Assembly: GCF_003334815.1 (NCBI RefSeq)
Contig: NZ_QOWO01000006.1
Direction: 5' to 3' (one strand)
DNA from: Escherichia coli
GTDB lineage: Bacteria > Pseudomonadota > Gammaproteobacteria > Enterobacterales > Enterobacteriaceae
Length of the DNA stretch: 64,000 nucleotides
Part shown: positions 1-64,000 of the stretch, piece by piece
How the letters are laid out: each line of letters opens with the position of its first letter
Position numbering within the stretch: the first letter of the stretch is position 1
Translations under genes and position numbers: made by a program
Notes under the pieces: generated by a model
The model's input: only the letters and a program-made list of their open reading frames with translations
Told to the model about the DNA's origin: nothing
Databases searched by the model: none

Positions 1-9779: not shown

Positions 9780-12700
9780 ATGAAAAAGTTACGCGTAGCC
9801 GCCTGCATGCTAATGCTGGCGCTGGCAGGGTGCGACAACAACGATAACGCGCCAACAGCGGTGAAAAAAGATGCGCCTTCTGAAGTTACTAAAGCGGCCT
9901 CTTCAGAAAACGCGAGTTCAGCAAAACTCTCCGTGCCGGAGAGACAAAAACTGGCCCAACAGAGTGCCGGTAAGGTGCTGACATTGCTGGATCTCTCTGA
10001 AGTCCAACTTGATGGTGCAGCCACGCTGGTGCTGACGTTCTCCATCCCTCTCGACCCGGATCAGGATTTCTCACGCGTTATTCATGTCGTCGATAAAAAA
10101 AGCGGCAAAGTGGATGGTGCCTGGGAGCTGTCAGATAATCTTAAAGAGTTACGTTTACGCCACCTCGAACCGAAACGTGATTTGATCGTTACTATTGGCA
10201 AGGAGGTCAAAGCACTCAACAACGCAACCTTCAGTAAAGATTACGAAAAAACTATAACTACCCGCGACATCCAACCCAGCGTCGGTTTTGCCAGCCGTGG
10301 TTCGCTGCTGCCTGGCAAAGTCGTTGAAGGGCTGCCGGTAATGGCGCTCAACGTTAATAATGTCGATGTTAACTTCTTCCGCGTTAAGCCAGAATCTCTG
10401 CCAGCATTCATTAGCCAATGGGAATACCGCAATTCGCTGGCGAACTGGCAGTCAGACAAACTGCTGCAGATGGCGGATCTGGTCTACACCGGACGGTTTG
10501 ATCTCAATCCTGCGCGTAACACCCGTGAAAAATTATTGCTGCCGCTGGGCGATATCAAACCGCTTCAGCAGGCGGGCGTGTATCTGGCTGTGATGAATCA
10601 GGCTGGACGTTACGATTACAGTAATCCCGCGACGCTGTTTACGTTAAGTGATATCGGCGTTTCAGCTCACCGTTATCACAATCGTCTGGATATCTTTACC
10701 CAAAGTCTGGAAAACGGCGCGGCCCAGCAAGGAATTGAAGTCTCTTTATTAAATGAGAAAGGGCAGACTCTGACTCAGGCAACCAGTGACGCTCAGGGGC
10801 ATGTGCAGCTGGAAAATGATAAAAACGCGGCATTACTGTTGGCGCGTAAAGACGGTCAGACAACGCTACTCGATTTAAAACTTCCGGCGCTGGACTTAGC
10901 AGAATTTAACATTGCTGGCGCGCCAGGCTATAGCAAACAGTTTTTCATGTTTGGCCCACGCGATCTTTATCGCCCAGGTGAAACGGTAATCCTCAATGGT
11001 TTGCTGCGTGATGCAGACGGTAAAGCGTTGCCCAATCAACCCATCAAGTTAGACGTGATTAAACCCGATGGGCAGGTACTCAGGAGCGTCGTTAGTCAGC
11101 CGGAGAATGGCCTCTACCACTTTACCTGGCCACTCGATAGCAATGCGGCAACCGGTATGTGGCATATTCGCGCTAACACGGGCGATAATCAGTATCGGAT
11201 GTGGGATTTCCACGTCGAAGATTTTATGCCAGAGCGCATGGCGCTGAATCTGACCGGTGAGAAAACCCCGCTAACGCCGAAAGATGAAGTGAAATTCTCC
11301 GTGGTGGGGTACTACCTGTATGGTGCACCTGCTAATGGTAATACTTTGCAAGGGCAACTTTTCCTGCGCCCACTGCGTGAAGCTGTGTCAGCCTTACCTG
11401 GTTTTGAATTCGGCGATATAGCTGCCGAAAATCTTTCCCGCACGCTGGATGAAGTTCAGTTGACGCTGGATGATAAAGGGCGCGGCGAAGTTTCTACAGA
11501 AAGCCAGTGGAAGGAAACGCATTCCCCATTACAGGTTATTTTCCAGGGTAGTTTGCTGGAATCGGGCGGTCGCCCGGTGACGCGCCGCGCTGAGCAGGCT
11601 ATCTGGCCTGCCGATGCATTGCCGGGGATCCGTCCGCAGTTCGCCTCGAAATCGGTTTACGATTATCGTACTGACAGCACGGTGAAACAGCCCATTGTTG
11701 ATGAAGGCAGTAACGCCGCTTTTGACATCGTTTATAGCGATGCGCAAGGCGTGAAAAAAGCCGTGTCGGGCTTGCAGGTGCGCCTGATTCGCGAACGCCG
11801 CGATTACTACTGGAACTGGTCAGAAGATGAAGGCTGGCAGTCACAGTTTGATCAAAAAGATCTGATCGAAAATGAACAAACTCTGGATCTGAAAGCGGAC
11901 GAAACCGGCAAGGTCAGTTTTCCGGTAGAGTGGGGCGCTTATCGTCTGGAAGTCAAAGCGCCGAATGAAGCGGTCAGTAGTGTTCGTTTCTGGGCTGGCT
12001 ATAGCTGGCAGGACAACAGCGACGGTAGCGGCGCAGTGCGACCCGACCGTGTCACGCTGAAACTGGATAAAGCCAGTTATCGCCCTGGCGACACCATTAA
12101 GTTGCATATCGCCGCGCCAACGGCGGGTAAAGGTTATGCGATGGTCGAGTCCAGTGAAGGGCCGCTGTGGTGGCAAGAGATTGATGTTCGGGCTCAAGGG
12201 CTGGATCTGACGATTCCGGTCGATAAAACCTGGAATCGTCATGATCTGTATTTAAGTACGCTGGTGGTACGTCCTGGCGATAAATCTCGCTCCGCGACGC
12301 CAAAACGCGCGGTTGGTGTGTTGCATCTGCCGCTTGGCGATGAAAACCGTCGCCTCGATCTGGCGCTGGAAACACCAGCAAAAATGCGTCCCAATCAACC
12401 ATTAACCGTGAAAATTAAAGCCAGCACTAAAAATGGCGAGAAGCCTAAACAGGTGAATGTGCTGGTGTCTGCCGTTGATAGTGGTGTGCTGAATATTACT
12501 GACTACGTCACGCCAGATCCGTGGCAGGCGTTCTTTGGTCAGAAACGCTATGGCGCAGACATTTACGATATTTACGGTCAGGTTATTGAAGGTCAGGGGC
12601 GTCTGGCAGCTCTGCGTTTCGGTGGCGATGGTGATGAGCTGAAACGTGGTGGTAAACCGCCGGTCAATCACGTCAATATTGTCGTGCAGCAGGCGCTGCC

Positions 12701-14741
12701 GGTAACGCTCAACGAACAGGGCGAAGGCTCGGTTACACTGCCGATTGGCGATTTTAACGGTGAATTGCGCGTCATGGCGCAAGCCTGGACGGCAGATGAC
12801 TTCGGTAGCAACGAAAGTAAAGTGATAGTTGCCGCACCGGTGATTGCTGAACTGAACATGCCGCGCTTTATGGCGAGTGGCGATACCTCGCGTCTGACGC
12901 TGGATATCACTAATCTTACCGATAAACCGCAAAAACTGAACGTTGCCCTGACCGCCAGTGGTTTGCTTGAACTGGTCAGCGATTCACCCGCAGCCGTTGA
13001 ATTAGCGCCAGGTGTGCGTACTACGCTGTTTATCCCGGTGCGAGCATTGCCGGGTTATGGCGATGGAGAAATTCAGGCCACCATTAGCGGGTTAGCGTTA
13101 CCGGGTGAAACCGTTGCCGATCAGCATAAGCAGTGGAAAATCGGCGTCCGTCCGGCGTTCCCGGCACAAACGGTTAATTACGGTACGGCGTTACAGCCTG
13201 GTGAGACATGGGCGATTCCGGCGGATGGATTGCAAAACTTCTCGCCTGTTACGCTGGAAGGGCAATTGTTGTTGAGCGGCAAACCACCGCTGAACATCGC
13301 ACGTTATATCAAAGAGTTAAAAGCGTATCCGTACGGCTGTCTTGAGCAAACCGCCAGCGGCCTGTTTCCGTCACTTTATACCAACGCAGCCCAACTGCAG
13401 GCGTTGGGCATCAAAGGCGACAGTGATGAGAAACGCCGTGCATCGGTCGATATCGGCATTTCCCGTTTGCTGCAAATGCAACGTGATAACGGCGGCTTTG
13501 CGCTGTGGGATAAAAACGGTGACGAAGAGTACTGGCTGACGGCTTACGTGATGGATTTCCTGGTCCGCGCAGGCGAACAGGGTTACAGCGTGCCGACAGA
13601 CGCCATTAACCGGGGTAATGAGCGTCTGCTGCGCTATTTACAAGATCCGGGCATGATGTCGATCCCGTACGCGGATAATCTCAAAGCCAGTAAATTCGCC
13701 GTACAGTCTTACGCTGCGCTGGTGTTGGCCCGTCAGCAAAAGGCTCCGCTGGGTGCGCTGCGTGAAATCTGGGAGCATCGTGCAGATGCCGCTTCTGGTT
13801 TACCGCTGCTGCAACTTGGCGTTGCGCTGAAAACCATGGGTGATGCGACGCGTGGTGAAGAAGCGATTGCGCTGGCGCTGAAAACGCCGCGTAATAGTGA
13901 TGAGCGGATATGGCTGGGTGATTACGGTAGTTCACTGCGCGACAACGCGTTAATGCTCTCCTTGCTGGAAGAAAATAAACTGCTACCCGATGAGCAGTAC
14001 ACTTTGCTGAACACACTTTCGCAGCAGGCGTTTGGTGAACGCTGGCTATCGACGCAGGAAAGTAACGCGTTGTTCCTGGCTGCCCGTACGATTCAGGATT
14101 TACCCGGTAAATGGCAGGCGCAAACCTCTTTCTCAGCTGAGCAGCTGACAGGCGAGAAAGCGCAAAACAGCAATCTGAATAGCGATCAACTTGTCACCTT
14201 GCAGGTGAGCAACAGTGGCGATCAGCCGTTATGGTTGCGTATGGATGCCAGCGGTTATCCGCAATCCGCACCTTTACCGGCGAACAATGTGCTGCAAATC
14301 GAGCGTCATATTCTTGGTACTGATGGTAAGAGCAAATCGCTGGACTCGTTACGTAGCGGCGATCTGGTGCTGGTGTGGTTGCAGGTAAAAGCCAGTAACA
14401 GCGTGCCGGATGCGTTAGTCGTGGATCTGCTGCCTGCGGGTCTGGAACTGGAAAACCAGAATCTGGCGAACGGTAGCGCCAGCCTGGAGCAAAGTGGTGG
14501 CGAAGTGCAGAACTTACTGAACCAGATGCAGCAGGCGAGCATTAAGCACATTGAGTTCCGTGACGATCGCTTTGTGGCGGCGGTTGCCGTTGATGAATAC
14601 CAACCGGTAACGCTGGTGTATCTGGCGCGGGCGGTGACGCCGGGAACGTATCAGGTACCGCAACCGATGGTGGAATCAATGTATGTTCCCCAATGGCGGG
14701 CGACCGGCGCGGCTGAAGATCTGCTGATTGTCAGACCGTAA
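9780..14741 (+). CDS. yfhM: Alpha-2-macroglobulin-family lipoprotein (bacterial A2M), 1653 aa
   Basis: Track ORF; lipobox LALAGC; thioester motif CLEQ within YPYGCLEQTASG; followed directly by pbpC. Confidence 0.9.
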   Translation: MKKLRVAACMLMLALAGCDNNDNAPTAVKKDAPSEVTKAASSENASSAKLSVPERQKLAQQSAGKVLTLLDLSEVQLDGAATLVLTFSIPLDPDQDFSRVIHVVDKKSGKVDGAWELSDNLKELRLRHLEPKRDLIVTIGKEVKALNNATFSKDYEKTITTRDIQPSVGFASRGSLLPGKVVEGLPVMALNVNNVDVNFFRVKPESLPAFISQWEYRNSLANWQSDKLLQMADLVYTGRFDLNPARNTREKLLLPLGDIKPLQQAGVYLAVMNQAGRYDYSNPATLFTLSDIGVSAHRYHNRLDIFTQSLENGAAQQGIEVSLLNEKGQTLTQATSDAQGHVQLENDKNAALLLARKDGQTTLLDLKLPALDLAEFNIAGAPGYSKQFFMFGPRDLYRPGETVILNGLLRDADGKALPNQPIKLDVIKPDGQVLRSVVSQPENGLYHFTWPLDSNAATGMWHIRANTGDNQYRMWDFHVEDFMPERMALNLTGEKTPLTPKDEVKFSVVGYYLYGAPANGNTLQGQLFLRPLREAVSALPGFEFGDIAAENLSRTLDEVQLTLDDKGRGEVSTESQWKETHSPLQVIFQGSLLESGGRPVTRRAEQAIWPADALPGIRPQFASKSVYDYRTDSTVKQPIVDEGSNAAFDIVYSDAQGVKKAVSGLQVRLIRERRDYYWNWSEDEGWQSQFDQKDLIENEQTLDLKADETGKVSFPVEWGAYRLEVKAPNEAVSSVRFWAGYSWQDNSDGSGAVRPDRVTLKLDKASYRPGDTIKLHIAAPTAGKGYAMVESSEGPLWWQEIDVRAQGLDLTIPVDKTWNRHDLYLSTLVVRPGDKSRSATPKRAVGVLHLPLGDENRRLDLALETPAKMRPNQPLTVKIKASTKNGEKPKQVNVLVSAVDSGVLNITDYVTPDPWQAFFGQKRYGADIYDIYGQVIEGQGRLAALRFGGDGDELKRGGKPPVNHVNIVVQQALPVTLNEQGEGSVTLPIGDFNGELRVMAQAWTADDFGSNESKVIVAAPVIAELNMPRFMASGDTSRLTLDITNLTDKPQKLNVALTASGLLELVSDSPAAVELAPGVRTTLFIPVRALPGYGDGEIQATISGLALPGETVADQHKQWKIGVRPAFPAQTVNYGTALQPGETWAIPADGLQNFSPVTLEGQLLLSGKPPLNIARYIKELKAYPYGCLEQTASGLFPSLYTNAAQLQALGIKGDSDEKRRASVDIGISRLLQMQRDNGGFALWDKNGDEEYWLTAYVMDFLVRAGEQGYSVPTDAINRGNERLLRYLQDPGMMSIPYADNLKASKFAVQSYAALVLARQQKAPLGALREIWEHRADAASGLPLLQLGVALKTMGDATRGEEAIALALKTPRNSDERIWLGDYGSSLRDNALMLSLLEENKLLPDEQYTLLNTLSQQAFGERWLSTQESNALFLAARTIQDLPGKWQAQTSFSAEQLTGEKAQNSNLNSDQLVTLQVSNSGDQPLWLRMDASGYPQSAPLPANNVLQIERHILGTDGKSKSLDSLRSGDLVLVWLQVKASNSVPDALVVDLLPAGLELENQNLANGSASLEQSGGEVQNLLNQMQQASIKHIEFRDDRFVAAVAVDEYQPVTLVYLARAVTPGTYQVPQPMVESMYVPQWRATGAAEDLLIVRP

Positions 14742-17054
14742 ATGCCTCGCTTGTTAACCAAACGCGGCTGCTGGATAACGTTGGCAGCCGCGCCCTTTCT
14801 CCTTTTTCTTGCAGCGTGGGGAGCAGATAAACTCTGGCCTCTACCGCTGCATGAAGTCAATCCCGCACGAGTGGTCGTGGCGCAGGATGGTACGCCGCTC
14901 TGGCGCTTCGCCGATGCTGACGGCATCTGGCGTTATCCGGTAACAATCGAAGATGTTTCTCCACGTTACCTTGAAGCGCTGATCAATTATGAAGATCGCT
15001 GGTTCTGGAAGCATCCGGGGGTGAATCCATTCTCGGTGGCGCGCGCAGCATGGCAAGATCTCACTTCGGGACGGGTTATTTCCGGTGGCAGCACGCTCAC
15101 TATGCAGGTTGCTCGTCTGCTTGATCCTCACCCCAAAACATTTGGCGGCAAAATTCGCCAGCTCTGGCGCGCGTTGCAACTGGAATGGCATCTGTCTAAG
15201 CGTGAAATTCTGACCTTGTATCTTAACCGCGCTCCGTTTGGCGGTACGTTGCAGGGGATCGGTGCGGCAAGTTGGGCTTATCTCGGAAAATCGCCTGCGA
15301 ATTTAAGCTATTCCGAGGCGGCAATGCTGGCGGTTTTGCCGCAAGCGCCCAGCCGTCTTCGCCCGGATCGTTGGCCGGAGCGTGCCGAAGCCGCGCGTAA
15401 TAAAGTGCTCGAACGGATGGCCGTGCAAGGTGTGTGGTCCCGTGAGCAGGTAAAAGAGTCAAGGGAAGAACCCATCTGGCTGGCCCCCCGACAAATGCCG
15501 CAACTGGCACCGCTGTTTTCGCGCATGATGCTCGGTAAAAGCAAAAGCGACAAAATCACTACTACGTTGGATGCCGGTCTTCAACGACGTCTGGAAGAAC
15601 TGGCGCAAAACTGGAAAGGGCGGTTGCCACCGCGCAGCTCACTGGCGATGATCGTGGTTGATCATACCGATATGCGTGTTCGCGGCTGGGTGGGATCGGT
15701 TGATCTCAACGATGATTCACGCTTTGGTCATGTTGATATGGTCAATTCGATCCGATCGCCAGGATCAGTGCTCAAACCGTTTGTTTATGGTCTGGCGCTG
15801 GATGAAGGCTTGATCCACCCGGCATCACTGCTGCAAGACGTCCCCCGGCGCACCGGTGATTATCGACCAGGTAACTTTGATAGCGGTTTTCATGGCCCGA
15901 TCAGCATGAGCGAGGCGCTGGTGCGCTCGCTGAACTTACCTGCTGTGCAGGTGCTGGAAGCCTATGGACCGAAACGGTTTGCGGCAAAGTTACGCAATGT
16001 TGGATTGCCGTTATATTTGCCCAACGGTGCTGCGCCGAATCTTTCACTCATTCTCGGCGGCGCTGGTGCAAAACTGGAAGATATGGCGGCAGCGTATACC
16101 GCGTTTGCTCGCCACGGCAAGGCAGGCAAATTGCGCTTACAGCCTGACGATCCGCTGCTTGAACGGCCTTTAATGTCGTCGGGGGCGGCGTGGATCATTC
16201 GCCGGATTATGGCTGATGAAGCGCAACCCTTGCCGGATAGTGCCTTGCCGCGCGTCGCCCCACTGGCATGGAAAACGGGCACCAGCTATGGCTATCGTGA
16301 CGCCTGGGCGATTGGGGTTAACGCTCGCTATGTCATTGGGATCTGGACTGGCAGACCGGACGGCACGCCCGTTGTTGGTCAGTTTGGCTTTGCCAGTGCC
16401 GTACCATTGTTGAATCAGGTCAATAATATCTTACTGTCGCGCAGTGCGAATCTGCCGGAAGACCCGCGCCCGAACTCAGTCACTCGTGGCGTTATCTGCT
16501 GGCCGGGCGGACAGTCTTTGCCGGAAGGTGACGGTAACTGTCGCCGCCGCCTGGCAACCTGGCTGCTGGACGGGAGTCAGCCGCCAACTCTATTACTGCC
16601 GGAGCAGGAAGGCATTAATGGCATTCGTTTCCCCATCTGGCTGGATGAAAATGGCAAACGTGTTGCCGCTGATTGCCCGCAAGCGCGACAAGAAATGATA
16701 AATGTCTGGCCGCTACCGCTGGAACCCTGGCTGACCGCATCAGAACGTCGCGCTGTGCGCTTACCACCGGCCTCGACAAGTTGCCCGCCATACGGTCACG
16801 ATGCCCAGCTCCCGCTGCAGCTGACAGGCGTTCGCGATGGCGCGATTATTAAACGTTTACCGGGCGCAGCGGAAGCGACTTTGCCGTTGCAATCAAGTGG
16901 AGGGGCAGGTGAACGCTGGTGGTTTCTGAATGGCGAACCGTTAACTGAACGCGGGCGCAACGTGACCCTGCATTTGACGGATAAAGGTGATTATCAATTG
17001 CTGGTGATGGATGACGTGGGGCAAATCGCGACAGTGAAATTTGTCATGCAATAG
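14742..17054 (+). CDS. pbpC: Penicillin-binding protein 1C (bifunctional glycosyltransferase/transpeptidase-like), 770 aa
   Basis: Track ORF; ATG directly abuts yfhM TAA (taaATG); glycosyltransferase motif EDRWFWKHPG; KTG motif AWKTGTSYG. Confidence 0.9.
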   Translation: MPRLLTKRGCWITLAAAPFLLFLAAWGADKLWPLPLHEVNPARVVVAQDGTPLWRFADADGIWRYPVTIEDVSPRYLEALINYEDRWFWKHPGVNPFSVARAAWQDLTSGRVISGGSTLTMQVARLLDPHPKTFGGKIRQLWRALQLEWHLSKREILTLYLNRAPFGGTLQGIGAASWAYLGKSPANLSYSEAAMLAVLPQAPSRLRPDRWPERAEAARNKVLERMAVQGVWSREQVKESREEPIWLAPRQMPQLAPLFSRMMLGKSKSDKITTTLDAGLQRRLEELAQNWKGRLPPRSSLAMIVVDHTDMRVRGWVGSVDLNDDSRFGHVDMVNSIRSPGSVLKPFVYGLALDEGLIHPASLLQDVPRRTGDYRPGNFDSGFHGPISMSEALVRSLNLPAVQVLEAYGPKRFAAKLRNVGLPLYLPNGAAPNLSLILGGAGAKLEDMAAAYTAFARHGKAGKLRLQPDDPLLERPLMSSGAAWIIRRIMADEAQPLPDSALPRVAPLAWKTGTSYGYRDAWAIGVNARYVIGIWTGRPDGTPVVGQFGFASAVPLLNQVNNILLSRSANLPEDPRPNSVTRGVICWPGGQSLPEGDGNCRRRLATWLLDGSQPPTLLLPEQEGINGIRFPIWLDENGKRVAADCPQARQEMINVWPLPLEPWLTASERRAVRLPPASTSCPPYGHDAQLPLQLTGVRDGAIIKRLPGAAEATLPLQSSGGAGERWWFLNGEPLTERGRNVTLHLTDKGDYQLLVMDDVGQIATVKFVMQ

Positions 17055-17202
17055 TCTGTTTTGTCCCTGATTGTTGCTAAAACTCATTTTATTTTAAAAA
17101 AATGTTACCTTCATCAATAGTCAACGGCCCTGTTGCTCATTATAATCCGCGCCATCTCGTACGCTGGTACAGACAACAACAGAACAATTTACAGAGGTAA
17201 AA

Positions 17203-17634
17203 ATGGCTATTGAACGTACTTTTTCCATCATCAAACCGAACGCGGTAGCAAAAAACGTCATTGGTAATATCTTTGCGCGCTTTGAAGCTGCAGGGTTCAA
17301 AATTGTTGGCACCAAAATGCTGCACCTGACCGTTGAACAGGCACGTGGCTTTTATGCTGAACACGATGGAAAACCGTTCTTTGATGGTCTGGTTGAATTC
17401 ATGACCTCTGGCCCGATCGTGGTTTCCGTGCTGGAAGGTGAAAACGCCGTTCAGCGTCACCGCGATCTGCTGGGCGCGACCAATCCGGCAAACGCACTGG
17501 CTGGTACTCTGCGCGCTGATTACGCTGACAGCCTGACCGAAAACGGTACCCACGGTTCTGATTCCGTCGAATCTGCCGCTCGCGAAATCGCTTATTTCTT
17601 TGGCGAAGGCGAAGTGTGCCCGCGCACCCGTTAA
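17203..17634 (+). CDS. ndk: Nucleoside diphosphate kinase, 143 aa
   Basis: Track ORF; active-site NGTHGSDS. Confidence 0.95.
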
Positions 17635-17696
17635 TAATTTCGTAAATGCCGCGTGCAAACGTGGCATCCGTGCGCCAGAATTTGTACAATGCAGCG

Positions 17697-17737
17697 CCCC
17701 CGGACGAGCAGCCGCTCACCGGGGCGTTTCTTTTTTC
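17697..17737 (+). terminator. ndk intrinsic terminator
   Basis: CCCCGG...CCGGGG stem followed by TTTCTTTTTTC, about 60 nt after ndk stop. Confidence 0.75.
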
Positions 17738-17783
17738 AACCCTCCAGGGGCCATAACGTGTAATAACGAGGCCGGAATAGCAT

Positions 17784-18938
17784 ATGTCTGAACAATTAGT
17801 CACACCTGAAAACGTCACCACGAAAGATGGAAAAATCAACCTGCTGGATCTCAACCGTCAGCAGATGCGGGAGTTTTTTAAAGATTTAGGTGAAAAACCC
17901 TTCCGCGCCGATCAGGTGATGAAGTGGATGTATCACTATTGCTGCGACAACTTTGATGAGATGACCGACATCAACAAAGTGTTGCGCGGCAAACTGAAAG
18001 AGGTGGCGGAAATCCGCGCACCGGAAGTGGTTGAAGAACAGCGTTCATCTGACGGCACCATTAAATGGGCGATCGCCGTTGGCGATCAGCGCGTCGAAAC
18101 GGTGTATATCCCGGAAGACGACCGTGCCACGCTCTGCGTCTCTTCGCAGGTGGGGTGTGCGCTGGAGTGTAAATTCTGTTCCACCGCCCAGCAGGGCTTT
18201 AACCGCAACCTGCGGGTGTCGGAAATTATCGGCCAGGTGTGGCGTGCGGCGAAAATCGTCGGCGCAGCAAAAGTCACCGGTCAGCGTCCGATCACTAACG
18301 TAGTGATGATGGGCATGGGCGAGCCGCTGCTCAACCTGAACAACGTCGTTCCGGCGATGGAAATCATGCTTGATGATTTCGGTTTTGGCCTGTCTAAACG
18401 TCGCGTCACGCTTTCCACTTCCGGTGTAGTTCCGGCGCTGGATAAACTGGGCGATATGATCGACGTTGCACTGGCAATTTCCCTGCACGCGCCGAACGAC
18501 GAAATTCGTGACGAAATTGTGCCGATCAACAAAAAGTACAATATCGAAACGTTCCTTGCTGCGGTGCGCCGTTATCTGGAGAAATCCAACGCCAATCAGG
18601 GCCGAGTCACTATTGAATACGTGATGCTTGACCACGTTAACGACGGCACTGAACACGCGCACCAACTGGCGGAACTGCTGAAAGATACGCCGTGTAAGAT
18701 CAACCTGATCCCGTGGAACCCGTTCCCGGGTGCGCCGTATGGACGCAGCTCGAACAGCCGTATCGACCGTTTCTCAAAAGTGCTGATGAGCTACGGTTTC
18801 ACCACTATTGTGCGTAAAACTCGTGGTGATGATATCGATGCTGCCTGTGGTCAGTTGGCGGGCGATGTTATCGACCGTACGAAACGTACCCTGCGTAAAC
18901 GGATGCAGGGTGAAGCCATCGACATTAAAGCGGTCTGA
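17784..18938 (+). CDS. rlmN: RlmN radical-SAM rRNA/tRNA adenine C2 methyltransferase, 384 aa
   Basis: Track ORF; radical SAM CxxxCxxC (CALECKFC). Confidence 0.95.
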
Positions 18939-18942
18939 TAGC

Positions 18943-18985
18943 CATTACGCCACGGTTACTTTATGTACCGTGGCGTAATGTTTTA
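18943..18985 (+). terminator. rlmN terminator-like hairpin
   Basis: Perfect 14-bp inverted repeat CATTACGCCACGGT / ACCGTGGCGTAATG followed by TTTTAT. Confidence 0.65.
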
Positions 18986-19222
18986 TGAATGAAGTATTAA
19001 GTTGCAATTGTCTGGTCAATATTAACGGTGCGTTTTTGCTGACTTTAAGGCAGTATGTAACGATGCAACAGTAAGTTAGCCTTAGTGAATGTGGGCTTTG
19101 TCACGAGCACACAGACGGTCTTATACTGTATGATAACGGTTAACTTAACGGATGTTTCGCGGTGTGGGTGAGCATGATGGTTCACCGGCATCTCAATTCT
19201 CATTTAAACGTACCTGCAGCGA

Positions 19223-20236
19223 ATGAATACTGAAGCCACGCACGACCAAAATGAAGCACTTACTACCGGCGCTCGCCTGCGTAATGCTCGCGAACAACTA
19301 GGACTTAGTCAGCAGGCCGTTGCCGAGCGACTTTGCCTGAAGGTTTCCACGGTACGCGACATTGAAGAAGATAAGGCACCCGCCGATCTTGCTTCAACAT
19401 TCCTGCGCGGATATATCCGCTCTTATGCGCGTCTGGTACATATTCCAGAAGAAGAACTGCTGCCAGGGCTGGAAAAGCAGGCTCCACTTCGGGCTGCAAA
19501 AGTTGCGCCGATGCAGAGTTTTTCCCTCGGTAAACGCCGCAAAAAACGCGACGGCTGGCTGATGACCTTCACTTGGCTGGTGTTGTTTGTGGTTATCGGC
19601 CTGAGCGGTGCCTGGTGGTGGCAAGACCACAAAGCTCAGCAGGAAGAGATCACCACTATGGCCGATCAATCTTCGGCGGAACTGAGCAGTAATAGCGAGC
19701 AGGGGCAGAGTGTTCCATTAAATACGTCGACAACTACAGACCCGGCTACAACGTCCACGCCGCCAGCGTCTGTGGATACTACCGCAACCAACACGCAAAC
19801 ACCTGCCGTAACTGCGCCAGCACCAGCTGTTGATCCGCAACAGAATGCGGTTGTTTCGCCTTCGCAGGCAAATGTTGATACCGCCGCGACCCCGGCACCA
19901 ACGGCAGCAACAACGCCAGATGGTGCTGCGCCGTTGCCAACCGATCAGGCTGGCGTGACCACGCCGGTGGCTGATCCGAATGCGCTGGTGATGAACTTTA
20001 CTGCCGATTGCTGGCTGGAGGTCACTGATGCTACCGGTAAAAAATTGTTTAGCGGTATGCAGCGTAAAGACGGTAATTTGAACTTAACCGGCCAGGCACC
20101 GTACAAACTGAAAATTGGTGCGCCAGCCGCAGTACAGATCCAGTATCAAGGGAAACCTGTCGATCTGAGTCGTTTTATCAGAACTAACCAGGTTGCGCGT
20201 CTGACCCTCAATGCCGAACAATCACCGGCGCAGTAA
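19223..20236 (+). CDS. rodZ: RodZ cytoskeleton-associated cell-shape protein, 337 aa
   Basis: Track ORF; N-terminal HTH ([10 protein letters not shown]), single TM ([16 protein letters not shown]), Pro/Thr/Ala-rich linker. Confidence 0.9.
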
Positions 20237-20262
20237 CAGACGGGTAACGCGGGAGATTTTTC

Positions 20263-21381
20263 ATGCATAACCAGGCTCCAATTCAACGTAGAAAATCAAC
20301 ACGTATTTACGTTGGGAATGTGCCGATTGGCGATGGTGCTCCCATCGCCGTACAGTCCATGACCAATACGCGTACGACAGACGTCGAAGCAACGGTCAAT
20401 CAAATCAAGGCGCTGGAACGCGTTGGCGCTGATATCGTCCGTGTATCCGTACCGACGATGGACGCGGCAGAAGCGTTCAAACTCATCAAACAGCAGGTTA
20501 ACGTGCCGCTGGTGGCTGACATCCACTTCGACTATCGCATTGCGCTGAAAGTAGCGGAATACGGCGTCGATTGTCTGCGTATTAACCCTGGCAATATCGG
20601 TAATGAAGAGCGTATTCGCATGGTGGTTGACTGTGCGCGCGATAAAAACATTCCGATCCGTATTGGCGTTAACGCCGGATCGCTGGAAAAAGATCTGCAA
20701 GAAAAGTATGGCGAACCGACGCCGCAGGCGTTGCTGGAATCTGCCATGCGTCATGTTGATCATCTCGATCGCCTGAACTTCGATCAGTTCAAAGTCAGCG
20801 TGAAAGCGTCTGACGTCTTCCTCGCTGTTGAGTCTTATCGTTTGCTGGCAAAACAGATCGATCAGCCGTTGCATCTGGGGATCACCGAAGCCGGTGGTGC
20901 GCGCAGCGGGGCAGTAAAATCCGCCATTGGTTTAGGTCTGCTGCTGTCTGAAGGCATCGGCGACACGCTGCGCGTATCGCTGGCGGCCGATCCGGTCGAA
21001 GAGATCAAAGTCGGTTTCGATATTTTGAAATCGCTGCGTATCCGTTCGCGAGGGATCAACTTCATCGCCTGCCCGACCTGTTCGCGTCAGGAATTTGATG
21101 TTATCGGTACGGTTAACGCGCTGGAGCAACGCCTGGAAGATATCATCACTCCGATGGACGTTTCGATTATCGGCTGCGTGGTGAATGGCCCAGGTGAGGC
21201 GCTGGTTTCTACACTCGGCGTCACCGGCGGCAACAAGAAAAGCGGCCTCTATGAAGATGGCGTGCGCAAAGACCGTCTGGACAACAACGATATGATCGAC
21301 CAGCTGGAAGCACGCATTCGTGCGAAAGCCAGTCAGCTGGACGAAGCGCGTCGAATTGACGTTCAGCAGGTTGAAAAATAA
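20263..21381 (+). CDS. ispG: IspG (GcpE), HMBPP synthase of the MEP pathway, 372 aa
   Basis: Track ORF; cysteine motifs CPTCSRQ and [11 protein letters not shown]. Confidence 0.95.
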
Positions 21382-21491
21382 TAACGTGATGGGAAGCGCC
21401 TCGCTTCCCGTGTATGATTGAACCCGCATGGCTCCCGAAACATTGAGGGAAGCGTTGAGGGTTCATTTTTATATTCAGAAAGAGAATAAAC

Positions 21492-22766
21492 GTGGCAAAA
21501 AACATTCAAGCCATTCGCGGCATGAACGATTACCTGCCTGGCGAAACGGCCATCTGGCAGCGCATTGAAGGCACACTGAAAAACGTGCTCGGCAGCTACG
21601 GTTACAGTGAAATCCGCTTGCCGATTGTAGAGCAGACCCCGCTATTCAAACGTGCGATTGGTGAAGTCACCGACGTGGTTGAAAAAGAGATGTACACCTT
21701 TGAGGATCGCAATGGCGACAGCCTGACTCTGCGCCCTGAAGGGACGGCGGGCTGTGTACGCGCCGGCATCGAGCATGGTCTTCTGTACAATCAGGAACAG
21801 CGTCTGTGGTATATCGGGCCGATGTTCCGTCACGAGCGTCCGCAGAAAGGGCGTTATCGTCAGTTCCATCAGTTGGGCTGCGAAGTTTTCGGTCTGCAAG
21901 GTCCGGATATCGACGCTGAACTGATTATGCTCACTGCCCGCTGGTGGCGCGCGCTGGGTATTTCCGAGCACGTAACTCTTGAGCTGAACTCTATCGGTTC
22001 GCTGGAAGCACGCGCCAATTACCGCGATGCGCTGGTGGCATTCCTTGAGCAGCATAAAGAAAAGCTGGACGAAGACTGCAAACGCCGCATGTACACTAAC
22101 CCGCTGCGCGTGCTGGATTCAAAAAATCCGGAAGTGCAGGCGCTTCTCAACGACGCTCCGGCATTAGGTGACTATCTGGACGAGGAATCTCGTGAGCATT
22201 TTGCCGGTCTGTGCAAACTGCTGGAGAGCGCGGGGATCGCTTACACCGTAAACCAGCGTCTGGTGCGTGGTCTGGATTACTACAACCGTACCGTTTTCGA
22301 GTGGGTGACTAACAGTCTCGGCTCCCAGGGCACCGTGTGTGCAGGCGGTCGTTATGACGGTCTTGTGGAACAACTGGGCGGTCGTGCAACACCGGCTGTC
22401 GGTTTTGCGATGGGCCTCGAACGTCTTGTATTGTTAGTACAGGCCGTTAATCCGGAATTTAAAGCCGATCCTGTTGTCGATATATACCTGGTGGCTTCAG
22501 GTGCTGATACACAATCTGCGGCTATGGCATTAGCTGAGCGTCTGCGTGATGAATTACCGGGCGTGAAATTGATGACCAACCACGGCGGCGGCAACTTTAA
22601 GAAACAGTTTGCCCGTGCTGATAAATGGGGTGCCCGCGTTGCTGTGGTGCTGGGTGAGTCTGAAGTGGCTAACGGCACAGCAGTAGTGAAGGATTTGCGC
22701 TCTGGTGAGCAAACGGCAGTTGCGCAGGATAGCGTAGCCGCGCATTTGCGCACGTTACTGGGTTAA
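21492..22766 (+). CDS. hisS: Histidyl-tRNA synthetase, 424 aa
   Basis: Track ORF; GTG start at 21492; class II aaRS motifs. Confidence 0.95.
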
Positions 22767-22783
22767 GGAAGGAGAAGGACAGC

Positions 22784-23404
22784 GTGGAAATTTACGAGAA
22801 CGAAAACGACCAGGTAGAAGCGGTTAAACGCTTTTTTGCTGAAAATGGCAAAGCACTGGCTGTTGGGGTGATTTTGGGCGTTGGCGCACTGATTGGCTGG
22901 CGCTACTGGAACAGCCATCAGGTTGATTCTGCACGCTCCGCTTCTCTTGCCTATCAAAATGCGGTTACCGCAGTGAGCGAAGGCAAACCGGATAGCATCC
23001 CGGCGGCGGAAAAATTTGCTGCTGAAAATAAAAATACTTATGGTGCGCTGGCTTCTTTGGAACTTGCGCAGCAATTTGTTGACAAAAATGAACTAGAGAA
23101 AGCTGCCGCCCAGTTACAACAGGGGCTGGCAGACACGAGCGATGAAAATCTCAAAGCCGTGATAAATCTGCGTCTTGCTCGCGTTCAGGTACAGCTCAAG
23201 CAGGCTGATGCCGCGCTGAAAACCCTTGATACCATCAAAGGTGAAGGGTGGGCTGCCATTGTTGCCGACCTGCGTGGTGAAGCATTGCTGAGCAAAGGTG
23301 ATAAGCAAGGTGCGCGTAGTGCATGGGAAGCAGGCGTGAAAAGCGATGTTACTCCGGCACTGAGCGAAATGATGCAGATGAAAATTAATAATTTGTCCAT
23401 CTGA
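22784..23404 (+). CDS. yfgM: YfgM, membrane-anchored TPR-like protein, 206 aa
   Basis: Track ORF; GTG start; N-terminal TM (ALAVGVILGVGALIGW). Confidence 0.85.
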   Translation: MEIYENENDQVEAVKRFFAENGKALAVGVILGVGALIGWRYWNSHQVDSARSASLAYQNAVTAVSEGKPDSIPAAEKFAAENKNTYGALASLELAQQFVDKNELEKAAAQLQQGLADTSDENLKAVINLRLARVQVQLKQADAALKTLDTIKGEGWAAIVADLRGEALLSKGDKQGARSAWEAGVKSDVTPALSEMMQMKINNLSI

Positions 23405-23414
23405 GAGGGACCCG

Positions 23415-24593
23415 ATGCAATTGCGTAAATTACTGCTGCCAGGACTGCTTTCCGTTACCCTTTTAAGCGGCTGTTCGCTGTTTAACAGCGAAGAAGATGT
23501 GGTAAAGATGTCCCCATTGCCAACCGTTGAAAACCAGTTTACGCCGACCACGGCGTGGAGCACTTCCGTTGGTAGCGGCATTGGCAACTTCTATTCCAAT
23601 CTTCATCCGGCACTGGCGGACAACGTTGTCTATGCAGCGGACCGCGCTGGTTTAGTAAAAGCGCTGAATGCGGATGATGGCAAAGAAATCTGGTCTGTCA
23701 GCCTGGCCGAGAAAGATGGCTGGTTCTCTAAAGAGCCTGCATTACTTTCTGGCGGTGTGACCGTGTCTGGTGGGCATGTCTACATTGGCAGCGAAAAGGC
23801 GCAGGTTTACGCGCTGAATACCAGCGATGGTACTGTGGCATGGCAAACTAAAGTCGCGGGTGAAGCACTTTCGCGCCCGGTGGTCAGCGACGGTCTGGTG
23901 TTAATCCACACCAGTAACGGTCAGTTACAAGCGCTGAACGAAGCTGACGGCGCTGTCAAATGGACAGTTAACCTCGATATGCCTTCGCTCTCTTTGCGTG
24001 GCGAGTCTGCGCCGGCAACGGCTTTTGGTGCGGCCGTCGTGGGGGGCGATAATGGTCGCGTCAGCGCAGTGCTGATGGAACAGGGCCAGATGATTTGGCA
24101 GCAGCGTATTTCCCAGGCGACCGGTTCTACCGAAATTGACCGTCTGAGCGATGTTGACACGACTCCCGTCGTTGTTAACGGCGTTGTTTTCGCGCTGGCC
24201 TATAATGGTAACCTGACGGCGCTTGATCTGCGCAGTGGTCAGATTATGTGGAAACGCGAACTGGGTTCGGTGAATGATTTCATCGTCGACGGCAATCGCA
24301 TCTATCTGGTCGATCAAAATGACCGGGTGATGGCGTTGACCATTGATGGCGGCGTTACGCTGTGGACACAAAGCGATCTGCTGCATCGCCTGCTGACTTC
24401 TCCGGTGCTGTATAATGGCAACCTGGTGGTCGGTGACAGTGAAGGTTATCTGCACTGGATTAACGTCGAAGATGGTCGTTTCGTTGCCCAGCAAAAAGTT
24501 GATAGTTCCGGTTTCCAGACTGAACCGGTTGCCGCTGACGGCAAACTGCTGATCCAGGCAAAAGACGGAACCGTGTACTCTATTACACGTTAA
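23415..24593 (+). CDS. bamB: BamB outer-membrane assembly lipoprotein (beta-propeller), 392 aa
   Basis: Track ORF; lipobox LLSGCS; repeated propeller blades. Confidence 0.9.
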   Translation: MQLRKLLLPGLLSVTLLSGCSLFNSEEDVVKMSPLPTVENQFTPTTAWSTSVGSGIGNFYSNLHPALADNVVYAADRAGLVKALNADDGKEIWSVSLAEKDGWFSKEPALLSGGVTVSGGHVYIGSEKAQVYALNTSDGTVAWQTKVAGEALSRPVVSDGLVLIHTSNGQLQALNEADGAVKWTVNLDMPSLSLRGESAPATAFGAAVVGGDNGRVSAVLMEQGQMIWQQRISQATGSTEIDRLSDVDTTPVVVNGVVFALAYNGNLTALDLRSGQIMWKRELGSVNDFIVDGNRIYLVDQNDRVMALTIDGGVTLWTQSDLLHRLLTSPVLYNGNLVVGDSEGYLHWINVEDGRFVAQQKVDSSGFQTEPVAADGKLLIQAKDGTVYSITR

Positions 24594-24614
24594 TCGTCTC
24601 TGTCGTTCACTTTG

Positions 24615-24651
24615 AAAACGGCTCCTGGACAGGGGCCGTTTTCCTGTTTTT
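24615..24651 (+). terminator. bamB intrinsic terminator
   Basis: AAAACGGC...GCCGTTTT stem then CCTGTTTTT. Confidence 0.7.
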
Positions 24652-24710
24652 AACAACGACGCGAATATAGCGTGCGTTGTCTGATGATTTATAAAAATGA
24701 GGCTTTAAAC

Positions 24711-26183
24711 ATGGTACCTGTGGTCGCGCTTGTCGGGCGCCCTAACGTAGGAAAATCCACGTTATTTAACCGTCTAACTCGCACCCGAGATGCGCTGGTT
24801 GCGGATTTCCCGGGTCTGACTCGTGACCGTAAGTACGGTCGTGCGGAAATTGAAGGCCGTGAGTTTATCTGTATTGATACCGGCGGGATTGATGGCACAG
24901 AAGACGGTGTAGAAACCCGCATGGCGGAACAGTCGCTGCTGGCGATTGAAGAAGCGGACGTCGTACTGTTTATGGTGGATGCGCGCGCGGGCCTGATGCC
25001 GGCAGATGAAGCGATTGCCAAACATCTGCGCTCCCGTGAAAAACCGACCTTCCTGGTGGCAAACAAAACTGACGGTCTGGATCCCGATCAGGCAGTGGTT
25101 GATTTCTACTCGCTTGGTTTAGGTGAAATCTACCCGATCGCCGCGTCTCACGGTCGTGGCGTATTAAGTCTGCTGGAGCATGTGCTGCTGCCGTGGATGG
25201 AAGATCTCGCACCGCAAGAGGAAGTCGACGAAGACGCTGAATACTGGGCGCAATTTGAAGCGGAAGAGAACGGCGAAGAAGAAGAGGAAGACGACTTCGA
25301 CCCGCAAAGTCTGCCGATCAAACTGGCGATTGTGGGTCGTCCGAACGTAGGTAAGTCTACACTCACTAACCGTATTCTTGGTGAAGAGCGCGTTGTTGTT
25401 TACGACATGCCTGGCACGACGCGTGACAGCATCTACATCCCAATGGAACGCGATGGACGTGAGTATGTGCTCATTGACACCGCTGGCGTACGTAAACGCG
25501 GCAAAATCACCGATGCTGTAGAGAAATTCTCCGTAATCAAAACGTTGCAGGCCATTGAAGACGCCAACGTGGTGATGTTAGTGATTGATGCGCGCGAAGG
25601 TATTTCCGATCAGGATCTCTCGCTGCTGGGCTTTATTCTCAATAGTGGGCGCTCACTTGTCATTGTGGTGAATAAGTGGGATGGCCTGAGTCAGGAAGTG
25701 AAAGAGCAGGTGAAAGAAACGCTGGACTTCCGTCTGGGCTTTATCGATTTTGCTCGTGTGCACTTTATCTCTGCCTTGCACGGCAGTGGTGTTGGTAACT
25801 TGTTTGAATCAGTACGTGAAGCGTATGACAGCTCCACCCGTCGTGTGGGGACCTCTATGCTGACGCGCATCATGACGATGGCTGTTGAAGATCACCAACC
25901 GCCGCTGGTACGCGGTCGTCGTGTGAAGCTGAAATATGCCCACGCCGGTGGTTATAACCCGCCGATTGTGGTGATTCACGGTAATCAGGTGAAAGACCTG
26001 CCTGATTCCTACAAGCGCTACTTGATGAACTACTTCCGCAAATCGCTGGACGTAATGGGATCGCCGATTCGTATTCAGTTCAAAGAAGGGGAAAACCCGT
26101 ATGCGAATAAGCGTAACACCCTGACGCCAACCCAGATGCGTAAACGTAAGCGTCTGATGAAGCACATCAAGAAAAATAAATAA
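24711..26183 (+). CDS. der: Der (EngA) double-GTPase ribosome assembly factor, 490 aa
   Basis: Track ORF 24672..26183; ATG 24711 (MVPVVALVG); two P-loops GRPNVGKST; Lys-rich C-terminus. Confidence 0.95.
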
Positions 26184-26252
26184 TTATCCGTAAGTATTTT
26201 ATCTGCCATTCCCTCTATGAATGTAGAGGGAATGGCTACCGGAGGAATTCAT

Positions 26253-27865
<1,613 letters not shown>

Positions 27866-27924
27866 TTATTCAGTCGATAGTAACCCGCCCTTCGGGGATA
27901 GCAAGCATTTTTTGCAAAAAGGGG

Positions 27925-27953
27925 TAGATGCAATCGGTTACGCTCTGTATAAT
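27925..27953 (+). promoter_or_regulatory. guaB promoter -10 region with candidate weak PurR half-sites
   Basis: TATAAT at 27948-27953 about 45 nt upstream of guaB ATG; ATGCAATCGGTTACGC (27928-27943) matches the 16-bp PurR consensus at about 11/16 positions. Confidence 0.4.
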
Positions 27954-27996
27954 GCCGCGGCAATATTTATTAACCACTCTGGTCGAGATATTGCCC

Positions 27997-29463
27997 ATGC
28001 TACGTATCGCTAAAGAAGCTCTGACGTTTGACGACGTTCTCCTCGTTCCTGCTCACTCTACCGTTCTGCCGAATACTGCTGACCTCAGCACCCAGCTGAC
28101 GAAAACTATTCGTCTGAATATCCCTATGCTTTCCGCAGCAATGGATACCGTAACGGAAGCGCGCCTGGCTATTGCTCTGGCTCAGGAAGGCGGTATCGGC
28201 TTTATCCACAAAAACATGTCCATTGAACGCCAGGCAGAAGAAGTTCGCCGTGTGAAAAAACACGAATCTGGTGTGGTGACTGATCCGCAGACTGTTCTGC
28301 CAACCACGACGCTGCGCGAAGTGAAAGAACTGACCGAGCGTAACGGTTTTGCGGGCTATCCGGTCGTTACCGAAGAAAACGAACTGGTGGGTATTATCAC
28401 CGGTCGTGACGTGCGTTTTGTTACCGACCTGAACCAGCCGGTTAGCGTTTACATGACGCCGAAAGAGCGTCTGGTCACCGTGCGTGAAGGTGAAGCCCGT
28501 GAAGTGGTGCTGGCAAAAATGCACGAAAAACGCGTTGAAAAAGCGCTGGTGGTTGATGACGAATTCCACCTGATCGGCATGATCACCGTGAAAGACTTCC
28601 AGAAAGCGGAACGTAAACCGAACGCCTGTAAAGACGAGCAAGGCCGTCTGCGTGTTGGTGCAGCGGTTGGCGCAGGTGCGGGTAACGAAGAGCGTGTTGA
28701 CGCGCTGGTTGCCGCAGGCGTTGACGTTCTGCTGATCGACTCCTCCCACGGTCACTCAGAAGGTGTACTGCAACGTATCCGTGAAACCCGTGCTAAATAT
28801 CCGGATCTGCAAATTATCGGCGGCAACGTGGCAACAGCTGCAGGTGCACGCGCTCTGGCAGAAGCTGGTTGCAGTGCGGTTAAAGTCGGCATTGGCCCTG
28901 GCTCTATCTGTACAACTCGTATCGTGACTGGCGTCGGTGTTCCGCAGATTACCGCTGTTGCTGACGCAGTAGAAGCCCTGGAAGGCACCGGTATTCCGGT
29001 TATCGCTGATGGCGGTATTCGCTTCTCCGGCGACATCGCCAAAGCTATCGCCGCTGGCGCAAGCGCGGTGATGGTAGGTTCCATGCTGGCGGGTACTGAA
29101 GAATCTCCGGGTGAAATCGAACTCTACCAGGGCCGTTCTTACAAATCTTACCGTGGTATGGGTTCCCTGGGCGCGATGTCCAAAGGTTCCTCTGACCGTT
29201 ATTTCCAGAGCGATAACGCTGCCGACAAACTGGTGCCGGAAGGTATCGAAGGTCGCGTAGCCTATAAAGGTCGCCTGAAAGAGATCATTCACCAGCAGAT
29301 GGGCGGCCTGCGCTCCTGTATGGGTCTGACCGGCTGTGGTACTATCGACGAACTGCGTACTAAAGCGGAGTTTGTACGTATCAGCGGTGCGGGCATTCAG
29401 GAAAGCCACGTTCACGACGTGACCATTACTAAAGAGTCCCCGAACTACCGTCTGGGCTCCTGA
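27997..29463 (+). CDS. guaB: IMP dehydrogenase, 488 aa
   Basis: Track ORF 27928..29463; ATG 27997 ([16 protein letters not shown]); catalytic loop [11 protein letters not shown]; CBS pair. Confidence 0.95.
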
Positions 29464-29531
29464 TTCTCTTCGCCCGACTTCATGTCGGGCGATTTATATT
29501 ATCTGTTTCACTTGCCTCGGAATAAGCGTCA

Positions 29532-31109
29532 ATGACGGAAAACATTCATAAGCATCGCATCCTCATTCTGGACTTCGGTTCTCAGTACACTCAACTGGTT
29601 GCGCGCCGCGTGCGTGAGCTGGGTGTTTACTGCGAACTGTGGGCGTGGGATGTGACAGAAGCACAAATTCGTGACTTCAATCCAAGCGGCATTATTCTTT
29701 CCGGCGGCCCGGAAAGTACTACTGAAGAAAACAGTCCGCGTGCGCCGCAGTATGTCTTTGAAGCAGGCGTACCGGTATTCGGCGTTTGCTATGGCATGCA
29801 GACCATGGCAATGCAGTTGGGCGGTCACGTTGAAGCCTCTAACGAACGTGAATTTGGCTACGCGCAGGTTGAAGTCGTAAACGACAGCGCACTGGTTCGC
29901 GGTATCGAAGATGCGCTGACCGCAGACGGTAAACCGCTGCTCGATGTCTGGATGAGCCACGGCGATAAAGTTACCGCTATTCCGTCCGACTTCATCACCG
30001 TAGCCAGCACCGAAAGCTGCCCGTTTGCCATTATGGCTAACGAAGAAAAACGCTTCTATGGCGTACAGTTCCACCCGGAAGTGACTCACACCCGCCAGGG
30101 TATGCGCATGCTGGAGCGTTTTGTGCGTGATATCTGCCAGTGTGAAGCCCTGTGGACGCCAGCGAAAATTATCGACGATGCTGTAGCTCGCATCCGCGAG
30201 CAGGTAGGCGACGATAAAGTCATCCTCGGCCTCTCTGGTGGTGTGGATTCCTCCGTAACCGCAATGCTGCTGCACCGCGCTATCGGTAAAAACCTGACTT
30301 GCGTATTCGTCGACAACGGCCTGCTGCGCCTCAACGAAGCAGAGCAGGTTCTGGATATGTTTGGCGATCACTTTGGTCTTAACATTGTTCACGTACCGGC
30401 AGAAGATCGCTTCCTGTCAGCGCTGGCTGGCGAAAACGATCCGGAAGCAAAACGTAAAATCATCGGTCGCGTTTTCGTTGAAGTATTCGATGAAGAAGCG
30501 CTGAAACTGGAAGACGTGAAGTGGCTGGCGCAGGGCACCATCTACCCTGACGTTATCGAATCTGCGGCGTCTGCAACCGGTAAAGCACACGTCATCAAAT
30601 CTCACCACAACGTGGGCGGCCTGCCGAAAGAGATGAAGATGGGCCTGGTTGAACCGCTGAAAGAGCTGTTCAAAGACGAAGTGCGTAAGATTGGTCTGGA
30701 GCTGGGCCTGCCGTACGACATGCTGTACCGTCACCCGTTCCCGGGACCAGGCCTTGGCGTTCGTGTTCTGGGTGAAGTGAAGAAAGAGTACTGTGACCTG
30801 CTGCGCCGTGCTGACGCCATCTTCATTGAAGAACTGCGTAAAGCGGACCTGTACGACAAAGTCAGCCAGGCGTTCACTGTGTTCCTGCCGGTACGTTCCG
30901 TTGGCGTAATGGGCGATGGTCGTAAGTATGACTGGGTTGTCTCTCTGCGTGCTGTCGAAACCATCGACTTTATGACCGCACACTGGGCGCATCTGCCGTA
31001 CGATTTCCTCGGTCGCGTTTCCAACCGCATTATCAATGAAGTGAACGGTATTTCCCGCGTGGTGTATGACATCAGCGGCAAGCCGCCAGCTACCATTGAG
31101 TGGGAATGA
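29532..31109 (+). CDS. guaA: GMP synthase (glutamine-hydrolysing), 525 aa
   Basis: Track ORF; GATase nucleophile GVCYGMQ; PP-loop SGGVDSS. Confidence 0.95.
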
Positions 31110-31134
31110 TTTGACCCTGCACTATGAATGAACA

Positions 31135-31163
31135 AAACCCTCTGTTACTACAGAGGGTTTTTT
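31135..31163. terminator. Bidirectional terminator between convergent guaA and yfgI
   Basis: AAAACCCTCTG-TTACTAC-CAGAGGGTTTTTT. Confidence 0.8.
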
Positions 31164-31201
31164 ATCTTCAAGAATTATAGGATTGAAGTTACTAACATCG
31201 A

Positions 31202-31741
31202 TTAATTAAACCAGCTGTCCGATTTGTTCTCTTCTGCTTTGCCCACGCTTTTCATCAGATCGCGACCGCCTTCAGTCATATTTCTGTTGGCGTCAGCTTC
31301 AGATTGCACCACATCGGTTTGCGCAGCTTTGTGCTTCAGTTCCTGATCGATAAATTCGTTTTCTCGCTTAACGCGGGCTTCTTCTTTCGCCAGCGCCAGT
31401 TTTTGTTTCTGAATCTCTAAGCTGCGTAGCTCATCTTCATAACTTTGATCGCGTTTTTTGTCCGCAGAGGCTTCGGCGTCCAGTTTATCCTGACGAGCTT
31501 TCTTATTTGCCGCTGCCGTTGCCGCTCTTTTGTTAGCGGCGGCCTGGGCATTTGCGCGACGTTGCTTCTCTTGCTGGATTTCCCTGTTGCGCTCCGCGAC
31601 CCATTCGTCATGCTGCCTTTGCTCTTCATTTTTACCTTGCTGTTCCGCTTCTGCGACAGCAGAGAGTTGATCCTGCAATGATGAGGCGATAGCCGGATAG
31701 CTTAAGGAGGCTAAGATGGCGCAAAGAAAAACTTTCTTCAT
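31202..31741 (-). CDS. yfgI: YfgI, secreted K/E/Q-rich coiled-coil-like protein, 179 aa
   Basis: Track ORF; N-terminal signal peptide (MKKVFLCAILASLSYPAIASS); highly charged low-complexity body. Confidence 0.8.
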   Translation of the reverse strand: MKKVFLCAILASLSYPAIASSLQDQLSAVAEAEQQGKNEEQRQHDEWVAERNREIQQEKQRRANAQAAANKRAATAAANKKARQDKLDAEASADKKRDQSYEDELRSLEIQKQKLALAKEEARVKRENEFIDQELKHKAAQTDVVQSEADANRNMTEGGRDLMKSVGKAEENKSDSWFN

Positions 31742-31756
31742 GACTCCTCCTGATTA

Positions 31757-32275
31757 TTAGCTCTTTTCAGGACATTTGGTATTTGGCTGAATACGCGTTT
31801 CGTTATACGTCGTGGTAATAACAACGGCTAAACCTGTCGTAAACTGGCACTCTTTACCCACCTGGGTAGAGGTATACACTTTGGTGCCTTCCTTATAGGT
31901 TAAAGAAACACCTTCCACTAAGGTTTTATCATTCACCATAGAACCCGCTGCCGCGCCTACAGCTCCGCCGCCAACTGCACCTGCCGTCGTTCCGGAATTG
32001 CTGCCAGACCCGACGTTGTGGCCGATAACACCGCCAGCGACTGCGCCAATAAGCGCGCCGAAGGCTTGTGCGTTCCGTTTATTTTGGGAGTTGTCTACGG
32101 CAACTTTTGCGGGAAGAATGGAAATAATATTAACGGTTTTAGTTTCTTGTTTGGTATTCAGTTGATCGGTTTGATAAACATCGGCAGCATGATCGTCAGC
32201 ATTTGACTGGCATCCTGCCAGAGTGAATGACGCTAACATTGCCACAGGCAGAAGACATTTTTTAAATTTCATCAC
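31757..32275 (-). CDS. yfgH: YfgH, outer-membrane lipoprotein with glycine-zipper segment, 172 aa
   Basis: Track ORF; lipobox TLAGCQ; Gly-zipper GAVAGGVIGHNVGSG...GAVGGGAVGAAAGS. Confidence 0.8.
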   Translation of the reverse strand: MMKFKKCLLPVAMLASFTLAGCQSNADDHAADVYQTDQLNTKQETKTVNIISILPAKVAVDNSQNKRNAQAFGALIGAVAGGVIGHNVGSGSNSGTTAGAVGGGAVGAAAGSMVNDKTLVEGVSLTYKEGTKVYTSTQVGKECQFTTGLAVVITTTYNETRIQPNTKCPEKS

Positions 32276-32585
32276 TATTCCTTGTTATACACATTACGAA
32301 AAATAAGACATTTAAGATCATCAAAAGAGGAAAGTAAATGTATTGCGTATAAAGGGATAGATTAAATTTATTAAAATTCACGCAGGGAATAATTTATAAA
32401 AATATATCATTACAACATATATATTAATTTTATATTTATTTCGCAGCCAAACAGGATAAACATCAGTCAGGATAAAGACGTAAAATTTAAGATGAAAGAA
32501 TATCTGCCGCTTTGATAATCCCAAACAGCAAAAGCATCCGACAGCGAAGTGCCGTTATGTTCTGTGAAAGTGGAGAAGGTAACCG

Positions 32586-32777
32586 CTAACGTTGTACCGG
32601 TGATTCGACGGAGAGTGTGGATTGCTGAGCTTCTTTTTTGCTCTGATGGTGCTGCCAGGCACCGACGGACGAGTAGATAAAACGGCCAAAGAAGAAGATA
32701 AAGCTGATGAGCAGTACGATACGGGTCATGCGACTGTTAAATCGGTGTCGTTTTCGCATACTGGTTGCCTGACTCAC
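32586..32777 (-). CDS. yfgG: YfgG, small single-pass membrane protein, 63 aa
   Basis: Track ORF; GTG start; TM segment IVLLISFIFFFGRFIY. Confidence 0.65.
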   Translation of the reverse strand: MSQATSMRKRHRFNSRMTRIVLLISFIFFFGRFIYSSVGAWQHHQSKKEAQQSTLSVESPVQR

Positions 32778-32987
32778 AAAAGGTTCCTTGAAGTATGTCC
32801 CACGCTGTGGACGGTACTTACATTAAGGCACAACAGGACAAAATGGTCAATTCTTCGTTATGTAAAAAAGCGTCAGTGGATACATATTTTAATGTTATGG
32901 AAGTTAATTTAATTATTTACAATGATGATGTAATAATGATGAATTAACATGATAAACGTAATAATTCATTAATCAGGGTTATTTTGT

Positions 32988-33001
32988 TTGATATATATCA
33001 A
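32988..33001. promoter_or_regulatory. FNR box in the yfgG-pdeF divergent intergenic region
   Basis: TTGAT-ATAT-ATCAA, exact match to the FNR consensus TTGAT-N4-ATCAA, about 130 bp upstream of pdeF ATG. Confidence 0.6.
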
Positions 33002-33128
33002 TTGGTACTTTCATATGACACTTAGAATCAATGCTCTCTATAGTGATGAATAATCATCATTCGAAGTCAGGTGGGATGCCTGTCTGAATACACCTCCTTC
33101 AGGATGTGGGGGATTCTGCTGAGCATCT

Positions 33129-35372
33129 ATGAAACTGAATGCAACTTATATAAAAATACGTGATAAATGGTGGGGGCTTCCGCTGTTCCTGCCTTCTTTA
33201 ATCTTGCCCATTTTCGCCCACATTAATACTTTCGCGCATATTTCTTCCGGTGAGGTTTTTCTCTTTTATCTGCCTCTGGCACTGATGATCAGCATGATGA
33301 TGTTTTTCAGCTGGGCGGCATTGCCAGGGATCGCCTTAGGGATTTTTGTCCGCAAATATGCAGAGCTGGGTTTTTACGAAACGCTATCATTAACGGCTAA
33401 TTTTATTATCATTATCATTCTCTGTTGGGGCGGTTACAGGGTCTTTACTCCCCGGCGTAACAACGTTTCACATGGTGATACCCGTTTAATTTCCCAGCGT
33501 ATATTCTGGCAGATTGTGTTTCCTGCAACGCTGTTTCTGATACTTTTCCAGTTTGCTGCATTTGTAGGATTACTGGCGAGCAGAGAAAATCTGGTCGGTG
33601 TCATGCCTTTTAACCTCGGGACTTTAATCAATTATCAGGCCTTACTGGTGGGTAATCTGATCGGTGTCCCGCTGTGCTACTTCATCATTCGGGTAGTGCG
33701 AAATCCATTTTATTTACGTAGCTATTATTCGCAATTAAAACAGCAGGTTGATGCCAAAGTCACCAAAAAAGAGTTCGCGCTCTGGCTACTGGCATTAGGT
33801 GCTTTATTGTTGCTGTTATGCATGCCGTTAAATGAAAAAAGCACAATTTTTAGCACCAATTATACCTTGTCATTATTGCTGCCCCTGATGATGTGGGGAG
33901 CGATGCGCTATGGTTATAAGCTGATTTCGCTGCTCTGGGCGGTCGTGTTGATGATCAGCATCCACAGCTATCAAAATTACATTCCCATTTATCCTGGCTA
34001 TACCACGCAGCTGACCATAACCTCCTCCAGTTATCTGGTATTCTCTTTTATTGTCAATTATATGGCTGTACTGGCAACCCGTCAGAGAGCGGTAGTCAGA
34101 CGCATTCAGCGGCTTGCGTATGTGGACCCGGTGGTTCATCTGCCAAATGTTCGCGCCCTGAATCGCGCGTTGCGTGATGCCCCCTGGTCTGCGCTTTGTT
34201 ATTTACGCATCCCTGGCATGGAAATGCTGGTTAAGAACTATGGCATCATGCTGCGGATTCAATACAAGCAAAAACTTTCTCACTGGCTGTCACCCTTGCT
34301 GGAACCGGGTGAAGATGTTTATCAGCTTTCGGGTAACGATCTCGCGCTGCGACTGAATACAGAATCGCACCAGGAGCGCATTACCGCACTGGATAGCCAT
34401 CTCAAGCAATTTCGTTTCTTTTGGGATGGCATGCCGATGCAACCGCAGATTGGCGTCAGTTACTGCTATGTGCGCTCGCCAGTGAATCATATCTACCTGC
34501 TGCTGGGAGAGCTAAATACGGTCGCCGAACTTTCCATCGTGACCAACGCCCCGGAAAATATGCAGCGTCGCGGGGCAATGTATTTGCAACGCGAATTGAA
34601 AGATAAAGTCGCGATGATGAATCGACTACAGCAGGCGCTGGAACACAACCATTTTTTCCTGATGGCCCAGCCGATTACCGGTATGCGTGGTGATGTTTAC
34701 CATGAAATTCTTCTGCGCATGAAAGGTGAGAATGATGAACTGATCAGCCCCGATAGCTTCTTGCCGGTCGCGCACGAATTTGGTTTATCGTCGAGTATCG
34801 ACATGTGGGTCATTGAGCATACGCTGCAATTTATGGCTGAAAACAGAGCGAAGATGCCCGCTCACCGTTTTGCTATTAATCTGTCTCCAACCTCGGTATG
34901 TCAGGCTCGTTTTCCTGTTGAAGTCAGTCAGTTGCTGGCTAAATATCAGATTGAAGCGTGGCAACTTATTTTTGAAGTCACCGAAAGTAATGCTCTGACC
35001 AATGTTAAGCAGGCGCAAATCACCTTGCAGCATCTTCAGGAATTAGGCTGCCAGATTGCGATTGATGATTTCGGCACCGGCTACGCCAGCTATGCGCGGC
35101 TTAAAAATGTGAATGCCGATCTGCTTAAAATTGACGGCAGTTTTATCCGCAATATTGTGTCAAATAGTCTGGATTATCAGATAGTGGCATCGATTTGCCA
35201 CCTGGCGCGAATGAAGAAAATGCTGGTAGTGGCAGAGTACGTTGAAAACGAAGAGATCCGCGAGGCGGTGCTCTCTTTGGGGATCGATTATATGCAGGGT
35301 TATCTTATTGGTAAGCCGCAGCCGTTAATTGATACGCTGAATGAAATCGAACCCATTCGCGAAAGTGCCTGA
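33129..35372 (+). CDS. pdeF: PdeF (YfgF), membrane c-di-GMP phosphodiesterase, 747 aa
   Basis: Track ORF; N-terminal multi-TM region; degenerate GGDEF (SGNDL in place of GGDEF); EAL domain motifs EIL, DDFGTGYAS, KIDGSF. Confidence 0.9.
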   Translation: MKLNATYIKIRDKWWGLPLFLPSLILPIFAHINTFAHISSGEVFLFYLPLALMISMMMFFSWAALPGIALGIFVRKYAELGFYETLSLTANFIIIIILCWGGYRVFTPRRNNVSHGDTRLISQRIFWQIVFPATLFLILFQFAAFVGLLASRENLVGVMPFNLGTLINYQALLVGNLIGVPLCYFIIRVVRNPFYLRSYYSQLKQQVDAKVTKKEFALWLLALGALLLLLCMPLNEKSTIFSTNYTLSLLLPLMMWGAMRYGYKLISLLWAVVLMISIHSYQNYIPIYPGYTTQLTITSSSYLVFSFIVNYMAVLATRQRAVVRRIQRLAYVDPVVHLPNVRALNRALRDAPWSALCYLRIPGMEMLVKNYGIMLRIQYKQKLSHWLSPLLEPGEDVYQLSGNDLALRLNTESHQERITALDSHLKQFRFFWDGMPMQPQIGVSYCYVRSPVNHIYLLLGELNTVAELSIVTNAPENMQRRGAMYLQRELKDKVAMMNRLQQALEHNHFFLMAQPITGMRGDVYHEILLRMKGENDELISPDSFLPVAHEFGLSSSIDMWVIEHTLQFMAENRAKMPAHRFAINLSPTSVCQARFPVEVSQLLAKYQIEAWQLIFEVTESNALTNVKQAQITLQHLQELGCQIAIDDFGTGYASYARLKNVNADLLKIDGSFIRNIVSNSLDYQIVASICHLARMKKMLVVAEYVENEEIREAVLSLGIDYMQGYLIGKPQPLIDTLNEIEPIRESA

Positions 35373-35377
35373 ATAAT

Positions 35378-35404
35378 GCGGGCCGACATTTCTCGTCGGC
35401 CCGC
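35378..35404. terminator. Stem-loop between convergent pdeF and ppx (no clear U-tract; terminator or REP-like structure)
   Basis: GCGGGCCGAC-ATTTCTC-GTCGGCCCGC perfect 10-bp stem. Confidence 0.4.
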
Positions 35405-35410
35405 AAAGTA

Positions 35411-39023
<3,613 letters not shown>

Positions 39024-39151
39024 TACCACTTTTACTCCGTTTTATTCACGGGACACTGCCTGGATATTATGGCGAGCAATATTGGCAGATGTCCAACTAT
39101 GCCAGAAAAGGGGGAAAAAAACTGCTGGAGCTTGCGATTTACAGGTGAATT

Positions 39152-39178
39152 GAAAAACGCCAGCGGCAGAGCTGGCGC
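39152..39178 (-). terminator. purN (purMN operon) intrinsic terminator
   Basis: CGCCAGC/GCTGGCG stem with an A-run on the plus strand (U-run on minus), 17 nt past purN stop. Confidence 0.7.
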
Positions 39179-39194
39179 TTTAATTACGGGGGTA

Positions 39195-39832
39195 TTACTC
39201 GTCGGCAGCGTAGCCCTGCGGCGGCAGACGTTGACCATCCAGCCACGCGGCGTTTTCGTGCATTTTCAGACGACCATCGGCAAACCAGCTAATCACCAGT
39301 GGATAAATGGCGTGTTCCTGGGTTTGCACGCGGGCGGTGATGTCATCTTCCGAATCACCAGCAAATACCGGGACTTTCGCCTGTAAAATAACCGGGCCAC
39401 CGTCCAGTTCATCGGTGACGAAATGCACCGATGTACCGTGCTCTTCATCGCCATTTTCCAGCGCCTGACGATGGGTGTGTAATCCGGGATATTTCGGCAG
39501 CAGAGAAGGGTGAATGTTCAGCAAACGCCCGGCATAGTGGGAGACAAACGCCGGGCTGAGAATGCGCATAAAACCAGCCAGCACGACCACATCGGGTGCG
39601 TACATGTCGATTTCATGAATCAACTCCCGGTCATAGGCTTCACGACTGTCAAACGCGCTGGCGATGAGCGTATGCGTTGCAATACCCGCCTGGCGGGCGC
39701 GTTCAAGGCCGAACGCGTCGGCCTTATTGCTGAAAACTGCCCGTACGGTGCCTTTAATTTTGTTGGTTTTACAGGCGTCAATAATTGCCTGTAAATTACT
39801 TCCGTTGCCGGAAATAAGCACCACAATATTCA

Positions 39833-39833
<1 letters not shown>
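39195..39833 (-). CDS. purN: GAR transformylase PurN, 212 aa
   Basis: Track ORF; motif NIHPSLLP; start overlaps purM stop by 1 nt. Confidence 0.95.
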
Positions 39834-40888
<1,055 letters not shown>

Positions 40889-40935
40889 TTACTTGCGGTA
40901 GAAAAATAAAATTCGGCGCAATTCTAACAGGGAAA

Positions 40936-40947
40936 GCAAACGTTTGC
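40936..40947. promoter_or_regulatory. PurR operator upstream of purMN
   Basis: Perfect palindrome GCAAACGTTTGC (flanks AAGCAAACGTTTGCGA), about 65 bp upstream of the purM start. Confidence 0.75.
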
Positions 40948-41124
40948 GAGACTGCTTTACACAACCTTTTTGCACGTCTTTTCCCCAGGCGCGCGGCGAA
41001 AGAAGACTTGTGCCAGGGTAAAGGTTAGTTTTCGGATGGAATAATCTTCTTTCATAACCATCTGAATATAAAATAACTTTATCTCAAACCGTTATCATTT
41101 TGACTAAAGTCAACGAAAAGAATA

Positions 41125-41167
41125 TTGCCGCCTTGAAGAAAGGAGGTATAATCCGTCGATTTTTTTT
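41125..41167 (+). promoter_or_regulatory. upp promoter with initially transcribed U-tract
   Basis: TTGCCG-N16-TATAAT (41147-41152), start near G/A 41158-41159, followed by T8 run 41160-41167. Confidence 0.65.
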
Positions 41168-41194
41168 GTGGCTGCCCCTCAAAGGAGAAAGAGT

Positions 41195-41821
41195 ATGAAG
41201 ATCGTGGAAGTCAAACACCCACTCGTCAAACACAAGCTGGGACTGATGCGTGAGCAAGATATCAGCACCAAGCGCTTTCGCGAACTCGCTTCCGAAGTGG
41301 GTAGCCTGCTGACTTACGAAGCGACCGCCGACCTCGAAACGGAAAAAGTAACTATCGAAGGCTGGAACGGCCCGGTAGAAATCGACCAGATCAAAGGTAA
41401 GAAAATTACCGTTGTGCCAATTCTGCGTGCGGGTCTTGGTATGATGGACGGTGTGCTGGAAAACGTTCCGAGCGCGCGCATCAGCGTTGTCGGTATGTAC
41501 CGTAATGAAGAAACGCTGGAGCCGGTACCGTACTTCCAGAAACTGGTTTCTAACATCGATGAGCGTATGGCGCTGATCGTTGACCCAATGCTGGCAACCG
41601 GTGGTTCCGTTATCGCGACCATCGACCTGCTGAAAAAAGCGGGCTGCAGCAGCATCAAAGTTCTGGTGCTGGTAGCTGCGCCAGAAGGTATCGCTGCGCT
41701 GGAAAAAGCGCACCCGGACGTCGAACTGTATACCGCATCGATTGATCAGGGACTGAACGAGCACGGATACATTATTCCGGGCCTCGGCGATGCCGGTGAC
41801 AAAATCTTTGGTACGAAATAA
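41195..41821 (+). CDS. upp: Uracil phosphoribosyltransferase, 208 aa
   Basis: Track ORF 41168..41821; ATG 41195 with AGGAGA SD ([15 protein letters not shown]). Confidence 0.95.
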
Positions 41822-41837
41822 AGAATAAAAATAATTA

Positions 41838-41866
41838 AAGCCGACTTTAAGAGTCGGCTTTTTTTT
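41838..41866 (+). terminator. Intrinsic terminator/attenuator between upp and uraA
   Basis: AAAGCCGAC-TTTAAGAG-TCGGCTTTTTTTTT. Confidence 0.8.
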
Positions 41867-41906
41867 GAGTAAAGCGCCTATAACACATAATACAGAGGAT
41901 AATACT

Positions 41907-43196
41907 ATGACGCGCCGTGCTATCGGGGTGAGTGAAAGACCGCCACTTTTACAGACAATCCCGCTTAGTTTGCAACATTTGTTCGCCATGTTTGGTGCAA
42001 CCGTCCTGGTGCCCGTCTTATTTCATATTAACCCGGCGACTGTACTGTTATTTAACGGTATTGGAACGCTGCTGTATCTCTTCATCTGTAAAGGGAAAAT
42101 TCCGGCTTATCTTGGTTCCAGCTTTGCCTTTATTTCACCGGTATTGTTACTGTTGCCGTTAGGGTATGAAGTCGCGCTGGGCGGCTTTATTATGTGCGGC
42201 GTGCTGTTCTGCCTGGTTTCTTTTATCGTGAAGAAAGCGGGGACCGGCTGGCTGGACGTGCTGTTTCCACCTGCGGCAATGGGCGCAATCGTTGCCGTCA
42301 TCGGTCTGGAGCTGGCGGGCGTAGCTGCCGGTATGGCGGGTTTACTCCCGGCTGAAGGGCAAACGCCAGACTCCAAAACCATCATCATCTCTATTACCAC
42401 CCTGGCGGTCACGGTTTTAGGTTCCGTGCTGTTTCGTGGTTTCCTGGCAATTATCCCGATTTTAATTGGCGTGCTGGTGGGGTACGCGCTCTCTTTCGCA
42501 ATGGGAATTGTCGATACCACGCCGATTATTAATGCTCACTGGTTTGCGCTGCCAACCCTCTATACGCCGCGCTTCGAGTGGTTTGCCATTCTGACTATTC
42601 TGCCAGCGGCGTTAGTGGTTATTGCCGAACACGTAGGGCACCTGGTAGTAACGGCTAATATCGTCAAAAAAGATCTGCTGCGCGATCCAGGTCTGCACCG
42701 TTCGATGTTTGCTAATGGCTTGTCGACCGTGATTTCCGGCTTCTTTGGCTCTACGCCAAATACTACTTACGGAGAAAACATTGGCGTGATGGCGATCACC
42801 CGTGTTTACAGTACCTGGGTTATCGGCGGGGCGGCGATTTTCGCTATCCTGCTTTCCTGCGTCGGTAAACTGGCTGCCGCTATCCAGATGATCCCATTGC
42901 CGGTGATGGGCGGCGTTTCGCTGCTGCTTTATGGTGTCATCGGTGCTTCCGGTATTCGTGTTTTGATCGAATCGAAAGTGGATTACAACAAAGCACAGAA
43001 CCTGATCCTGACTTCCGTGATTTTGATCATCGGCGTCAGTGGCGCGAAGGTAAACATCGGTGCGGCGGAGTTAAAAGGTATGGCGCTGGCGACCATCGTC
43101 GGTATCGGCTTAAGTTTGATCTTCAAACTGATCAGTGTGCTGCGCCCTGAAGAAGTGGTGCTGGACGCAGAAGACGCGGATATAACAGACAAATAA
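41907..43196 (+). CDS. uraA: Uracil:H+ symporter (NCS2 family), 429 aa
   Basis: Track ORF 41865..43196; ATG 41907 with GAGGA SD ([16 protein letters not shown]); multi-TM. Confidence 0.95.
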
Positions 43197-43290
43197 TGTA
43201 CCGACCGGGCAGTGTTGCTGCCCGGTTCAAACATCATGGGATTCTGTGGTAAACTTCTCGCGATTTTGTGAAATCCTGGTTGAGGTATCT

Positions 43291-43992
43291 CTGAACACAC
43301 CGGCACAGCTCTCTTTGCCACTTTATCTTCCTGACGACGAAACCTTTGCAAGTTTCTGGCCGGGGGATAACTCCTCTTTACTGGCCGCGCTGCAAAACGT
43401 GCTGCGTCAGGAACATAGCGGTTACATCTATCTCTGGGCACGCGAAGGCGCGGGGCGCAGCCATCTGCTGCACGCGGCTTGCGCGGAATTGTCGCAGCGT
43501 GGCGATGCGGTGGGCTATGTCCCGCTGGATAAACGCACCTGGTTTGTTCCGGAAGTGCTCGACGGTATGGAGCATTTGTCGCTGGTCTGTATCGACAACA
43601 TTGAGTGTATTGCAGGCGATGAGTTGTGGGAGATGGCGATTTTCGATCTCTACAATCGAATTCTGGAATCGGGCAAAACACGGTTGTTGATCACCGGCGA
43701 TCGTCCACCGCGGCAGTTGAATCTGGGATTACCGGATCTCGCGTCGCGACTCGACTGGGGGCAGATCTACAAATTGCAGCCACTTTCTGATGAAGATAAG
43801 TTGCAGGCGCTACAGTTACGCGCGCGTTTGCGTGGTTTTGAACTGCCGGAAGATGTGGGGCGTTTCTTGCTGAAGCGGCTCGACAGAGAAATGCGCACGC
43901 TATTTATGACGTTGGATCAGTTGGATCGTGCGTCGATTACCGCGCAACGTAAGCTGACCATTCCGTTTGTGAAAGAAATTCTGAAGTTGTAG
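43291..43992 (+). CDS. hda: Hda, DnaA-inactivating AAA+ protein (RIDA), 233 aa from a CUG start
   Basis: Track ORF 43246..43992 (GTG); preferred start CTG 43291 with GAGGT SD 5 nt upstream, placing the clamp-binding motif QLSLPL at residues 6-11; AAA+ box motifs downstream. Confidence 0.8.
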
Positions 43993-44007
43993 ATAAGGTG
44001 TTTATTG

Positions 44008-44103
44008 TCGGATGCGGCGCGAACGCCTTATCCGAACTACGCGAAGTTAATCCATAGTATTCGTAGGCCGGATAAGACGTGGCAAGCGTCGCATCCGGCA
44101 ATG
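44008..44103. repeat. BIME: two inverted REP palindromes between hda and yfgD
   Basis: TCGGATGCGGCGCGAACGCCTTATCCGA and inverted GTAGGCCGGATAAGACGTGGCAAGCGTCGCATCCGGCA. Confidence 0.85.
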
Positions 44104-44129
44104 TGCTTCAACTAGCGATGGAGCACATC

Positions 44130-44489
44130 TTAACCCACGATTTCCAGTACCTGCTCCGGTGGACGACCAATCCGCGCTTTGCCATTCGCGACCACAATCG
44201 GGCGCTCCATCAGCTTCGGATTATCCACCATTGCCTGAATCAGCGCCTCTTCGCTAAGCGAACTGTCAGCCAGGTTCAGTTCTTTATAAAGATCCTCTTT
44301 CTGGCGCATCAATTCACGGGCGCTATTCATCCCCAGTATTTTCAGCAAATCGCGCAGCGTTGCCGCATCGGCGGGTGTCTCAAGGTAGAGCACCACTTCT
44401 GGCTCCACGCCGTTTTCTTTCAGCAGGTTCAGCGTTTCCCGGCTCTTTGAACAGCGTGGGTTATGGTAGATTTTTACCTGTTTGGTCAT
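44130..44489 (-). CDS. yfgD: ArsC/Spx-family thiol-disulfide protein YfgD, 119 aa
   Basis: Track ORF; N-terminal CSKSRETL motif typical of the ArsC family. Confidence 0.8.
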   Translation of the reverse strand: MTKQVKIYHNPRCSKSRETLNLLKENGVEPEVVLYLETPADAATLRDLLKILGMNSARELMRQKEDLYKELNLADSSLSEEALIQAMVDNPKLMERPIVVANGKARIGRPPEQVLEIVG

Positions 44490-44509
44490 TGTTCTTCCTT
44501 TAATGCGAA

Positions 44510-45973
44510 TTACATCTTGGTATAAGGCTTAAAGCGTTCCTGCAGCTGGCGCAACTGGTCGATGCGCGCATCGTAACGCGCTTGTTGCAGGCTGCCTAAT
44601 TTCACCTGCGAACTGGCGCTACTCAACAGCGAAATGGCCTGATCGAGTCGTCCGGCGAGCGCATAACCTTCTGCTCGCGCAGCCAGCTCCTGATCGCGGT
44701 TATTTAGCGCGGCTTCCGCCTGTGCCAGCAAATCCCAGCCGTTGCTGTCATCTTTATTATTAAAGGTGTAGCGATTCAGAATATTGGCCGCTTCTTGTGG
44801 TTGACCGCCTTGCAAATAAGCGTTCGCCAGGTTGAGCTGCAACACCGGATTGGTGCGTAAATCGCGGGCATTTTTCAGACGATTGATCGCCTCATTGGCT
44901 TTGTTTTGCCCAAGATCGATATCAGTAGCCAGATCGAGATACCATGCGTTGCCAGGTTCTGCCGCCAGTAACGGTTGCAGCGTTTTACGCGCCTCGTCGT
45001 ATTTATTGGCTTCCATCGCCTGTAAAGCACGACCATATTGTGCTGCTCGTTGCTGACGAACGTTTCCTTTCGCCCATTCATCCAGCAAATCACTGGTGAG
45101 CTGGTTACGTCCGGAATTATACATCCCCAGTGTGCGCGCTTTCGCCAGATAGAAATCTTCCGACGACTGCACCACCATCGGGCGCATCTGATTAGCACGG
45201 TTGCGGGCATCTGCCAGACGACTTTCCGGCAACGGGTGAGTCAATAAAATTTCCGGCGGGCGCGAGGAGTAACGCGCCTGATCGAGTAATTTTTCGAGGA
45301 AGGTTGGCATCGCCTGCGGATCGAATCCCGAGCGTTGCAGCACCTGAATACCAATGCGGTCCGCTTCCTGTTCATTTTGCTGGGTGAAACTGATCATCCC
45401 CTGACGCGTTCCCGCCAGTGTACCGGTCAGCGCCGCCATCCCCGCCTGCGGACTGGCCATCGCCAGTAAAATAGAACCTAACGCGCCGACCCAGGTCAGC
45501 GGCGCGCTGCGCTGCTGATCTTCCATCGCTCGCGCCAGGTGACGTTGGGTGACGTGGGAGATTTCGTGCGCCATAACTGAAGCCAGTTGACTTTCGTTAT
45601 CGGAATAACGGAACAGGGCAGAGTGCAGCACCACGTTGCCGCCAAAGAAAGCAAAGGCGTTAATTTCGTCGTTGTTGATCAGAAAAAAATGAAACGGTGT
45701 CTTAACCGAATTGGCATGCGAAACCAGACGCATCCCCAGCGAATTAATATATTGCGTTAACAGCGGGTCATTAATTAACGGCGCGCTGCCGCGTAGCTGG
45801 CGGACATAATAGTCGCCCATCTGCATTTCCTGACCAATGGAAAGCGTGCTTCCTGCGGAGGTTCCCATATCCGGCAAGGTGTCTGCGCTGTCGGCAAACG
45901 CCGGGGCTACCTGACCAATGGTCATAGCAGCAATGAGGGTTGCAACCAGGTTTTTTTTCAACTGCCTGAACAT
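44510..45973 (-). CDS. bepA: BepA (YfgC), periplasmic M48 metalloprotease/chaperone with TPR domain, 487 aa
   Basis: Track ORF; signal peptide; HExxH ([12 protein letters not shown]); C-terminal TPR repeats. Confidence 0.9.
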
Positions 45974-46185
45974 AACCTCTATCCTGTATTTCTGGAGATA
46001 GTCATTTGACCGATACTGTGAAATATCGTTCCCACCGCGCCGCCTTTGAGTGTAACGGCGAAGATTAGCCCACTCAAATGACTTTTCAGTTTCCTGAATC
46101 CGTCATAAAAAGCGAAGTCTTTTTTGTGACATTTCGATACAATTGCGGATCGCAATCCCGCTCTTGAGGTTCAGGGAAGGTCTTT

Positions 46186-47247
46186 ATGCTCGAAATGTTG
46201 ATGCAATGGTATCGCCGCCGTTTTAGCGACCCGGAAGCGATTGCCTTGCTGGTTATTTTAGTTGCCGGATTTGGCATTATCTTTTTCTTTAGTGGCCTGC
46301 TTGCTCCGTTGCTGGTGGCTATTGTGCTGGCCTATTTGCTGGAATGGCCAACCGTGCGTCTGCAATCTATTGGCTGCTCCCGCCGCTGGGCGACGTCGAT
46401 TGTATTGGTGGTTTTCGTCGGTATATTGCTACTGATGGCGTTCGTGGTACTGCCTATCGCCTGGCAACAGGGCATCTACTTAATCCGCGATATGCCGGGG
46501 ATGCTCAATAAGCTTTCTGACTTTGCCGCCACGTTGCCGCGCCGCTATCCGGCGTTAATGGACGCGGGCATTATTGATGCAATGGCCGAAAATATGCGCA
46601 GTCGGATGCTGACCATGGGCGATTCGGTGGTGAAAATTTCCCTCGCCTCGCTGGTCGGTTTGCTGACCATAGCCGTCTATCTGGTGCTGGTGCCATTGAT
46701 GGTCTTCTTCCTGCTGAAAGACAAAGAGCAGATGCTGAACGCCGTTCGCCGGGTGCTGCCGCGTAACCGTGGGCTGGCAGGACAGGTGTGGAAGGAGATG
46801 AATCAACAAATCACCAACTATATCCGCGGCAAAGTGCTGGAGATGATCGTGGTGGGGATCGCCACCTGGCTGGGGTTCTTGCTCTTCGGGCTGAACTATT
46901 CGCTGCTGCTGGCAGTGCTGGTCGGCTTCTCGGTTCTTATTCCGTACATTGGCGCATTTGTGGTGACCATTCCGGTGGTTGGCGTGGCGCTATTCCAGTT
47001 TGGCGCAGGTACTGAATTCTGGAGCTGCTTCGCGGTGTATCTGATTATTCAGGCGCTGGACGGCAACCTGTTAGTGCCGGTGTTGTTCTCCGAAGCGGTT
47101 AACCTGCATCCGCTGGTGATTATTTTATCGGTGGTGATCTTCGGTGGTTTGTGGGGATTCTGGGGCGTATTCTTCGCCATTCCGTTGGCGACGCTGATCA
47201 AAGCCGTGATTCATGCCTGGCCCGATGGGCAAATCGCGCAAGAATAA
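46186..47247 (+). CDS. perM: PerM (YfgO), AI-2E/PerM-family inner-membrane transporter, 353 aa
   Basis: Track ORF; multiple TM helices. Confidence 0.85.
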   Translation: MLEMLMQWYRRRFSDPEAIALLVILVAGFGIIFFFSGLLAPLLVAIVLAYLLEWPTVRLQSIGCSRRWATSIVLVVFVGILLLMAFVVLPIAWQQGIYLIRDMPGMLNKLSDFAATLPRRYPALMDAGIIDAMAENMRSRMLTMGDSVVKISLASLVGLLTIAVYLVLVPLMVFFLLKDKEQMLNAVRRVLPRNRGLAGQVWKEMNQQITNYIRGKVLEMIVVGIATWLGFLLFGLNYSLLLAVLVGFSVLIPYIGAFVVTIPVVGVALFQFGAGTEFWSCFAVYLIIQALDGNLLVPVLFSEAVNLHPLVIILSVVIFGGLWGFWGVFFAIPLATLIKAVIHAWPDGQIAQE

Positions 47248-47251
47248 TCTT

Positions 47252-47286
47252 CAGCCCGACGAACTGTTTCGCCGGGCTGATTTTTC
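47252..47286. terminator. Bidirectional terminator between convergent perM and focB
   Basis: CAGCCCGAC...GCCGGGCTG stem followed by TTTTT. Confidence 0.75.
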
Positions 47287-48133
47287 AGGGTTCCTGACGT
47301 AAATAAATAGCCCGATAACACATACTCACCAGCACCGCACCGCCGATAATATTACCCAGCATCACCGGGAGCAGATTGGCGGTAATAAAATGGCTGACCG
47401 TCAGTGCCGGAAAATTGTCTGCGCTACTGTGCGCCAGCTGCCAGAAGGGGGGAGGGGCGAAATGGCGAATGGCAATGGCGAACGGAATCACAAACAAATT
47501 GGCGATACAGTGCTCAAAGCCACTGGCGACAAACAGGGTGATGGGCAAAATCATGGCGACGATTTTGTCGCATAACGAACGCCCGCAATAACTCATCCAC
47601 AGCGCCAGGCAAACCATCAGATTGCACATAATGCCGAGGCTGACAGATTCAGTAAATGTATGATGCATTTTGCCCTCGGCGCAGTGTAAAACCGCGACTC
47701 CCCACATCGCGTTTTCACTCATCACCAGCCCGGAAAACCAGATTAACAAACTGAAACAGGCAATACCTGCCAGATTACCGCAGGCCACCAGAAGTGCGTT
47801 AATCAGCCAAGTTCGCCAACTAATAACGCCCCGACTTTTTGCCATCACCGTCATTACCGACGAGGTGAACAGGCTGGTGCCGCAAACCGCCAGCAAAATA
47901 AAGCCGAGTGTAAAGCAAAGGCCGCCCACCAGATGGGTTAATGCCTGTGAAGACGGGGCATCGGCGATAACGGAAAGGTAAAAAGTAAATCCGATCGCCA
48001 TAAACACGCCAGCGGACATCGCCATTAAAAAGACCGACACTTTACTGCGGGCAATTTTATGGGCGGCAATCCGTTCAGCGATTGCCGCTTTTCTGGCGCT
48101 CAACTGCAAGTCGAAAGAGAGTTTGTTTCTCAT
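47285..48133 (-). CDS. focB: FocB formate channel (FNT family), 282 aa
   Basis: Track ORF; multi-TM FNT-like; last gene of the hyf operon. Confidence 0.9.
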   Translation of the reverse strand: MRNKLSFDLQLSARKAAIAERIAAHKIARSKVSVFLMAMSAGVFMAIGFTFYLSVIADAPSSQALTHLVGGLCFTLGFILLAVCGTSLFTSSVMTVMAKSRGVISWRTWLINALLVACGNLAGIACFSLLIWFSGLVMSENAMWGVAVLHCAEGKMHHTFTESVSLGIMCNLMVCLALWMSYCGRSLCDKIVAMILPITLFVASGFEHCIANLFVIPFAIAIRHFAPPPFWQLAHSSADNFPALTVSHFITANLLPVMLGNIIGGAVLVSMCYRAIYLRQEP

Positions 48134-48154
48134 GCATACTCCTGCAAAAGCAGA

Positions 48155-50170
48155 TTACAACACCTCGCGAACCGAGATCCCCAGCCGCTGCATTCGTGAC
48201 AGCAGCGTGGTGCGCTTCATCCCTAATCGCGTCGCTGCGCCACGGGGCCCGGCAACAATGCCATTGGTTTCTCGCAATACCTGAACAATGCGCTGACGTT
48301 CTTCTTCGTCATTCTCTGGCGTCGTCGGGTGCAGTAACTGCGCCATTGAACTGCGAAGCGCTGAATCTTCATTTAGCGTCGGCAGTAAACGGCTTTGTCG
48401 GACATTTAGATGTAAATTCAGACTGTTACCACGAGTCAACAGTACCGCCCGCTCAATCACGTTTTCCAGCTCGCGCACGTTGCCCGGCCAATCCCACGAC
48501 ATCAACTGGCGTAGTGCCTCGGTCGGGATGGCGTCAATTGCGCGATTCATATGGCGCGCCATTTTTTGCGTGAAATGTTTTGCTAAAAGAGGGATATCTT
48601 CCGGACGGTCGCGTAGCGGCGGCAATTCCAGTGGGAAGACATTCAGGCGATAAAAGAGATCGCTGCGAAACTGGCGATCTTCAACCATTTGCCACAAATC
48701 ACGGTTGGTGGCGGCAATGACTCTGACATTCACCGGGATCGTTCTACTCCCGCCGAGACGCTCAATCTCCCGCTCCTGCAATACGCGCAGCAGTTTAGGC
48801 TGAAGTTCTAACGGCAGATCGCCAATTTCATCGAGAAACAACGTGCCGCCATCGGCAATTTCAAAACGACCACGATGGGTATTAATCGCACCAGTAAACG
48901 CCCCTTTGTCATGACCGAATAACTCACTTTCCAGAAGACTGGCGGGGATGGCAGCGCAGTTGATTTTGACCAGCGGCTTGTCGCGTCGCGGGCTAAGTTG
49001 ATGGATCGCTCTGGCGATCACCTCTTTGCCAGTTCCGGTTTCACCACAAATCAACACCGTACTGTCGCTCTTCGCCACAATATCTACCTGCTGGAGCAGG
49101 TCTTCCATTGCCTGGCTTTGATAGATAATGTCACCGATGCCCAGATTCGAAAGGAGCTGCTCGCTAAGCTGGTGGTTTTCTTGCTGCAAACTTTCCTGCA
49201 AATCGGTCATGCTACGCCAGGCATCGGCATTGCCAACGGCAATAGCGATGCGATCGGCTATGTGTTGTAGTAGCTGGCAGTTTTCCTCACTAAAGAGAGT
49301 GGAAGAGGTATGCGCCAGCAACAATGCACCCGGTGTATGGTTGCCAAAGGTAAGCGGTATAAGGAGCGCAGATTCGCAGCCGTTAGATGCAAGTAAGAGT
49401 AATAACGGGTCGCGTTGCCAGAGAAACAGATCATCTGCACGGTGCGTCAAGGTCGGTTGTCGGGTTTGTAGCGTTTGTGTCAGCAATACACTTTCGCCAG
49501 GCATACAGCGTGGCAGACACGCACAATGTGAGGCAGAAAGATCGCTGCACCACAGGCTGAACTTCTCGTTCTTTCGATGATCGCCCAGTACCATACTGAC
49601 TGAAGCCAGACCGAAAAAATGATGGATCTCACGAGCGACGTCAGCGATCAGATCGTCGAGATCAAGATGTGACAGCACTGCATTAGTAATATCAACCAGT
49701 ACCCGATGATGATCGCGATCTTTCTCCAGCAAACGCAGCGCCACCTGCTGTTCTTCATCATTGAGCCATGATTGCAGAACCGGGGTGATTATCCGCGCCA
49801 GCCAGTTAAACAGTGTGCAATCCTGGGAAGTAAAACGACTGCCGTGGGTGCGAATAAAGCGTAGCTCCGCCATTCCACTACTGCCGAGAAGGACGGCGTG
49901 ACGCGAATAATCGACCATCTCGCCCTGATACTCTGTTGTTGCCGTCACATCGCTGCCATCATCATGGTAGCGGTAATAGAAGTTGCTTTTGAGAACATGC
50001 AGTTCAATAAGTTGTACCGGGCTGAACGGCGGCGGCAGCGGGATGAAGGCGCGTAATAAAGACGCCTTGCCGTGTTTCTGTGCTAACCGCTCCGCGAGCA
50101 TTCCGTTTACCGCTTCAATTGTTATTCCTTGTGGCGGGGCAAACATCGCCTCGTCTGACATAGCCATCAA
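48155..50170 (-). CDS. hyfR: HyfR sigma54-dependent transcriptional activator (formate-responsive, FhlA-like), about 670 aa
   Basis: Track ORF (true start may be the second ATG at 50167); AAA+ sigma54-interaction motifs GETGTGKE and GAFTGA; C-terminal HTH. Confidence 0.9.
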
Positions 50171-50196
50171 CAGTCCTTATTAATGAGAAATCCTTC

Positions 50197-50610
50197 TCAC
50201 GCAATTTTTCTGGCCATCAGATAGATGGCCGGTTCCTGCACAATTTCATCCAACAGATGAATGAATTGAATGCTACGCGCCTGCCACACAGACGTCGCGT
50301 CATCCGCCAGTGGCGCGAATGCCCGGGTCAACAGGGCGGTGTGGCTGGCGTCAATAACAATCTCACCAAAAGTCATCACCCCCAGCATCTTACGTCGGGC
50401 TTGCTCCTCTTCGACCAGTGCAAGCCAATCTTCGTATTCCGTCAGTGGGCAGCGGAAGGCGACATTCAGACAATCAATCACGCCAACGTGATGGCCGATA
50501 GCTAGCGAGTAATACATTACCTGAGAGCTGTGTTCCGGCATCTCGTCGCTACTGGCGACAAACTTTTTTCGCAGCGTCCAGAAAACAATTTCCCCGCACA
50601 CTTCAGTCAT
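50197..50610 (-). CDS. hyfJ: HyfJ hydrogenase-4 maturation/assembly component (HycH-like), 137 aa
   Basis: Track ORF 50197..50673; start at ATG 50610 ([11 protein letters not shown]) with GGGGG SD; overlaps hyfI stop by 8 nt. Confidence 0.8.
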
Positions 50611-51361
50611 GTAACCCCCGGAGTACGCGAAAGAGTTGCTGAACGATACTATTGAGACGTGGATCGTCGGCATCGCGCAACCAGGTGTTAACCCGATTTC
50701 CTGTAGGATCGTCGCTTAAATGGCGCAGGAGCCGATCGCAAATTTCTCGCCCCTGACGATAGCCCGCCAGCCGCCGCGCTTCTCGCTCAATGGCGATACG
50801 CTGTGATGGCGGGATCTGCGGCCACAACGGTTGCATAGTCACCCCGGTGGGATCGCGATAATCCACAGCGTGAATCTTCTGTTGCAGCAAACCGAGCGCC
50901 ACGGCGAAACCGTGAATGGTGGCGGCCGGTGTTGGCGGGCAGCCGGGGATCCAAACATCAATGGGGACAATGGTGTCGCTACCGCCCCAGACGCTGTAGA
51001 GATCGTGGAAAATACCGCCGCCGACACCGCACGCGCCGTAGGAAACACAAATTTTATGATCGGGGGCAGACTCATACGCCCGAAGTGCAGGCATACGCAT
51101 CGCCCGGGTGACTGCGCCAGTAAATAACAAAATATCGGCGTGACGCGGTGATGAAACAACCTTAATGCCAAAACGTTCTGCGTCGAATACTGGTGTAATG
51201 GCAGCAAAAATTTCGATTTCACAGGCGTTGCAGCCGCCGCAATCGACGCGATAAACGTAAGCCGAGCGACGGATATCCTGTAGCAAATGCCGCTTCATCT
51301 TTTGCGTTTGCTCGTCCAGCGTGATGGGCTGGCTGACATGTTGTGTAAGCACTGGACTCAT
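50603..51361 (-). CDS. hyfI: HyfI hydrogenase-4 small subunit (NuoB-like), 252 aa
   Basis: Track ORF; conserved cysteines for proximal [4Fe-4S]. Confidence 0.9.
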
Positions 51362-51903
51362 AGCTGCTCCTTAGCCACCAGCAGTACATCTGTATCGTCG
51401 TTGATCAGCGTCGCGCGTTGTTTGCATTCCGGGCAGACGCTCGCTTGCGCCCACAACATTTCGCGGTTTTGTGGCGCATTTTGTTGCTGTGCTAACAATT
51501 CAGCAGCCAGTGCGATGGTTTTTTGCGGGGCAAACGGGCGTTCGCAACGGCTGCAACGTTGTAGATGGAACGTCGCGCGGGTATAGAGATCGGCTTTATT
51601 GGTGACGGTCAGTTCAAAGTTATTGGTAAGCTGGATGGCTCTGGTCGGGCACACTTCTTCACAACGTCCGCAGTAAATACAACGCCCCAGATAGAGCTGC
51701 CAGGTGCGCGAATTTTGCTGGTCGTCGGTCTGGATAGTCAGCGCATTTGCCGGACAAGCACAGGCGCAGGCACCGCAGGCAATACATTGGCTGGGCATCA
51801 GGTCCGGTTTTCCGCGAAAGCCAGGGCTGACCTCCAGTGGCGCGAAGGGATATTTCACCGTCGCGGTTCCGGCGCGCATAATAGTTTTCAGTAACTTCAG
51901 CAT
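51358..51903 (-). CDS. hyfH: HyfH 2x[4Fe-4S] ferredoxin-like subunit, 181 aa
   Basis: Track ORF; [12 protein letters not shown] and [12 protein letters not shown] motifs. Confidence 0.9.
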
Positions 51904-51912
51904 CTTCTGTCC

Positions 51913-53580
51913 TTACTTCAGCGGCGAACGGTTACGATCAATGCCGTAGCGTTCGATCTCTTTATACGGCACGGTTTTTGACTGGCGCTTGCGCACATCT
52001 ACCAGCGTCACACGGTCGGCACAGGAGTAGCAGGGATCAAGGCTACCGATAATCAGCGGTGCGTCAGAAACGGTATTGCCGCGCAGCATGTAACGCAACA
52101 CCGGCCAGTTGGCGTAGGTGGCGGCACGGCAGCGCCAGCGGAACAATTTTTGGTTATCACCGAGCATGCTCCAGTGCACGTCTTCACCGCGTGGCGCTTC
52201 AACAAAGCCCAGCGCGAATGCGTGAGGTTTATAGCTAAAGCCTTCGGTCAGCAGTGGGGTATCCGGCATGTTGTCGAGGGCAAATTCCAGCATTGCCAGC
52301 GAATCAAACGTCTCTTTGACACGGACCATCACGCGGGAGAAAACATCGCCGCCGGTAAAGGTAAACAGTGTTTTTGGAATATTGCCGTAGTCGGCGTAGG
52401 GGTGATCAAAGCGCAAATCACGGGCGATTTGTCGGTCGAGAATGCCAATGCCCTGAGTGCGTTGTTCCATATTCGGCGTAGCAAGCAGCATCTCTACCAG
52501 CTCCGACACGTCGGCGCGCATCTCGCGCACCAGTTTCAGCGTTTGCAGACGTTGCTCTTTGAGAATATCGCGGCGAACACCACCAATCAGATTCAGACCG
52601 TAGGTTTTACGCGACCCGATCAGCAATTCCGCCATCGTCATCGACTTTTCCCGCACGCGGAAAAATTGCATAAAGCCGGTATCAAAACCAACGAAATGGC
52701 AGGAGAGGCCAAGGTTAAGCAAATGACTGTGTAGCCGTTCGACTTCCAGCAGAATCGAGCGAATAGTATGTGCTCGTTGCGGCACCTCAATCCCCAGTGC
52801 ATTTTCAACCGAATTGGTATAGGCCACACTGTGGGCAAAACCGCAAATCCCACACACGCGGTCCGATAAGAAGGTCACTTCGTTGTAGCCCATCCGCGTT
52901 TCTGCCAGTTTCTCCATGCCGCGATGGACATAAAACAGGCGGTAATCAGCATCGACAATTTGCTCGCCATCCACAAACAAGCGGAAGTGACCCGGTTCAT
53001 CGGAGGTGATATGCAGCGGGCCGACAGGGATCACCCGCGCATCGCTGTTGCCCTCATTGATAAACGGATACGTTTCGGAATCAGTCGTCGGTTCAGGGCG
53101 CAGTCGATAATCCATCGCATCTTTGCGCAGCGGATGCATATCTTCCGGCCAGTCATCGGGCAACACCAGGCGACGCTGATCCGGCAGGCCAACCGGAATC
53201 AGCCCGTACATATCGCGAATTTCTCGCTCGCCCCAGACCGCGGCAGGGACGCGCGGTGTGACTGACGGAAACTCCCGACTGTCGGCATCGACCAGCGCCT
53301 TCACCACAATCCAGCATTTTTCGGCCCCTTCCATTGAAAGGGCATAATAAACCGCGTAATGACCGTTAAGTGTCCGCTCGTCGTTGCCAAACAGGACCGG
53401 AAGCCAGCCATCATGTTGATAATAAAGATACTGTACAACGTCAGGCAGCAGATTGATTTTCACCGTAATGGTGACCTGTTCAGGCGTTTGTCGCTCTTCA
53501 TCCAGCACCGCGCCGGGGAACTGCGTTTTCAGGGCGGCGAGAATCGCTTCGCCACGATTTGACGATGAATTAACGTTCAC
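51913..53580 (-). CDS. hyfG: HyfG [NiFe] hydrogenase-4 large subunit, 555 aa
   Basis: Track ORF 51913..53625; GTG start 53580 ([12 protein letters not shown]); Ni-binding motifs [11 protein letters not shown] and DPCYSCADR. Confidence 0.9.
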
Positions 53581-55150
53581 TGTGTTTCTCCGAAACAGAT
53601 GCGGTGCCTGAAGGCAAAAAATCATGCCAGGTGCTACGTTGTGCAGGCAGATCGTGCGTCCCTGAGAGGACTATAGTGGAAGCGCCCGCCAGGATCCTGA
53701 TGACAGGTTGTGGAATATGCGTTCCCATCGCCAGCATCATGACCAGCAGAATCACCATTGGCGAGGTGGTCAACCAGCCGAGATCACCCCGGTTAACGGC
53801 CTGCGGCGGTTTCGCCATTAACACCCGCGCAGCCATCCGTACCAGGCCCGCCAGCACCAGCGTTAACAGCAATAACAGCAGGACGATAATCAGCAGGTGA
53901 TTACGTGCCAGTCCGGCGGTAATGGTCATAAATTCGCTAAGAAAAATGTTGAAGGGCGGCATCCCTGCCAGCGCCAGCGCACCGCCGCCAAACAGCACGG
54001 CGGTAAATGGCATGATTTTGAGCATCCCACAGACGACGTTGAGATCGCGCGTGCCGTACTTGAGCAGTACATTGCCGGAACCGCAGAACAGCAGCGTTTT
54101 TGCCAGACTGTGGTTTAAGATGTGCAGCAGCGCGGCAAAAATTCCCAGCGGCCCGCCAATGCCTAGCTCCACCGCGACCAGCCCCATGTTCTCCACGCTG
54201 GAGTACGCCAGCAGACGCTTAATGTCCCGCTGTACCAGAATGAAAAATGCCGCCACGGCAACCGACAACATGCCGAAGATGAGCAACAACCGGTTGGGGA
54301 AATCGCTGCCGATGGCTTGGCAAATAATGATGTAATAGCGAATCAGCACCAACAGCGCGCAGTTCAGCAATACGGCGGAGAGCAGGGCGCTGACCGGACT
54401 CGGCGCTTCACTGTGAGCATCCGGCAGCCAGGCGTGCATGGGAAATAGCCCGGTTTTGGTACCAAAGCCAATTAGCAAAAACACAAAGGCCAACAGCATT
54501 AATGTTGGGTCAAGCAAGGACGATTGCTTAAGAACCTCGCTCCAGAATATCGCCATTTCTGCCTGCGGCATAACGCTGGCGGCGTTGGCGTATACCAGCA
54601 CGGTACCGAACAGACCAAAAGCGACACCAACAGTACAAATAATGATGTACTTCCATGCAGCTTCCAGCGATGAACGCTGACCGTAAATGCCTACCAGAAA
54701 CGCCGAGCTTAAGGTGGTGGCTTCGATCGCCGCCCACATCACAATCAGGTTATTGCTGGTAACAACCAGCAGCATGGTGAACAAAAACAGATGGAAGAAA
54801 CCGTAGTAATCGCACAGCGTAACGGGTGAAAGCTCGCCGTGTGCCACTTCATGACGCATGTAGCCAATCGAGTAAATACCGGTGAGAAAGCCAATCACAC
54901 CAAGAATGGCGAGGAACAAACCGCCCAGACCATCAATATGAAGCCACAGTCCCGCAGCGAATATTTCTCCTGCATCAGCGGCAGTTTGGACCACCCAGAG
55001 TGCCAGAATCAGCAGCAGTGTGATCCCTAAGCTATGTAATACGGTCACCGTGCGAGTCGCAGAAAGTCTCCGTTTCCGGCAGGCAAAACAGAGCAGCGAA
55101 AAAAGCAGCGGCGTGAGCAGGAGTAAAGCGAACATCACAGAATAACTCAT
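53570..55150 (-). CDS. hyfF: HyfF membrane subunit (NuoN/antiporter-like), 526 aa
   Basis: Track ORF; multi-TM. Confidence 0.9.
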
Positions 55151-55154
55151 CTCA

Positions 55155-55805
55155 TTATCCCTTCAGCGCGGTCAAGTTGTTCACGTCCAGCGTGCCGTGG
55201 GTACGCCATATTTTTCTTGCCAGTAACACCATCACAATGACGGCGAAGATGGCGTCGGTAGCGATACCTATTTCCACCAGTTCCGGTGCTCGCCAGGCAA
55301 GAAGCGCCAGCACCAGATGGGAGCCGTTTTCCATCAGGCAGTAACCAAAAATTTGCCGCAGGATATTGCGCTGGCTGACAATGCACAGCAGGCCAAGCAG
55401 AAAATGACCTAACGCTACCGCCAGCGCCGGTTTCAGCCCGGTAGCCATCGGTAGCTTCACGGGCTGAACGACAAATGCGCAAAGCAGGACAATTAACGCC
55501 GCGAGCAGTGCCATCATTGCCGGACCGAATAACGCTTTTTCCGGGATGTTCTGGGGAATATTTCGTGCAGCGTAAGTCATGATTAACGGTACCAGCAGCA
55601 CTTTGGTGATAAAGGCGCTGGCGGACCAGATCAGCAGTTGCTCTGCGGCGAACAGGCACGAGAGAGTGGCGAAAATAGACACCAGCACCAGTGACTGGCA
55701 GGCGTAAAATCCGCATGACAGGCGATAGCTTTTGACGCTAATCACAAACAGCGATGTCAGCATCATCAGTCCCGCCAGATTATTTACGATCATAGAACCG
55801 GTCAT
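55155..55805 (-). CDS. hyfE: HyfE small membrane subunit, 216 aa
   Basis: Track ORF; multi-TM. Confidence 0.85.
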
Positions 55806-55816
55806 TCATCATCTCC

Positions 55817-57256
55817 TTACTGCAACCAGGTCGCGGCGATTACGCTGGAAATCAGCGACATCACAATCAGTACAATCAACACCAGGCGCATTGATCCTGG
55901 CAGCGGTGCGGCATCGGCGACGGCCTCGCTCGGTTTGCCAGGCACAACGCGACCAAACCAGCGAATAAACCAGGCGAAACTGGCGACCGATTCAATCATC
56001 AGAAGAATCATGGCGGGCAGCAGGATCCAGTACTCCACTGACAACGCAAAACCGGCAGCAAACAGCGGGAATTTACTGAAGAAGCCGTTGAACGGCGGCA
56101 CGCCGGTAATCGCCAGCGCTGCCACGCAGAAACCCACGCCTGGCAACGGCAGGGTGTGCAATACGCCACGCAGACGCGGCAACAAGCGCGTGCCGCAGCT
56201 GTAACTCAGCGCACCTGCTACAAGGAAAAACAGGCTTTTAGCGAACGCGTGGTTGACGATGTAGGCGATGCTGCCCTCCAGCGCCAGCCGCGAGCCGAAG
56301 ATGGAGAGCGACAAGCCGAAGAACATCCAGCCAAGTTGAGTGATGGTCGACCAGGCTAGCAACCGCTTCATATCCTGCTGTGGCAAATACATCAGAAAGC
56401 CATAAAGAATGGTGACCAGTGCCATGACCATGCCAACGCCGCCAATCACATGCGGGATATTGCCGCCGTCGATAATAGCGCGGGCAAAAATGTAAACGCC
56501 CACTTTCACCATCGATGCGGCGTGGAGATAGGCGCTGATCGGTGTTGGCGCTTCCATTGCGTCCGGTAGCCACGCTTGCATCGGTAGCTGGGCCGATTTC
56601 CCCCACGCGGCAAACAGGATGCCGCCATAAACCAGATAACGTGCGTCGCCGTGTAACTCGCTCATCGCGCTAAGCGCAAACGTTCCGGTCTGCAAAAACA
56701 GCGTGGCGGCGGCAAGATACAACCCCAACGAGCCGATATGAGTGATAAGTAACGCTTTTAGTGCTGAACGCTGCGCTTTATCGCTCTGGTAATAACTGAT
56801 CAACGCCCAGGAGCAGCCGCCTGTAATTTCAAAAAACAACAACTGACCGAGCAGCGTCGAGGAGAGTACCAGTCCCGCCATCGCGCCGATAAACACCAGT
56901 AAAAATGCGTAATAACGATTCGTGCCGTTATGCGGGTGTTCGCGATTTTTATCCGTCAGATAACCCGTGGAGTAGATCGTGACCAGCAAACCGAGAAACA
57001 CCACCACAAACAGAATCAGCGTACTCACGCGATCAATGACCAGGCCAAACAACGCCACATCCCCCACGTTGACCAACGTCAACGTGACGGCAACTTTATC
57101 GGCCTGATAAAACGCGGAGATCAGTGACAACATGCACAGCGTGGTCAGCGCGGCGAACAAAACCCCCCATTCGGCGGCCCGACGTTGTGGCGAAAACGAA
57201 ACGACCAGTGCGCCGATAAAAGGCAGCAATAACGTCGTCAGAGCAAGATTTTCCAT
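55817..57256 (-). CDS. hyfD: HyfD membrane subunit (NuoM/antiporter-like), 479 aa
   Basis: Track ORF; multi-TM. Confidence 0.9.
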   Translation of the reverse strand: MENLALTTLLLPFIGALVVSFSPQRRAAEWGVLFAALTTLCMLSLISAFYQADKVAVTLTLVNVGDVALFGLVIDRVSTLILFVVVFLGLLVTIYSTGYLTDKNREHPHNGTNRYYAFLLVFIGAMAGLVLSSTLLGQLLFFEITGGCSWALISYYQSDKAQRSALKALLITHIGSLGLYLAAATLFLQTGTFALSAMSELHGDARYLVYGGILFAAWGKSAQLPMQAWLPDAMEAPTPISAYLHAASMVKVGVYIFARAIIDGGNIPHVIGGVGMVMALVTILYGFLMYLPQQDMKRLLAWSTITQLGWMFFGLSLSIFGSRLALEGSIAYIVNHAFAKSLFFLVAGALSYSCGTRLLPRLRGVLHTLPLPGVGFCVAALAITGVPPFNGFFSKFPLFAAGFALSVEYWILLPAMILLMIESVASFAWFIRWFGRVVPGKPSEAVADAAPLPGSMRLVLIVLIVMSLISSVIAATWLQ

Positions 57257-57272
57257 ATTCCGTCAGTGCTCC

Positions 57273-58220
57273 TTACAGACCGGTTAACCAGAAGACCCAT
57301 GCAAGCGCAGCAAGGCTGAAGCCAAGCCAGGTCACATGGTGAATGAGTAAAAAACGCCCGCGTGCCAGCGTGTTTTCTGCGATTGAGGCCAGTACAAAAA
57401 TCAGCAAAACCTTGAGCAGCGTAACGACAAGTGAAGTCAGCAGGCAGGCGAGAGAAAGTTCTTGCGCGCGCCCAAAGGGCAGAAACAGGGCCACAAACAG
57501 TGATGCCATCACGACCTGTTTCAGCCCCAGCCCCCATTTCGCTAGCGCCAGCCCGGCACCGGAATATTCGGTCAGCGGGCCTTCCTGTAATTCCTGTTCT
57601 GCTTCAGCAACATCAAAGGGAATTTTTCCCATCTCAATGAAGCAGGCAAAACCACAGGCCAGTAACGCCAGTACGGTGGTTAGCGGCGAGTTCCAGCCCA
57701 TCGCCAGCGTATTGCTGATCATCTCGATATGCGTGGAACCTGCTATCAGCGCCAATACCAGCAGTGAGAGAATAAGCATTGGTTCGACCAGAATGCCGAG
57801 CGTCAACTCGCGACTGGCACCGACTCCCGCAAACGGACTTCCGGTATCCAGCCCGGAAAGAGCAAAGAAAAAACGAAACAGGGCAAGAAGATAGATAAGG
57901 GTGATCAGATCGCCGCCGCCCGCAAAAGGGGAAACGGTAATAAACAGTGGTAAGGCCATCGCCAGCACCAGCATGCTGCTGATTAATACCCACGGCATCA
58001 GGCGGAACATCAGACCTGAAGATGTCGGCGCAACTTCCTGGCGTTTAAACAGTTTGTGGATATCGCGATAATCCTGCCAGATCCCCGGCCCGCGGCGGGA
58101 GTGCATACGCGCGCGTATCTGCCGGGAAATACCCGTAAAAAGTGGGGTTAGCATCAGCAGAATCACGGCCTGTGCTAACGCAAAAATGACCAGATATCCG
58201 TCGCAAAGAGTTTGTCTCAT
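57273..58220 (-). CDS. hyfC: HyfC membrane subunit (NuoH-like), 315 aa
   Basis: Track ORF 57273..58241; ATG 58220 with AAGGA SD (MRQTLCDGYLVIF). Confidence 0.9.
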   Translation of the reverse strand: MRQTLCDGYLVIFALAQAVILLMLTPLFTGISRQIRARMHSRRGPGIWQDYRDIHKLFKRQEVAPTSSGLMFRLMPWVLISSMLVLAMALPLFITVSPFAGGGDLITLIYLLALFRFFFALSGLDTGSPFAGVGASRELTLGILVEPMLILSLLVLALIAGSTHIEMISNTLAMGWNSPLTTVLALLACGFACFIEMGKIPFDVAEAEQELQEGPLTEYSGAGLALAKWGLGLKQVVMASLFVALFLPFGRAQELSLACLLTSLVVTLLKVLLIFVLASIAENTLARGRFLLIHHVTWLGFSLAALAWVFWLTGL

Positions 58221-58230
58221 GGTGATTTCC

Positions 58231-60249
58231 TTAGACGGCAATAGCGATTAGCAGCACAACCAGTGCGGCGACCACATACAGGCAATAGAGACGAAAGTCG
58301 CCGCTTTGCAGATGCTGTATTTCTTTGGCCAGCCGTTGGGTGGCGCTCACGATGGGGCGGATCACCCGCTCATCCCAGAAGGGTTCTGTGCTCTGAGCCC
58401 TGGCGGTGACGTGCGCAAGACCTTTATTTAGCCTCAGCGTAGGGTCGAGCTGTTGTCGTAGACGAAATAGCGCAGAAAAGACCACACGCAGCGGCTGCAT
58501 CACGCCATTGCCTGACGGGGCCATCGCATTTTCCCAGCCGTAGCCGCATGCCCAGGCATCTCCTGTGCGACGAAACGCTGCGCGGCGCGAACGACACCAC
58601 AGCCAGTAAAGGCCAGGCAGCAAAGGCATCGCCAGTAGTAACAGCAACAGTAATGAGGGGGTGACCTGTGTATGAAACGTGCCGGGTACAAGTGCTATTC
58701 CGCTGGCGACAGTGGCGGGAGGGGTATTGGTAAACGCATGGGCAATATGCATTATCTTCGGTGCCAGCCAACTGGCACTAAGCGCAATTAATACGCAGAG
58801 TGCCGCGAGCAGTAGCATGGCGACGATCATCGTATTTGGCACTTCCTGTGCCTCTTCAGCGTGTGTACTGCGCGGCGCACCACAGAAAGTAATACCGTAC
58901 ATTTTTACGAAGCACATTACTGCCAGCCCACCAGTGACTGCCAGCATTACCATAGCAATAGGACCCGCAAGTTGTAGCGCTACGGCTTCCACACGACTTA
59001 GTGAGAACAGCGACTGCCAGGTGTACCATTCGCTGATAAAACCATTCAGCGGAGGAATGGCTGATATCGCGAGGCAACCAATCAGGCATGCTGCGGCTGT
59101 CCACGGCATCCGTTTCGCTAGTGCCCCCATTTTTTCCATGTCGTGGGTATGCAAACGCGAAATAATCGCTCCCGCGCCGAGAAATAGCAGCCCTTTGAAC
59201 AGCGCATGGTTGAGCAGATGAAACAGTGCGCCGAGCAGTCCAACCACGGTGAGCAGCGGGTCGTGCAGTGACAGACCGACCATCGCCACACCGACTGCCA
59301 GCAAAATAATGCCGACGTTTTCGACGGTACTCCAGGCCAGCAGCCGTTTGATATCCTGTTCCGCCAGCGCATATAGCACGCCCAGGAGCGCGGAGATTGC
59401 GCCGATCGCCATCACCAGAATGCCCCACCACAGAGGCAAACCCGTTTGCGCCAGCAGATCCATCGCTACTTTCAGGATGCCGAAAATACCTATTTTGACC
59501 ATTACGCCAGACATCAACGCCGAAGCGTGCGATGGTGCGGCAGGGTGAGCGCGCGGCAACCAGCTGTGCAACGGCATCATCCCGGCTTTCGCGCCAAAAC
59601 CGAAAAAGGCCAGCAGGAACACCGCCGACGCCAGCCCCGGAGAAAGTGAAAGCGTGCGGAAACTGGCAAAATCGAGGCTGCCGCTTTCGCGCCCCATCAG
59701 CAAGAAGGCGATCATTATCAGCACCGATCCGGCGTGGGCGATAAAAAAGTAGAGCATGCCAGCGTTGATCGACGTTTTATCCTGCCTGGCAATGACCAGA
59801 AACCAGGAAGACAGCGACATCATTTCAAACAGCACGATGAACCAAAAAGCGTTGTCCATCACCAGCAGGGCAACCATCGATGCGATGAAAATATTCATAA
59901 AGAAGCCCATCGCCGCCGCGCCTTTGCCCTCGTATTCGCGCATATAAGTCAATGAATAGAGAGAACAAACCACCACCAGCAAGGAGATAACCAGCACCAT
60001 AAATGCCGAGAGGCTATCCATTCGCAGGGTTAAATCGGCAAATTCAAAAGGGGTGGCAAAACGGGCGACTAAAGTTACACCAGCATGTAATTGCGTAATT
60101 CCGCTGATGATGCCAATCACGCCGCCCACCAGCGATGTGATGCCGGAAAGCTTAATAGCCAGTCTGTCCAGACCGAGTAAAAACAGCGAAGCCAGACTAG
60201 CAAACAGATAGAGAATCAGCGACCAGGTTAATAATTGCAGGGCATCCAT
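58231..60249 (-). CDS. hyfB: HyfB membrane subunit (NuoL/antiporter-like), 672 aa
   Basis: Track ORF; multi-TM; start overlaps hyfA stop by 1 nt. Confidence 0.9.
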   Translation of the reverse strand: MDALQLLTWSLILYLFASLASLFLLGLDRLAIKLSGITSLVGGVIGIISGITQLHAGVTLVARFATPFEFADLTLRMDSLSAFMVLVISLLVVVCSLYSLTYMREYEGKGAAAMGFFMNIFIASMVALLVMDNAFWFIVLFEMMSLSSWFLVIARQDKTSINAGMLYFFIAHAGSVLIMIAFLLMGRESGSLDFASFRTLSLSPGLASAVFLLAFFGFGAKAGMMPLHSWLPRAHPAAPSHASALMSGVMVKIGIFGILKVAMDLLAQTGLPLWWGILVMAIGAISALLGVLYALAEQDIKRLLAWSTVENVGIILLAVGVAMVGLSLHDPLLTVVGLLGALFHLLNHALFKGLLFLGAGAIISRLHTHDMEKMGALAKRMPWTAAACLIGCLAISAIPPLNGFISEWYTWQSLFSLSRVEAVALQLAGPIAMVMLAVTGGLAVMCFVKMYGITFCGAPRSTHAEEAQEVPNTMIVAMLLLAALCVLIALSASWLAPKIMHIAHAFTNTPPATVASGIALVPGTFHTQVTPSLLLLLLLAMPLLPGLYWLWCRSRRAAFRRTGDAWACGYGWENAMAPSGNGVMQPLRVVFSALFRLRQQLDPTLRLNKGLAHVTARAQSTEPFWDERVIRPIVSATQRLAKEIQHLQSGDFRLYCLYVVAALVVLLIAIAV

Positions 60250-64000: not shown

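What the first reader, a model, noticed from the sequence alone, without database searches (positions are those of the whole stretch)
9780..17054. yfhM-pbpC pair with abutting stop/start, facing sseA divergently
A 1653-aa alpha-2-macroglobulin lipoprotein with an intact CLEQ thioester is followed by PBP1C whose ATG directly abuts the yfhM TAA (taaATG), indicating translational coupling of a periplasmic protease-trap with a peptidoglycan synthase. This is a known, conserved pairing rather than a novel system, noted because giant envelope ORFs are sometimes misread as toxins or adhesins.
Basis: partly seen in the sequence, partly recalled or inferred. Interest (0 to 1): 0.2.

Follow-up and report, generated by a model that had tools for sequence, protein, structure and literature searches.

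The report
Known E. coli yfhM-pbpC gene pair
This is the ordinary, already well-described E. coli K-12 gene pair that encodes a periplasmic protease trap (alpha-2-macroglobulin YfhM/ECAM) followed directly by the cell-wall synthase PBP1C; nothing about this copy is unusual.

Summary
ORFs 9780..14741 (+, 1653 aa) and 14742..17054 (+, 770 aa) exist, and the junction reads ccgTAAATGcct. sseA (8728..9573, -) is divergent across a 206-bp spacer. The stretch is 100% identical to E. coli K-12 MG1655, where RefSeq annotates yfhM and pbpC at the same coordinates. It is present in all 5426 complete E. coli genomes searched.

Pfam finds the full bacterial A2M domain set in YfhM and Transgly, Transpeptidase and BiPBP_C in PbpC. 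CLEQ lies at residues 1187-1190. The lipobox is LAGC (Cys18) with Asp at +2. All PBP catalytic motifs are intact. Crystal and cryo-EM structures of this same protein exist (4RTD, 4ZIQ, 5A42).

pbpC has no Shine-Dalgarno sequence (anti-SD duplex +0.4 kcal/mol, against -5.9 to -7.1 for four neighbouring genes). That fits translation by termination-reinitiation, but this is inferred, not shown.

In 6 of 7 assessable distant PBP1C loci (34-61% identity), an A2M gene sits directly upstream on the same strand. The spacing ranges from -29 to +287 nt, so the pairing is conserved but the exact abutment is not.

The "protease trap plus wall repair" model dates from Budd et al. 2004, and the PBP1C part remains untested.

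Verdict: already known; low interest.

The parts
8728..9573 (-). sseA, 3-mercaptopyruvate sulfurtransferase (281 aa), divergent neighbour of yfhM
   Evidence: NF008557 equivalog, 579.9 bits, positions 1-280 of 281; RefSeq annotation of the identical K-12 sequence
9574..9779 (.). 206-bp divergent sseA/yfhM intergenic region. It holds a sigma-70-like match at 9707-9735 (+; ATTACA-17-CATAAT, 9/12) and the yfhM Shine-Dalgarno (GGGA, anti-SD duplex -6.0 kcal/mol).
   Evidence: The promoter match is a consensus hit only; the number of such hits in the region equals the shuffle expectation.
9780..14741 (+). yfhM (ECAM), 1653-aa type I bacterial alpha-2-macroglobulin lipoprotein
   Evidence: Pfam bMG1, A2M_bMG2, bMG3, MG2, bMG5, bMG6, A2M_BRD, A2M, TED_complement, CUB_A2MG, bMG10; PDB 4RTD/4ZIQ/5A42 are this protein; RefSeq WP_000736312.1
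9780..9833 (+). Lipoprotein signal peptide with lipobox LAGC. Cys18 is the lipidated residue and Asp19 is at +2 (inner-membrane retention signal).
   Evidence: Read from the sequence. The Asp+2 Lol-avoidance rule is established knowledge, and the inner-membrane location is stated in PMC4498604.
12546..12668 (+). Bait region, residues about 923-963. Arg923-Leu942 is disordered in the elastase-cleaved crystal structure, and Arg956, Gly958 and Asn963 contact the C-terminal MG domain after cleavage.
   Evidence: Pfam A2M_BRD covers residues 759-905. Residue numbers come from PMC4498604 and coordinates.
13338..13349 (+). Thioester motif CLEQ (Cys1187-Gln1190) in the TED domain
   Evidence: the residue numbers match the published structure
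14739..14744 (+). Junction TAAATG: the yfhM stop is followed at once by the pbpC start, and no Shine-Dalgarno lies in the 25 nt upstream
   Evidence: anti-SD duplex +0.4 kcal/mol. The junction is identical in divergent E. coli alleles L003 and L004.
14742..17054 (+). pbpC, penicillin-binding protein 1C (770 aa), class A PBP
   Evidence: NF008414 at 1565.7 bits (cut-off 1121) over residues 1-770; TIGR02073 at 918 bits (cut-off 494); Pfam Transgly, Transpeptidase, BiPBP_C; RefSeq WP_001137675.1
14769..14825 (+). N-terminal membrane anchor of PBP1C (residues 10-28, CWITLAAAPFLLFLAAWGA)
   Evidence: Most hydrophobic 19-mer of the protein, Kyte-Doolittle mean 1.79. That it is a transmembrane helix is inferred.
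14922..15419 (+). GT51 glycosyltransferase domain (residues 61-226) with motifs E84-DRWFWKHPG, GGSTLTMQ, KREILTLYLN and RNKVL
   Evidence: Pfam PF00912, E=4.9e-52; motifs
15657..16298 (+). Transpeptidase domain (residues 306-519) with S342-VLK, S396-LN and K511-TG
   Evidence: Pfam PF00905, E=7.7e-12; motifs
16800..17042 (+). BiPBP_C C-terminal domain (residues 687-767), the hallmark of PBP1C-type enzymes
   Evidence: Pfam PF06832, E=4.8e-17
17055..17202 (+). 148-bp pbpC-ndk spacer. No terminator-like hairpin was found on the + strand. A strong sigma-70-like match (TAGTCA-17-TATAAT, 10/12) lies at 17118-17146 upstream of ndk.

Best explanation
The region is the chromosomal yfhM-pbpC pair of E. 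coli K-12.

YfhM (ECAM) is exported and lipidated on Cys18. Asp at +2 keeps it in the outer leaflet of the inner membrane, so it faces the periplasm. It is a monomeric alpha-2-macroglobulin. When a protease that has entered the periplasm cuts the disordered bait region (about residues 923-963), the cut segment displaces the C-terminal MG domain from the thioester domain. This exposes the Cys1187-Gln1190 thioester, which bonds covalently to the protease and sterically blocks it. This mechanism is shown in the literature for this same protein.

pbpC encodes PBP1C, an inner-membrane-anchored class A PBP with intact glycosyltransferase and transpeptidase motifs and a BiPBP_C domain.

The two genes are probably co-transcribed from a promoter in the sseA-yfhM spacer. 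Because pbpC has no Shine-Dalgarno sequence and its ATG follows the yfhM TAA directly, PBP1C is most likely made by ribosomes that terminate at yfhM and reinitiate. That would tie PBP1C output to a fraction of YfhM translation. This step is inferred.

The proposed joint role is that the trap blocks invading proteases while PBP1C supplies extra glycan-polymerising capacity to mend the sacculus. This is the published hypothesis and has not been demonstrated.
For: Identity:
- The stretch is 100% identical to K-12 MG1655, with the same gene coordinates and names.
- It is present in 5426 of 5426 complete E. coli genomes.

YfhM:
- The full A2M domain series is found.
- CLEQ, the lipobox with Asp+2, and the RDDR and ESMY motifs are present.
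- Solved structures 4RTD, 4ZIQ and 5A42 are this protein, and 4U48 is the Salmonella orthologue.
- The mechanism and inner-membrane anchoring are described in PMC4498604.

PBP1C:
- The equivalog models score above their cut-offs over the full length.
- The three Pfam domains are found.
- All GT51 and SxxK/SxN/KTG motifs are intact.

Coupling:
- The spacing is 0 nt.
- The anti-SD duplex is +0.4 kcal/mol for pbpC, against -5.9 to -7.1 for sseA, yfhM, ndk and rlmN.
- TAAATG and the lack of an SD persist in alleles that are 93% identical.

Conserved pairing:
- An A2M gene lies directly upstream on the same strand in 6 of 7 assessable loci that carry PBP1C homologues of 34-61% identity.
- The literature states the pairing.
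Against: - No transcript or translation data could be consulted, so neither the operon nor the coupling is shown here.
- The exact abutment is not conserved outside E. coli: spacings are +287, +53, +14, -11, -17 and -29 nt, and some of those pbpC starts have their own SD-like sequence. Strict coupling is therefore not required for the pairing.
- One PBP1C homologue (L010) has no A2M neighbour.
- One pbpC-linked A2M (L014) has lost the thioester cysteine.
- One E. coli strain keeps yfhM but lacks pbpC.
- PBP1C has no known role under laboratory conditions and cannot replace PBP1A and PBP1B (PMC7554673). Its only reported phenotype needs overproduction (PMC6131605).
- A genomic SELEX study reports an RpoE-holoenzyme site inside yfhM, which leaves room for internal transcription starts.
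Confidence: 0.9

Rival explanations
1. The abutting stop and start are incidental. pbpC would be translated independently, either by SD-independent initiation (for example S1-dependent initiation on an unstructured A/U-containing leader) or from a transcript that starts inside the 3' part of yfhM. PBP1C levels would then not be tied to YfhM translation.
For: - Junction spacing varies from -29 to +287 nt in other taxa while the pairing persists.
- An RpoE SELEX peak is reported inside yfhM.
- Sigma-70-like matches occur inside the genes, but at the frequency expected by chance.
Against: - pbpC has no recognisable SD, while all four neighbouring genes have one.
- TAAATG is retained in a divergent E. 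coli allele that has three substitutions in the 30 nt just upstream.
- The reported RpoE peak (K-12 coordinate 2649866) lies in yfhM far upstream of pbpC by my recollection of the K-12 gene coordinates, so it would not give a pbpC-only mRNA.
Confidence: 0.2
2. The two genes are neighbours only through shared ancestry or joint horizontal transfer and have no functional partnership. YfhM would be a stand-alone protease trap, and PBP1C a spare glycosyltransferase used when extra glycan synthesis is needed.
For: - No interaction or shared phenotype has been published in the papers read.
- A PBP1C homologue exists without A2M (L010).
- An E. coli strain has yfhM but not pbpC.
Against: Same-strand adjacency survives down to 34% PBP1C identity and about 30-36% A2M identity, in otherwise unrelated genomic contexts. 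Adjacency without selection rarely persists that far.
Confidence: 0.2
3. The giant ORF is a misannotated adhesin, toxin or autotransporter rather than a macroglobulin.
For: Only its size (1653 aa) and envelope location.
Against: - A2M-specific domains cover the whole length.
- Solved structures of this same protein show the A2M fold.
- There are no PADLOC hits, and no toxin or adhesin family appears in the Pfam output.
Confidence: 0.01

Closest known systems
ECAM / YfhM of E. coli K-12 (type I bacterial alpha-2-macroglobulin; PDB 4RTD, 4ZIQ, 5A42)
   Same: It is the same gene: 100% nucleotide identity and the same protein accession, WP_000736312.1.
   Different: Nothing.
PBP1C (pbpC) of E. coli K-12 (Schiffer and Holtje 1999)
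   Same: It is the same gene, WP_001137675.1, and matches the equivalog models NF008414 and TIGR02073 over the full length.
   Different: Nothing. No solved structure of PBP1C itself was found by sequence; the best PDB match is PBP1a 4OON at 1.4e-54.
Sa-A2M of Salmonella enterica (PDB 4U48)
   Same: Orthologue with the same 13-domain layout, thioester and lipoprotein anchor. The match covers residues 18-1653 at 3037 bits, and identity is about 81-82% according to PMC4498604.
   Different: It is from a different species. Its native, uncleaved form shows the locked thioester.
MagD / type II bacterial A2M (P. aeruginosa magABCDEF; E. coli YfaS class)
   Same: Periplasmic macroglobulin fold with a bait region and protease entrapment.
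   Different: Type II proteins lack both the lipobox Cys and the CxEQ thioester, and they sit in a six-gene operon rather than next to pbpC. The window protein has both cysteines and the pbpC neighbour, so it is type I.
Human alpha-2-macroglobulin / complement C3 / CD109
   Same: MG domains, bait region, TED with a CxEQ thioester, and activation by conformational change. The sequence matches are weak but significant (7VOO 1.6e-06, C3 1.6e-04, CD109 3.7e-04).
   Different: The eukaryotic proteins are secreted, glycosylated and (for A2M) tetrameric. ECAM is a monomeric membrane-anchored lipoprotein with two extra N-terminal MG domains.

Membership tests
Type I bacterial alpha-2-macroglobulin (ECAM/YfhM) | Series of macroglobulin domains plus bait-region domain, thioester domain, CUB and C-terminal MG domain | tested here: met
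   Pfam bMG1, A2M_bMG2, bMG3, MG2, bMG5, bMG6, A2M_BRD, A2M, TED_complement, CUB_A2MG and bMG10, in order along the protein
Type I bacterial alpha-2-macroglobulin (ECAM/YfhM) | Intact CxEQ thioester motif | tested here: met
   YPYGCLEQTASG, with Cys1187 and Gln1190. Formation of the bond cannot be tested here; it is published for this protein.
Type I bacterial alpha-2-macroglobulin (ECAM/YfhM) | Lipoprotein signal peptide with a lipobox cysteine | tested here: met
   MKKLRVAACMLMLALAG-C18-D19
Type I bacterial alpha-2-macroglobulin (ECAM/YfhM) | Gene adjacent to pbpC on the same strand | tested here: met
   Spacing is 0 nt here. The same arrangement holds in 6 of 7 assessable distant loci.
Type I bacterial alpha-2-macroglobulin (ECAM/YfhM) | Covalent trapping of proteases after bait cleavage | not testable with these tools
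   Biochemical property, reported for the identical protein in PMC4498604 and the papers it cites
PBP1C (class A penicillin-binding protein, PbpC equivalog) | Full-length score above the curated NCBIfam cut-off | tested here: met
   NF008414 at 1565.7 bits against a cut-off of 1121; TIGR02073 at 918.1 against 494.2
PBP1C (class A penicillin-binding protein, PbpC equivalog) | GT51 glycosyltransferase domain with the catalytic Glu motif | tested here: met
   PF00912, E=4.9e-52; E84-DRWFWKHPG, GGSTLTMQ and KREILTLYLN
PBP1C (class A penicillin-binding protein, PbpC equivalog) | Transpeptidase domain with SxxK, SxN and KTG | tested here: met
   PF00905, E=7.7e-12; S342VLK, S396LN and K511TG
PBP1C (class A penicillin-binding protein, PbpC equivalog) | C-terminal BiPBP_C domain | tested here: met
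   PF06832, E=4.8e-17, residues 687-767
Translationally coupled gene pair (termination-reinitiation) | Upstream stop within a few nucleotides of the downstream start | tested here: met
   TAAATG, 0-nt spacing
Translationally coupled gene pair (termination-reinitiation) | Downstream gene lacks its own ribosome-binding site | tested here: met
   Best anti-SD duplex in the 25 nt upstream is +0.4 kcal/mol, against -5.9 to -7.1 for four neighbouring genes. This is computational only.
Translationally coupled gene pair (termination-reinitiation) | Downstream translation depends on upstream translation, and both genes are on one mRNA | not testable with these tools
   This needs nonsense-mutant, reporter or ribosome-profiling data. 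No convincing intrinsic terminator was found between the genes.

The most novel reading that the evidence does not exclude
The SD-less, abutting junction might exist to make PBP1C at the same membrane site and in fixed proportion to ECAM, so that the two inner-membrane-anchored proteins form a physical complex. The PBP1C-specific BiPBP_C domain might be the docking site, and the protease-triggered conformational change of ECAM might switch on local peptidoglycan synthesis. The pair would then be a sensor-effector repair module rather than two independent proteins. Nothing I ran tests this, and no paper I read reports an interaction.
Probability: 0.08. Interest if true: 0.5.

Novelty: already known. 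Interest (0 to 1): 0.07.

Why it matters
It matters little as a discovery. The genes, the structures, the trap mechanism and the A2M-pbpC linkage have been in the literature since 1999-2015, and this copy is the K-12 reference sequence itself. The one open question it touches is what PBP1C does and whether it cooperates with ECAM. This window adds a small clarification: pbpC in E. coli has no ribosome-binding site of its own, which makes a simple coupling experiment well defined. The result also confirms that this giant envelope ORF should not be flagged as a toxin or adhesin.

Tried and rejected
- NCBIfam scan of YfhM returned no family. This is a gap in that library, not evidence against A2M, because Pfam and PDB are unambiguous.
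- PADLOC scan of both proteins gave no hits, so the pair is not catalogued as an anti-phage defence system.
- The six longest antisense ORFs inside yfhM and pbpC (105-175 aa) had no family hits and were treated as spurious.
- Rfam at gathering threshold over 7000-20000 found nothing within 9574-17202. It found only ryfA and IS128 upstream of sseA.
- The promoter and terminator scan found as many hits as in shuffled sequence, so it cannot define the transcription unit.
- Budd et al. 2004 (PMC463071) and Doan and Gettins 2008 (PMC2568910) are not held in the library. Their content is cited only through later papers that describe them.
- A search for recent work on yfhM (29 papers from 2016 on) showed no new functional study by title or abstract.
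- L012 was uninformative because the contig ends 73 nt upstream of pbpC.
- I did not use the genome contigs or metagenome scans. Seven loci from exact-protein look-ups were enough for a finding that is already known.


Full report
**Observation.** The six-frame ORF list contains exactly the two ORFs described: 9780..14741 (+, 1653 aa) and 14742..17054 (+, 770 aa). The sequence at the boundary is ...gtc aga ccg TAA ATG cct cgc..., so the pbpC ATG follows the yfhM TAA with no intervening base. The translation of the first ORF begins MKKLRVAACMLMLALAGCDNND and contains YPYGCLEQTASG. A script places CLEQ at residues 1187-1190 and the lipobox LAGC with Cys18 followed by Asp. On the minus strand, the 281-aa product of 8728..9573 matches the 3-mercaptopyruvate sulfurtransferase equivalog NF008557 end to end. 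It is therefore sseA, divergent from yfhM across 206 bp. The 334-aa ORF reported is only the longest possible ORF.

**Origin.** Window 9400-17300 is 100% identical over all 7901 bases to E. coli K-12 MG1655 and many other strains. It has a match in 5426 of 5426 complete E. coli genomes, always chromosomal, and at least 80% of it is covered in 5424. RefSeq annotation of the K-12 record gives yfhM (alpha2-macroglobulin, WP_000736312.1) and pbpC (peptidoglycan glycosyltransferase PbpC, WP_001137675.1) at the same coordinates as the ORFs. The flanking genes are sseB, timP and sseA on one side and ndk, rlmN and rodZ on the other. The window as a whole runs from the isc operon to hyfR of K-12.

**YfhM.**
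- Pfam, run on two overlapping halves because of the length limit, finds in order bMG1, A2M_bMG2, bMG3, MG2, bMG5, bMG6, A2M_BRD, A2M, TED_complement, CUB_A2MG and bMG10.
- The PDB sequence search returns structures of this same protein (4RTD, 4ZIQ, 5A42, and fragments 4ZIU, 4ZJG, 4ZJH) and of the Salmonella orthologue (4U48, 4U4J, 4U59). It also gives weak but significant matches to human alpha-2-macroglobulin, complement C3 and CD109.
- The RDDR and ExMY motifs, which Fyfe et al. describe as contacting the thioester domain before cleavage and the cut bait region after it, are present (FRDDRF, VESMY).
- NCBIfam has no model that hits this protein. That is a gap in the library.

**PBP1C.**
- The protein scores 1565.7 bits against the PbpC equivalog NF008414 (cut-off 1121) over residues 1-770, and 918 bits against TIGR02073 PBP_1c (cut-off 494).
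- Pfam finds Transgly (61-226), Transpeptidase (306-519) and BiPBP_C (687-767).
- The GT51 motifs are present: E84-DRWFWKHPG, GGSTLTMQ, KREILTLYLN and RNKVL. So are the acyl-serine transferase motifs S342-VLK, S396-LN and K511-TG.
- The most hydrophobic 19-mer is residues 10-28, consistent with an N-terminal membrane anchor.
- No solved structure of PBP1C itself turned up. The best PDB match is a PBP1a at 1.4e-54.

**Is the junction a coupling device?** I computed the best duplex between the 3' end of 16S rRNA (ACCUCCUUA) and the 25 nt upstream of each start codon.

| Gene | Anti-SD duplex (kcal/mol) |
|---|---|
| sseA | -6.4 |
| yfhM | -6.0 |
| ndk | -7.1 |
| rlmN | -5.9 |
| pbpC | +0.4 (no pairing) |

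A start codon without a Shine-Dalgarno, placed directly after the stop codon of a translated upstream gene, is the classic arrangement for termination-reinitiation (established knowledge).

Among 31 same-strand junctions in the first 50 kb of the window, spacing 0 is the second tightest after purM-purN at -1. Within E. coli, the 501 bp around the junction are below 95% identical to K-12 in 1111 genomes. In two such alleles (93%), TAAATG and the absence of an SD are both retained, despite three substitutions in the 30 nt upstream.

The scan for intrinsic terminators found none on the + strand between the genes or after pbpC. The overall number of promoter-like and terminator-like hits equals the shuffle expectation, so the scan cannot define the transcription unit.

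**Conservation of the pairing.** A full HMMER search of 1.84 billion representative proteins with PBP1C gave 7943 hits below 1e-30. I looked up the contigs that encode eight representatives, which are 34-61% identical to E. coli PBP1C.

| Locus | PBP1C identity | A2M gene directly upstream, same strand | Stop-to-start spacing (nt) |
|---|---|---|---|
| L006 | 61% | yes | +287 |
| L014 | 54% | yes | +53 |
| L007 | 51% | yes | -17 |
| L008 | 47% | yes | -29 |
| L010 | 43% | no (two acyltransferase genes upstream) | not applicable |
| L011 | 41% | yes | -11 |
| L012 | 34% | not assessable (contig cut 73 nt upstream) | not applicable |
| L013 | 34% | yes (only the C-terminal fragment lies on the contig; blastp 2.5e-17 to YfhM 1501-1641) | +14 |

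Six of the seven assessable loci carry the A2M gene. Apart from ndk downstream in L006 and L014, and rlmN in L006, the flanking genes differ from those in E. coli, so the adjacency itself is what is conserved. Tight or overlapping junctions are common, but the exact abutment is particular to E. coli.

The A2M proteins of L006, L007, L008 and L011 keep the thioester Cys-Leu-Glu-Gln. The L014 protein reads SGSLEQ, having lost the cysteine.

**What the literature says.**
- Fyfe et al. [quoted passage not shown] 2004 proposed they act together: ECAM inhibits host proteases that enter the periplasm and PBP1C repairs the damage. They describe the activation mechanism from the elastase-cleaved structure.
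- Robert-Genthon et al. 2013 and Zouhir et al. 2018 distinguish type I A2Ms (thioester, lipobox, next to pbpC) from type II (MagD, no cysteines, six-gene operon).
- Montón Silva et al. [quoted passage not shown]
- I found no later functional study.
- The trap mechanism is therefore established for this same protein. The partnership with PBP1C is a 20-year-old hypothesis that is still open.

**Other strand and other features.**
- The longest antisense ORFs within the two genes have no family matches.
- Rfam finds nothing inside the region.
- PADLOC has no models matching either protein.
- GC content is 0.530 for yfhM and 0.567 for pbpC, against 0.523 for the window. pbpC is slightly high but this is unremarkable.

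**Verdict.** The new detail from this check is modest. pbpC has no Shine-Dalgarno, which supports coupling in E. coli. The junction spacing is variable across taxa, which shows that coupling is not a defining property of the pair. Interest is low.

Noticed in passing
window 7909-8212 (-) and 8344-8552 (-): Rfam finds ryfA RNA (314.9 bits) and IS128 RNA (262.1 bits) between sseB and sseA. RefSeq annotates the small toxic inner-membrane protein gene timP (7941-8066, -) inside the ryfA match. These are known K-12 features.
   Followed up: no
L005 (E. coli NCTC9100, NZ_LR134239.1) 3242-3419: This strain keeps an intact yfhM (the same protein accession as K-12) but lacks both pbpC and ndk; rlmN follows yfhM after 176 bp. 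It is the only one of 5426 complete genomes where the junction segment is not fully covered, so it is a natural pbpC-ndk deletion.
   Followed up: partly
H2 and H3 (E. coli HL15 and SF10): An IS5-family transposase is annotated within the sseA-yfhM-pbpC-ndk stretch in these two duck isolates, and the match is split into two pieces. The exact insertion site was not examined.
   Followed up: no
window 14500-15000: The 501 bp around the junction are below 95% identical to K-12 in 1111 of 5426 genomes. The whole 7.9-kb stretch is below 95% in only 19. This indicates a locally divergent allele at the yfhM 3' / pbpC 5' end, possibly a recombination segment. TAAATG is retained in the two examples read.
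   Followed up: partly
L014 809-5947 (Logan ERR11835613 contig, GC 0.35): An A2M homologue (41% identical to YfhM, lipobox LWGC followed by D) sits upstream of pbpC and ndk. It has SGSLEQ in place of YGCLEQ, so it has lost the thioester cysteine while keeping the type I gene context.
   Followed up: partly
L010 1917-4262: A PBP1C homologue (43% identity, with all three Pfam domains) has acyltransferase and acetyltransferase genes upstream instead of an A2M gene, so the pairing is not universal.
   Followed up: no
L006 5714-6000: In the closest non-E. coli representative (61% PBP1C identity, with the same downstream a2m-pbpC-ndk-rlmN order), a 287-bp non-coding spacer separates A2M and pbpC, and pbpC is called with a TTG start. 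The spacer content was not analysed.
   Followed up: no
window 9780-14741: NCBIfam release 20 has no HMM that matches YfhM at E<=0.001, although RefSeq names the protein alpha2-macroglobulin.
   Followed up: no
inside yfhM (K-12 coordinate 2649866 in PMC5493296): Shimada et al. 2017 list an RpoE-holoenzyme genomic-SELEX peak located within the yfhM coding sequence (type D, intensity 6.1). I did not map it to window coordinates or look for a sigma-E motif.
   Followed up: no
window 17055-17202: The pbpC-ndk spacer has no terminator-like hairpin on the + strand. It does contain the best sigma-70-like match of the region (TAGTCA-17-TATAAT, 10/12) preceded by an A/T-rich tract. ndk probably has its own promoter, and read-through from pbpC is not excluded.
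   Followed up: no

Follow-up and report, generated by a model that had tools for sequence, protein, structure and literature searches.

Results

The sroE Gene in the Spacer between ispG and hisS

The window analysed here is a stretch of 64,000 nucleotides from Escherichia coli (assembly GCF_003334815.1, contig NZ_QOWO01000006.1), and the part of it considered in this study contains the genes rlmN, rodZ, ispG, hisS, yfgM, bamB, and der. The ispG gene (gcpE) occupies positions 20263-21381 of the plus strand and ends with the stop codon TAA at 21379-21381. The hisS gene follows on the same strand at 21492-22766 and starts with GTG at 21492; its ribosome-binding region AAAGAGAATAAAC and the GTG start codon, together at 21479-21494 of the plus strand, are conserved in the Enterobacteriaceae. 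The spacer between the two genes is 110 nt long (21382-21491). The stretch 21300-21600 is 100% identical to E. coli K-12 MG1655; it was found as a single copy in all 5426 complete E. coli genomes searched, with at least 99% identity in 5354 of them. The statements on the sequence made in a first-pass annotation of this DNA, namely those on the extent of the spacer, the ispG stop, and the GTG-initiated hisS, all hold after the coordinates were rechecked.

The structured element of the spacer is, base for base, the E. coli gene sroE (b4761), encoding the small RNA SroE of 92 nt, at 21381-21472 of the plus strand; the last base of the ispG stop codon is the annotated first base of SroE. The identity is supported by three sources. 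The Rfam scan gave one real match, to the family RF00371 (sroE), with 116.6 bits at a gathering threshold of 51, an E-value of 7.5e-31, and model positions 1-92 of 92 covered. The ncRNA sroE (b4761) annotated in NC_000913.3 at 2640595-2640686 of the minus strand corresponds exactly to window positions 21472-21381. Finally, the sequence of the window is identical to that of SroE printed in the supplement of PMC6172242. The element is thus an already annotated gene with an Rfam family and not a new one, though sroE is missing from the PGAP-annotated K-12 record. The first-pass annotation had called the function of the spacer unknown; it overlooked the annotated gene, although the biological function of SroE is still uncharacterised in the literature consulted. 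The upstream ispG, sroE, and the downstream hisS all lie on one strand, and the same order is seen in 19 other Enterobacteriaceae loci that reach the RF00371 threshold.

Folding of the Spacer

The minimum free energy of the whole spacer is -42.2 kcal/mol, compared with -26.5 +/- 3.3 kcal/mol for 200 dinucleotide shuffles, none of which was as good. The two hairpins proposed from the sequence are therefore far beyond chance (z = -4.77), and the pair probabilities exceed 0.99 in both stems.

Hairpin 1 (21389-21411, plus strand; -14.7 kcal/mol alone) has a stem of 10 bp in the minimum free energy fold and is not followed by a U-run. In its core of 8 bp, GGGAAGCG (21391-21398) pairs perfectly with CGCTTCCC (21402-21409). 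The first-pass annotation was correct about this hairpin, but its loop of CC has to be replaced by CCT (21399-21401, 3 nt), since the T that it had put in the 3' arm is unpaired. The single-stranded linker GTGTATGAT (21410-21418, plus strand) contains the -10-like hexamer TATGAT (21413-21418), whose role is putative.

Hairpin 2 (21419-21465, plus strand; -21.7 kcal/mol) has a lineage-specific interior. Its outer stem is formed by TGAACCC (21419-21425) and GGGTTCA (21459-21465), and the inner stem of the minimum free energy fold pairs GCUCCC (21431-21436) with GGG.AGC (21447-21453). The previously described larger second stem with a subsequent T-run is thereby confirmed, the U-run TTTTTATATT (21466-21475, plus strand) standing directly after the hairpin. 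The arm of hairpin 1 is indeed repeated in the second element: GGGAAGCG recurs at 21447-21454 of the plus strand, inside GAGGGAAGCG (21445-21454), as the 3' arm of the inner stem of hairpin 2. This second copy is not conserved outside Escherichia, and some exact 8-mer repeat is present in 5.4% of the shuffled spacers, so that the direct repeat alone is unremarkable.

We also observed a tandem 12-nt direct repeat, GAAACATTGAGG / GAAGCGTTGAGG (CATTGAGGG / CGTTGAGGG), at 21441-21461 inside hairpin 2. Its GCGTTGA part resembles GCGTTGAAt of the -35 region of the hisS promoter in other families, and may be a remnant of it.

Predicted Termination and Annotated Transcript Ends

The layout of an intrinsic terminator is present in hairpin 2, where the G+C-rich stem TGAACCC...GGGTTCA is immediately followed by the U-rich TTTTTATATT. 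The promoter and terminator scan of 20800-22000 called nothing; as its terminator rule (loop of at most 8 nt) is blind to hairpin 2, little follows from this result. The Enterobacter orthologue, GAACCCATTCTTTGGGTTT-TTTTTGTATA, was called as a terminator by the same simple scan. The annotated 3' end of SroE (21472) falls within the U-run, and its annotated 5' end is at the ispG stop codon.

SroE was grouped with CpxQ, SroC, and MicL among the RNAs that arise when the 3' end of a longer transcript is processed (PMC8313858). In the supplement of the same paper, the nearest upstream RegulonDB transcription start site is 2641880 (window position 20187); this site falls within the 3' end of rodZ, at a distance of 76 nt from the ispG ATG. 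In the portion of the Term-seq tables of Adams et al. 2021 (PMC7815308) considered here, no 3' end is given between MG1655 positions 2640500 and 2640699; either termination at hairpin 2 may be weak, or the end may be below the cut-off of that study. The same portion of the tables lists 3' ends inside ispG. The names sroE, hisS, and ispG had no match in the supplementary files of PMC12207403.

Two further observations on the published data concern the beginning of hisS. In the same portion of the Term-seq tables of PMC7815308, strong 3' ends are listed inside hisS, at window positions 21633 and 21784 (MG1655 2640434 and 2640283), 141 and 292 nt after the GTG. A peak of protein occupancy by IPOD-HR at 2640550-2640610 (window 21457-21517) is given in the supplement of PMC8313858, and spans the 3' arm of hairpin 2, the U-run, and the hisS start.

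A candidate promoter for SroE itself was considered at the end of ispG, TTGACG-N15-AATAAT (21356-21382, 10 of 12 consensus positions). It was rejected, as its spacing is too short and its predicted start does not coincide with the annotated 5' end. Moreover, AATAAT arises there solely from a duplication of the stop codon (TAATAA), and the sequence in most genera is TAACGTG.

Conservation in the Enterobacteriaceae

We compared 80 hisS loci from species-representative genomes, in all of which ispG is located directly upstream. Of the 22 Enterobacteriaceae loci scanned whose hairpin 2 has no large insertion, 19 reached the RF00371 threshold; of the 36 loci scanned in other families of Enterobacterales, none did. 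The alignment of 22 Enterobacteriaceae has the conserved order TGGGAAGC-loop-GCTTCCC, GTGTATGAT(T)GAACCC, a variable interior, GGGTTCATTTT, and the hisS ribosome-binding site; the longest invariant run of the spacer is TGTATGAT.

Only the outer stem and the U-run of hairpin 2 are kept across the 22 Enterobacteriaceae. The interior varies from 7 nt in Enterobacter to 36 nt, and consists of lineage-specific sequences that nevertheless still extend the stem. In Enterobacter, hairpin 2 is a plain textbook intrinsic terminator, GAACCC-ATTCTTT-GGGTTT with a T-run. The RNAalifold consensus consists of hairpin 1 and the outer stem of hairpin 2 only.

The arms of hairpin 1 are invariant in 21 of the 22 species, with a single compensatory change from G-C to U-A, and the pair closing its loop varies (GC, GU, AU, and CG). 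The covariation test on the same alignment found 93% of the cells paired and three double-change cells, which did not exceed the shuffle controls; the stems are almost invariant. As a consequence of this near absence of stem covariation, the RNA structure is supported by the folding energy and by the lineage-specific interiors rather than by covariation of the classical kind. In the interval 21389-21425, which runs from hairpin 1 through the linker to the end of the 5' arm of hairpin 2, 25 of the 31 non-loop columns are invariant across the 22 species, compared with 4 of the 23 fourfold-degenerate sites in the first 120 codons of hisS. The near-invariant arms and linker are a case of sequence constraint rather than of covariation, and this constraint is more than the structure alone demands.

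In some species the spacer contains insertions that appear, by eye, to be ERIC/IRU-like (loci L006, about 1331-1430; L054, 1261-1500; L048; and L076). The insertion in Pseudocitrobacter (L006) is in the loop of hairpin 1, and that in L054 is in the interior of hairpin 2. In Photorhabdus (L048) it is located at or within the -10 element of the hisS promoter, and separates the ancestral -35 element from a re-formed TATAAT. The ERIC/IRU-like insertions spare the arms and the linker.

The Spacer in Other Enterobacterales and Beyond

In Yersiniaceae, Pectobacteriaceae, Morganellaceae, and Budviciaceae, the spacer contains a conserved near-consensus promoter sequence TTGAAn-N18-TATAAT (10 of 12), which ends about 35 nt before the hisS GTG. 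In eight genera of Yersiniaceae, Hafniaceae, and Pectobacteriaceae the predicted promoter lies inside a hairpin; seven of them have TTGAAn-N18-TATAAT, and the one variant, from Hafnia (L029), is slightly weaker, TTGATG-N17-CATAAT. The genera include Rahnella, Serratia, Hafnia, Edwardsiella, Brenneria, Pectobacterium, and Dickeya, and the loci with this arrangement are L022, L025, L027, L028, L029, L033, L036, L040, L041, L044, and L045 (with hisS starting at 1501 in the locus numbering). The outer arms of these hairpins, GAACCCGA...TCGGGTTC with a subsequent U-run, are recognisably the same as those of E. coli hairpin 2, and the 3' arm and the U-run come directly after the -10 element. Such a layout, with a promoter inside a terminator, falls outside the Rfam sroE model.

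Morganellaceae and Budviciaceae share this promoter, in most cases with no convincing outer stem around it. In Pantoea and Tatumella (L037, L038, and L043) there is only a -10-like TATGAT with no convincing -35 element, in an analogous hairpin of different sequence. An upstream first hairpin with a T-rich tail was called as a terminator in Serratia and Proteus, at the position of E. coli hairpin 1; the latter occupies the place of the first ispG terminator in other Enterobacterales.

In three of the four Yersinia species sampled (L031, L032, and L076), an extra inverted repeat of about 60 nt (e.g., TTGATGTTGCGGCGAACATCGCTACAACGTCAA) is situated between the hisS promoter and the GTG, and stretches the predicted hisS leader to about 97 nt; it is absent in L026.

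The ispG-hisS spacer is about 80-410 nt long in most Enterobacterales, and 13-104 nt in Vibrionaceae and Orbaceae. Inspection by eye of the Vibrionaceae (L059-L075 and L077-L080) and Orbaceae (L057, L062, and L070) loci revealed nothing like the two-hairpin layout of SroE, and the structured spacer looks like an innovation of the Enterobacterales. The two-hairpin layout and the candidate promoters inside homologous hairpins of other families argue that this layout is older than the Rfam family. On this view, it would originally have wrapped the hisS promoter, with the transcription start in the 3' arm and transcripts unable to form the terminator.

Discussion

The identity of sroE, its fold, and the pattern of its conservation were observed directly in this study, whereas the existence of the SroE RNA and its processing from the ispG transcript are taken from the literature (PMC8313858 for the processing). 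Combining these data, we consider it probable that sroE comprises a protective hairpin and the ispG terminator, and that SroE is the stable processed remnant of the ispG transcript. The conservation of the outer stem and the U-run of hairpin 2, together with the freedom of its interior, is characteristic of terminators, not of sensors. Transcripts coming from ispG would pass through hairpin 1, which has no U-run, and a part of them would end at hairpin 2 and its U-run, a predicted intrinsic terminator located 20 nt before the hisS start codon. Endonucleolytic processing would then create the 5' end of SroE at the ispG stop. The product would be a stable remnant of 92 nt, extending from the ispG stop codon to the U-run and guarded by a hairpin at either end, with hairpin 1 probably serving as the protective 5' hairpin that stabilises the fragment. 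Such a structure would be constitutive and would contain no switch sensing a ligand, tRNA, or translation. Expression of hisS would then have to depend on read-through, on a promoter that overlaps sroE, or on the two together. The first-pass annotation had suggested a terminator- or attenuator-like switch or a processing site; the anatomy of hairpin 2 with its U-run and the annotated ends of SroE make the terminator and processing site essentially right, whereas the switch has to be abandoned for the reasons given below.

A cis-acting attenuator or leader tuning hisS, with termination at hairpin 2 decided by an alternative pairing that tRNA-His, a leader peptide, or a ribosome located at the ispG stop sets off, would explain why the element is always situated directly before the essential gene hisS. 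Moreover, the SroE region was scored as required by TraDIS in two Salmonella serovars, although most insertions there are not polar, and it was conjectured to be a T-box-like cis-regulator of hisS (Barquist et al. 2013). In E. coli K-12, there is indeed an exact alternative partner of 8 nt within hairpin 2 with which the 3' arm of hairpin 1 could pair. However, forcing CGCUUCCC (21402-09) onto GGGAAGCG (21447-54) yields -21.6 to -24.2 kcal/mol, compared with -40.1 to -42.2 kcal/mol for the native fold; thus the proposed competition of the two structures would have to overcome a difference of about 18 kcal/mol. A ribosome at the stop codon was modelled by masking 21381-21399, which covers the 5' arm of hairpin 1, and the terminator fold was still favoured (-23.1 vs -19.4 kcal/mol). 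Nor is the partner segment conserved: the second copy reads GACGGAAGCG in the GTDB representative of E. coli (L002), AACGGAAGCG in E. albertii, and GGGTTAGCG in Citrobacter, and in Enterobacter the whole interior is absent. RNAalifold detected only the two hairpins and no conserved alternative fold, and there was no match to a T-box or to His_leader in Rfam even at E <= 10. The sole open reading frame starting in the spacer (46 aa, ATG at 21428) was rejected as a leader peptide, since its start is in the non-conserved interior; it has scattered His residues, and most of it overlaps hisS in a different frame. In addition, SroE has been quantified in RNA-seq and Hfq studies, and among the nutrient and growth conditions that were compared, its level showed no significant difference. 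Because of the energy loss, the non-conserved partner, the Rfam null result, and the lack of conservation of the reading frame, we reject both the switch of competing hairpins and the published T-box-like conjecture, and regard attenuation of hisS at this site as very improbable.

It may instead be supposed that SroE is a trans-acting, chaperone-dependent small RNA, with the linker GUGUAUGAUUG as its seed and hairpin 2 with the U-tail as an Hfq-binding terminator. The succession of a 5' hairpin, a conserved single-stranded stretch, and a terminator resembles the layout of small RNAs derived from 3' UTRs. SroE was reported among the Hfq-associated small RNAs in nitrogen-starved E. coli, its level was modestly lower (-1.75-fold) in a Klebsiella hfq mutant, and one weak interaction, with ligB, was observed in vitro. 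On the other hand, nine of the ten predicted targets showed no binding in vitro in the same 2018 paper, where SroE was termed uncharacterised, and its overexpression had no phenotype in biofilm formation, motility, or fimbriae. An Hfq motif of the type (ARN)x was not found, and the U-tail, UUUUUAU, is short and interrupted. The double-stranded arms show the same invariance as the linker, for which a seed model offers no explanation. Action of SroE in trans, and the seed and Hfq-terminator assignment in particular, therefore seem to us unlikely.

The near-invariance of the core may have another source, namely that it is constrained mainly as DNA carrying the hisS promoter of the Enterobacteriaceae. 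This would be compatible with the terminator and remnant proposed above, adding a further layer to it. Hairpin 1 would then harbour the putative -35 element TGGGAA (21390-95), and the linker the putative -10 element TATGAT (21413-18). The predicted start near 21425 falls in the 5' arm of hairpin 2, and hisS transcripts lacking the complete terminator stem would escape termination, SroE being largely a by-product of the overlap between terminator and promoter. The sequence TGGGAA(21390)-N17-TATGAT(21413) is the best promoter-like match of the spacer (8 of 12), and it is invariant in 21 of the 22 species. The excess of invariant columns in the core over the fourfold-degenerate sites of hisS (25/31 vs 4/23), and the conservation of the stems without covariation, are in agreement with such a constraint. 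So are the predicted promoters inside the homologous hairpin in the eight genera mentioned above, with the start in the 3' arm, and the loss of their inner TATAAT in the Enterobacteriaceae. An RNA beginning at 21425 would have no terminator hairpin or unusual structure (z = -0.5), and the TraDIS call of a required region fits a promoter or a leader. At the same time, a match of just 8 of 12, with a poor -35 element and no extended -10, is below the threshold of the scan; the invariance reaches positions that a promoter would not need, which makes an RNA-level constraint likely too; and hisS could depend on read-through from the ispG promoter. We regard a promoter constraint of this kind as possible, though less likely than not.

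A predicted promoter start near 21425 would account for the frozen sequence as well as for the TraDIS result. If this is true, hisS transcripts escape the very terminator that insulates them from ispG transcription, and the overlap of the ispG terminator with the promoter or leader DNA of hisS may explain why a small RNA with no known target is strongly conserved and was scored as required by TraDIS. The stronger proposition, that the near-invariance of the sroE core reflects the overlap of terminator and promoter rather than an RNA regulator, that SroE is its stable by-product, and that the whole is the Enterobacteriaceae version of an older Enterobacterales design, is put forward tentatively, and we consider it rather unlikely.

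With sroE already annotated and represented by a family in Rfam, the element is of little value as a discovery, and the analysis is useful for a negative result that clarifies. Both the idea of competing hairpins before an aminoacyl-tRNA synthetase gene and the published T-box-like conjecture fail the tests of energy and conservation.

Relation to Known Systems

With respect to the SroE family (RF00371; K-12 b4761), the sequence, coordinates, neighbours, and two-hairpin fold are all identical; the element in the window is the type member itself, and no difference was found.

SroE also resembles the small RNAs derived from 3' UTRs, such as CpxQ, SroC, and MicL. Like them, it takes up the 3' portion of a coding transcript, ends at the predicted intrinsic terminator of the mRNA, and begins just past the open reading frame. 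However, members of that class have defined seeds, targets, and Hfq dependence, whereas SroE has no validated target in vivo and no phenotype. Unlike them, SroE also adjoins an essential gene downstream, the GTG of hisS being separated from the SroE 3' end by only 19 nt.

T-box leaders and the leader of the His operon (His_leader) share with sroE a terminator-like hairpin before an aminoacyl-tRNA synthetase gene. In contrast to them, sroE lacks a conserved antiterminator, a specifier or T-box sequence, and a leader peptide with His codons, and it has no match to the corresponding Rfam families. With intrinsic terminators, hairpin 2 has in common the G+C-closed stem and the U-run directly after it, which are its sole features conserved across genera; the E. 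coli hairpin differs from them in its length, with an interior of 33 nt containing internal loops.

Follow-up and report, generated by a model that had tools for sequence, protein, structure and literature searches.

The yfgH-yfgI gene pair of Escherichia coli is a mobile bicistron, separate from its pdeF-paired neighbour yfgG

Our analysis shows that yfgI, yfgH and yfgG of E. coli are two independent units and not one three-gene module. The genes yfgH and yfgI constitute a strictly conserved mobile bicistron that recurs in unrelated genomic contexts, and yfgG is the conserved divergent partner of pdeF rather than a member of yfgHI. Probably, the interval is best read as a mobile yfgHI operon, in which YfgI acts as the periplasmic partner of YfgH, together with the separate, pdeF-paired yfgG. 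All three genes are already annotated and the locus is an ordinary one; it is not presented here as a discovery. YfgI (DUF5384) is unstudied as a protein, and its mobile, obligate pairing with YfgH is the one under-explored lead that the locus offers.

Gene content of the interval

The window (the whole 64 kb stretch of DNA analysed) contains the three open reading frames with exactly the sizes, orientation and coordinates claimed in a sequence-only reading of this DNA, and guaA lies downstream on the strand opposite to yfgI, ending at 31109 (Table 1). The AT-rich gap described between yfgH and yfgG is there as well. The names given in that reading agree with the RefSeq annotation (yfgG, yfgH and yfgI are b2504, b2505 and b2506 of E. 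coli K-12, with spacing identical to MG1655) and with the Pfam matches. All three genes are core, being present in 5418/5426 complete E. coli genomes, and are under purifying selection (dN/dS 0.01-0.19 overall; 0.04-0.09 for yfgI, 0.01-0.11 for yfgH and 0.03-0.19 for yfgG). The small reading frames are translated, as the selection on yfgG, its phenotypes and the detection of YfgI by proteomics (PMC9508795) indicate. The earlier statement that the genes have little functional annotation is outdated, given the work on YfgH (10.64898/2025.12.22.696046, PMC3219608), yfgG (PMC6338753) and yfgI (PMC3536626).

Table 1. Features of the yfgI-yfgH-yfgG interval (positions in the window)
Feature	Position	Strand	Basis
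guaA/yfgI bidirectional intrinsic terminator	31134..31161		terminator scan and inverted repeat
yfgI	31202..31741	-	ORF of 179 aa, ATG start; Pfam DUF5384
yfgH-yfgI junction, 15 nt	31742..31756	-	read from sequence
yfgH	31757..32275	-	ORF of 172 aa, GTG start; Pfam, phmmer, Foldseek
yfgH-yfgG spacer, 310 bp	32276..32585		composition, ~29% G+C
weak terminator-like hairpin, 32 nt 3' of yfgG stop	32539..32554	-	consensus scan only
yfgG	32586..32777	-	ORF of 63 aa, GTG start; Pfam DUF2633
50-aa ORF, probably not a gene	32795..32947	+	PGAP hypothetical protein in many strains
FNR box TTGATATATATCAA	32988..33001	+	sole perfect match in the window; PMC3718329
pdeF (yfgF), MASE1-EAL c-di-GMP phosphodiesterase	33129..35372	+	ORF, annotation

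Lying between guaA and yfgI, which converge, the terminator reads AAAACCCTCTGT-TACT-ACAGAGGGTTTT, and nothing else emerged from the repeat and tandem-repeat search. An Rfam scan of 30900-33400 found no known RNA element, its one hit being a chance match to a human lncRNA model (E 0.8). In NCBIfam, no model matched YfgI or YfgG, and the glycine-zipper matches of YfgH were sub-threshold only. The 50-aa ORF was rejected as a gene: its dN/dS is 0.44-0.92, it is interrupted by a stop codon in Salmonella and truncated in E. albertii, and MG1655 carries no annotation for it.

The yfgH-yfgI pair and its mobility

Across the junction, the yfgH stop codon, a Shine-Dalgarno AGGAGG (31746-31751, 4 nt ahead of the yfgI ATG) and the yfgI start codon follow one another, and junctions of 1-20 nt occur in nearly all loci examined (outliers, 37 and 45 nt). 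A scan of ~100,000 species genomes placed YfgH directly upstream of YfgI in 21/21 loci. Five distant metagenomic DUF5384 representatives, with <50% identity to E. coli YfgI, each lie 1-4 nt after a full-length YfgH homologue (44-50% identity). Look-ups from the YfgH side found a DUF5384 homologue next in 4/4 cases, namely E. fergusonii, Serratia, Commensalibacter and an E. coli paralogue. Homologues of both proteins occur together in 13 phage records (P7 and P1-like). The promoter of yfgHI must lie within the 310-bp spacer upstream of yfgH; a promoter consensus scan of this spacer returned only weak matches typical of AT-rich DNA, and scans for sigma-E, CpxR, PhoP, RcsB, SdiA and sigma-S motifs returned matches of the same weak kind, none above noise.

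The pair travels without its E. coli neighbours. Kluyvera, Xenorhabdus, Pantoea, Serratia, Commensalibacter, phage P7 and P2-like prophages carry yfgHI without yfgG or pdeF, and yfgG is missing beside yfgHI in at least 12 genome loci in addition to the phages. In P7, Upf50.5 and Upf50.0 are homologues of YfgH (67%) and YfgI (47.5%), encoded in the same order and 3 nt apart, both with annotated signal peptides; unlike the E. coli pair, they are borne on a phage-plasmid, between the immunity region immI (c4/icd/ant) and the late tail operon. At the edges of P2-like prophages, yfgHI sits beside tail-fibre assembly genes and AbiH, and in other loci it is next to integrases. In Escherichia and Citrobacter, the cassette is fixed in the yfgG-guaA slot, a variable slot whose gene content differs between taxa. 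In E. albertii and Escherichia sp. MOD1, the synonymous sites of yfgHI are saturated, whereas guaA and yfgG on either side hardly differ from those of the window. No E. coli plasmid matched yfgH or yfgI DNA at near identity. A candidate case of cargo in phage TL-2011b was rejected: the record takes in a host pdeF fragment, yfgG, yfgH and yfgI by the prophage lysis genes, so that the pair is part of the host flank and is not phage-borne there.

YfgH is an outer-membrane lipoprotein with a SlyB/TraT fold and a glycine zipper. The lipoprotein and zipper noticed in the sequence-only reading are borne out by a lipobox (LAGC, Cys22) and by Pfam matches to glycine zipper 2TM (PF05433, 7e-8) and PF13441 (1.4e-4). 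Gln stands at +2, so there is no inner-membrane retention signal. Residues 70-115 include 14 Gly and 10 Ala, and a glycine-zipper helical hairpin spans residues ~63-112 (AF2 helices 63-88 and 93-112). Cys22, which anchors the lipid, Cys143 and Cys168 are invariant in 19 homologues, and the alignment also shows invariant glycines at G73, G77, G81, G85, G99, G103 and G107. An alternative ATG start at 32272 would give 171 aa.

The closest match is SlyB (7OJF), with a phmmer E-value of 3.9e-10 (residues 8-164 against 5-154); Foldseek, queried with an AF2 monomer model of low to modest confidence (mean pLDDT 59.5), gave 7e-7, probability 1.0 and a TM-score of 0.58 normalised to the target. YfgH resembles SlyB (7OJF/7OJG) in sequence and fold over its full length, including the lipobox and a glycine-zipper hairpin flanked by beta strands. 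Its two invariant C-terminal cysteines (C143, C168) and its NETRIQPN motif are points of difference; SlyB has no Cys opposite C143, and the pairwise alignment stops before C168. The yfgH cassette is mobile, which also sets it apart from slyB, and to our knowledge slyB, unlike yfgH, has no DUF5384 partner gene.

A December 2025 preprint describes YfgH as an outer-membrane-stabilising, SlyB-like lipoprotein, with suppressors in clsA where those of slyB fall in Mla, and reports its fractionation with the outer membrane (10.64898/2025.12.22.696046). Outer-membrane localisation, SDS/EDTA sensitivity and the pull-down of BamA, LptD and other outer-membrane proteins, a further likeness to SlyB, are documented there and in PMC3219608, the source of the earlier genetic data on YfgH. 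The ring in the preprint consists of AlphaFold3 models only. In the preprint, YfgH is a SlyB paralogue that works by itself, and yfgI does not come up. Two of its results speak against a partner role of YfgI: a 17-kDa band in the pull-down is assigned in its text to Slp and SlyB and not to YfgI, and yfgH alone on a plasmid complements and rescues the phenotypes, although in strains that still have the chromosomal yfgI (10.64898/2025.12.22.696046).

The next-best matches after SlyB are decamers of TraT, a ring-forming outer-membrane lipoprotein carried on mobile elements (IncF; PDB 9FS5, 9FSM, 9E2V). The likeness appears in Pfam, phmmer and Foldseek but is weak and partial (PF05818, E 2.5e-6, only model positions 78-172 of 214; phmmer against PDB TraT, E 0.002-0.14). 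Chromosomal yfgH also differs in its setting, between yfgI on the guaA side and yfgG, rather than behind traS in a tra operon, the position described for traT (PMC11733297). That structural study reports no YfgI-like partner of TraT and does not discuss SlyB or YfgH (PMC11733297).

There is an alternative, which we regard as unlikely. YfgH-YfgI could be phage-derived lysogenic-conversion or exclusion cargo, whose ring lipoprotein masks or sequesters outer-membrane receptors and guards lysogens from superinfection or serum, with TraT (conjugation) and Llp and Cor (phages) as parallels; the chromosomal E. coli copy would then be a domesticated descendant that now serves envelope robustness. The pull-down of the phage-receptor proteins OmpF/C/A, LamB and TonB-dependent receptors with YfgH favours this explanation (10.64898/2025.12.22.696046). 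So do the sequence and fold that YfgH has in common with the TraT surface-exclusion decamer, the carriage of the pair on P7 and P1-like phage-plasmids, the ~200 plasmid records that carry YfgI, from a search with YfgI as the only query, the presence of both families in PHROGs (phrog_1277 for YfgH, phrog_1094 for YfgI) and the flanking integrases. The sites at P2-like prophage edges, near the tail-fibre assembly gene and AbiH, are typical of accessory cargo genes (morons) and defence genes. However, PADLOC matched 0 defence-system families among YfgI, YfgH and YfgG, the similarity to TraT is partial and weak, and the nearest relative in structure, SlyB, serves the host as a stress protein. The chromosomal pair is moreover core in E. 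coli and strongly constrained by purifying selection, in keeping with a housekeeping or stress role. We know of no exclusion function of YfgH, unlike TraT, nor of any experimental exclusion phenotype of the pair.

YfgI as the candidate partner of YfgH

YfgI matches DUF5384 (PF17358) over its full length (9.1e-62, model positions 1-145 of 145), and its match to phrog_1094 is likewise full-length. The secretion proposed earlier agrees with a signal peptide at residues 1-19 (MKKVFLCAILASLSYPAIA|SS), which marks YfgI as a Sec-exported protein; a signal-like N-terminus is present in 100/108 complete family representatives, a set based on a C-domain HMM. After the signal peptide come a conserved N-motif (residues 20-41), a variable E/K/R/Q/A spacer (42-94) and a conserved C-domain (95-179). 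In the 108 representatives, spacer length varies between 50 and 138 aa, E/K/R/Q/A/D make up 81% of the spacer, and a C-terminal TM segment with a K-rich tail occurs in only 4/108. A possible Rosetta-stone fusion of YfgH and YfgI was discarded: in the 409-aa DUF5384 protein (P0356), the fusion partner is a long, repeat-rich helical stretch and not YfgH.

The AF2 model of YfgI is a single helix over residues 17-178 (mean pLDDT 87), so that the protein is predicted to form one continuous helix of ~160 residues, or ~24 nm. This retains the long helix of the earlier 'coiled-coil-like' description, but the spacer, with only 8% LIVMFWY, holds too few hydrophobic residues to match a classical coiled coil well. 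In the best register, hydrophobic residues fill 0.12-0.25 of the heptad a/d positions of the spacer and ~0.5 of those in the N-motif and C-domain. The spacer looks like a charged single alpha-helix, bundling through the ends is still conceivable, and what is predicted as a single helix may in fact belong to a homo-oligomeric bundle. Sequence and Foldseek searches of the PDB gave no match to YfgI, as is expected of a single helix. TolA domain II and Lpp are periplasm-spanning helical proteins, and YfgI resembles them by analogy: its helix is long, Gly/Pro-free, charge- and Ala-rich and of periplasm-scale length, with a spacer that seems to vary like a ruler. Unlike them, YfgI has neither an N-terminal anchor nor a lipid, and it has no counterpart in the PDB.

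The outer-membrane barrier governs how nalidixic acid, a hydrophobic quinolone, enters the cell, and for this reason a nalidixic-acid phenotype of yfgI also fits an envelope role. RefSeq names YfgI 'nalidixic acid resistance protein', and survival of a yfgI deletion mutant falls to 7% of the wild-type level on nalidixic acid but stays near wild type on kasugamycin and ampicillin (PMC3536626). This selectivity is what speaks for YfgI acting alone in the DNA-damage response, its linkage to yfgH being a transcriptional convenience, an explanation that we find very improbable. Against it, the signal peptide is a feature of the family, YfgI has no DNA-related domain, and the linkage of yfgI to a lipoprotein gene persists across distant taxa. 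SdiA, which activates the srgIL operon of S. Typhi, orthologous to yfgHI, did not significantly alter how sensitive Salmonella is to nalidixic acid or UV, an indirect point because it concerns SdiA rather than srgL/yfgI mutants (PMC11619404). The sensitivity of yfgI mutants would rather reflect an outer-membrane barrier defect than a DNA-repair role.

We propose that the mobile yfgHI operon works as follows. YfgH is Lol-sorted to the outer membrane, which its glycine-zipper hairpin enters, and by analogy with SlyB its oligomeric rings would fence in outer-membrane proteins and lipid when the envelope is stressed. YfgI would be the dedicated periplasmic partner of this ring, as a strut, a tether or a regulator. 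One conserved end of YfgI may dock on YfgH, and the C-terminal domain would be found close to the inner membrane, because some homologues bear a C-terminal TM anchor. A bolder version, which we hold only tentatively and think improbable as it stands, sees in YfgH-YfgI a two-component envelope device that moves horizontally, phages included: a SlyB-like ring with a dedicated ~24 nm helical strut that reaches peptidoglycan or the inner membrane and either tethers or gauges outer-membrane nanodomains or masks receptors in lysogens.

yfgG and pdeF, and the meaning of the two units

YfgG matches Pfam DUF2633 (PF11119) at 4.3e-28 over model positions 1-43 of 43. With its basic N-tail (net +5) followed by one TM segment, it is a small single-TM inner-membrane protein, oriented N-in with a cytoplasmic N-tail. 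The GTG start and single TM segment of the earlier description hold; the start is supported by the N-terminal 'MSQ', which is kept across genera, whereas Met7 is not. The alignment shows invariant Arg32 in the TM segment and an invariant W41-x-H43-H44-Q45 at the periplasmic interface. Considering these conserved residues, YfgG might work through the interface motif, by metal binding or by modulating a membrane partner. In nickel and cobalt tolerance, yfgG has both loss- and gain-of-function phenotypes: it is required, and on overexpression also sufficient (PMC6338753). The small inner-membrane regulators MgrB, MntS and AcrZ offer an analogy, since YfgG likewise combines a single TM segment in ~60 aa with a stress phenotype and an interface motif that is conserved, but YfgG is not homologous to them and belongs to the DUF2633 family.

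The gene is present in Salmonella, Klebsiella aerogenes, Kluyvera, Leclercia and Enterobacter, always divergent from a MASE1-EAL gene beside ppx, and what lies on its other side is variable. Salmonella, K. aerogenes and Kluyvera keep the yfgG-pdeF pair without yfgHI and have other genes in the yfgG-guaA slot. The region between yfgG and pdeF does contain the FNR box, as had been claimed. No other site in the window matches perfectly (0.09 such matches are expected by chance), and the box is the published class II site at -41.5 in the promoter of pdeF (PMC3718329), whose -10 element TAGAAT lies at 33023-33028. The box is 211 bp upstream of the yfgG start, hence not in an activating position for yfgG. 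A sigma-S-bound promoter region is common to yfgF and yfgG, and a start site of yfgG has been listed (PMC4447067).

That yfgI, yfgH and yfgG form one co-oriented envelope-stress cluster, with a joint function and possibly co-regulation including FNR, agrees with their shared orientation and adjacency in Escherichia, Citrobacter and Pseudocitrobacter and with their being three envelope proteins and E. coli core genes, but this reading has very little probability left and is largely refuted by the comparative data: yfgHI and yfgG occur separately across taxa and phages, a 310-bp gap with a terminator-like hairpin parts them here and insertions bring the yfgG-yfgH separation to ~1.5 kb in two loci (L008 and L009), the FNR box is placed for pdeF, and metal tolerance and outer-membrane integrity are unrelated phenotypes.

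The comparative data thus place yfgG in study with pdeF and not with yfgHI. Every sampled lineage, prophage and phage record has yfgH and yfgI side by side, so work on YfgH that leaves YfgI out may miss half of the system; the deletions, complementation, pull-downs and oligomer models of YfgH are those possibly affected. Carriage on P7/P1-like phage-plasmids and P2-like prophages raises the possibility that mobile elements use SlyB-type ring lipoproteins for lysogenic conversion, as with TraT. If YfgI is indeed the partner of YfgH, the SlyB/TraT ring family would be a platform able to recruit periplasm-spanning partners, and the 'nalidixic acid resistance protein' would be reassigned to an outer-membrane barrier function.

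Gene identity in the guaA-pdeF interval

The gene order in the window is xseA-guaB-guaA / yfgI-yfgH-yfgG / pdeF / ppx, and the three small open reading frames lie exactly where a sequence-only reading had placed them. Their names were confirmed by the RefSeq annotation of matching genomes and by MG1655 b2506, b2505, and b2504 (yfgI, yfgH, and yfgG), with identical spacing. According to Pfam, YfgI is a DUF5384 protein (9e-62), YfgH a glycine zipper 2TM protein with a partial TraT match, and YfgG a DUF2633 protein (4e-28). The 310 bp separating yfgH from yfgG are indeed AT-rich (~29% G+C). The FNR box reported between yfgG and pdeF is also present as the sole perfect match within 64 kb; it equals the class II site described at -41.5 in the pdeF promoter (PMC3718329), to which it is assigned.

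Features of the guaA-pdeF interval (window coordinates)
Feature	Position	Strand	Remark
guaA-yfgI spacer	31110-31201		
Bidirectional terminator	31134-31161		between convergent guaA and yfgI
yfgI	31202-31741	-	179 aa
yfgH	31757-32275	-	172 aa, GTG start
yfgG	32586-32777	-	63 aa, GTG start
yfgG-pdeF intergenic region	32778-33128		
50-aa ORF	32795-32947	+	PGAP hypothetical protein WP_000017552.1 in many strains
FNR box TTGATATATATCAA	32988-33001		

These are real genes rather than untranslated reading frames. Of 5426 complete E. coli genomes, 5418 contain each of them. In pairwise comparisons with Citrobacter, Salmonella, Klebsiella, Kluyvera, and further Escherichia sequences, dN/dS was 0.01-0.11 for yfgH, 0.04-0.09 for yfgI, and 0.03-0.19 for most yfgG pairs, with two yfgG pairs at 0.28 (resting on two substitutions) and 0.54. 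Furthermore, loss- and gain-of-function Ni/Co phenotypes are reported for yfgG (PMC6338753), and YfgI has been seen by proteomics (PMC9508795). Many yfgG annotations comprise 57 aa, starting at Met7. Since the N-terminal MSQ is kept across genera and Met7 is Leu in several of them, the GTG start proposed earlier is supported. The 50-aa ORF was rejected as probably non-coding, given its dN/dS of 0.44-0.92, a stop codon in Salmonella, and truncation in E. albertii; the MG1655 annotation lacks it. The ORF also has a PHROG of its own (phrog_19889), which appears to derive from host flank within the phage TL-2011b record.

Contiguous yfgH is missing in ~41 of the 5418 genomes, yfgI in 15, and yfgG in none. 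In E. coli strain C, yfgH is interrupted by IS1, and several unrelated isolates have annotated IS1 transposases inside the matched yfgH region. YfgI length variants in the E. coli population (mostly 179, 177, 175, 173, and 170 aa) are consistent with indels. An in-frame 45-bp tandem duplication in strain mip270_04 (3642-3703 of its locus, L001) covers the yfgI Shine-Dalgarno sequence and first 10 codons, giving a possible 194-aa YfgI with a doubled signal-peptide start, in agreement with a 194-aa variant (P0024).

Strict yfgH-yfgI pairing and separation of yfgG

The linkage of yfgH and yfgI is strict. A YfgI profile scan of one genome per species in ~100,000 species gave 21 loci, spanning Escherichia, Pseudocitrobacter, Citrobacter, Kluyvera, eight Xenorhabdus, and Pantoea latae. 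A YfgH homologue lies directly upstream of yfgI in 21/21, a co-occurrence count that, like those that follow, describes sampled loci and not an exhaustive census. At the junction, the stop codon is followed by the Shine-Dalgarno sequence and then by the start codon. Among 1.84 billion representative proteins, a profile search returned 207 DUF5384 clusters at E<=1e-10. Five distant members were looked up (34-42% identity in the three measured; one with a C-terminal TM anchor), and all five genes start 1-4 nt 3' of a YfgH homologue that is full-length and 44-50% identical. Likewise, a DUF5384 gene comes next after the YfgH homologues of E. fergusonii, Serratia, and Commensalibacter and after a second E. 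coli paralogue.

The third gene does not belong to this unit, and the view of yfgI-yfgH-yfgG as one co-oriented cluster is not borne out: linkage ties yfgG to pdeF instead of yfgHI. In the 21-locus scan, yfgG, the 50-aa ORF, and pdeF adjoin yfgHI only in the Escherichia, Citrobacter, and Pseudocitrobacter context, where yfgG and yfgH are ~1.5 kb apart in two loci. Elsewhere, yfgHI neighbours mgtA in Kluyvera and has NRPS genes nearby in Xenorhabdus, and Escherichia sp. E1V33 has a second copy next to fliE, beside an integrase fragment. Besides, yfgG is widespread in Enterobacteriaceae. Klebsiella aerogenes, Kluyvera, and Salmonella keep the order ppx, pdeF, divergent yfgG, with unrelated genes (LysR + MFS, MscS, or an iron ABC transporter) in the yfgG-guaA slot. 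Thus, the interval consists of a conserved divergent pdeF/yfgG pair and a yfgHI cassette in a variable slot.

In the second copy of E1V33 (L014 5459-5982), the yfgH paralogue is frameshifted and split over two frames, and the adjoining yfgI paralogue is intact; S. Typhi srgI, the yfgH orthologue, is likewise annotated as a pseudogene (PMC11619404). A metagenomic protein of 409 aa (P0356) fuses the DUF5384 C-domain to an N-terminal region of ~270 residues without signal peptide, which is helical, repeat-rich, and Ala/Asp/Lys/Asn-rich, like the stalks of adhesins or tail fibres. P0356 may be incomplete or represent another architecture.

Mobility of the yfgHI cassette

The yfgHI cassette is mobile. 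The pair, annotated upf50.5/upf50.0, occurs in phage P7 and in the P1-like phage-plasmids RCS47, SJ46, JL22, and phi456, where it separates the c4-icd-ant immunity region from the late tail operon; P7 Upf50.5/50.0 are direct homologues of YfgH/YfgI. A DUF5384 gene occurs in ~200 PLSDB plasmid records, mostly of the P7 type on non-mobilizable plasmids of ~90-100 kb. Paralogous pairs sit at P2-like prophage edges adjoining a tail-fibre assembly gene, the E. fergusonii pair lies beside AbiH and smpB, and other loci adjoin integrases. In E. albertii and Escherichia sp. MOD1-EC7003, yfgHI is saturated at synonymous sites against the window (dS at least 1.5) and the proteins are only 85-87% identical, whereas dS is 0.02-0.39 for the flanking yfgG and guaA, which are 98-99% identical. 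This sharp boundary suggests allelic replacement of the cassette by recombination. The guaA-yfgI spacer is itself an insertion hotspot across strains, holding two DUF262 genes in mip270_04, an insert of ~4.8 kb in E1V33, and prophage TL-2011b in an O103:H25 strain.

The PHROG of YfgH-type lipoproteins, phrog_1277, is labelled 'DNA methyltransferase', a name carried into RefSeq phage records (NC_019445.1, NC_050152.1, NC_031129.1, and NC_042128.1). Since the family has a lipobox and a glycine zipper, this name is an annotation error.

Proposed roles of the encoded proteins

YfgH has the lipobox LAGC with Gln at +2 and a NETRIQPN motif; its zipper glycines and its Cys143/Cys168 pair are invariant. 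Full-length alignment was obtained with SlyB (7OJF, E 3.9e-10), and a weak match with TraT decamers. Its AF2 model (mean pLDDT 59.5, modest confidence) comprises a beta strand, a helical hairpin, and a beta sheet, and Foldseek ranked SlyB best (probability 1.0) and TraT next. YfgH is a SlyB family member, alike in fold and role. The nearest known systems are SlyB, TraT, and P7 Upf50.5/50.0; slyB is not known to have a partner gene. A December 2025 preprint from the Raivio laboratory (10.64898/2025.12.22.696046) reports outer-membrane localisation of YfgH, SDS/EDTA sensitivity and raised permeability of the deletion mutant, induction on lpxC, lptD, and bamA knockdown, pull-down of BamA, LptD, and OMPs, clsA suppressors, and AlphaFold3 ring models. 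An earlier genetic link joins yfgH and lptD (PMC3219608). The preprint makes no mention of yfgI, and no mention of DUF5384 was found in the searched literature.

YfgI carries a Sec signal peptide. Residues 17-178 are predicted as one continuous helix of ~24 nm (mean pLDDT 87, high confidence), and conservation peaks at an N-terminal motif (SLQDQLSAVAQAEQQG) and a C-terminal domain of ~85 residues. Across the family, the spacer is 50-138 residues long. The long helix agrees with the earlier coiled-coil-like description, but the spacer composition (81% E/K/R/Q/A/D, 12% hydrophobic, Gly/Pro nearly absent) points to a charged single helix or a ruler and away from a classical coiled coil. Of 108 complete representatives, 4 finish with a C-terminal TM and a Lys-rich tail, which places that end at the inner membrane in those homologues. 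We infer that YfgI would serve the YfgH ring as its dedicated partner in the periplasm: one conserved end would dock on YfgH, and the opposite end would lie near the inner membrane. A yfgI mutant is nalidixic-acid sensitive (PMC3536626). Because YfgI is exported, this probably reflects an outer-membrane barrier phenotype and not a DNA-repair defect. Salmonella SdiA, which activates the orthologous srgIL, caused no significant change in nalidixic-acid/UV sensitivity, in an assay of SdiA and not of srgL mutants (PMC11619404).

The main alternative, that yfgHI is a phage lysogenic-conversion or exclusion module like TraT, would fit the mobile-element contexts, and TraT, a ring lipoprotein on mobile elements, is partially similar to YfgH. 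However, no phenotype supports it and PADLOC gave no match; we consider it less likely than the envelope-partner role.

In YfgG, a basic N-tail with invariant RKRHRFN.RM.R precedes a TM segment that contains an invariant Arg; the W-x-H-H-Q motif immediately beyond the membrane is invariant as well. This HH motif and the Ni/Co phenotype suggest that YfgG may act by metal binding at the periplasmic interface, or by modulating a membrane partner, possibly the PdeF MASE1 domain. An IS5 insertion between yfgG and pdeF reached 50% frequency in a gallium-evolved line (PMC6928379), and a sigma-S ChIP-seq peak covers the yfgF (pdeF)/yfgG intergenic region, with a listed yfgG transcription start site inside (PMC4447067). 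Thus, this region is a regulatory target under metal stress.

As the three genes and the yfgHI operon are already known, the finding is in this respect ordinary. Within the searched literature, it has not yet been described that YfgH and YfgI form a strict and mobile pair and that yfgG stands apart from it; both points are directly testable.

Follow-up and report, generated by a model that had tools for sequence, protein, structure and literature searches.

The FNR operator upstream of Escherichia coli pdeF (yfgF) and the conserved leader that follows it

The yfgG-pdeF locus

The stretch of DNA analysed here, called the window below, is 64,000 nucleotides of Escherichia coli sequence, and all positions are counted from its first letter. 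In 5424 of 5426 complete E. coli genomes the segment 32580-33330 has a match, and its two genes are annotated there as yfgG and pdeF, so the names that an earlier, sequence-only reading of the window had given to these genes are correct. The coding sequence of pdeF, also called yfgF, lies on the plus strand (33129-35372) and encodes a protein of 747 amino acids with Pfam hits to MASE1 and EAL. Its divergent neighbour yfgG lies on the minus strand (32586-32777, 63 amino acids) and is probably no target of the regulatory site described below. The intergenic region between them (32778-33128) has 351 bp and 34% GC. Around the pdeF promoter there is a tract, to which no strand is assigned (32850-33049), where the GC content falls to 20-27%; this tract is a candidate for silencing by H-NS/StpA. 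Another very AT-rich intergenic stretch (20-24% GC) is found between yfgH and yfgG, at 32300-32500.

PGAP also annotates a hypothetical protein of 50 amino acids, WP_000017552.1, in the intergenic region (32795-32947, plus strand). Is this reading frame a gene? It contains stop codons in Citrobacter rodentium, C. youngae, Enterobacter and one further ortholog (L014), and is probably spurious. The conservation over 32795-32947 probably reflects promoter elements of yfgG and not coding sequence.

A consensus FNR box upstream of pdeF

At 32988-33001 the intergenic region carries TTGATATATATCAA, a perfect consensus palindrome (no strand assigned, centre 32994.5) in which the half-sites TTGAT and ATCAA flank the spacer ATAT. 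All 10 of the 10 specified positions of TTGAT-N4-ATCAA are matched, and there is no other exact match on either strand of the 64-kb window. The chance expectation for the exact motif is 0.09 per 64 kb, and at least one match occurred in 8 of 100 dinucleotide shuffles of the window. For the yfgG-pdeF intergenic region alone, the exact site turned up in 0.13% of composition-preserving shuffles (P about 0.0013). When one mismatch was allowed, two further sites were found elsewhere in the window, a count not above chance. The distance from the box centre to the pdeF ATG at 33129 is 134.5 bp. The sequence-only reading had described an exact palindrome, an AT-rich yfgG-pdeF region of about 350 bp and a distance of about 135 bp to the ATG, and the measured values agree with it on all three points.

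Could the palindrome be a mere product of AT-rich DNA, or a site for CRP, with no role specific to FNR? Palindromes of A and T are enriched in AT-rich DNA, sites of FNR and CRP are related, and an exact match did arise in the 8 shuffles of the whole window just mentioned. Note that a CRP site has G where FNR sites carry T, and that the GTGA core is needed for CRP. The CRP half-sites of TGTGA-N6-TCACA are absent at the box. Its half-site is TTGAT, which lacks the GTGA core, and not TGTGA; thus the specificity of the box is that of FNR and not of CRP. What remains of this alternative is answered by the geometry of the promoter and by its conservation among related bacteria, as described in the next section.

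Geometry and conservation of the pdeF promoter

The hexamer TAGAAT at 33023-33028 (plus strand) shares 5 of its 6 positions with TATAAT and is named as the -10 element of the promoter in a paper from the laboratory that characterised the gene (PMC3718329). It begins exactly 21 bp past the box, and the other registers between 18 and 24 bp score at most 3 of 6. The position of this hexamer, taken together with the published statement of an FNR box at -41.5 (PMC3718329), would place the pdeF transcription start at 33035-33036 on the plus strand, 7-8 nt beyond the -10. A start at 33036 puts the box centre at -41.5, and a start at 33035 puts it at -40.5. The -35 position is overlapped by the box and reads AATTGG, a poor match. 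A poor -35 is usual in promoters that depend on an activator. With the -10 at 21 bp past the box the promoter has class II geometry, and a leader of about 93 nt explains the 134.5 bp to the ATG. The sequence-only reading had left a choice between a long 5' untranslated region and an upstream-activator position for the box; the former stands, with a length of about 93 nt, and the latter is abandoned since the geometry is that of -41.5.

For the comparison among species, a set of 17 orthologous loci was used, that is, the window and 16 other loci, the distant ones collected by protein search and contig look-ups. The named members are Escherichia species including E. fergusonii and E. whittamii, Salmonella enterica, Enterobacter soli, Citrobacter amalonaticus, C. 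youngae and C. rodentium; the set also includes six loci, five from Logan/ENA assemblies and one from GenBank, whose PdeF proteins are 62-82% identical to that of E. coli. All 17 loci have the motif TTGAY-N4-RTCAA, 129.5-150.5 bp ahead of the start codon as annotated. Its spacer drifts among them (ATAT, TTAA, GTGT, TTAT). The gap between the box and the -10 is exactly 21 bp in 17 of 17, and the hexamer is TAGAAT, TAAAAT or TACAAT (TAnAAT). In the Salmonella locus (L010) the half-site TTGAC and the hexamer TACAAT are exactly those given for S. Enteritidis in PMC3718329. Half-sites that are kept at the same position in every locus, next to a spacer that varies, show that the palindrome is not a product of chance. 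The conservation of the half-sites over at least four genera, the fixed distance to the -10, the missing GTGA core and the published FNR ChIP peak on the box (see below) all speak against a chance or CRP origin; this alternative is already refuted by the conservation and the published ChIP, and its probability is negligible.

Within the species, the promoter stretch 32965-33040 (76 nt) is identical in only 1563 of 5404 E. coli genomes and differs by at least one base in the other 3841, whereas the leader that follows it hardly varies (see below). A common T/A polymorphism was noticed at 33006, just 3' of the FNR box, where the window has TTGGTACT and most relatives have TTGGAACT. Farther upstream lies an A/T-rich block, GTAATAATTCATTAATCA (32958-32975, no strand assigned), which spans about -78 to -61 relative to the start of pdeF transcription and is near-invariant across genera. 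Its position could suit a contact of the C-terminal domain of the RNA polymerase alpha subunit (UP-like) or a second regulator. ArcA was considered as a regulator binding this block, and no entry for yfgF or yfgG was found in ArcA ChIP supplements.

Another promoter-like pair, ATGACA-18-TATAGT (33015-33044, plus strand), matches the sigma-70 consensus at 10 of 12 positions. As the main promoter it was rejected, since neither hexamer is kept outside Escherichia whereas TAnAAT is invariant. It lies past the FNR-dependent -10 and may serve E. coli as a minor promoter independent of FNR, or be due to chance.

Insertion sequences have entered the region several times. In strain ES6 the FNR box is separated from the -10 by an IS1B, which comes with a 9-bp duplication GGAACTTTC, and in strain SCZE5 an IS1A lies farther upstream in the yfgG-pdeF intergenic region. 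In a gallium-evolved K-12 population, IS5 was inserted at -104 of the ATG, i.e., inside the TAGAAT -10 (PMC6928379). Two of these three insertions, the IS1 of ES6 and the IS5 of the gallium population, would uncouple pdeF from FNR.

FNR occupancy and the expression of pdeF

Is the box used in the cell? For the E. coli yfgF promoter, an FNR box TTGAT--ATCAA at -41.5 and the -10 TAGAAT have been published, and for S. Enteritidis TTGAC--ATCAA and TACAAT; both promoters are termed class II FNR-dependent, citing Lacey, Partridge and Green 2010 (PMC3718329). The start-site mapping and promoter-fusion data of Lacey et al. 2010 are used here at second hand, through PMC3718329, PMC3688515 and PMC4207228. 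RegulonDB lists yfgF as activated by FNR under anaerobiosis. The PdeF protein was undetectable in aerobic cultures. In Lacey et al. 2010, yfgF expression reportedly peaks in stationary phase and at 28 C, which would fit an output that depends on conditions.

In vivo binding was reported by Myers et al. 2013, who detected an FNR peak at yfgF/yfgG both by ChIP-seq (MOSAiCS, NCIS and CisGenome) and by ChIP-chip (Table S5, PMC3688515). The predicted site beneath the peak is TTGATATATATCAA, whose PatSer score of 16.08 is one of the highest in the list (Table S6, PMC3688515). The estimated target of the peak is yfgF, with the entry "1 known TSS, ref Lacey 2010" (Table S9, PMC3688515). The sequence-only reading had proposed that the site controls pdeF and had named FNR ChIP-seq data, mapping of the pdeF start and promoter fusions as checks; essentially all of these are available in print, the start mapping and lacZ fusions from Lacey 2010. 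The published peak sits on this exact 14-mer (PMC3688515), and the control of pdeF is supported by the peak, by the published dependence of its expression on FNR and anaerobiosis and by the RegulonDB curation.

We therefore read the 14-mer as the FNR operator of pdeF, a class II activator-dependent sigma-70 promoter, with a probability of about 0.93; the sequence, geometry and conservation were observed here, and occupancy and expression are taken from the published work. When oxygen is lacking, dimeric [4Fe-4S]-FNR would bind TTGATATATATCAA centred at -41.5, overlapping the -35 position, and would recruit and activate RNA polymerase at the TAGAAT -10; the activating contacts in this scheme are inferred from the class II paradigm. 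Transcription would begin near 33036 and yield a leader of about 93 nt before pdeF. In air the FNR cluster would be lost, the site vacated and the pdeF promoter silent.

Then why does the bound FNR have so little effect in some cultures? In anaerobic glucose minimal medium, the yfgF peak was grouped with sites that lack an FNR-dependent change of expression (Table S9, PMC3688515). This indicates that FNR binding alone is insufficient for activation in all conditions. In an hns stpA mutant, FNR occupancy at yfgF rose from 0.35 to 1.68 (Table S7), and yfgF was regulated by oxygen solely in this mutant, its +O2/-O2 ratio being 0.23 (Table S11, PMC3688515). FNR-dependent expression of yfgF in Myers 2013 thus appears weak or conditional, masked by H-NS/StpA. 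Silencing of the AT-rich surroundings by H-NS/StpA would then overlie class II activation and make the output conditional, so that in fast-growing glucose cultures FNR may be bound and yet have little effect.

The same data might be taken to mean that the main role of FNR here is architectural or anti-silencing, in competition with H-NS/StpA, and not that of a direct activator of class II, for it was bound without a change of expression in glucose minimal medium, and both its occupancy and the oxygen dependence of yfgF were higher in the hns stpA mutant (PMC3688515). We consider this very unlikely. An exact and conserved -41.5 geometry with a -10 is required for class II activation and would be needless for mere competition with silencers, the promoter has been called class II FNR-dependent in publication (PMC3718329), and silencing on top of ordinary activation explains the hns data equally well.

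The divergent yfgG gene

Does FNR bound at 32988-33001 also activate or repress the divergent promoter of yfgG? The sequence-only reading had raised this as a possibility. The palindrome does lie within a divergent intergenic region, and yfgG was about 2.2-fold higher anaerobically in the wild type (ratio 0.45, Table S12 of Myers et al., PMC3688515). The distance between the two elements is against it: the yfgG start has been reported at 2627275 (PMC4447067) and the FNR site at 2627088 (PMC3688515), which in the same coordinate system are about 190 bp apart. Counted from this reported start, the yfgG start codon follows after about 26 nt. The known positions of activation by FNR range from -41.5 (class II) to about -92.5 (class I). 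A position of about -190 falls outside this range, and shared control of yfgG is therefore unlikely. Further points against it are that Myers et al. assigned the peak to yfgF and that yfgG is missing from their table of FNR-dependent operons (Table S8, PMC3688515). Also, a conserved -35-like TTGACC (32850-32845, minus strand) points to a separate promoter for yfgG, far from the box. With the box so far from the yfgG start, the peak assigned to yfgF and yfgG not among the FNR-dependent operons, the suggestion of FNR control over yfgG was given up.

A sigma-S ChIP-seq study reported a peak and the yfgG start in the region 32800-32880 (PMC4447067). The same part of the window contains a conserved block on the minus strand, ATGGTCAATTCTTCGTTATGTAAAA, which includes the -35-like TTGACC of yfgG.

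Hairpins in the pdeF leader

Which part of the intergenic region is the most conserved? It is a block of the pdeF leader, AAGTCAGGTGGGATGCCTGTCTGA, and not the FNR box or the -10. The leader, counted from the deduced start to the ATG, is about 93 nt long (33036-33128, plus strand). Together with the ATG (33036-33131, 96 nt) it occurs without any change in 5345 of 5408 E. coli genomes, with a single copy per genome. Local folding predicts three hairpins on the plus strand, H0, H1 and H2, and all of them together in 16 of the 17 orthologs; in the exception (L017) the start codon is annotated differently, which shortens the H2 segment, and this segment gave no fold.

H0 (AGUGAUGA-AUAA-UCAUCAUU, 33042-33061) is near the 5' end; it is predicted in all orthologs, with a sequence that varies by genus. 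This region, at about +8 to +23, resembles a CRP site in some relatives, namely TGTGA-N6-TCGCA in Salmonella (L010) and TGTGA-N6-TTACA in C. youngae (L008), and the resemblance may be a by-product of the hairpin. H1 (33068-33082) has the stem CAGG/CCUG, the loop UGGGAUG with a GGA at 33074-33076, and a place within the most conserved block. In its stem 100% of the cells of the alignment are paired, and the sequence is nearly invariant, so evidence from covariation is absent either way.

H2 (CCUCC-UUCAGGAUGU-GGGGG, 33093-33112) carries a GGA at 33102-33104 in its loop. Local folds place this GGA in the loop of H2 for 15 of 17 orthologs, and in C. youngae it is in the stem; in the shortened L017 segment an H2 with the GGA in the loop is possible by eye. 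Compensatory substitutions are found in the stem, e.g., CCCUU/AAGGG, CCCUC/GAGGG and CCCG/CGGG. On a covariance-model alignment about 93-96.4% of the stem cells pair and three pairs are changed on both sides, in 10 cells. The covariation score was reached by 0 of 500 shuffles, and slid controls pair at only 31-62%. All these figures lean towards the structure because this alignment is fitted to the model. The fold of the whole leader is unexceptional (z = -0.45). In a plain MAFFT alignment a gap within H2 is misplaced, and for this reason RNAalifold found there no more than a weak long-range helix, rich in GU (-10.75 kcal/mol, covariation -0.8); the covariance-model alignment was used instead. 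A search of 32500-33400 against Rfam, with E values up to 10, gave noise alone and no family match.

What might such hairpins do? The rule for spacing in CsrA targets asks for two or more GGA motifs at a distance of 10-63 nt, of which one or more should be in a hairpin loop. The pdeF leader agrees with this rule, as the GGAs in the loops of H1 and H2 are 28 nt apart. A third GGA (33111-33113) lies in the ribosome-binding window. The Shine-Dalgarno-like GAG at 33121-33123 is weak, and this nearest GGA is 8 nt upstream of it, inside the ribosome footprint and off the Shine-Dalgarno sequence. From these features of the sequence we tentatively suggest that the leader of about 93 nt may be an undescribed element of post-transcriptional control whose GGA loops would bridge a CsrA dimer, a possibility that we hold to be well short of even odds. 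Alternatively, the GGAUG motifs, which are complementary to GCAUCU beside the start codon, may pair with the initiation region. In the literature, no paper was found that links CsrA to yfgF, pdeF or STM2503. The E. coli CsrA CLIP-seq supplements that were examined have no entry for yfgF/pdeF; their cultures are assumed to have been aerobic, and if pdeF was silent in them, as its anaerobic induction suggests, the missing entry is uninformative.

There are precedents among genes of the same pathway. Jonas et al. 2008 are said to have described CsrA-repressed leaders in the c-di-GMP genes dgcT/ycdT and dgcZ/ydeH. Like these leaders and that of glgC, the pdeF leader has several GGAs, two of them in hairpin loops, and a weak ribosome-binding site downstream, and like dgcT/ycdT and dgcZ/ydeH, pdeF is a gene of c-di-GMP turnover. 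It differs from the CsrA-repressed leaders in that none of its GGAs overlaps the Shine-Dalgarno sequence and in that no CsrA binding or regulation is on record for it.

Comparison with known promoters and implications

The promoter described here and the yfgF promoter of E. coli K-12 (Lacey 2010 via PMC3718329; RegulonDB) are the same object, identical in the box, the TAGAAT, the -41.5 position and the gene. Nothing substantive differs, and what is added is the conservation over 17 loci with the invariant gap of 21 bp. A box at -41.5 is also found in other class II FNR promoters, e.g., those of yfiD/grcA, narG and dmsA. With these the pdeF promoter shares a consensus or near-consensus palindrome over the -35, a recognisable -10 and anaerobic activation; it differs from them in a box that is unusually perfect and yet has a weak, conditional output, and in its long structured leader. 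The yfiD site, for instance, is listed as TTGATTTAAATCAA (Myers Table S6, PMC3688515). Class II CRP promoters such as galP1 have an activator of the same protein family and the same -41.5 architecture, and the pdeF promoter is set apart from them by the half-site TTGAT in place of TGTGA.

The assignment of an FNR site to pdeF is thus correct but already known: the promoter was characterised in 2010 and curated in RegulonDB, and ChIP-seq confirmed it in 2013. The site is a known and genuine operator that was derived again from the sequence, and there is little new in it. The comparative data add the modest detail that enteric genera share the box, the -10 and a fixed distance of 21 bp between the two. 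Of the elements described here, the conserved hairpins of the leader alone might lead to something unreported. If they do act as a control element, synthesis of PdeF would need both activation by FNR and relief of a block mediated by the leader. This would tie the Csr system to anaerobic c-di-GMP turnover, and it would help to explain the low expression of pdeF in fast-growing cells despite the bound FNR.

What the first reader, a model, noticed from the sequence alone, without database searches (positions are those of the whole stretch)
41125..41167. upp promoter with an 8-U initially transcribed tract
A TATAAT -10 (41147-41152) is followed by GA then TTTTTTTT (41160-41167) before the SD. Such U-tracts at the 5' end of pyrimidine-salvage transcripts support UTP-dependent reiterative transcription and start-site switching (described for upp and codBA in E. 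coli).
Basis: partly seen in the sequence, partly recalled or inferred. Interest (0 to 1): 0.25.

Follow-up and report, generated by a model that had tools for sequence, protein, structure and literature searches.

The report
Known E. coli upp UTP-sensing promoter
This is the already well-studied promoter of the E. coli uracil-salvage operon upp-uraA, where RNA polymerase senses UTP by choosing between two adjacent start bases in front of a run of eight T's, so the finding is correct but ordinary.

Summary
The window is E. coli K-12 MG1655 DNA (100% identity), reverse complement of NC_000913.3:2598067-2662066.

The string GATTTTTTTTG is exactly the published upp-uraA initially transcribed region. 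There, UTP-sensitive start-site switching coupled to non-productive reiterative (poly-U) transcription was shown experimentally (Tu & Turnbough 1997; Cheng et al. 2001).

A genome-wide transcription start site (TSS) map independently places the productive upp TSS on the G at 41158. The TATAAT-N5-(G)A-T7-9 layout occurs once in each of 80 Enterobacterales species loci, always upstream of upp. It is the only such arrangement in the 64-kb window (0.043 expected). No RNA family or stable leader fold is present.

Verdict: observation confirmed, interpretation supported, already known, low interest.

Minor extras:
- T7 (8%) and T9 (0.35%) alleles occur among 5,425 E. coli genomes.
- The E. albertii representative has T instead of the productive-start G.
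- A conserved FNR-like palindrome sits at -51.5, not the -61.5 stated in one paper.

The parts
41100..41113 (.). FNR-like palindrome TTGACTAAAGTCAA upstream of the upp promoter, centred at -51.5 relative to G 41158
   Evidence: Sequence. Named as an FNR site in PMC3266220. FNR ChIP-seq peak assigned to upp in PMC3688515. At most 1 mismatch to TTGA-N6-TCAA at the same offset in 59 of 80 species loci, against 0.5% background.
41125..41130 (+). -35 hexamer TTGCCG
   Evidence: Promoter scan: 16-nt spacer, 10 of 12 matches. The first T and the G of the hexamer are nearly invariant across 79 distinct Enterobacterales promoters.
41131..41146 (+). 16-nt purine-rich spacer (CCTTGAAGAAAGGAGG), unusually conserved in its 3' half across species (consensus AAAAAAAGCGG)
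   Evidence: Positional information-content profile.
41147..41152 (+). -10 hexamer TATAAT (perfect consensus)
   Evidence: Identical in 80 of 80 species loci.
41153..41157 (+). 5-nt G+C-rich discriminator CCGTC
   Evidence: Length fixed at 5 nt in 80 of 80 loci: CCGGC, CCCGC, CTCGC or CCGTC.
41158..41158 (+). G6: productive start site, favoured at low UTP
   Evidence: TSS at NC_000913.2:2618931, minus strand, 194 reads, 5' UTR 37 nt (PMC3415461 supplement). Coordinate conversion. G in 79 of 80 loci. The UTP dependence comes from the literature (Tu & Turnbough 1997).
41159..41159 (+). A7: alternative start site favoured at high UTP; its transcripts enter reiterative U addition and are released
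   Evidence: A in 80 of 80 loci. The role comes from Tu & Turnbough 1997 as summarised in PMC12709180 and from my recollection of the abstract. Not testable here.
41160..41167 (+). T8 tract (U8 in RNA): slippage-prone homopolymer of the initially transcribed region
   Evidence: Matches the published 5'-GATTTTTTTTG. T7-T9 in 80 of 80 species loci. In E. coli, 4738 genomes have T8 with this exact 76-nt context, 439 have T7 and 19 have T9.
41168..41194 (+). Rest of the 37-nt leader, with SD AAGGAG at 41182-41187; no significant RNA structure
   Evidence: Fold z-score +0.96. No Rfam match.
41195..41821 (+). upp CDS (uracil phosphoribosyltransferase, 208 aa)
   Evidence: RefSeq annotation b2498, WP_001295473.1. 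ORF listed.
41837..41866 (+). Terminator-like hairpin plus a second T8 run between upp and uraA
   Evidence: Terminator scan: 11-pair stem, 5 G-C pairs. Only sub-threshold terminator-type Rfam matches.
41907..43196 (+). uraA CDS (uracil:H+ symporter), second gene of the operon served by this promoter
   Evidence: RefSeq annotation b2497. 'upp-uraA' operon naming in PMC7039003. Only 2-3-read TSSs are assigned to uraA in PMC3415461.

Best explanation
This is the sigma-70 promoter of the E. coli K-12 upp-uraA operon (uracil phosphoribosyltransferase and uracil permease), together with its UTP-sensing initially transcribed region GATTTTTTTTG.

RNA polymerase can start at G (41158, 6th base after the -10) or at A (41159, 7th base).
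- At low UTP it starts mainly at G. Those transcripts are elongated normally into upp-uraA mRNA with a 37-nt unstructured leader.
- At high UTP it starts mainly at A. The short AUUU... transcript then slips backwards on the eight-A template run, and U is added repeatedly. The resulting AUUUU(n) RNAs are released without reaching upp.

Expression of uracil salvage therefore falls when UTP is plentiful, and no repressor protein is needed.

Shown here:
- the sequence anatomy;
- identity to the published element;
- a mapped productive TSS at G;
- absence of RNA structure;
- very strong conservation of the layout.

Taken from the literature and not testable here: the UTP dependence, the poly-U products, and the requirement for a long T tract.
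For: - Source: 100% identity to E. coli K-12 MG1655, and the region is present in 5426 of 5426 complete E. coli genomes.
- Anatomy: read. It is the best promoter match in the region, TTGCCG-16-TATAAT.
- Published element: PMC7039003 quotes 'upp-uraA (5'-GATTTTTTTTG)' as a reiterative-transcription promoter that makes long non-productive poly-U RNAs.
[quoted passage not shown] The titles of Tu & Turnbough 1997 and Cheng, Dylla & Turnbough 2001 appear.
- Independent TSS: NC_000913.2:2618931, 194 reads, 37-nt UTR, which is window 41158.
- Conservation across species: TATAAT-N5-(G)A-T7-9 occurs exactly once per locus, always upstream of upp, in 80 of 80 Enterobacterales species. GA is present in 79 of 80. 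Information content peaks from the -35 through A7.
- Conservation within E. coli: 4738 of 5425 genomes are identical over 41125-41200.
- Same layout at E. coli codBA: TAGAAT-GCGGC-GGA-T6-G.
- No competing RNA element: no Rfam hit and no stable leader fold.
Against: Nothing in the sequence argues against it.

Limits:
- The primary papers (PMC179593, PMC94869) and Turnbough's reviews are not held. The G6/A7 details therefore rest on secondary citations and my memory of the abstracts.
- The TSS data set lists only the G start, which is expected if A-initiated RNAs are aborted. It therefore does not itself show switching.
- The E. albertii representative has T at the G position. The G is thus not absolutely required for a viable promoter.
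Confidence: 0.97

Rival explanations
1. The U8 tract mainly acts after transcription, as an unstructured U-rich 5' leader that recruits ribosomal protein S1 or Hfq to enhance or modulate upp translation. On this reading the reiterative transcription is incidental. It could also be an additional role alongside the main mechanism.
For: The leader is unstructured (z +0.96). The U tract lies only 14 nt upstream of the SD. It is conserved at 34-44 nt from the ATG in 77 of 80 loci. U-rich leaders enhancing translation through S1 is general knowledge, not tested here.
Against: The invariant feature is the register with the -10 hexamer: exactly 5 nt, then G-A, then the T run, in 80 of 80 loci. Distance to the SD or ATG is not fixed and stretches to 91 and 172 nt in three loci. 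This points to an initiation-level role. The literature assigns regulation to initiation.
Confidence: 0.05
2. The promoter works like pyrBI or carAB P1: a single start site, with UTP-dependent stuttering directly competing with normal elongation and no start-site switching.
For: The same homopolymeric T run follows the start. Only one TSS (G) appears in the genome-wide map.
Against: PMC12709180 explicitly contrasts pyrBI (direct) with codBA and upp (indirect, via TSS switching). The G-A dinucleotide before the T run is conserved in 79 of 80 species and recurs at codBA. This fits two alternative purine starts. A-initiated aborted RNAs would not be captured by TSS mapping.
Confidence: 0.02
3. 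The T8 run is not part of a regulatory promoter. It is instead the tail of an intrinsic terminator, an A-tract DNA-bending or UP-like element for the divergent purMN promoter, or a leader RNA attenuator or riboswitch such as the PyrR-type elements of Gram-positive bacteria.
For: T runs of 8 also occur at terminators, for example 41859-41866 right after upp.
Against: - No G+C-rich hairpin precedes 41160.
- The upstream gene purM is divergent, so there is nothing to terminate.
- The purM TSS is 244 bp away, at window 40914.
- There is no Rfam match even at E<=1 in 41100-41200.
- The leader fold is no better than shuffles.
Confidence: 0.01

Closest known systems
E. coli upp-uraA promoter (Tu & Turnbough 1997, J Bacteriol 179:6665; Cheng, Dylla & Turnbough 2001, J Bacteriol 183:221)
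   Same: It is this element. The DNA is 100% identical to MG1655, the initially transcribed region is the same GATTTTTTTTG, and the TSS is at the G.
   Different: Nothing.
E. coli codBA promoter (Qi & Turnbough 1995, J Mol Biol 254:552)
   Same: UTP-sensitive start-site switching plus non-productive reiterative transcription. The layout is the same: a -10 hexamer, a 5-nt G+C-rich discriminator, G then A, a T run, then G (TAGAAT-GCGGC-GGA-TTTTTT-G). It is also a pyrimidine-salvage operon.
   Different: codBA has T6 rather than T8. Its A is the 8th base after the -10, with two G's before it. Its -10 is the non-consensus TAGAAT.
E. coli pyrBI and carAB P1 promoters (UTP-sensitive reiterative transcription without start switching)
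   Same: UTP-dependent U addition on a T run in the initially transcribed region yields released poly-U RNAs.
   Different: The T run is only T3 (AATTTG, GTTTGC), and there is a single start. High UTP triggers stuttering directly rather than through the choice of start site. pyrBI also has a downstream attenuator.
Bacillus subtilis pyrG (CTP-sensitive productive reiterative transcription)
   Same: It senses nucleotide level by slippage on a homopolymer at the transcript's 5' end.
   Different: It adds G on a GGG run when CTP is low. The slipped transcripts are productive and act as an antiterminator. At upp the slipped transcripts are dead ends.

Membership tests
UTP-sensitive start-site-switching / reiterative-transcription promoters (upp, codBA class) | Sigma-70 promoter with a recognisable -10 and -35 directly upstream of the slippage tract | tested here: met
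   TTGCCG-16 nt-TATAAT, 10 of 12 matches. TATAAT is invariant in 80 of 80 species loci.
UTP-sensitive start-site-switching / reiterative-transcription promoters (upp, codBA class) | Two adjacent candidate purine starts (G then A) 6-8 nt after the -10, followed immediately by a long T run (at least 6) on the non-template strand | tested here: met
   G at position 6 (41158), A at position 7 (41159), T8 at 41160-41167. The string is identical to the published GATTTTTTTTG.
UTP-sensitive start-site-switching / reiterative-transcription promoters (upp, codBA class) | Productive mRNA 5' end maps to the G upstream of the A-T run | tested here: met
   Published genome-wide TSS table: NC_000913.2:2618931, 194 reads, 37-nt UTR, upstream sequence ending ...TATAATCCGTCG. 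Converted to window 41158.
UTP-sensitive start-site-switching / reiterative-transcription promoters (upp, codBA class) | Controls a pyrimidine salvage or biosynthesis operon | tested here: met
   The downstream genes are upp and uraA.
UTP-sensitive start-site-switching / reiterative-transcription promoters (upp, codBA class) | The start-site ratio shifts with UTP, and A-initiated transcripts become AUUUU(n) and are released | not testable with these tools
   Reported by Tu & Turnbough 1997, as summarised in PMC12709180 and PMC7039003. The primary paper is not held.
UTP-sensitive start-site-switching / reiterative-transcription promoters (upp, codBA class) | A long T tract is required for regulation | not testable with these tools
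   The title of Cheng et al. 2001 states it, but the paper is not held. Consistent comparative evidence: the tract is never shorter than 7 or longer than 9 in 80 species. Among E. coli genomes, T8, T7 and T9 alleles were found; other lengths were not searched for.
Intrinsic (rho-independent) terminator | G+C-rich hairpin immediately upstream of the T run, downstream of a co-directional gene | tested here: not met
   No terminator call at 41160. The upstream gene purM is divergent.
Structured RNA leader (riboswitch, PyrR-binding attenuator, or any Rfam family) | Match to a covariance model, or a leader fold more stable than shuffled controls | tested here: not met
   No Rfam hit at the gathering threshold or at E<=1 over the promoter and leader. 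MFE -7.5 kcal/mol against a shuffle mean of -9.7, z +0.96.

The most novel reading that the evidence does not exclude
The element itself is textbook. The most novel reading left open is that its set-point and inputs vary or are richer than described.

1. T-tract length is confined to 7-9 across Enterobacterales but is polymorphic within E. coli (T8 about 87%, T7 8%, T9 0.35%). The E. albertii representative lacks the productive-start G. Lineages may therefore tune UTP sensitivity of uracil salvage through natural alleles.

2. A conserved FNR-like palindrome at the atypical position -51.5, and a strongly conserved purine-rich spacer, suggest a second input (anaerobic or nitrite) that acts on the same initiation complex in a non-canonical way.
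Probability: 0.15. Interest if true: 0.3.

Novelty: already known. Interest (0 to 1): 0.08.

Why it matters
The upp promoter is one of the classic cases of 'repression without repressors', in which RNA polymerase itself reads the UTP pool through start-site choice and transcript slippage. Recognising it in raw sequence shows the first-stage reader can spot such elements, but it adds no new biology.

The comparative results here are modest additions:
- The -10/N5/GA/T7-9 register is invariant across five families of Enterobacterales.
- Natural T7 and T9 alleles occur in E. coli.
- The E. albertii representative carries a variant at the G start position.
- The FNR-like site sits at -51.5.

These could guide allele-swap experiments on how tract length sets the regulatory range.

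Tried and rejected
- **Primary sources.** I tried to read Tu & Turnbough 1997 (PMC179593), Cheng et al. 2001 (PMC94869), Turnbough & Switzer 2008 (PMC2415746), Han & Turnbough 2014 (PMC4135645) and Turnbough 2011 (PMC3078970). None is held. Mechanistic detail therefore rests on secondary citations.
- **Other TSS sources.** PMC12709180 has no supplements held. The Cappable-seq paper's supplements contain none of the expected coordinates, possibly because the files are truncated. TSS-EMOTE (PMC5094136) does not mention upp.
- **Structured RNA leader.** Rejected: there are no Rfam hits at the promoter or leader and no significant fold.
- **Terminator reading of the T8 run.** Rejected (the upstream gene is divergent).
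- **Coordinate errors.** My first related-loci call used a wrong frame (ATG taken as 41196) and failed; it was corrected to 41195. My first codBA fetch used wrong coordinates and was corrected.
- **Not attempted.** I did not extend the comparison beyond Enterobacterales (Vibrionaceae, Pasteurellaceae and others). The large protein searches would not change the verdict.

Full report
**1. What the sequence shows**

Window 41125-41168 reads TTGCCG CCTTGAAGAAAGGAGG TATAAT CCGTC G A TTTTTTTT G.
- The only imprecision is that five bases (CCGTC) separate the -10 from 'GA'. G (41158) is therefore the 6th and A (41159) the 7th base after the hexamer.
- The consensus scan returns TTGCCG-16 nt-TATAAT, 10 of 12 matches, as the best promoter in 40700-42000.
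- Downstream lie the SD AAGGAG (41182-41187) and the upp ATG at 41195. The CDS runs 41195-41821. It is followed by a terminator-like hairpin with a second T8 (41837-41866) and then uraA (41907-43196).
- On the other side, purM and purN are divergent.

**2. Is it more than chance?**

It is the only TATAAT-N3-9-T5+ on either strand of the 64-kb window. First-order Markov simulations give 0.043 occurrences of TATAAT-N3-9-T6+ per window.

**3. Source**

The region is 100% identical to E. coli K-12 MG1655 and is present in all 5,426 complete E. coli genomes. Using the RefSeq annotation, window position x corresponds to NC_000913.3 position 2662067 - x. The window is the reverse complement of MG1655 2598067-2662066.

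**4. Literature**

- PMC7039003 lists 'upp-uraA (5'-GATTTTTTTTG)' with pyrBI and codBA as E. coli promoters that make long reiterative RNAs which never switch back to normal elongation. That string is window 41158-41168.
[quoted passage not shown] It calls this non-productive.
- The primary reports are Tu & Turnbough 1997 (J Bacteriol 179:6665) and Cheng, Dylla & Turnbough 2001 (J Bacteriol 183:221). Their titles state the mechanism and the need for a long T-A tract. Neither paper is held.
- The G6/A7 nomenclature and the statement that A7 transcripts become AUUUU(n) come from my recollection of those abstracts. They are consistent with the secondary sources.

**5. Independent TSS evidence**

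The genome-wide TSS table of Kim et al. 2012 (PMC3415461, supplement file 2) lists one strong upp TSS. It is at NC_000913.2:2618931 on the minus strand, with 194 reads and a 37-nt 5' UTR. Its upstream sequence ends ...GGAGGTATAATCCGTCG. This is G6, window 41158.

No A7 start is listed, which is expected if A-initiated RNAs are aborted poly-U species. Only 2-3-read TSSs are assigned to uraA, which fits co-transcription with upp.

**6. Comparative evidence**

A scan of one genome per species with the Upp protein returned 80 loci at 92-100% protein identity. They come from Enterobacteriaceae, Erwiniaceae, Yersiniaceae, Pectobacteriaceae and Hafniaceae.

Every locus contains exactly one TATAAT-N5-N-A-T(7-9), and it is always upstream of upp: 80 matches in 479 kb counting both strands.
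- The -10 is TATAAT in 80 of 80.
- The discriminator is always 5 nt (CCGGC 35, CCCGC 27, CTCGC 12, CCGTC 6).
- Positions 6-7 are GA in 79 loci and TA in one (E. albertii).
- The T run is T8 in 46, T7 in 25 and T9 in 9.
- The base after the run is G in 65, A in 13 and C in 2.
- The leader from position 6 to the ATG is 34-44 nt in 77 loci, but 91 nt in two and 172 nt in one. The conserved register is therefore with the -10, not with the ribosome-binding site.

Information content anchored on G6 is maximal from the -35 (its first T and its G) through A7. It is low further upstream and in the leader.

Within E. coli, counts over 41125-41200 are:
- 4,738 of 5,425 genomes identical to the window;
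- 439 with the same sequence but T7, including the type strain ATCC 11775, with T7 also seen in APEC O1;
- 19 with T9, several of them O157:H7;
- the remaining 229 not examined individually; a spacer C-to-G SNP at 41131 is one variant seen in sampled genomes.

**7. Comparison with codBA**

The MG1655 codBA promoter reads TAGAAT-GCGGC-G-G-A-TTTTTT-G. It has the same plan, with T6 and the A at position 8.

**8. Rivals**

- A structured leader is excluded. There is no Rfam family at gathering or at E<=1 over the promoter and leader. The only weak hits fall on the upp-uraA terminator hairpin. The leader fold (-7.5 kcal/mol) is no better than shuffles (z +0.96).
- A terminator tail is excluded. There is no preceding hairpin and no co-directional upstream gene.
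- A post-transcriptional role of the U tract (S1 or Hfq) cannot be excluded as an extra. It does not explain the fixed register with the -10.

**9. Verdict**

This is the original, experimentally characterised upp promoter, so it is already known and of low interest as a discovery.

**10. Side observations**

- An FNR-like palindrome (41100-41113) lies at -51.5 from G6. PMC3266220 gives -61.5. An FNR ChIP-seq peak is assigned to upp in PMC3688515. The site is conserved at the same offset, with at most 1 mismatch, in 59 of 80 species against 0.5% background. It is absent from Erwiniaceae.
- The 3' half of the promoter spacer is conserved about as strongly as the hexamers.
- These two points, together with the T7/T9 alleles and the E. 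albertii G-to-T variant, are the only things not obviously covered by the literature I could read.

Noticed in passing
window 41100-41113: An FNR-like palindrome TTGACTAAAGTCAA is centred at -51.5 relative to the mapped upp TSS (G 41158). PMC3266220 states -61.5. Position -51.5 is not a canonical class I or II activator position (from memory of spacing studies). The site keeps the same offset, with at most 1 mismatch, in 59 of 80 Enterobacterales loci (background 0.5%). It is missing in Pantoea, Erwinia and Mixta.
   Followed up: partly
window 41160-41167; E. coli genomes: T-tract length is polymorphic in complete E. coli genomes. T8 in this exact 76-nt context occurs in 4738, T7 in 439 (including type strain ATCC 11775, with T7 also seen in APEC O1) and T9 in 19 (several O157:H7). 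Some may be homopolymer assembly errors, but 439 suggests a lineage allele.
   Followed up: partly
L006:1150-1200 (Escherichia albertii NBRC 107761): The productive-start G (position 6) is T: TATAATCCGTCTATTTTTTTTG. It is the only one of 80 species loci without GA. Under the published model this should remove the low-UTP productive start.
   Followed up: no
window 41131-41146; loci L006-L085, positions -22 to -12 from G6: The 3' half of the -35/-10 spacer is purine-rich and conserved almost as strongly as the hexamers (consensus AAAAAAAGCGG; E. coli AAGAAAGGAGG). This is unusual for a spacer. Its function is unknown.
   Followed up: no
window 41837-41866: A strong terminator-like hairpin (11-pair stem) with a second T8 run lies between upp and uraA, although the two genes are treated as one operon. 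Only 2-3-read TSSs are assigned to uraA in PMC3415461. It is probably a partial terminator that sets the upp:uraA ratio.
   Followed up: partly
window 40934-40949 and 40914 (- strand): A PurR operator (AAGCAAACGTTTGCGA on the + strand) overlaps the divergent purMN promoter. The purM TSS in PMC3415461 (NC_000913.2:2619175) converts to window 40914. This is known biology (PMC3266220).
   Followed up: partly
L048:1100-1203, L059:1100-1203, L074:1020-1203: Three loci have long leaders after the conserved promoter and T run. The loci labelled Serratia marcescens and Ca. Symbiopectobacterium have 91 nt, with a 15-codon ORF (MMGCHVRPRRTHPAS) starting right after the T run. Brenneria roseae has 172 nt containing several hairpin-plus-T-run units. 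These may be inserted elements or extra attenuators.
   Followed up: no
L048 vs L059: The upp upstream regions labelled Serratia marcescens and Candidatus Symbiopectobacterium endolongispinus are nearly identical. This suggests mislabelling or contamination in one of the assemblies.
   Followed up: no
window 425-534 (+), 7909-8212 (-), 8344-8552 (-), 21381-21472 (+): Rfam gathering-level hits elsewhere in the window: the iscRS stability element, ryfA, IS128 and sroE. All are known E. coli RNAs.
   Followed up: no
E. coli genome collection: One of the 5,426 complete E. coli genomes has no match to the 96-nt or 76-nt promoter query, although it matches the wider 1-kb region. One additional copy of the region lies on a plasmid record.
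   Followed up: no

Follow-up and report, generated by a model that had tools for sequence, protein, structure and literature searches.

Evidence from literature, curated annotation and comparative analysis that Escherichia coli hda is translated from a CUG codon fifteen codons inside its longest open reading frame

The window that we analysed, a 64,000-nucleotide stretch of an Escherichia coli contig (NZ_QOWO01000006.1), carries on its plus strand the 3′ part of upp, uraA, which ends at position 43196, and an open reading frame (ORF) that spans 43246..43992; arsC/yfgD and bepA lie on the minus strand downstream of this ORF. A 901-nt query matched all 5,426 complete E. coli genomes at 95–100% identity, and the annotation at every match was ‘hda: DnaA inactivator Hda’; from these matches we identify the locus as E. 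coli hda, located between uraA and arsC/yfgD. Indeed, several RefSeq genomes match the hda region of the window at 100% identity along all 901 nt, and the same gene context, with uraA upstream and arsC/yfgD downstream, is found in RefSeq, Yersinia, Erwinia, Dickeya and Pantoea. Compared to hda of E. coli K-12 (b2496), the window has the same gene with an identical 233-aa product and the same neighbours (uraA; yfgD/arsC and bepA), and we found no substantive difference, the window being that of another E. coli strain. In the intergenic region between hda and arsC/yfgD (44000–44134), weak sub-threshold Rfam matches to naRNA4 appeared on both strands, which fits REP/BIME-type palindromic repeats; besides these, the Rfam scan of 43100–44150 returned one chance 5.8S match and no match in the hda leader.

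The hda coding sequence (CDS; 43291..43992, plus strand) consists of 233 codons and a TAG stop and encodes the DnaA regulatory inactivator Hda, an AAA+ protein. Within the regulatory inactivation of DnaA, which is the main brake on chromosome re-initiation in E. coli, Hda is the key factor. The exact 233-aa sequence is that of both UniProt HDA_ECOLI and RefSeq WP_001307333.1, and it aligns with PDB 5X06 chain E over 233 of 233 residues (100% identical, E = 8e-157); Pfam domains PF00308 (Bac_DnaA) and PF22688 (Hda_lid) are recorded for the 90% cluster to which the protein belongs. When residues are numbered from the CTG, the AAA+ motif residues G55, R56 and S57 (P-loop) and R153 are present in the window protein; the roles of G55/R56/S57 in the P-loop and of R153 as the Box VII arginine finger are those described by Kim et al. 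2017 (PMC5397184).

The first-pass annotation of this DNA had proposed that hda initiates not at the first codon of its longest ORF, but at an internal CTG, and its coordinates can be read directly off the sequence. GTG 43246–43248 opens the longest ORF (43246..43992, 248 aa), and CTG 43291–43293 is codon 16 of this frame, and thus lies 15 codons inside it. We list this triplet (43291..43293, plus strand) as the CUG codon at which hda initiates, and which is decoded as fMet, on the basis of conservation, RefSeq CDS starts and literature. The Shine–Dalgarno (SD) sequence GAGGT (43282..43286, plus strand) is found 4 nt 5′ of the CTG; it had been placed 5 nt upstream, which is correct if one counts from its last base to the first base of the codon, but not as the number of intervening bases, which is 4 (ATCT). 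With the CTG as Met1, the protein has 233 aa (26.63 kDa) and the β-clamp-binding motif QLSLPL (43306..43323, plus strand) occupies residues 6–11, as had been claimed. The bare pattern GAGGTNNNNCTG (GAGGT-N4-CTG) occurs once in the 64-kb window, compared to 1.24 occurrences expected from shuffled sequences; we rejected this single-sequence pattern as evidence, since its frequency is that of chance, and used comparative data instead. Within the single sequence, the case rests on position and reading frame, and its strength comes from other genomes.

Initiation of Hda at CUG 43291 is a point on which literature, curated annotation, structure and comparative analysis all agree. According to EcoGene 3.0, the CTG start was demonstrated by Su'etsugu et al. 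2008 (JBC 283:36118); the CUG start of hda is correct but already known, from 2008 and in reference annotations. Both the K-12 RefSeq entry and UniProt HDA_ECOLI, the curated entries with which a comparison had been suggested, use the 233-aa form, and the RefSeq hda of K-12 MG1655 (b2496, NP_416991.2) occupies 2618075..2618776 (702 nt, 233 codons). The statement in the first-pass annotation that the short CUG-initiated Hda of 233 aa is the experimentally determined form is thus borne out by EcoGene 3.0, by curated entries and by the numbering used in structural work. The further expectation that automated annotation would miss this start was half right. In three RefSeq genomes of different lineages annotated by PGAP, the CDS start was called at the base equivalent to 43291 (WP_001307333.1 in 3 of 3), but the 248-aa GTG form persists and is frequently met among gene calls from GenBank, Logan and ENA, where it is the representative of a cluster with 3,510 members.

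Structural data follow the numbering from the CTG. The construct of PDB 5X06 chain E has a 20-residue tag and then M-NTPAQ..., and in the crystal structure of Hda with the β clamp (Kim et al. 2017, PMC5397184) the motif is numbered 6-QLSLPL-11 and is bound in the clamp cleft. The same paper gives 26.6 kDa for full-length Hda and residues 165–233 for the lid domain; the mass of 26.6 kDa, together with residues E17, W23, G55, R56, S57, N103, R153 and W156 as given there, fits the CTG numbering only. Within the literature that we searched on the hda CUG/CTG start, lists of non-canonical starts included, EcoGene 3.0 alone addressed the point; hda is not mentioned in the main text of the Ribo-RET preprint or of the PIRT-seq paper, and our literature search found no initiation-profiling or N-terminal proteomics data on hda.

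We compared the hda loci of 80 species-level Enterobacteriaceae genomes (92–100% protein identity), which together with the window make 81 sequences. The codon aligned to 43291 is CTG in all 81, and it is CTG in 90 of 90 Enterobacterales loci when 9 loci from other families are included. Leucine codons are otherwise free to change in this gene: of the 31 codon columns that are always Leu in the 81 sequences, 30 vary synonymously, and the sole column without any nucleotide change is codon 1. Similarly, among all degenerate codons with an invariant amino acid, only 3 of 163 are invariant in nucleotide sequence. Therefore, as the sole invariant one among 31 Leu columns, the CTG is constrained as a nucleotide triplet, and not just as Leu.

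The sequence around this codon is conserved in a characteristic manner. Positions −9 to −5 (GAGGT) are kept in 80–81 of the 81 sequences while positions −4 to −2 are freely variable, and GAGGT is at the identical offset in 80 of 81, the exception being a locus (L082) in which it is 1 nt further upstream. Third-position variation starts directly after the CTG, and in the alignment of the 81 sequences the SD block alone is conserved 5′ of it; the protein length counted from the CTG is 233 aa in every one. We read this alignment profile as the signature of an SD sequence and spacer, followed by a start codon that opens the coding sequence. The duplex predicted between the 3′ end of 16S rRNA and the mRNA before the CTG (−8.9 kcal/mol) is the best at any in-frame position from 43246 to 43327, compared to −4.3 kcal/mol before GTG 43246 and −1.7 kcal/mol before TTG 43315.

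The relatives also bear on whether a canonical codon could serve. In 46 of the 81 Enterobacteriaceae sequences, the frame is closed upstream by an in-frame stop with no ATG, GTG or TTG between this stop and the CTG, and downstream, none of the 81 sequences has a canonical in-frame codon before residue 9, which puts the first such codon within or past the clamp motif. The codon at residue 9 is itself not conserved, being TTG in 43 sequences, CTG in 37 and TTA in 1. It is thus the relatives, and not the window with its available GTG, whose sequences indicate that no canonical start can yield the conserved N-terminus. The position of the clamp motif points the same way. In 125 diverse motif-bearing Hda homologues (about 40–63% identity), the Q of the motif has a median position of residue 5, and in 115 of the 125 it is found no later than residue 12; a GTG start would put this Q at residue 21, making the E. 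coli protein an outlier among these homologues.

To extend the comparison beyond the Enterobacteriaceae, we used nine distinct loci from five other Enterobacterales families, represented by Yersinia, Erwinia, Hafnia, Serratia (two species), Dickeya, Xenorhabdus, Proteus and Pantoea; for the Edwardsiella protein (P0043), the contig position was not located. The CTG is present in all nine loci, where it follows an almost invariant GAGGTGCTT and where the SD element is GAGGTG. The usual public annotation in Yersinia, Erwinia, Serratia, Hafnia, Dickeya, Xenorhabdus and Proteus is a 235-aa Hda, which begins ‘M[LI]’ at a GTG embedded in the SD element two codons upstream of the CTG; in the sister-genus loci (L083–L092) this GTG precedes the aligned CTG by about 6 nt, within GAGGTGCTT-CTG. 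In Serratia aquatilis (L093), the GTG close by is not in frame, an in-frame TGA is found 4 codons upstream of the CTG, and therefore the CTG alone can serve there; the NCBI record for this species calls a 233-aa protein. Because CTT-CTG is invariant, and because of the Serratia aquatilis case, the real start in the sister genera is probably the CTG too, in which case the 235-aa annotations are two residues too long. Two more distant homologues, with 63% and 52% identity, start at an ordinary GTG. On this evidence, initiation of hda at CUG seems to be characteristic of the Enterobacterales, with a sampling outside the order that is anecdotal at two homologues.

What, then, is the sequence between the GTG and the CTG? 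The apparent 15-codon N-terminal extension (43246..43290, plus strand) is most likely untranslated, consisting of promoter and 5′ leader. Across the 81 Enterobacteriaceae sequences, the frame remains open for between 4 and 56 codons before the CTG, canonical upstream candidates, where present, are scattered over 12 positions, and an in-frame GTG at codon −15 is found in only 8. The GTG overlaps an extended −10-like element, TGgTAAACT (43247..43255, plus strand), with the TG at 43247–48 and the hexamer TAAACT at 43250–55. The upstream alignment across loci contains a conserved block TCTGTG[GT]TAAACT, and the pattern TGnTA[AG]AnT is found 33–39 nt upstream of the CTG in 87 of 90 Enterobacterales loci, the other 3 having one-base variants of it; in the 64-kb window the same pattern has only 3 occurrences per strand. 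A similar TGTTACACT is seen upstream of the 52%-identical homologue (L097, 255–263). Our strict sigma-70 scan for two hexamers called no promoter upstream of hda, and our searches for literature or data on an hda promoter or transcription start site (TSS) found none.

We suggest, on the strength of this conservation, that the TGnTAAACT element is probably the hda promoter, with a predicted TSS probably at about 43261–43264, about 28 nt upstream of the CUG. If the element is the promoter, a TSS near 43261–43264 would leave GTG 43246 absent from the hda mRNA. The reading frame itself can be explained by spacing. In 44 loci the hexamer ends 36 nt before the CTG, and its TAA is there an in-frame stop; in E. 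coli the spacing from hexamer to CTG is 35 nt, 1 nt shorter, which moves the TAA out of frame, and therefore the ORF opens back to the GTG. The 15-codon extension is thus probably an accident of the 5′ leader. One locus labelled as Escherichia coli strain SCPM-O-B-8794 (L004) has one extra leader base about 15 nt 5′ of the CTG (AAATCCCTGG versus AAATCCTGG); with this base, the frame is closed by a stop 13 codons before the CTG and the 248-aa ORF is lost, and the Hda protein of this locus is 99% identical.

Between uraA and this element, just past the uraA stop, is a G+C-rich hairpin (43203..43227, plus strand; −22.2 kcal/mol, z = −3.4), the stem of which is kept across genera in the alignment with both arms changed (CAG/CTG versus CGG/CCG). 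A simple terminator scan did not call this hairpin, which is terminator-like but without a clean U-tract, and its role may be that of a leaky terminator, or of a 3′ structure that stabilises the uraA mRNA. Control of the hda leader by structured RNA was considered and rejected, as the leader and start fold no better than shuffled sequences (z = +1.26); therefore, the weak start codon is in an open context.

We considered three other ways in which the start of Hda might be assigned. If GTG 43246 were the real start, E. coli would make a 248-aa Hda and the GAGGT and CTG would be coincidental features inside coding sequence. This GTG is a canonical codon with an ORF open in the window, it is preceded at a distance of 4 nt by a weak SD-like GGGA (−4.3 kcal/mol), the 248-aa form is found commonly among the records of GenBank, Logan and ENA, and bare GAGGT-N4-CTG occurs at chance frequency; nevertheless, we consider this start very improbable. 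The GTG at −15 is shared by 8 of 81 sequences, while 46 of 81 have a stop and no canonical start, and the 45-nt stretch contains indels whose lengths are not divisible by 3, also in the locus labelled E. coli (L004). Moreover, the GTG belongs to the conserved promoter-like TGnTAAACT, the CTG is invariant in nucleotide sequence unlike the 30 other always-Leu codons, and the short form has been adopted both in the literature and by curated databases. The starts nearest to the CTG are harder still to credit, and we regard them as having next to no chance of being correct. TTG 43315 (residue 9) is canonical and in frame, but initiation there would remove Q6–S8 of the clamp motif, which is bound in the cleft (Kim et al. 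2017, PMC5397184), and the codon is TTG in 43 of 81 sequences and otherwise CTG or TTA, with an SD duplex of −1.7 kcal/mol. Upstream, CTG 43276 and ATC 43273 are near-cognate codons, but they lack an SD sequence (−3.7 kcal/mol) and are in poorly conserved columns.

Dual initiation is the alternative that takes up both codons: in E. coli, the CUG would yield the main 233-aa protein, and a minor 248-aa form would be made from GTG 43246 on mRNA that reads through from uraA. The frame is open in both E. coli and E. albertii, such that the sequence permits some initiation at the GTG, and as a start codon GUG is by itself far stronger than CUG (bioRxiv 10.1101/063800); similarly, a read-through mRNA that contains the GTG is plausible, given that the uraA hairpin has no clean U-tract and no terminator call. 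However, the SD before GTG 43246 is weak, the extension is conserved in few lineages only, such that any long isoform would lack a conserved function, and we found no report of two isoforms in the Hda literature searched. We hold a minor long form to be improbable. Thus, the reading that we prefer is that translation of hda starts at CUG 43291 and not at GTG 43246, to which we assign a probability of about 0.93.

Under this preferred reading, initiation could proceed as follows. The GAGGT SD, 4 nt upstream of CUG 43291, would position the 30S subunit, and initiator fMet-tRNA would then pair with the CUG despite a mismatch at position 1. The initiator tRNA reads near-cognate codons and thereby yields an N-terminal Met. 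The product would be the 233-aa Hda with its clamp motif QLSLPL (6–11) near the free N-terminus, and the 15 codons from the GTG to the CTG would be noncoding, the GTG falling inside the promoter-like TGnTAAACT. In reporters, CUG initiation is about 1–2% of that of AUG (bioRxiv 10.1101/063800), and because of this low efficiency the weak CUG most plausibly serves to keep Hda scarce.

Two other E. coli chromosomal genes, infC (IF3) and pcnB, both AUU-initiated, resemble hda in having a near-cognate start that is read by the initiator tRNA, and differ from it in the position of the mismatch, which is position 3 in AUU and position 1 in the hda CUG. In infC, the weak AUU codon underlies IF3 autoregulation; in the literature searched, we found no infC-like regulatory loop for hda. 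The AUU of infC and pcnB has a low efficiency similar to that of the hda CUG, in the same class of 1–2% of AUG, and the ‘all 64 codons’ start-codon preprint from which this class is taken names infC and pcnB as the only E. coli genes whose non-canonical starts are confirmed (bioRxiv 10.1101/063800). This preprint omits the CTG starts of hda and yfjD that EcoGene 3.0 records. According to EcoGene 3.0, yfjD is the second gene with a confirmed CTG start in E. coli K-12; its CTG was predicted from conservation and inspection of the ribosome binding site and confirmed by start-codon mutagenesis, and the canonical start annotated earlier proved irrelevant. yfjD is an unrelated gene, and its mis-annotated start was downstream (TTG, codon 9), whereas that of hda is upstream (GTG, −15).

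Since the hda start was settled in 2008 and is in reference annotations, locating it in this window does not add to the known biology. What remains useful is a caution on annotation, as 248-aa records persist and there is a probable over-extension by 2 codons in related families. The modest additions of our analysis are the invariance of the CUG across the order, the probable over-extension in sister families, and an account of the phantom extension as promoter and leader. The correct N-terminus of Hda matters, because the clamp motif must sit near a free N-terminus, and the structural work considered here uses the 233-aa form. We also raise a broader proposal, which is speculative and which we regard as rather unlikely: the CUG, the SD and the overlapping −10-like promoter might form a unit conserved throughout the order, in which selection would favour a weak start dependent on IF3 fidelity that couples the amount of Hda to the translation machinery, as in infC. 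If this were true, the level of Hda, and hence the rate at which DnaA-ATP is inactivated, would be tied to the state of the translation machinery.
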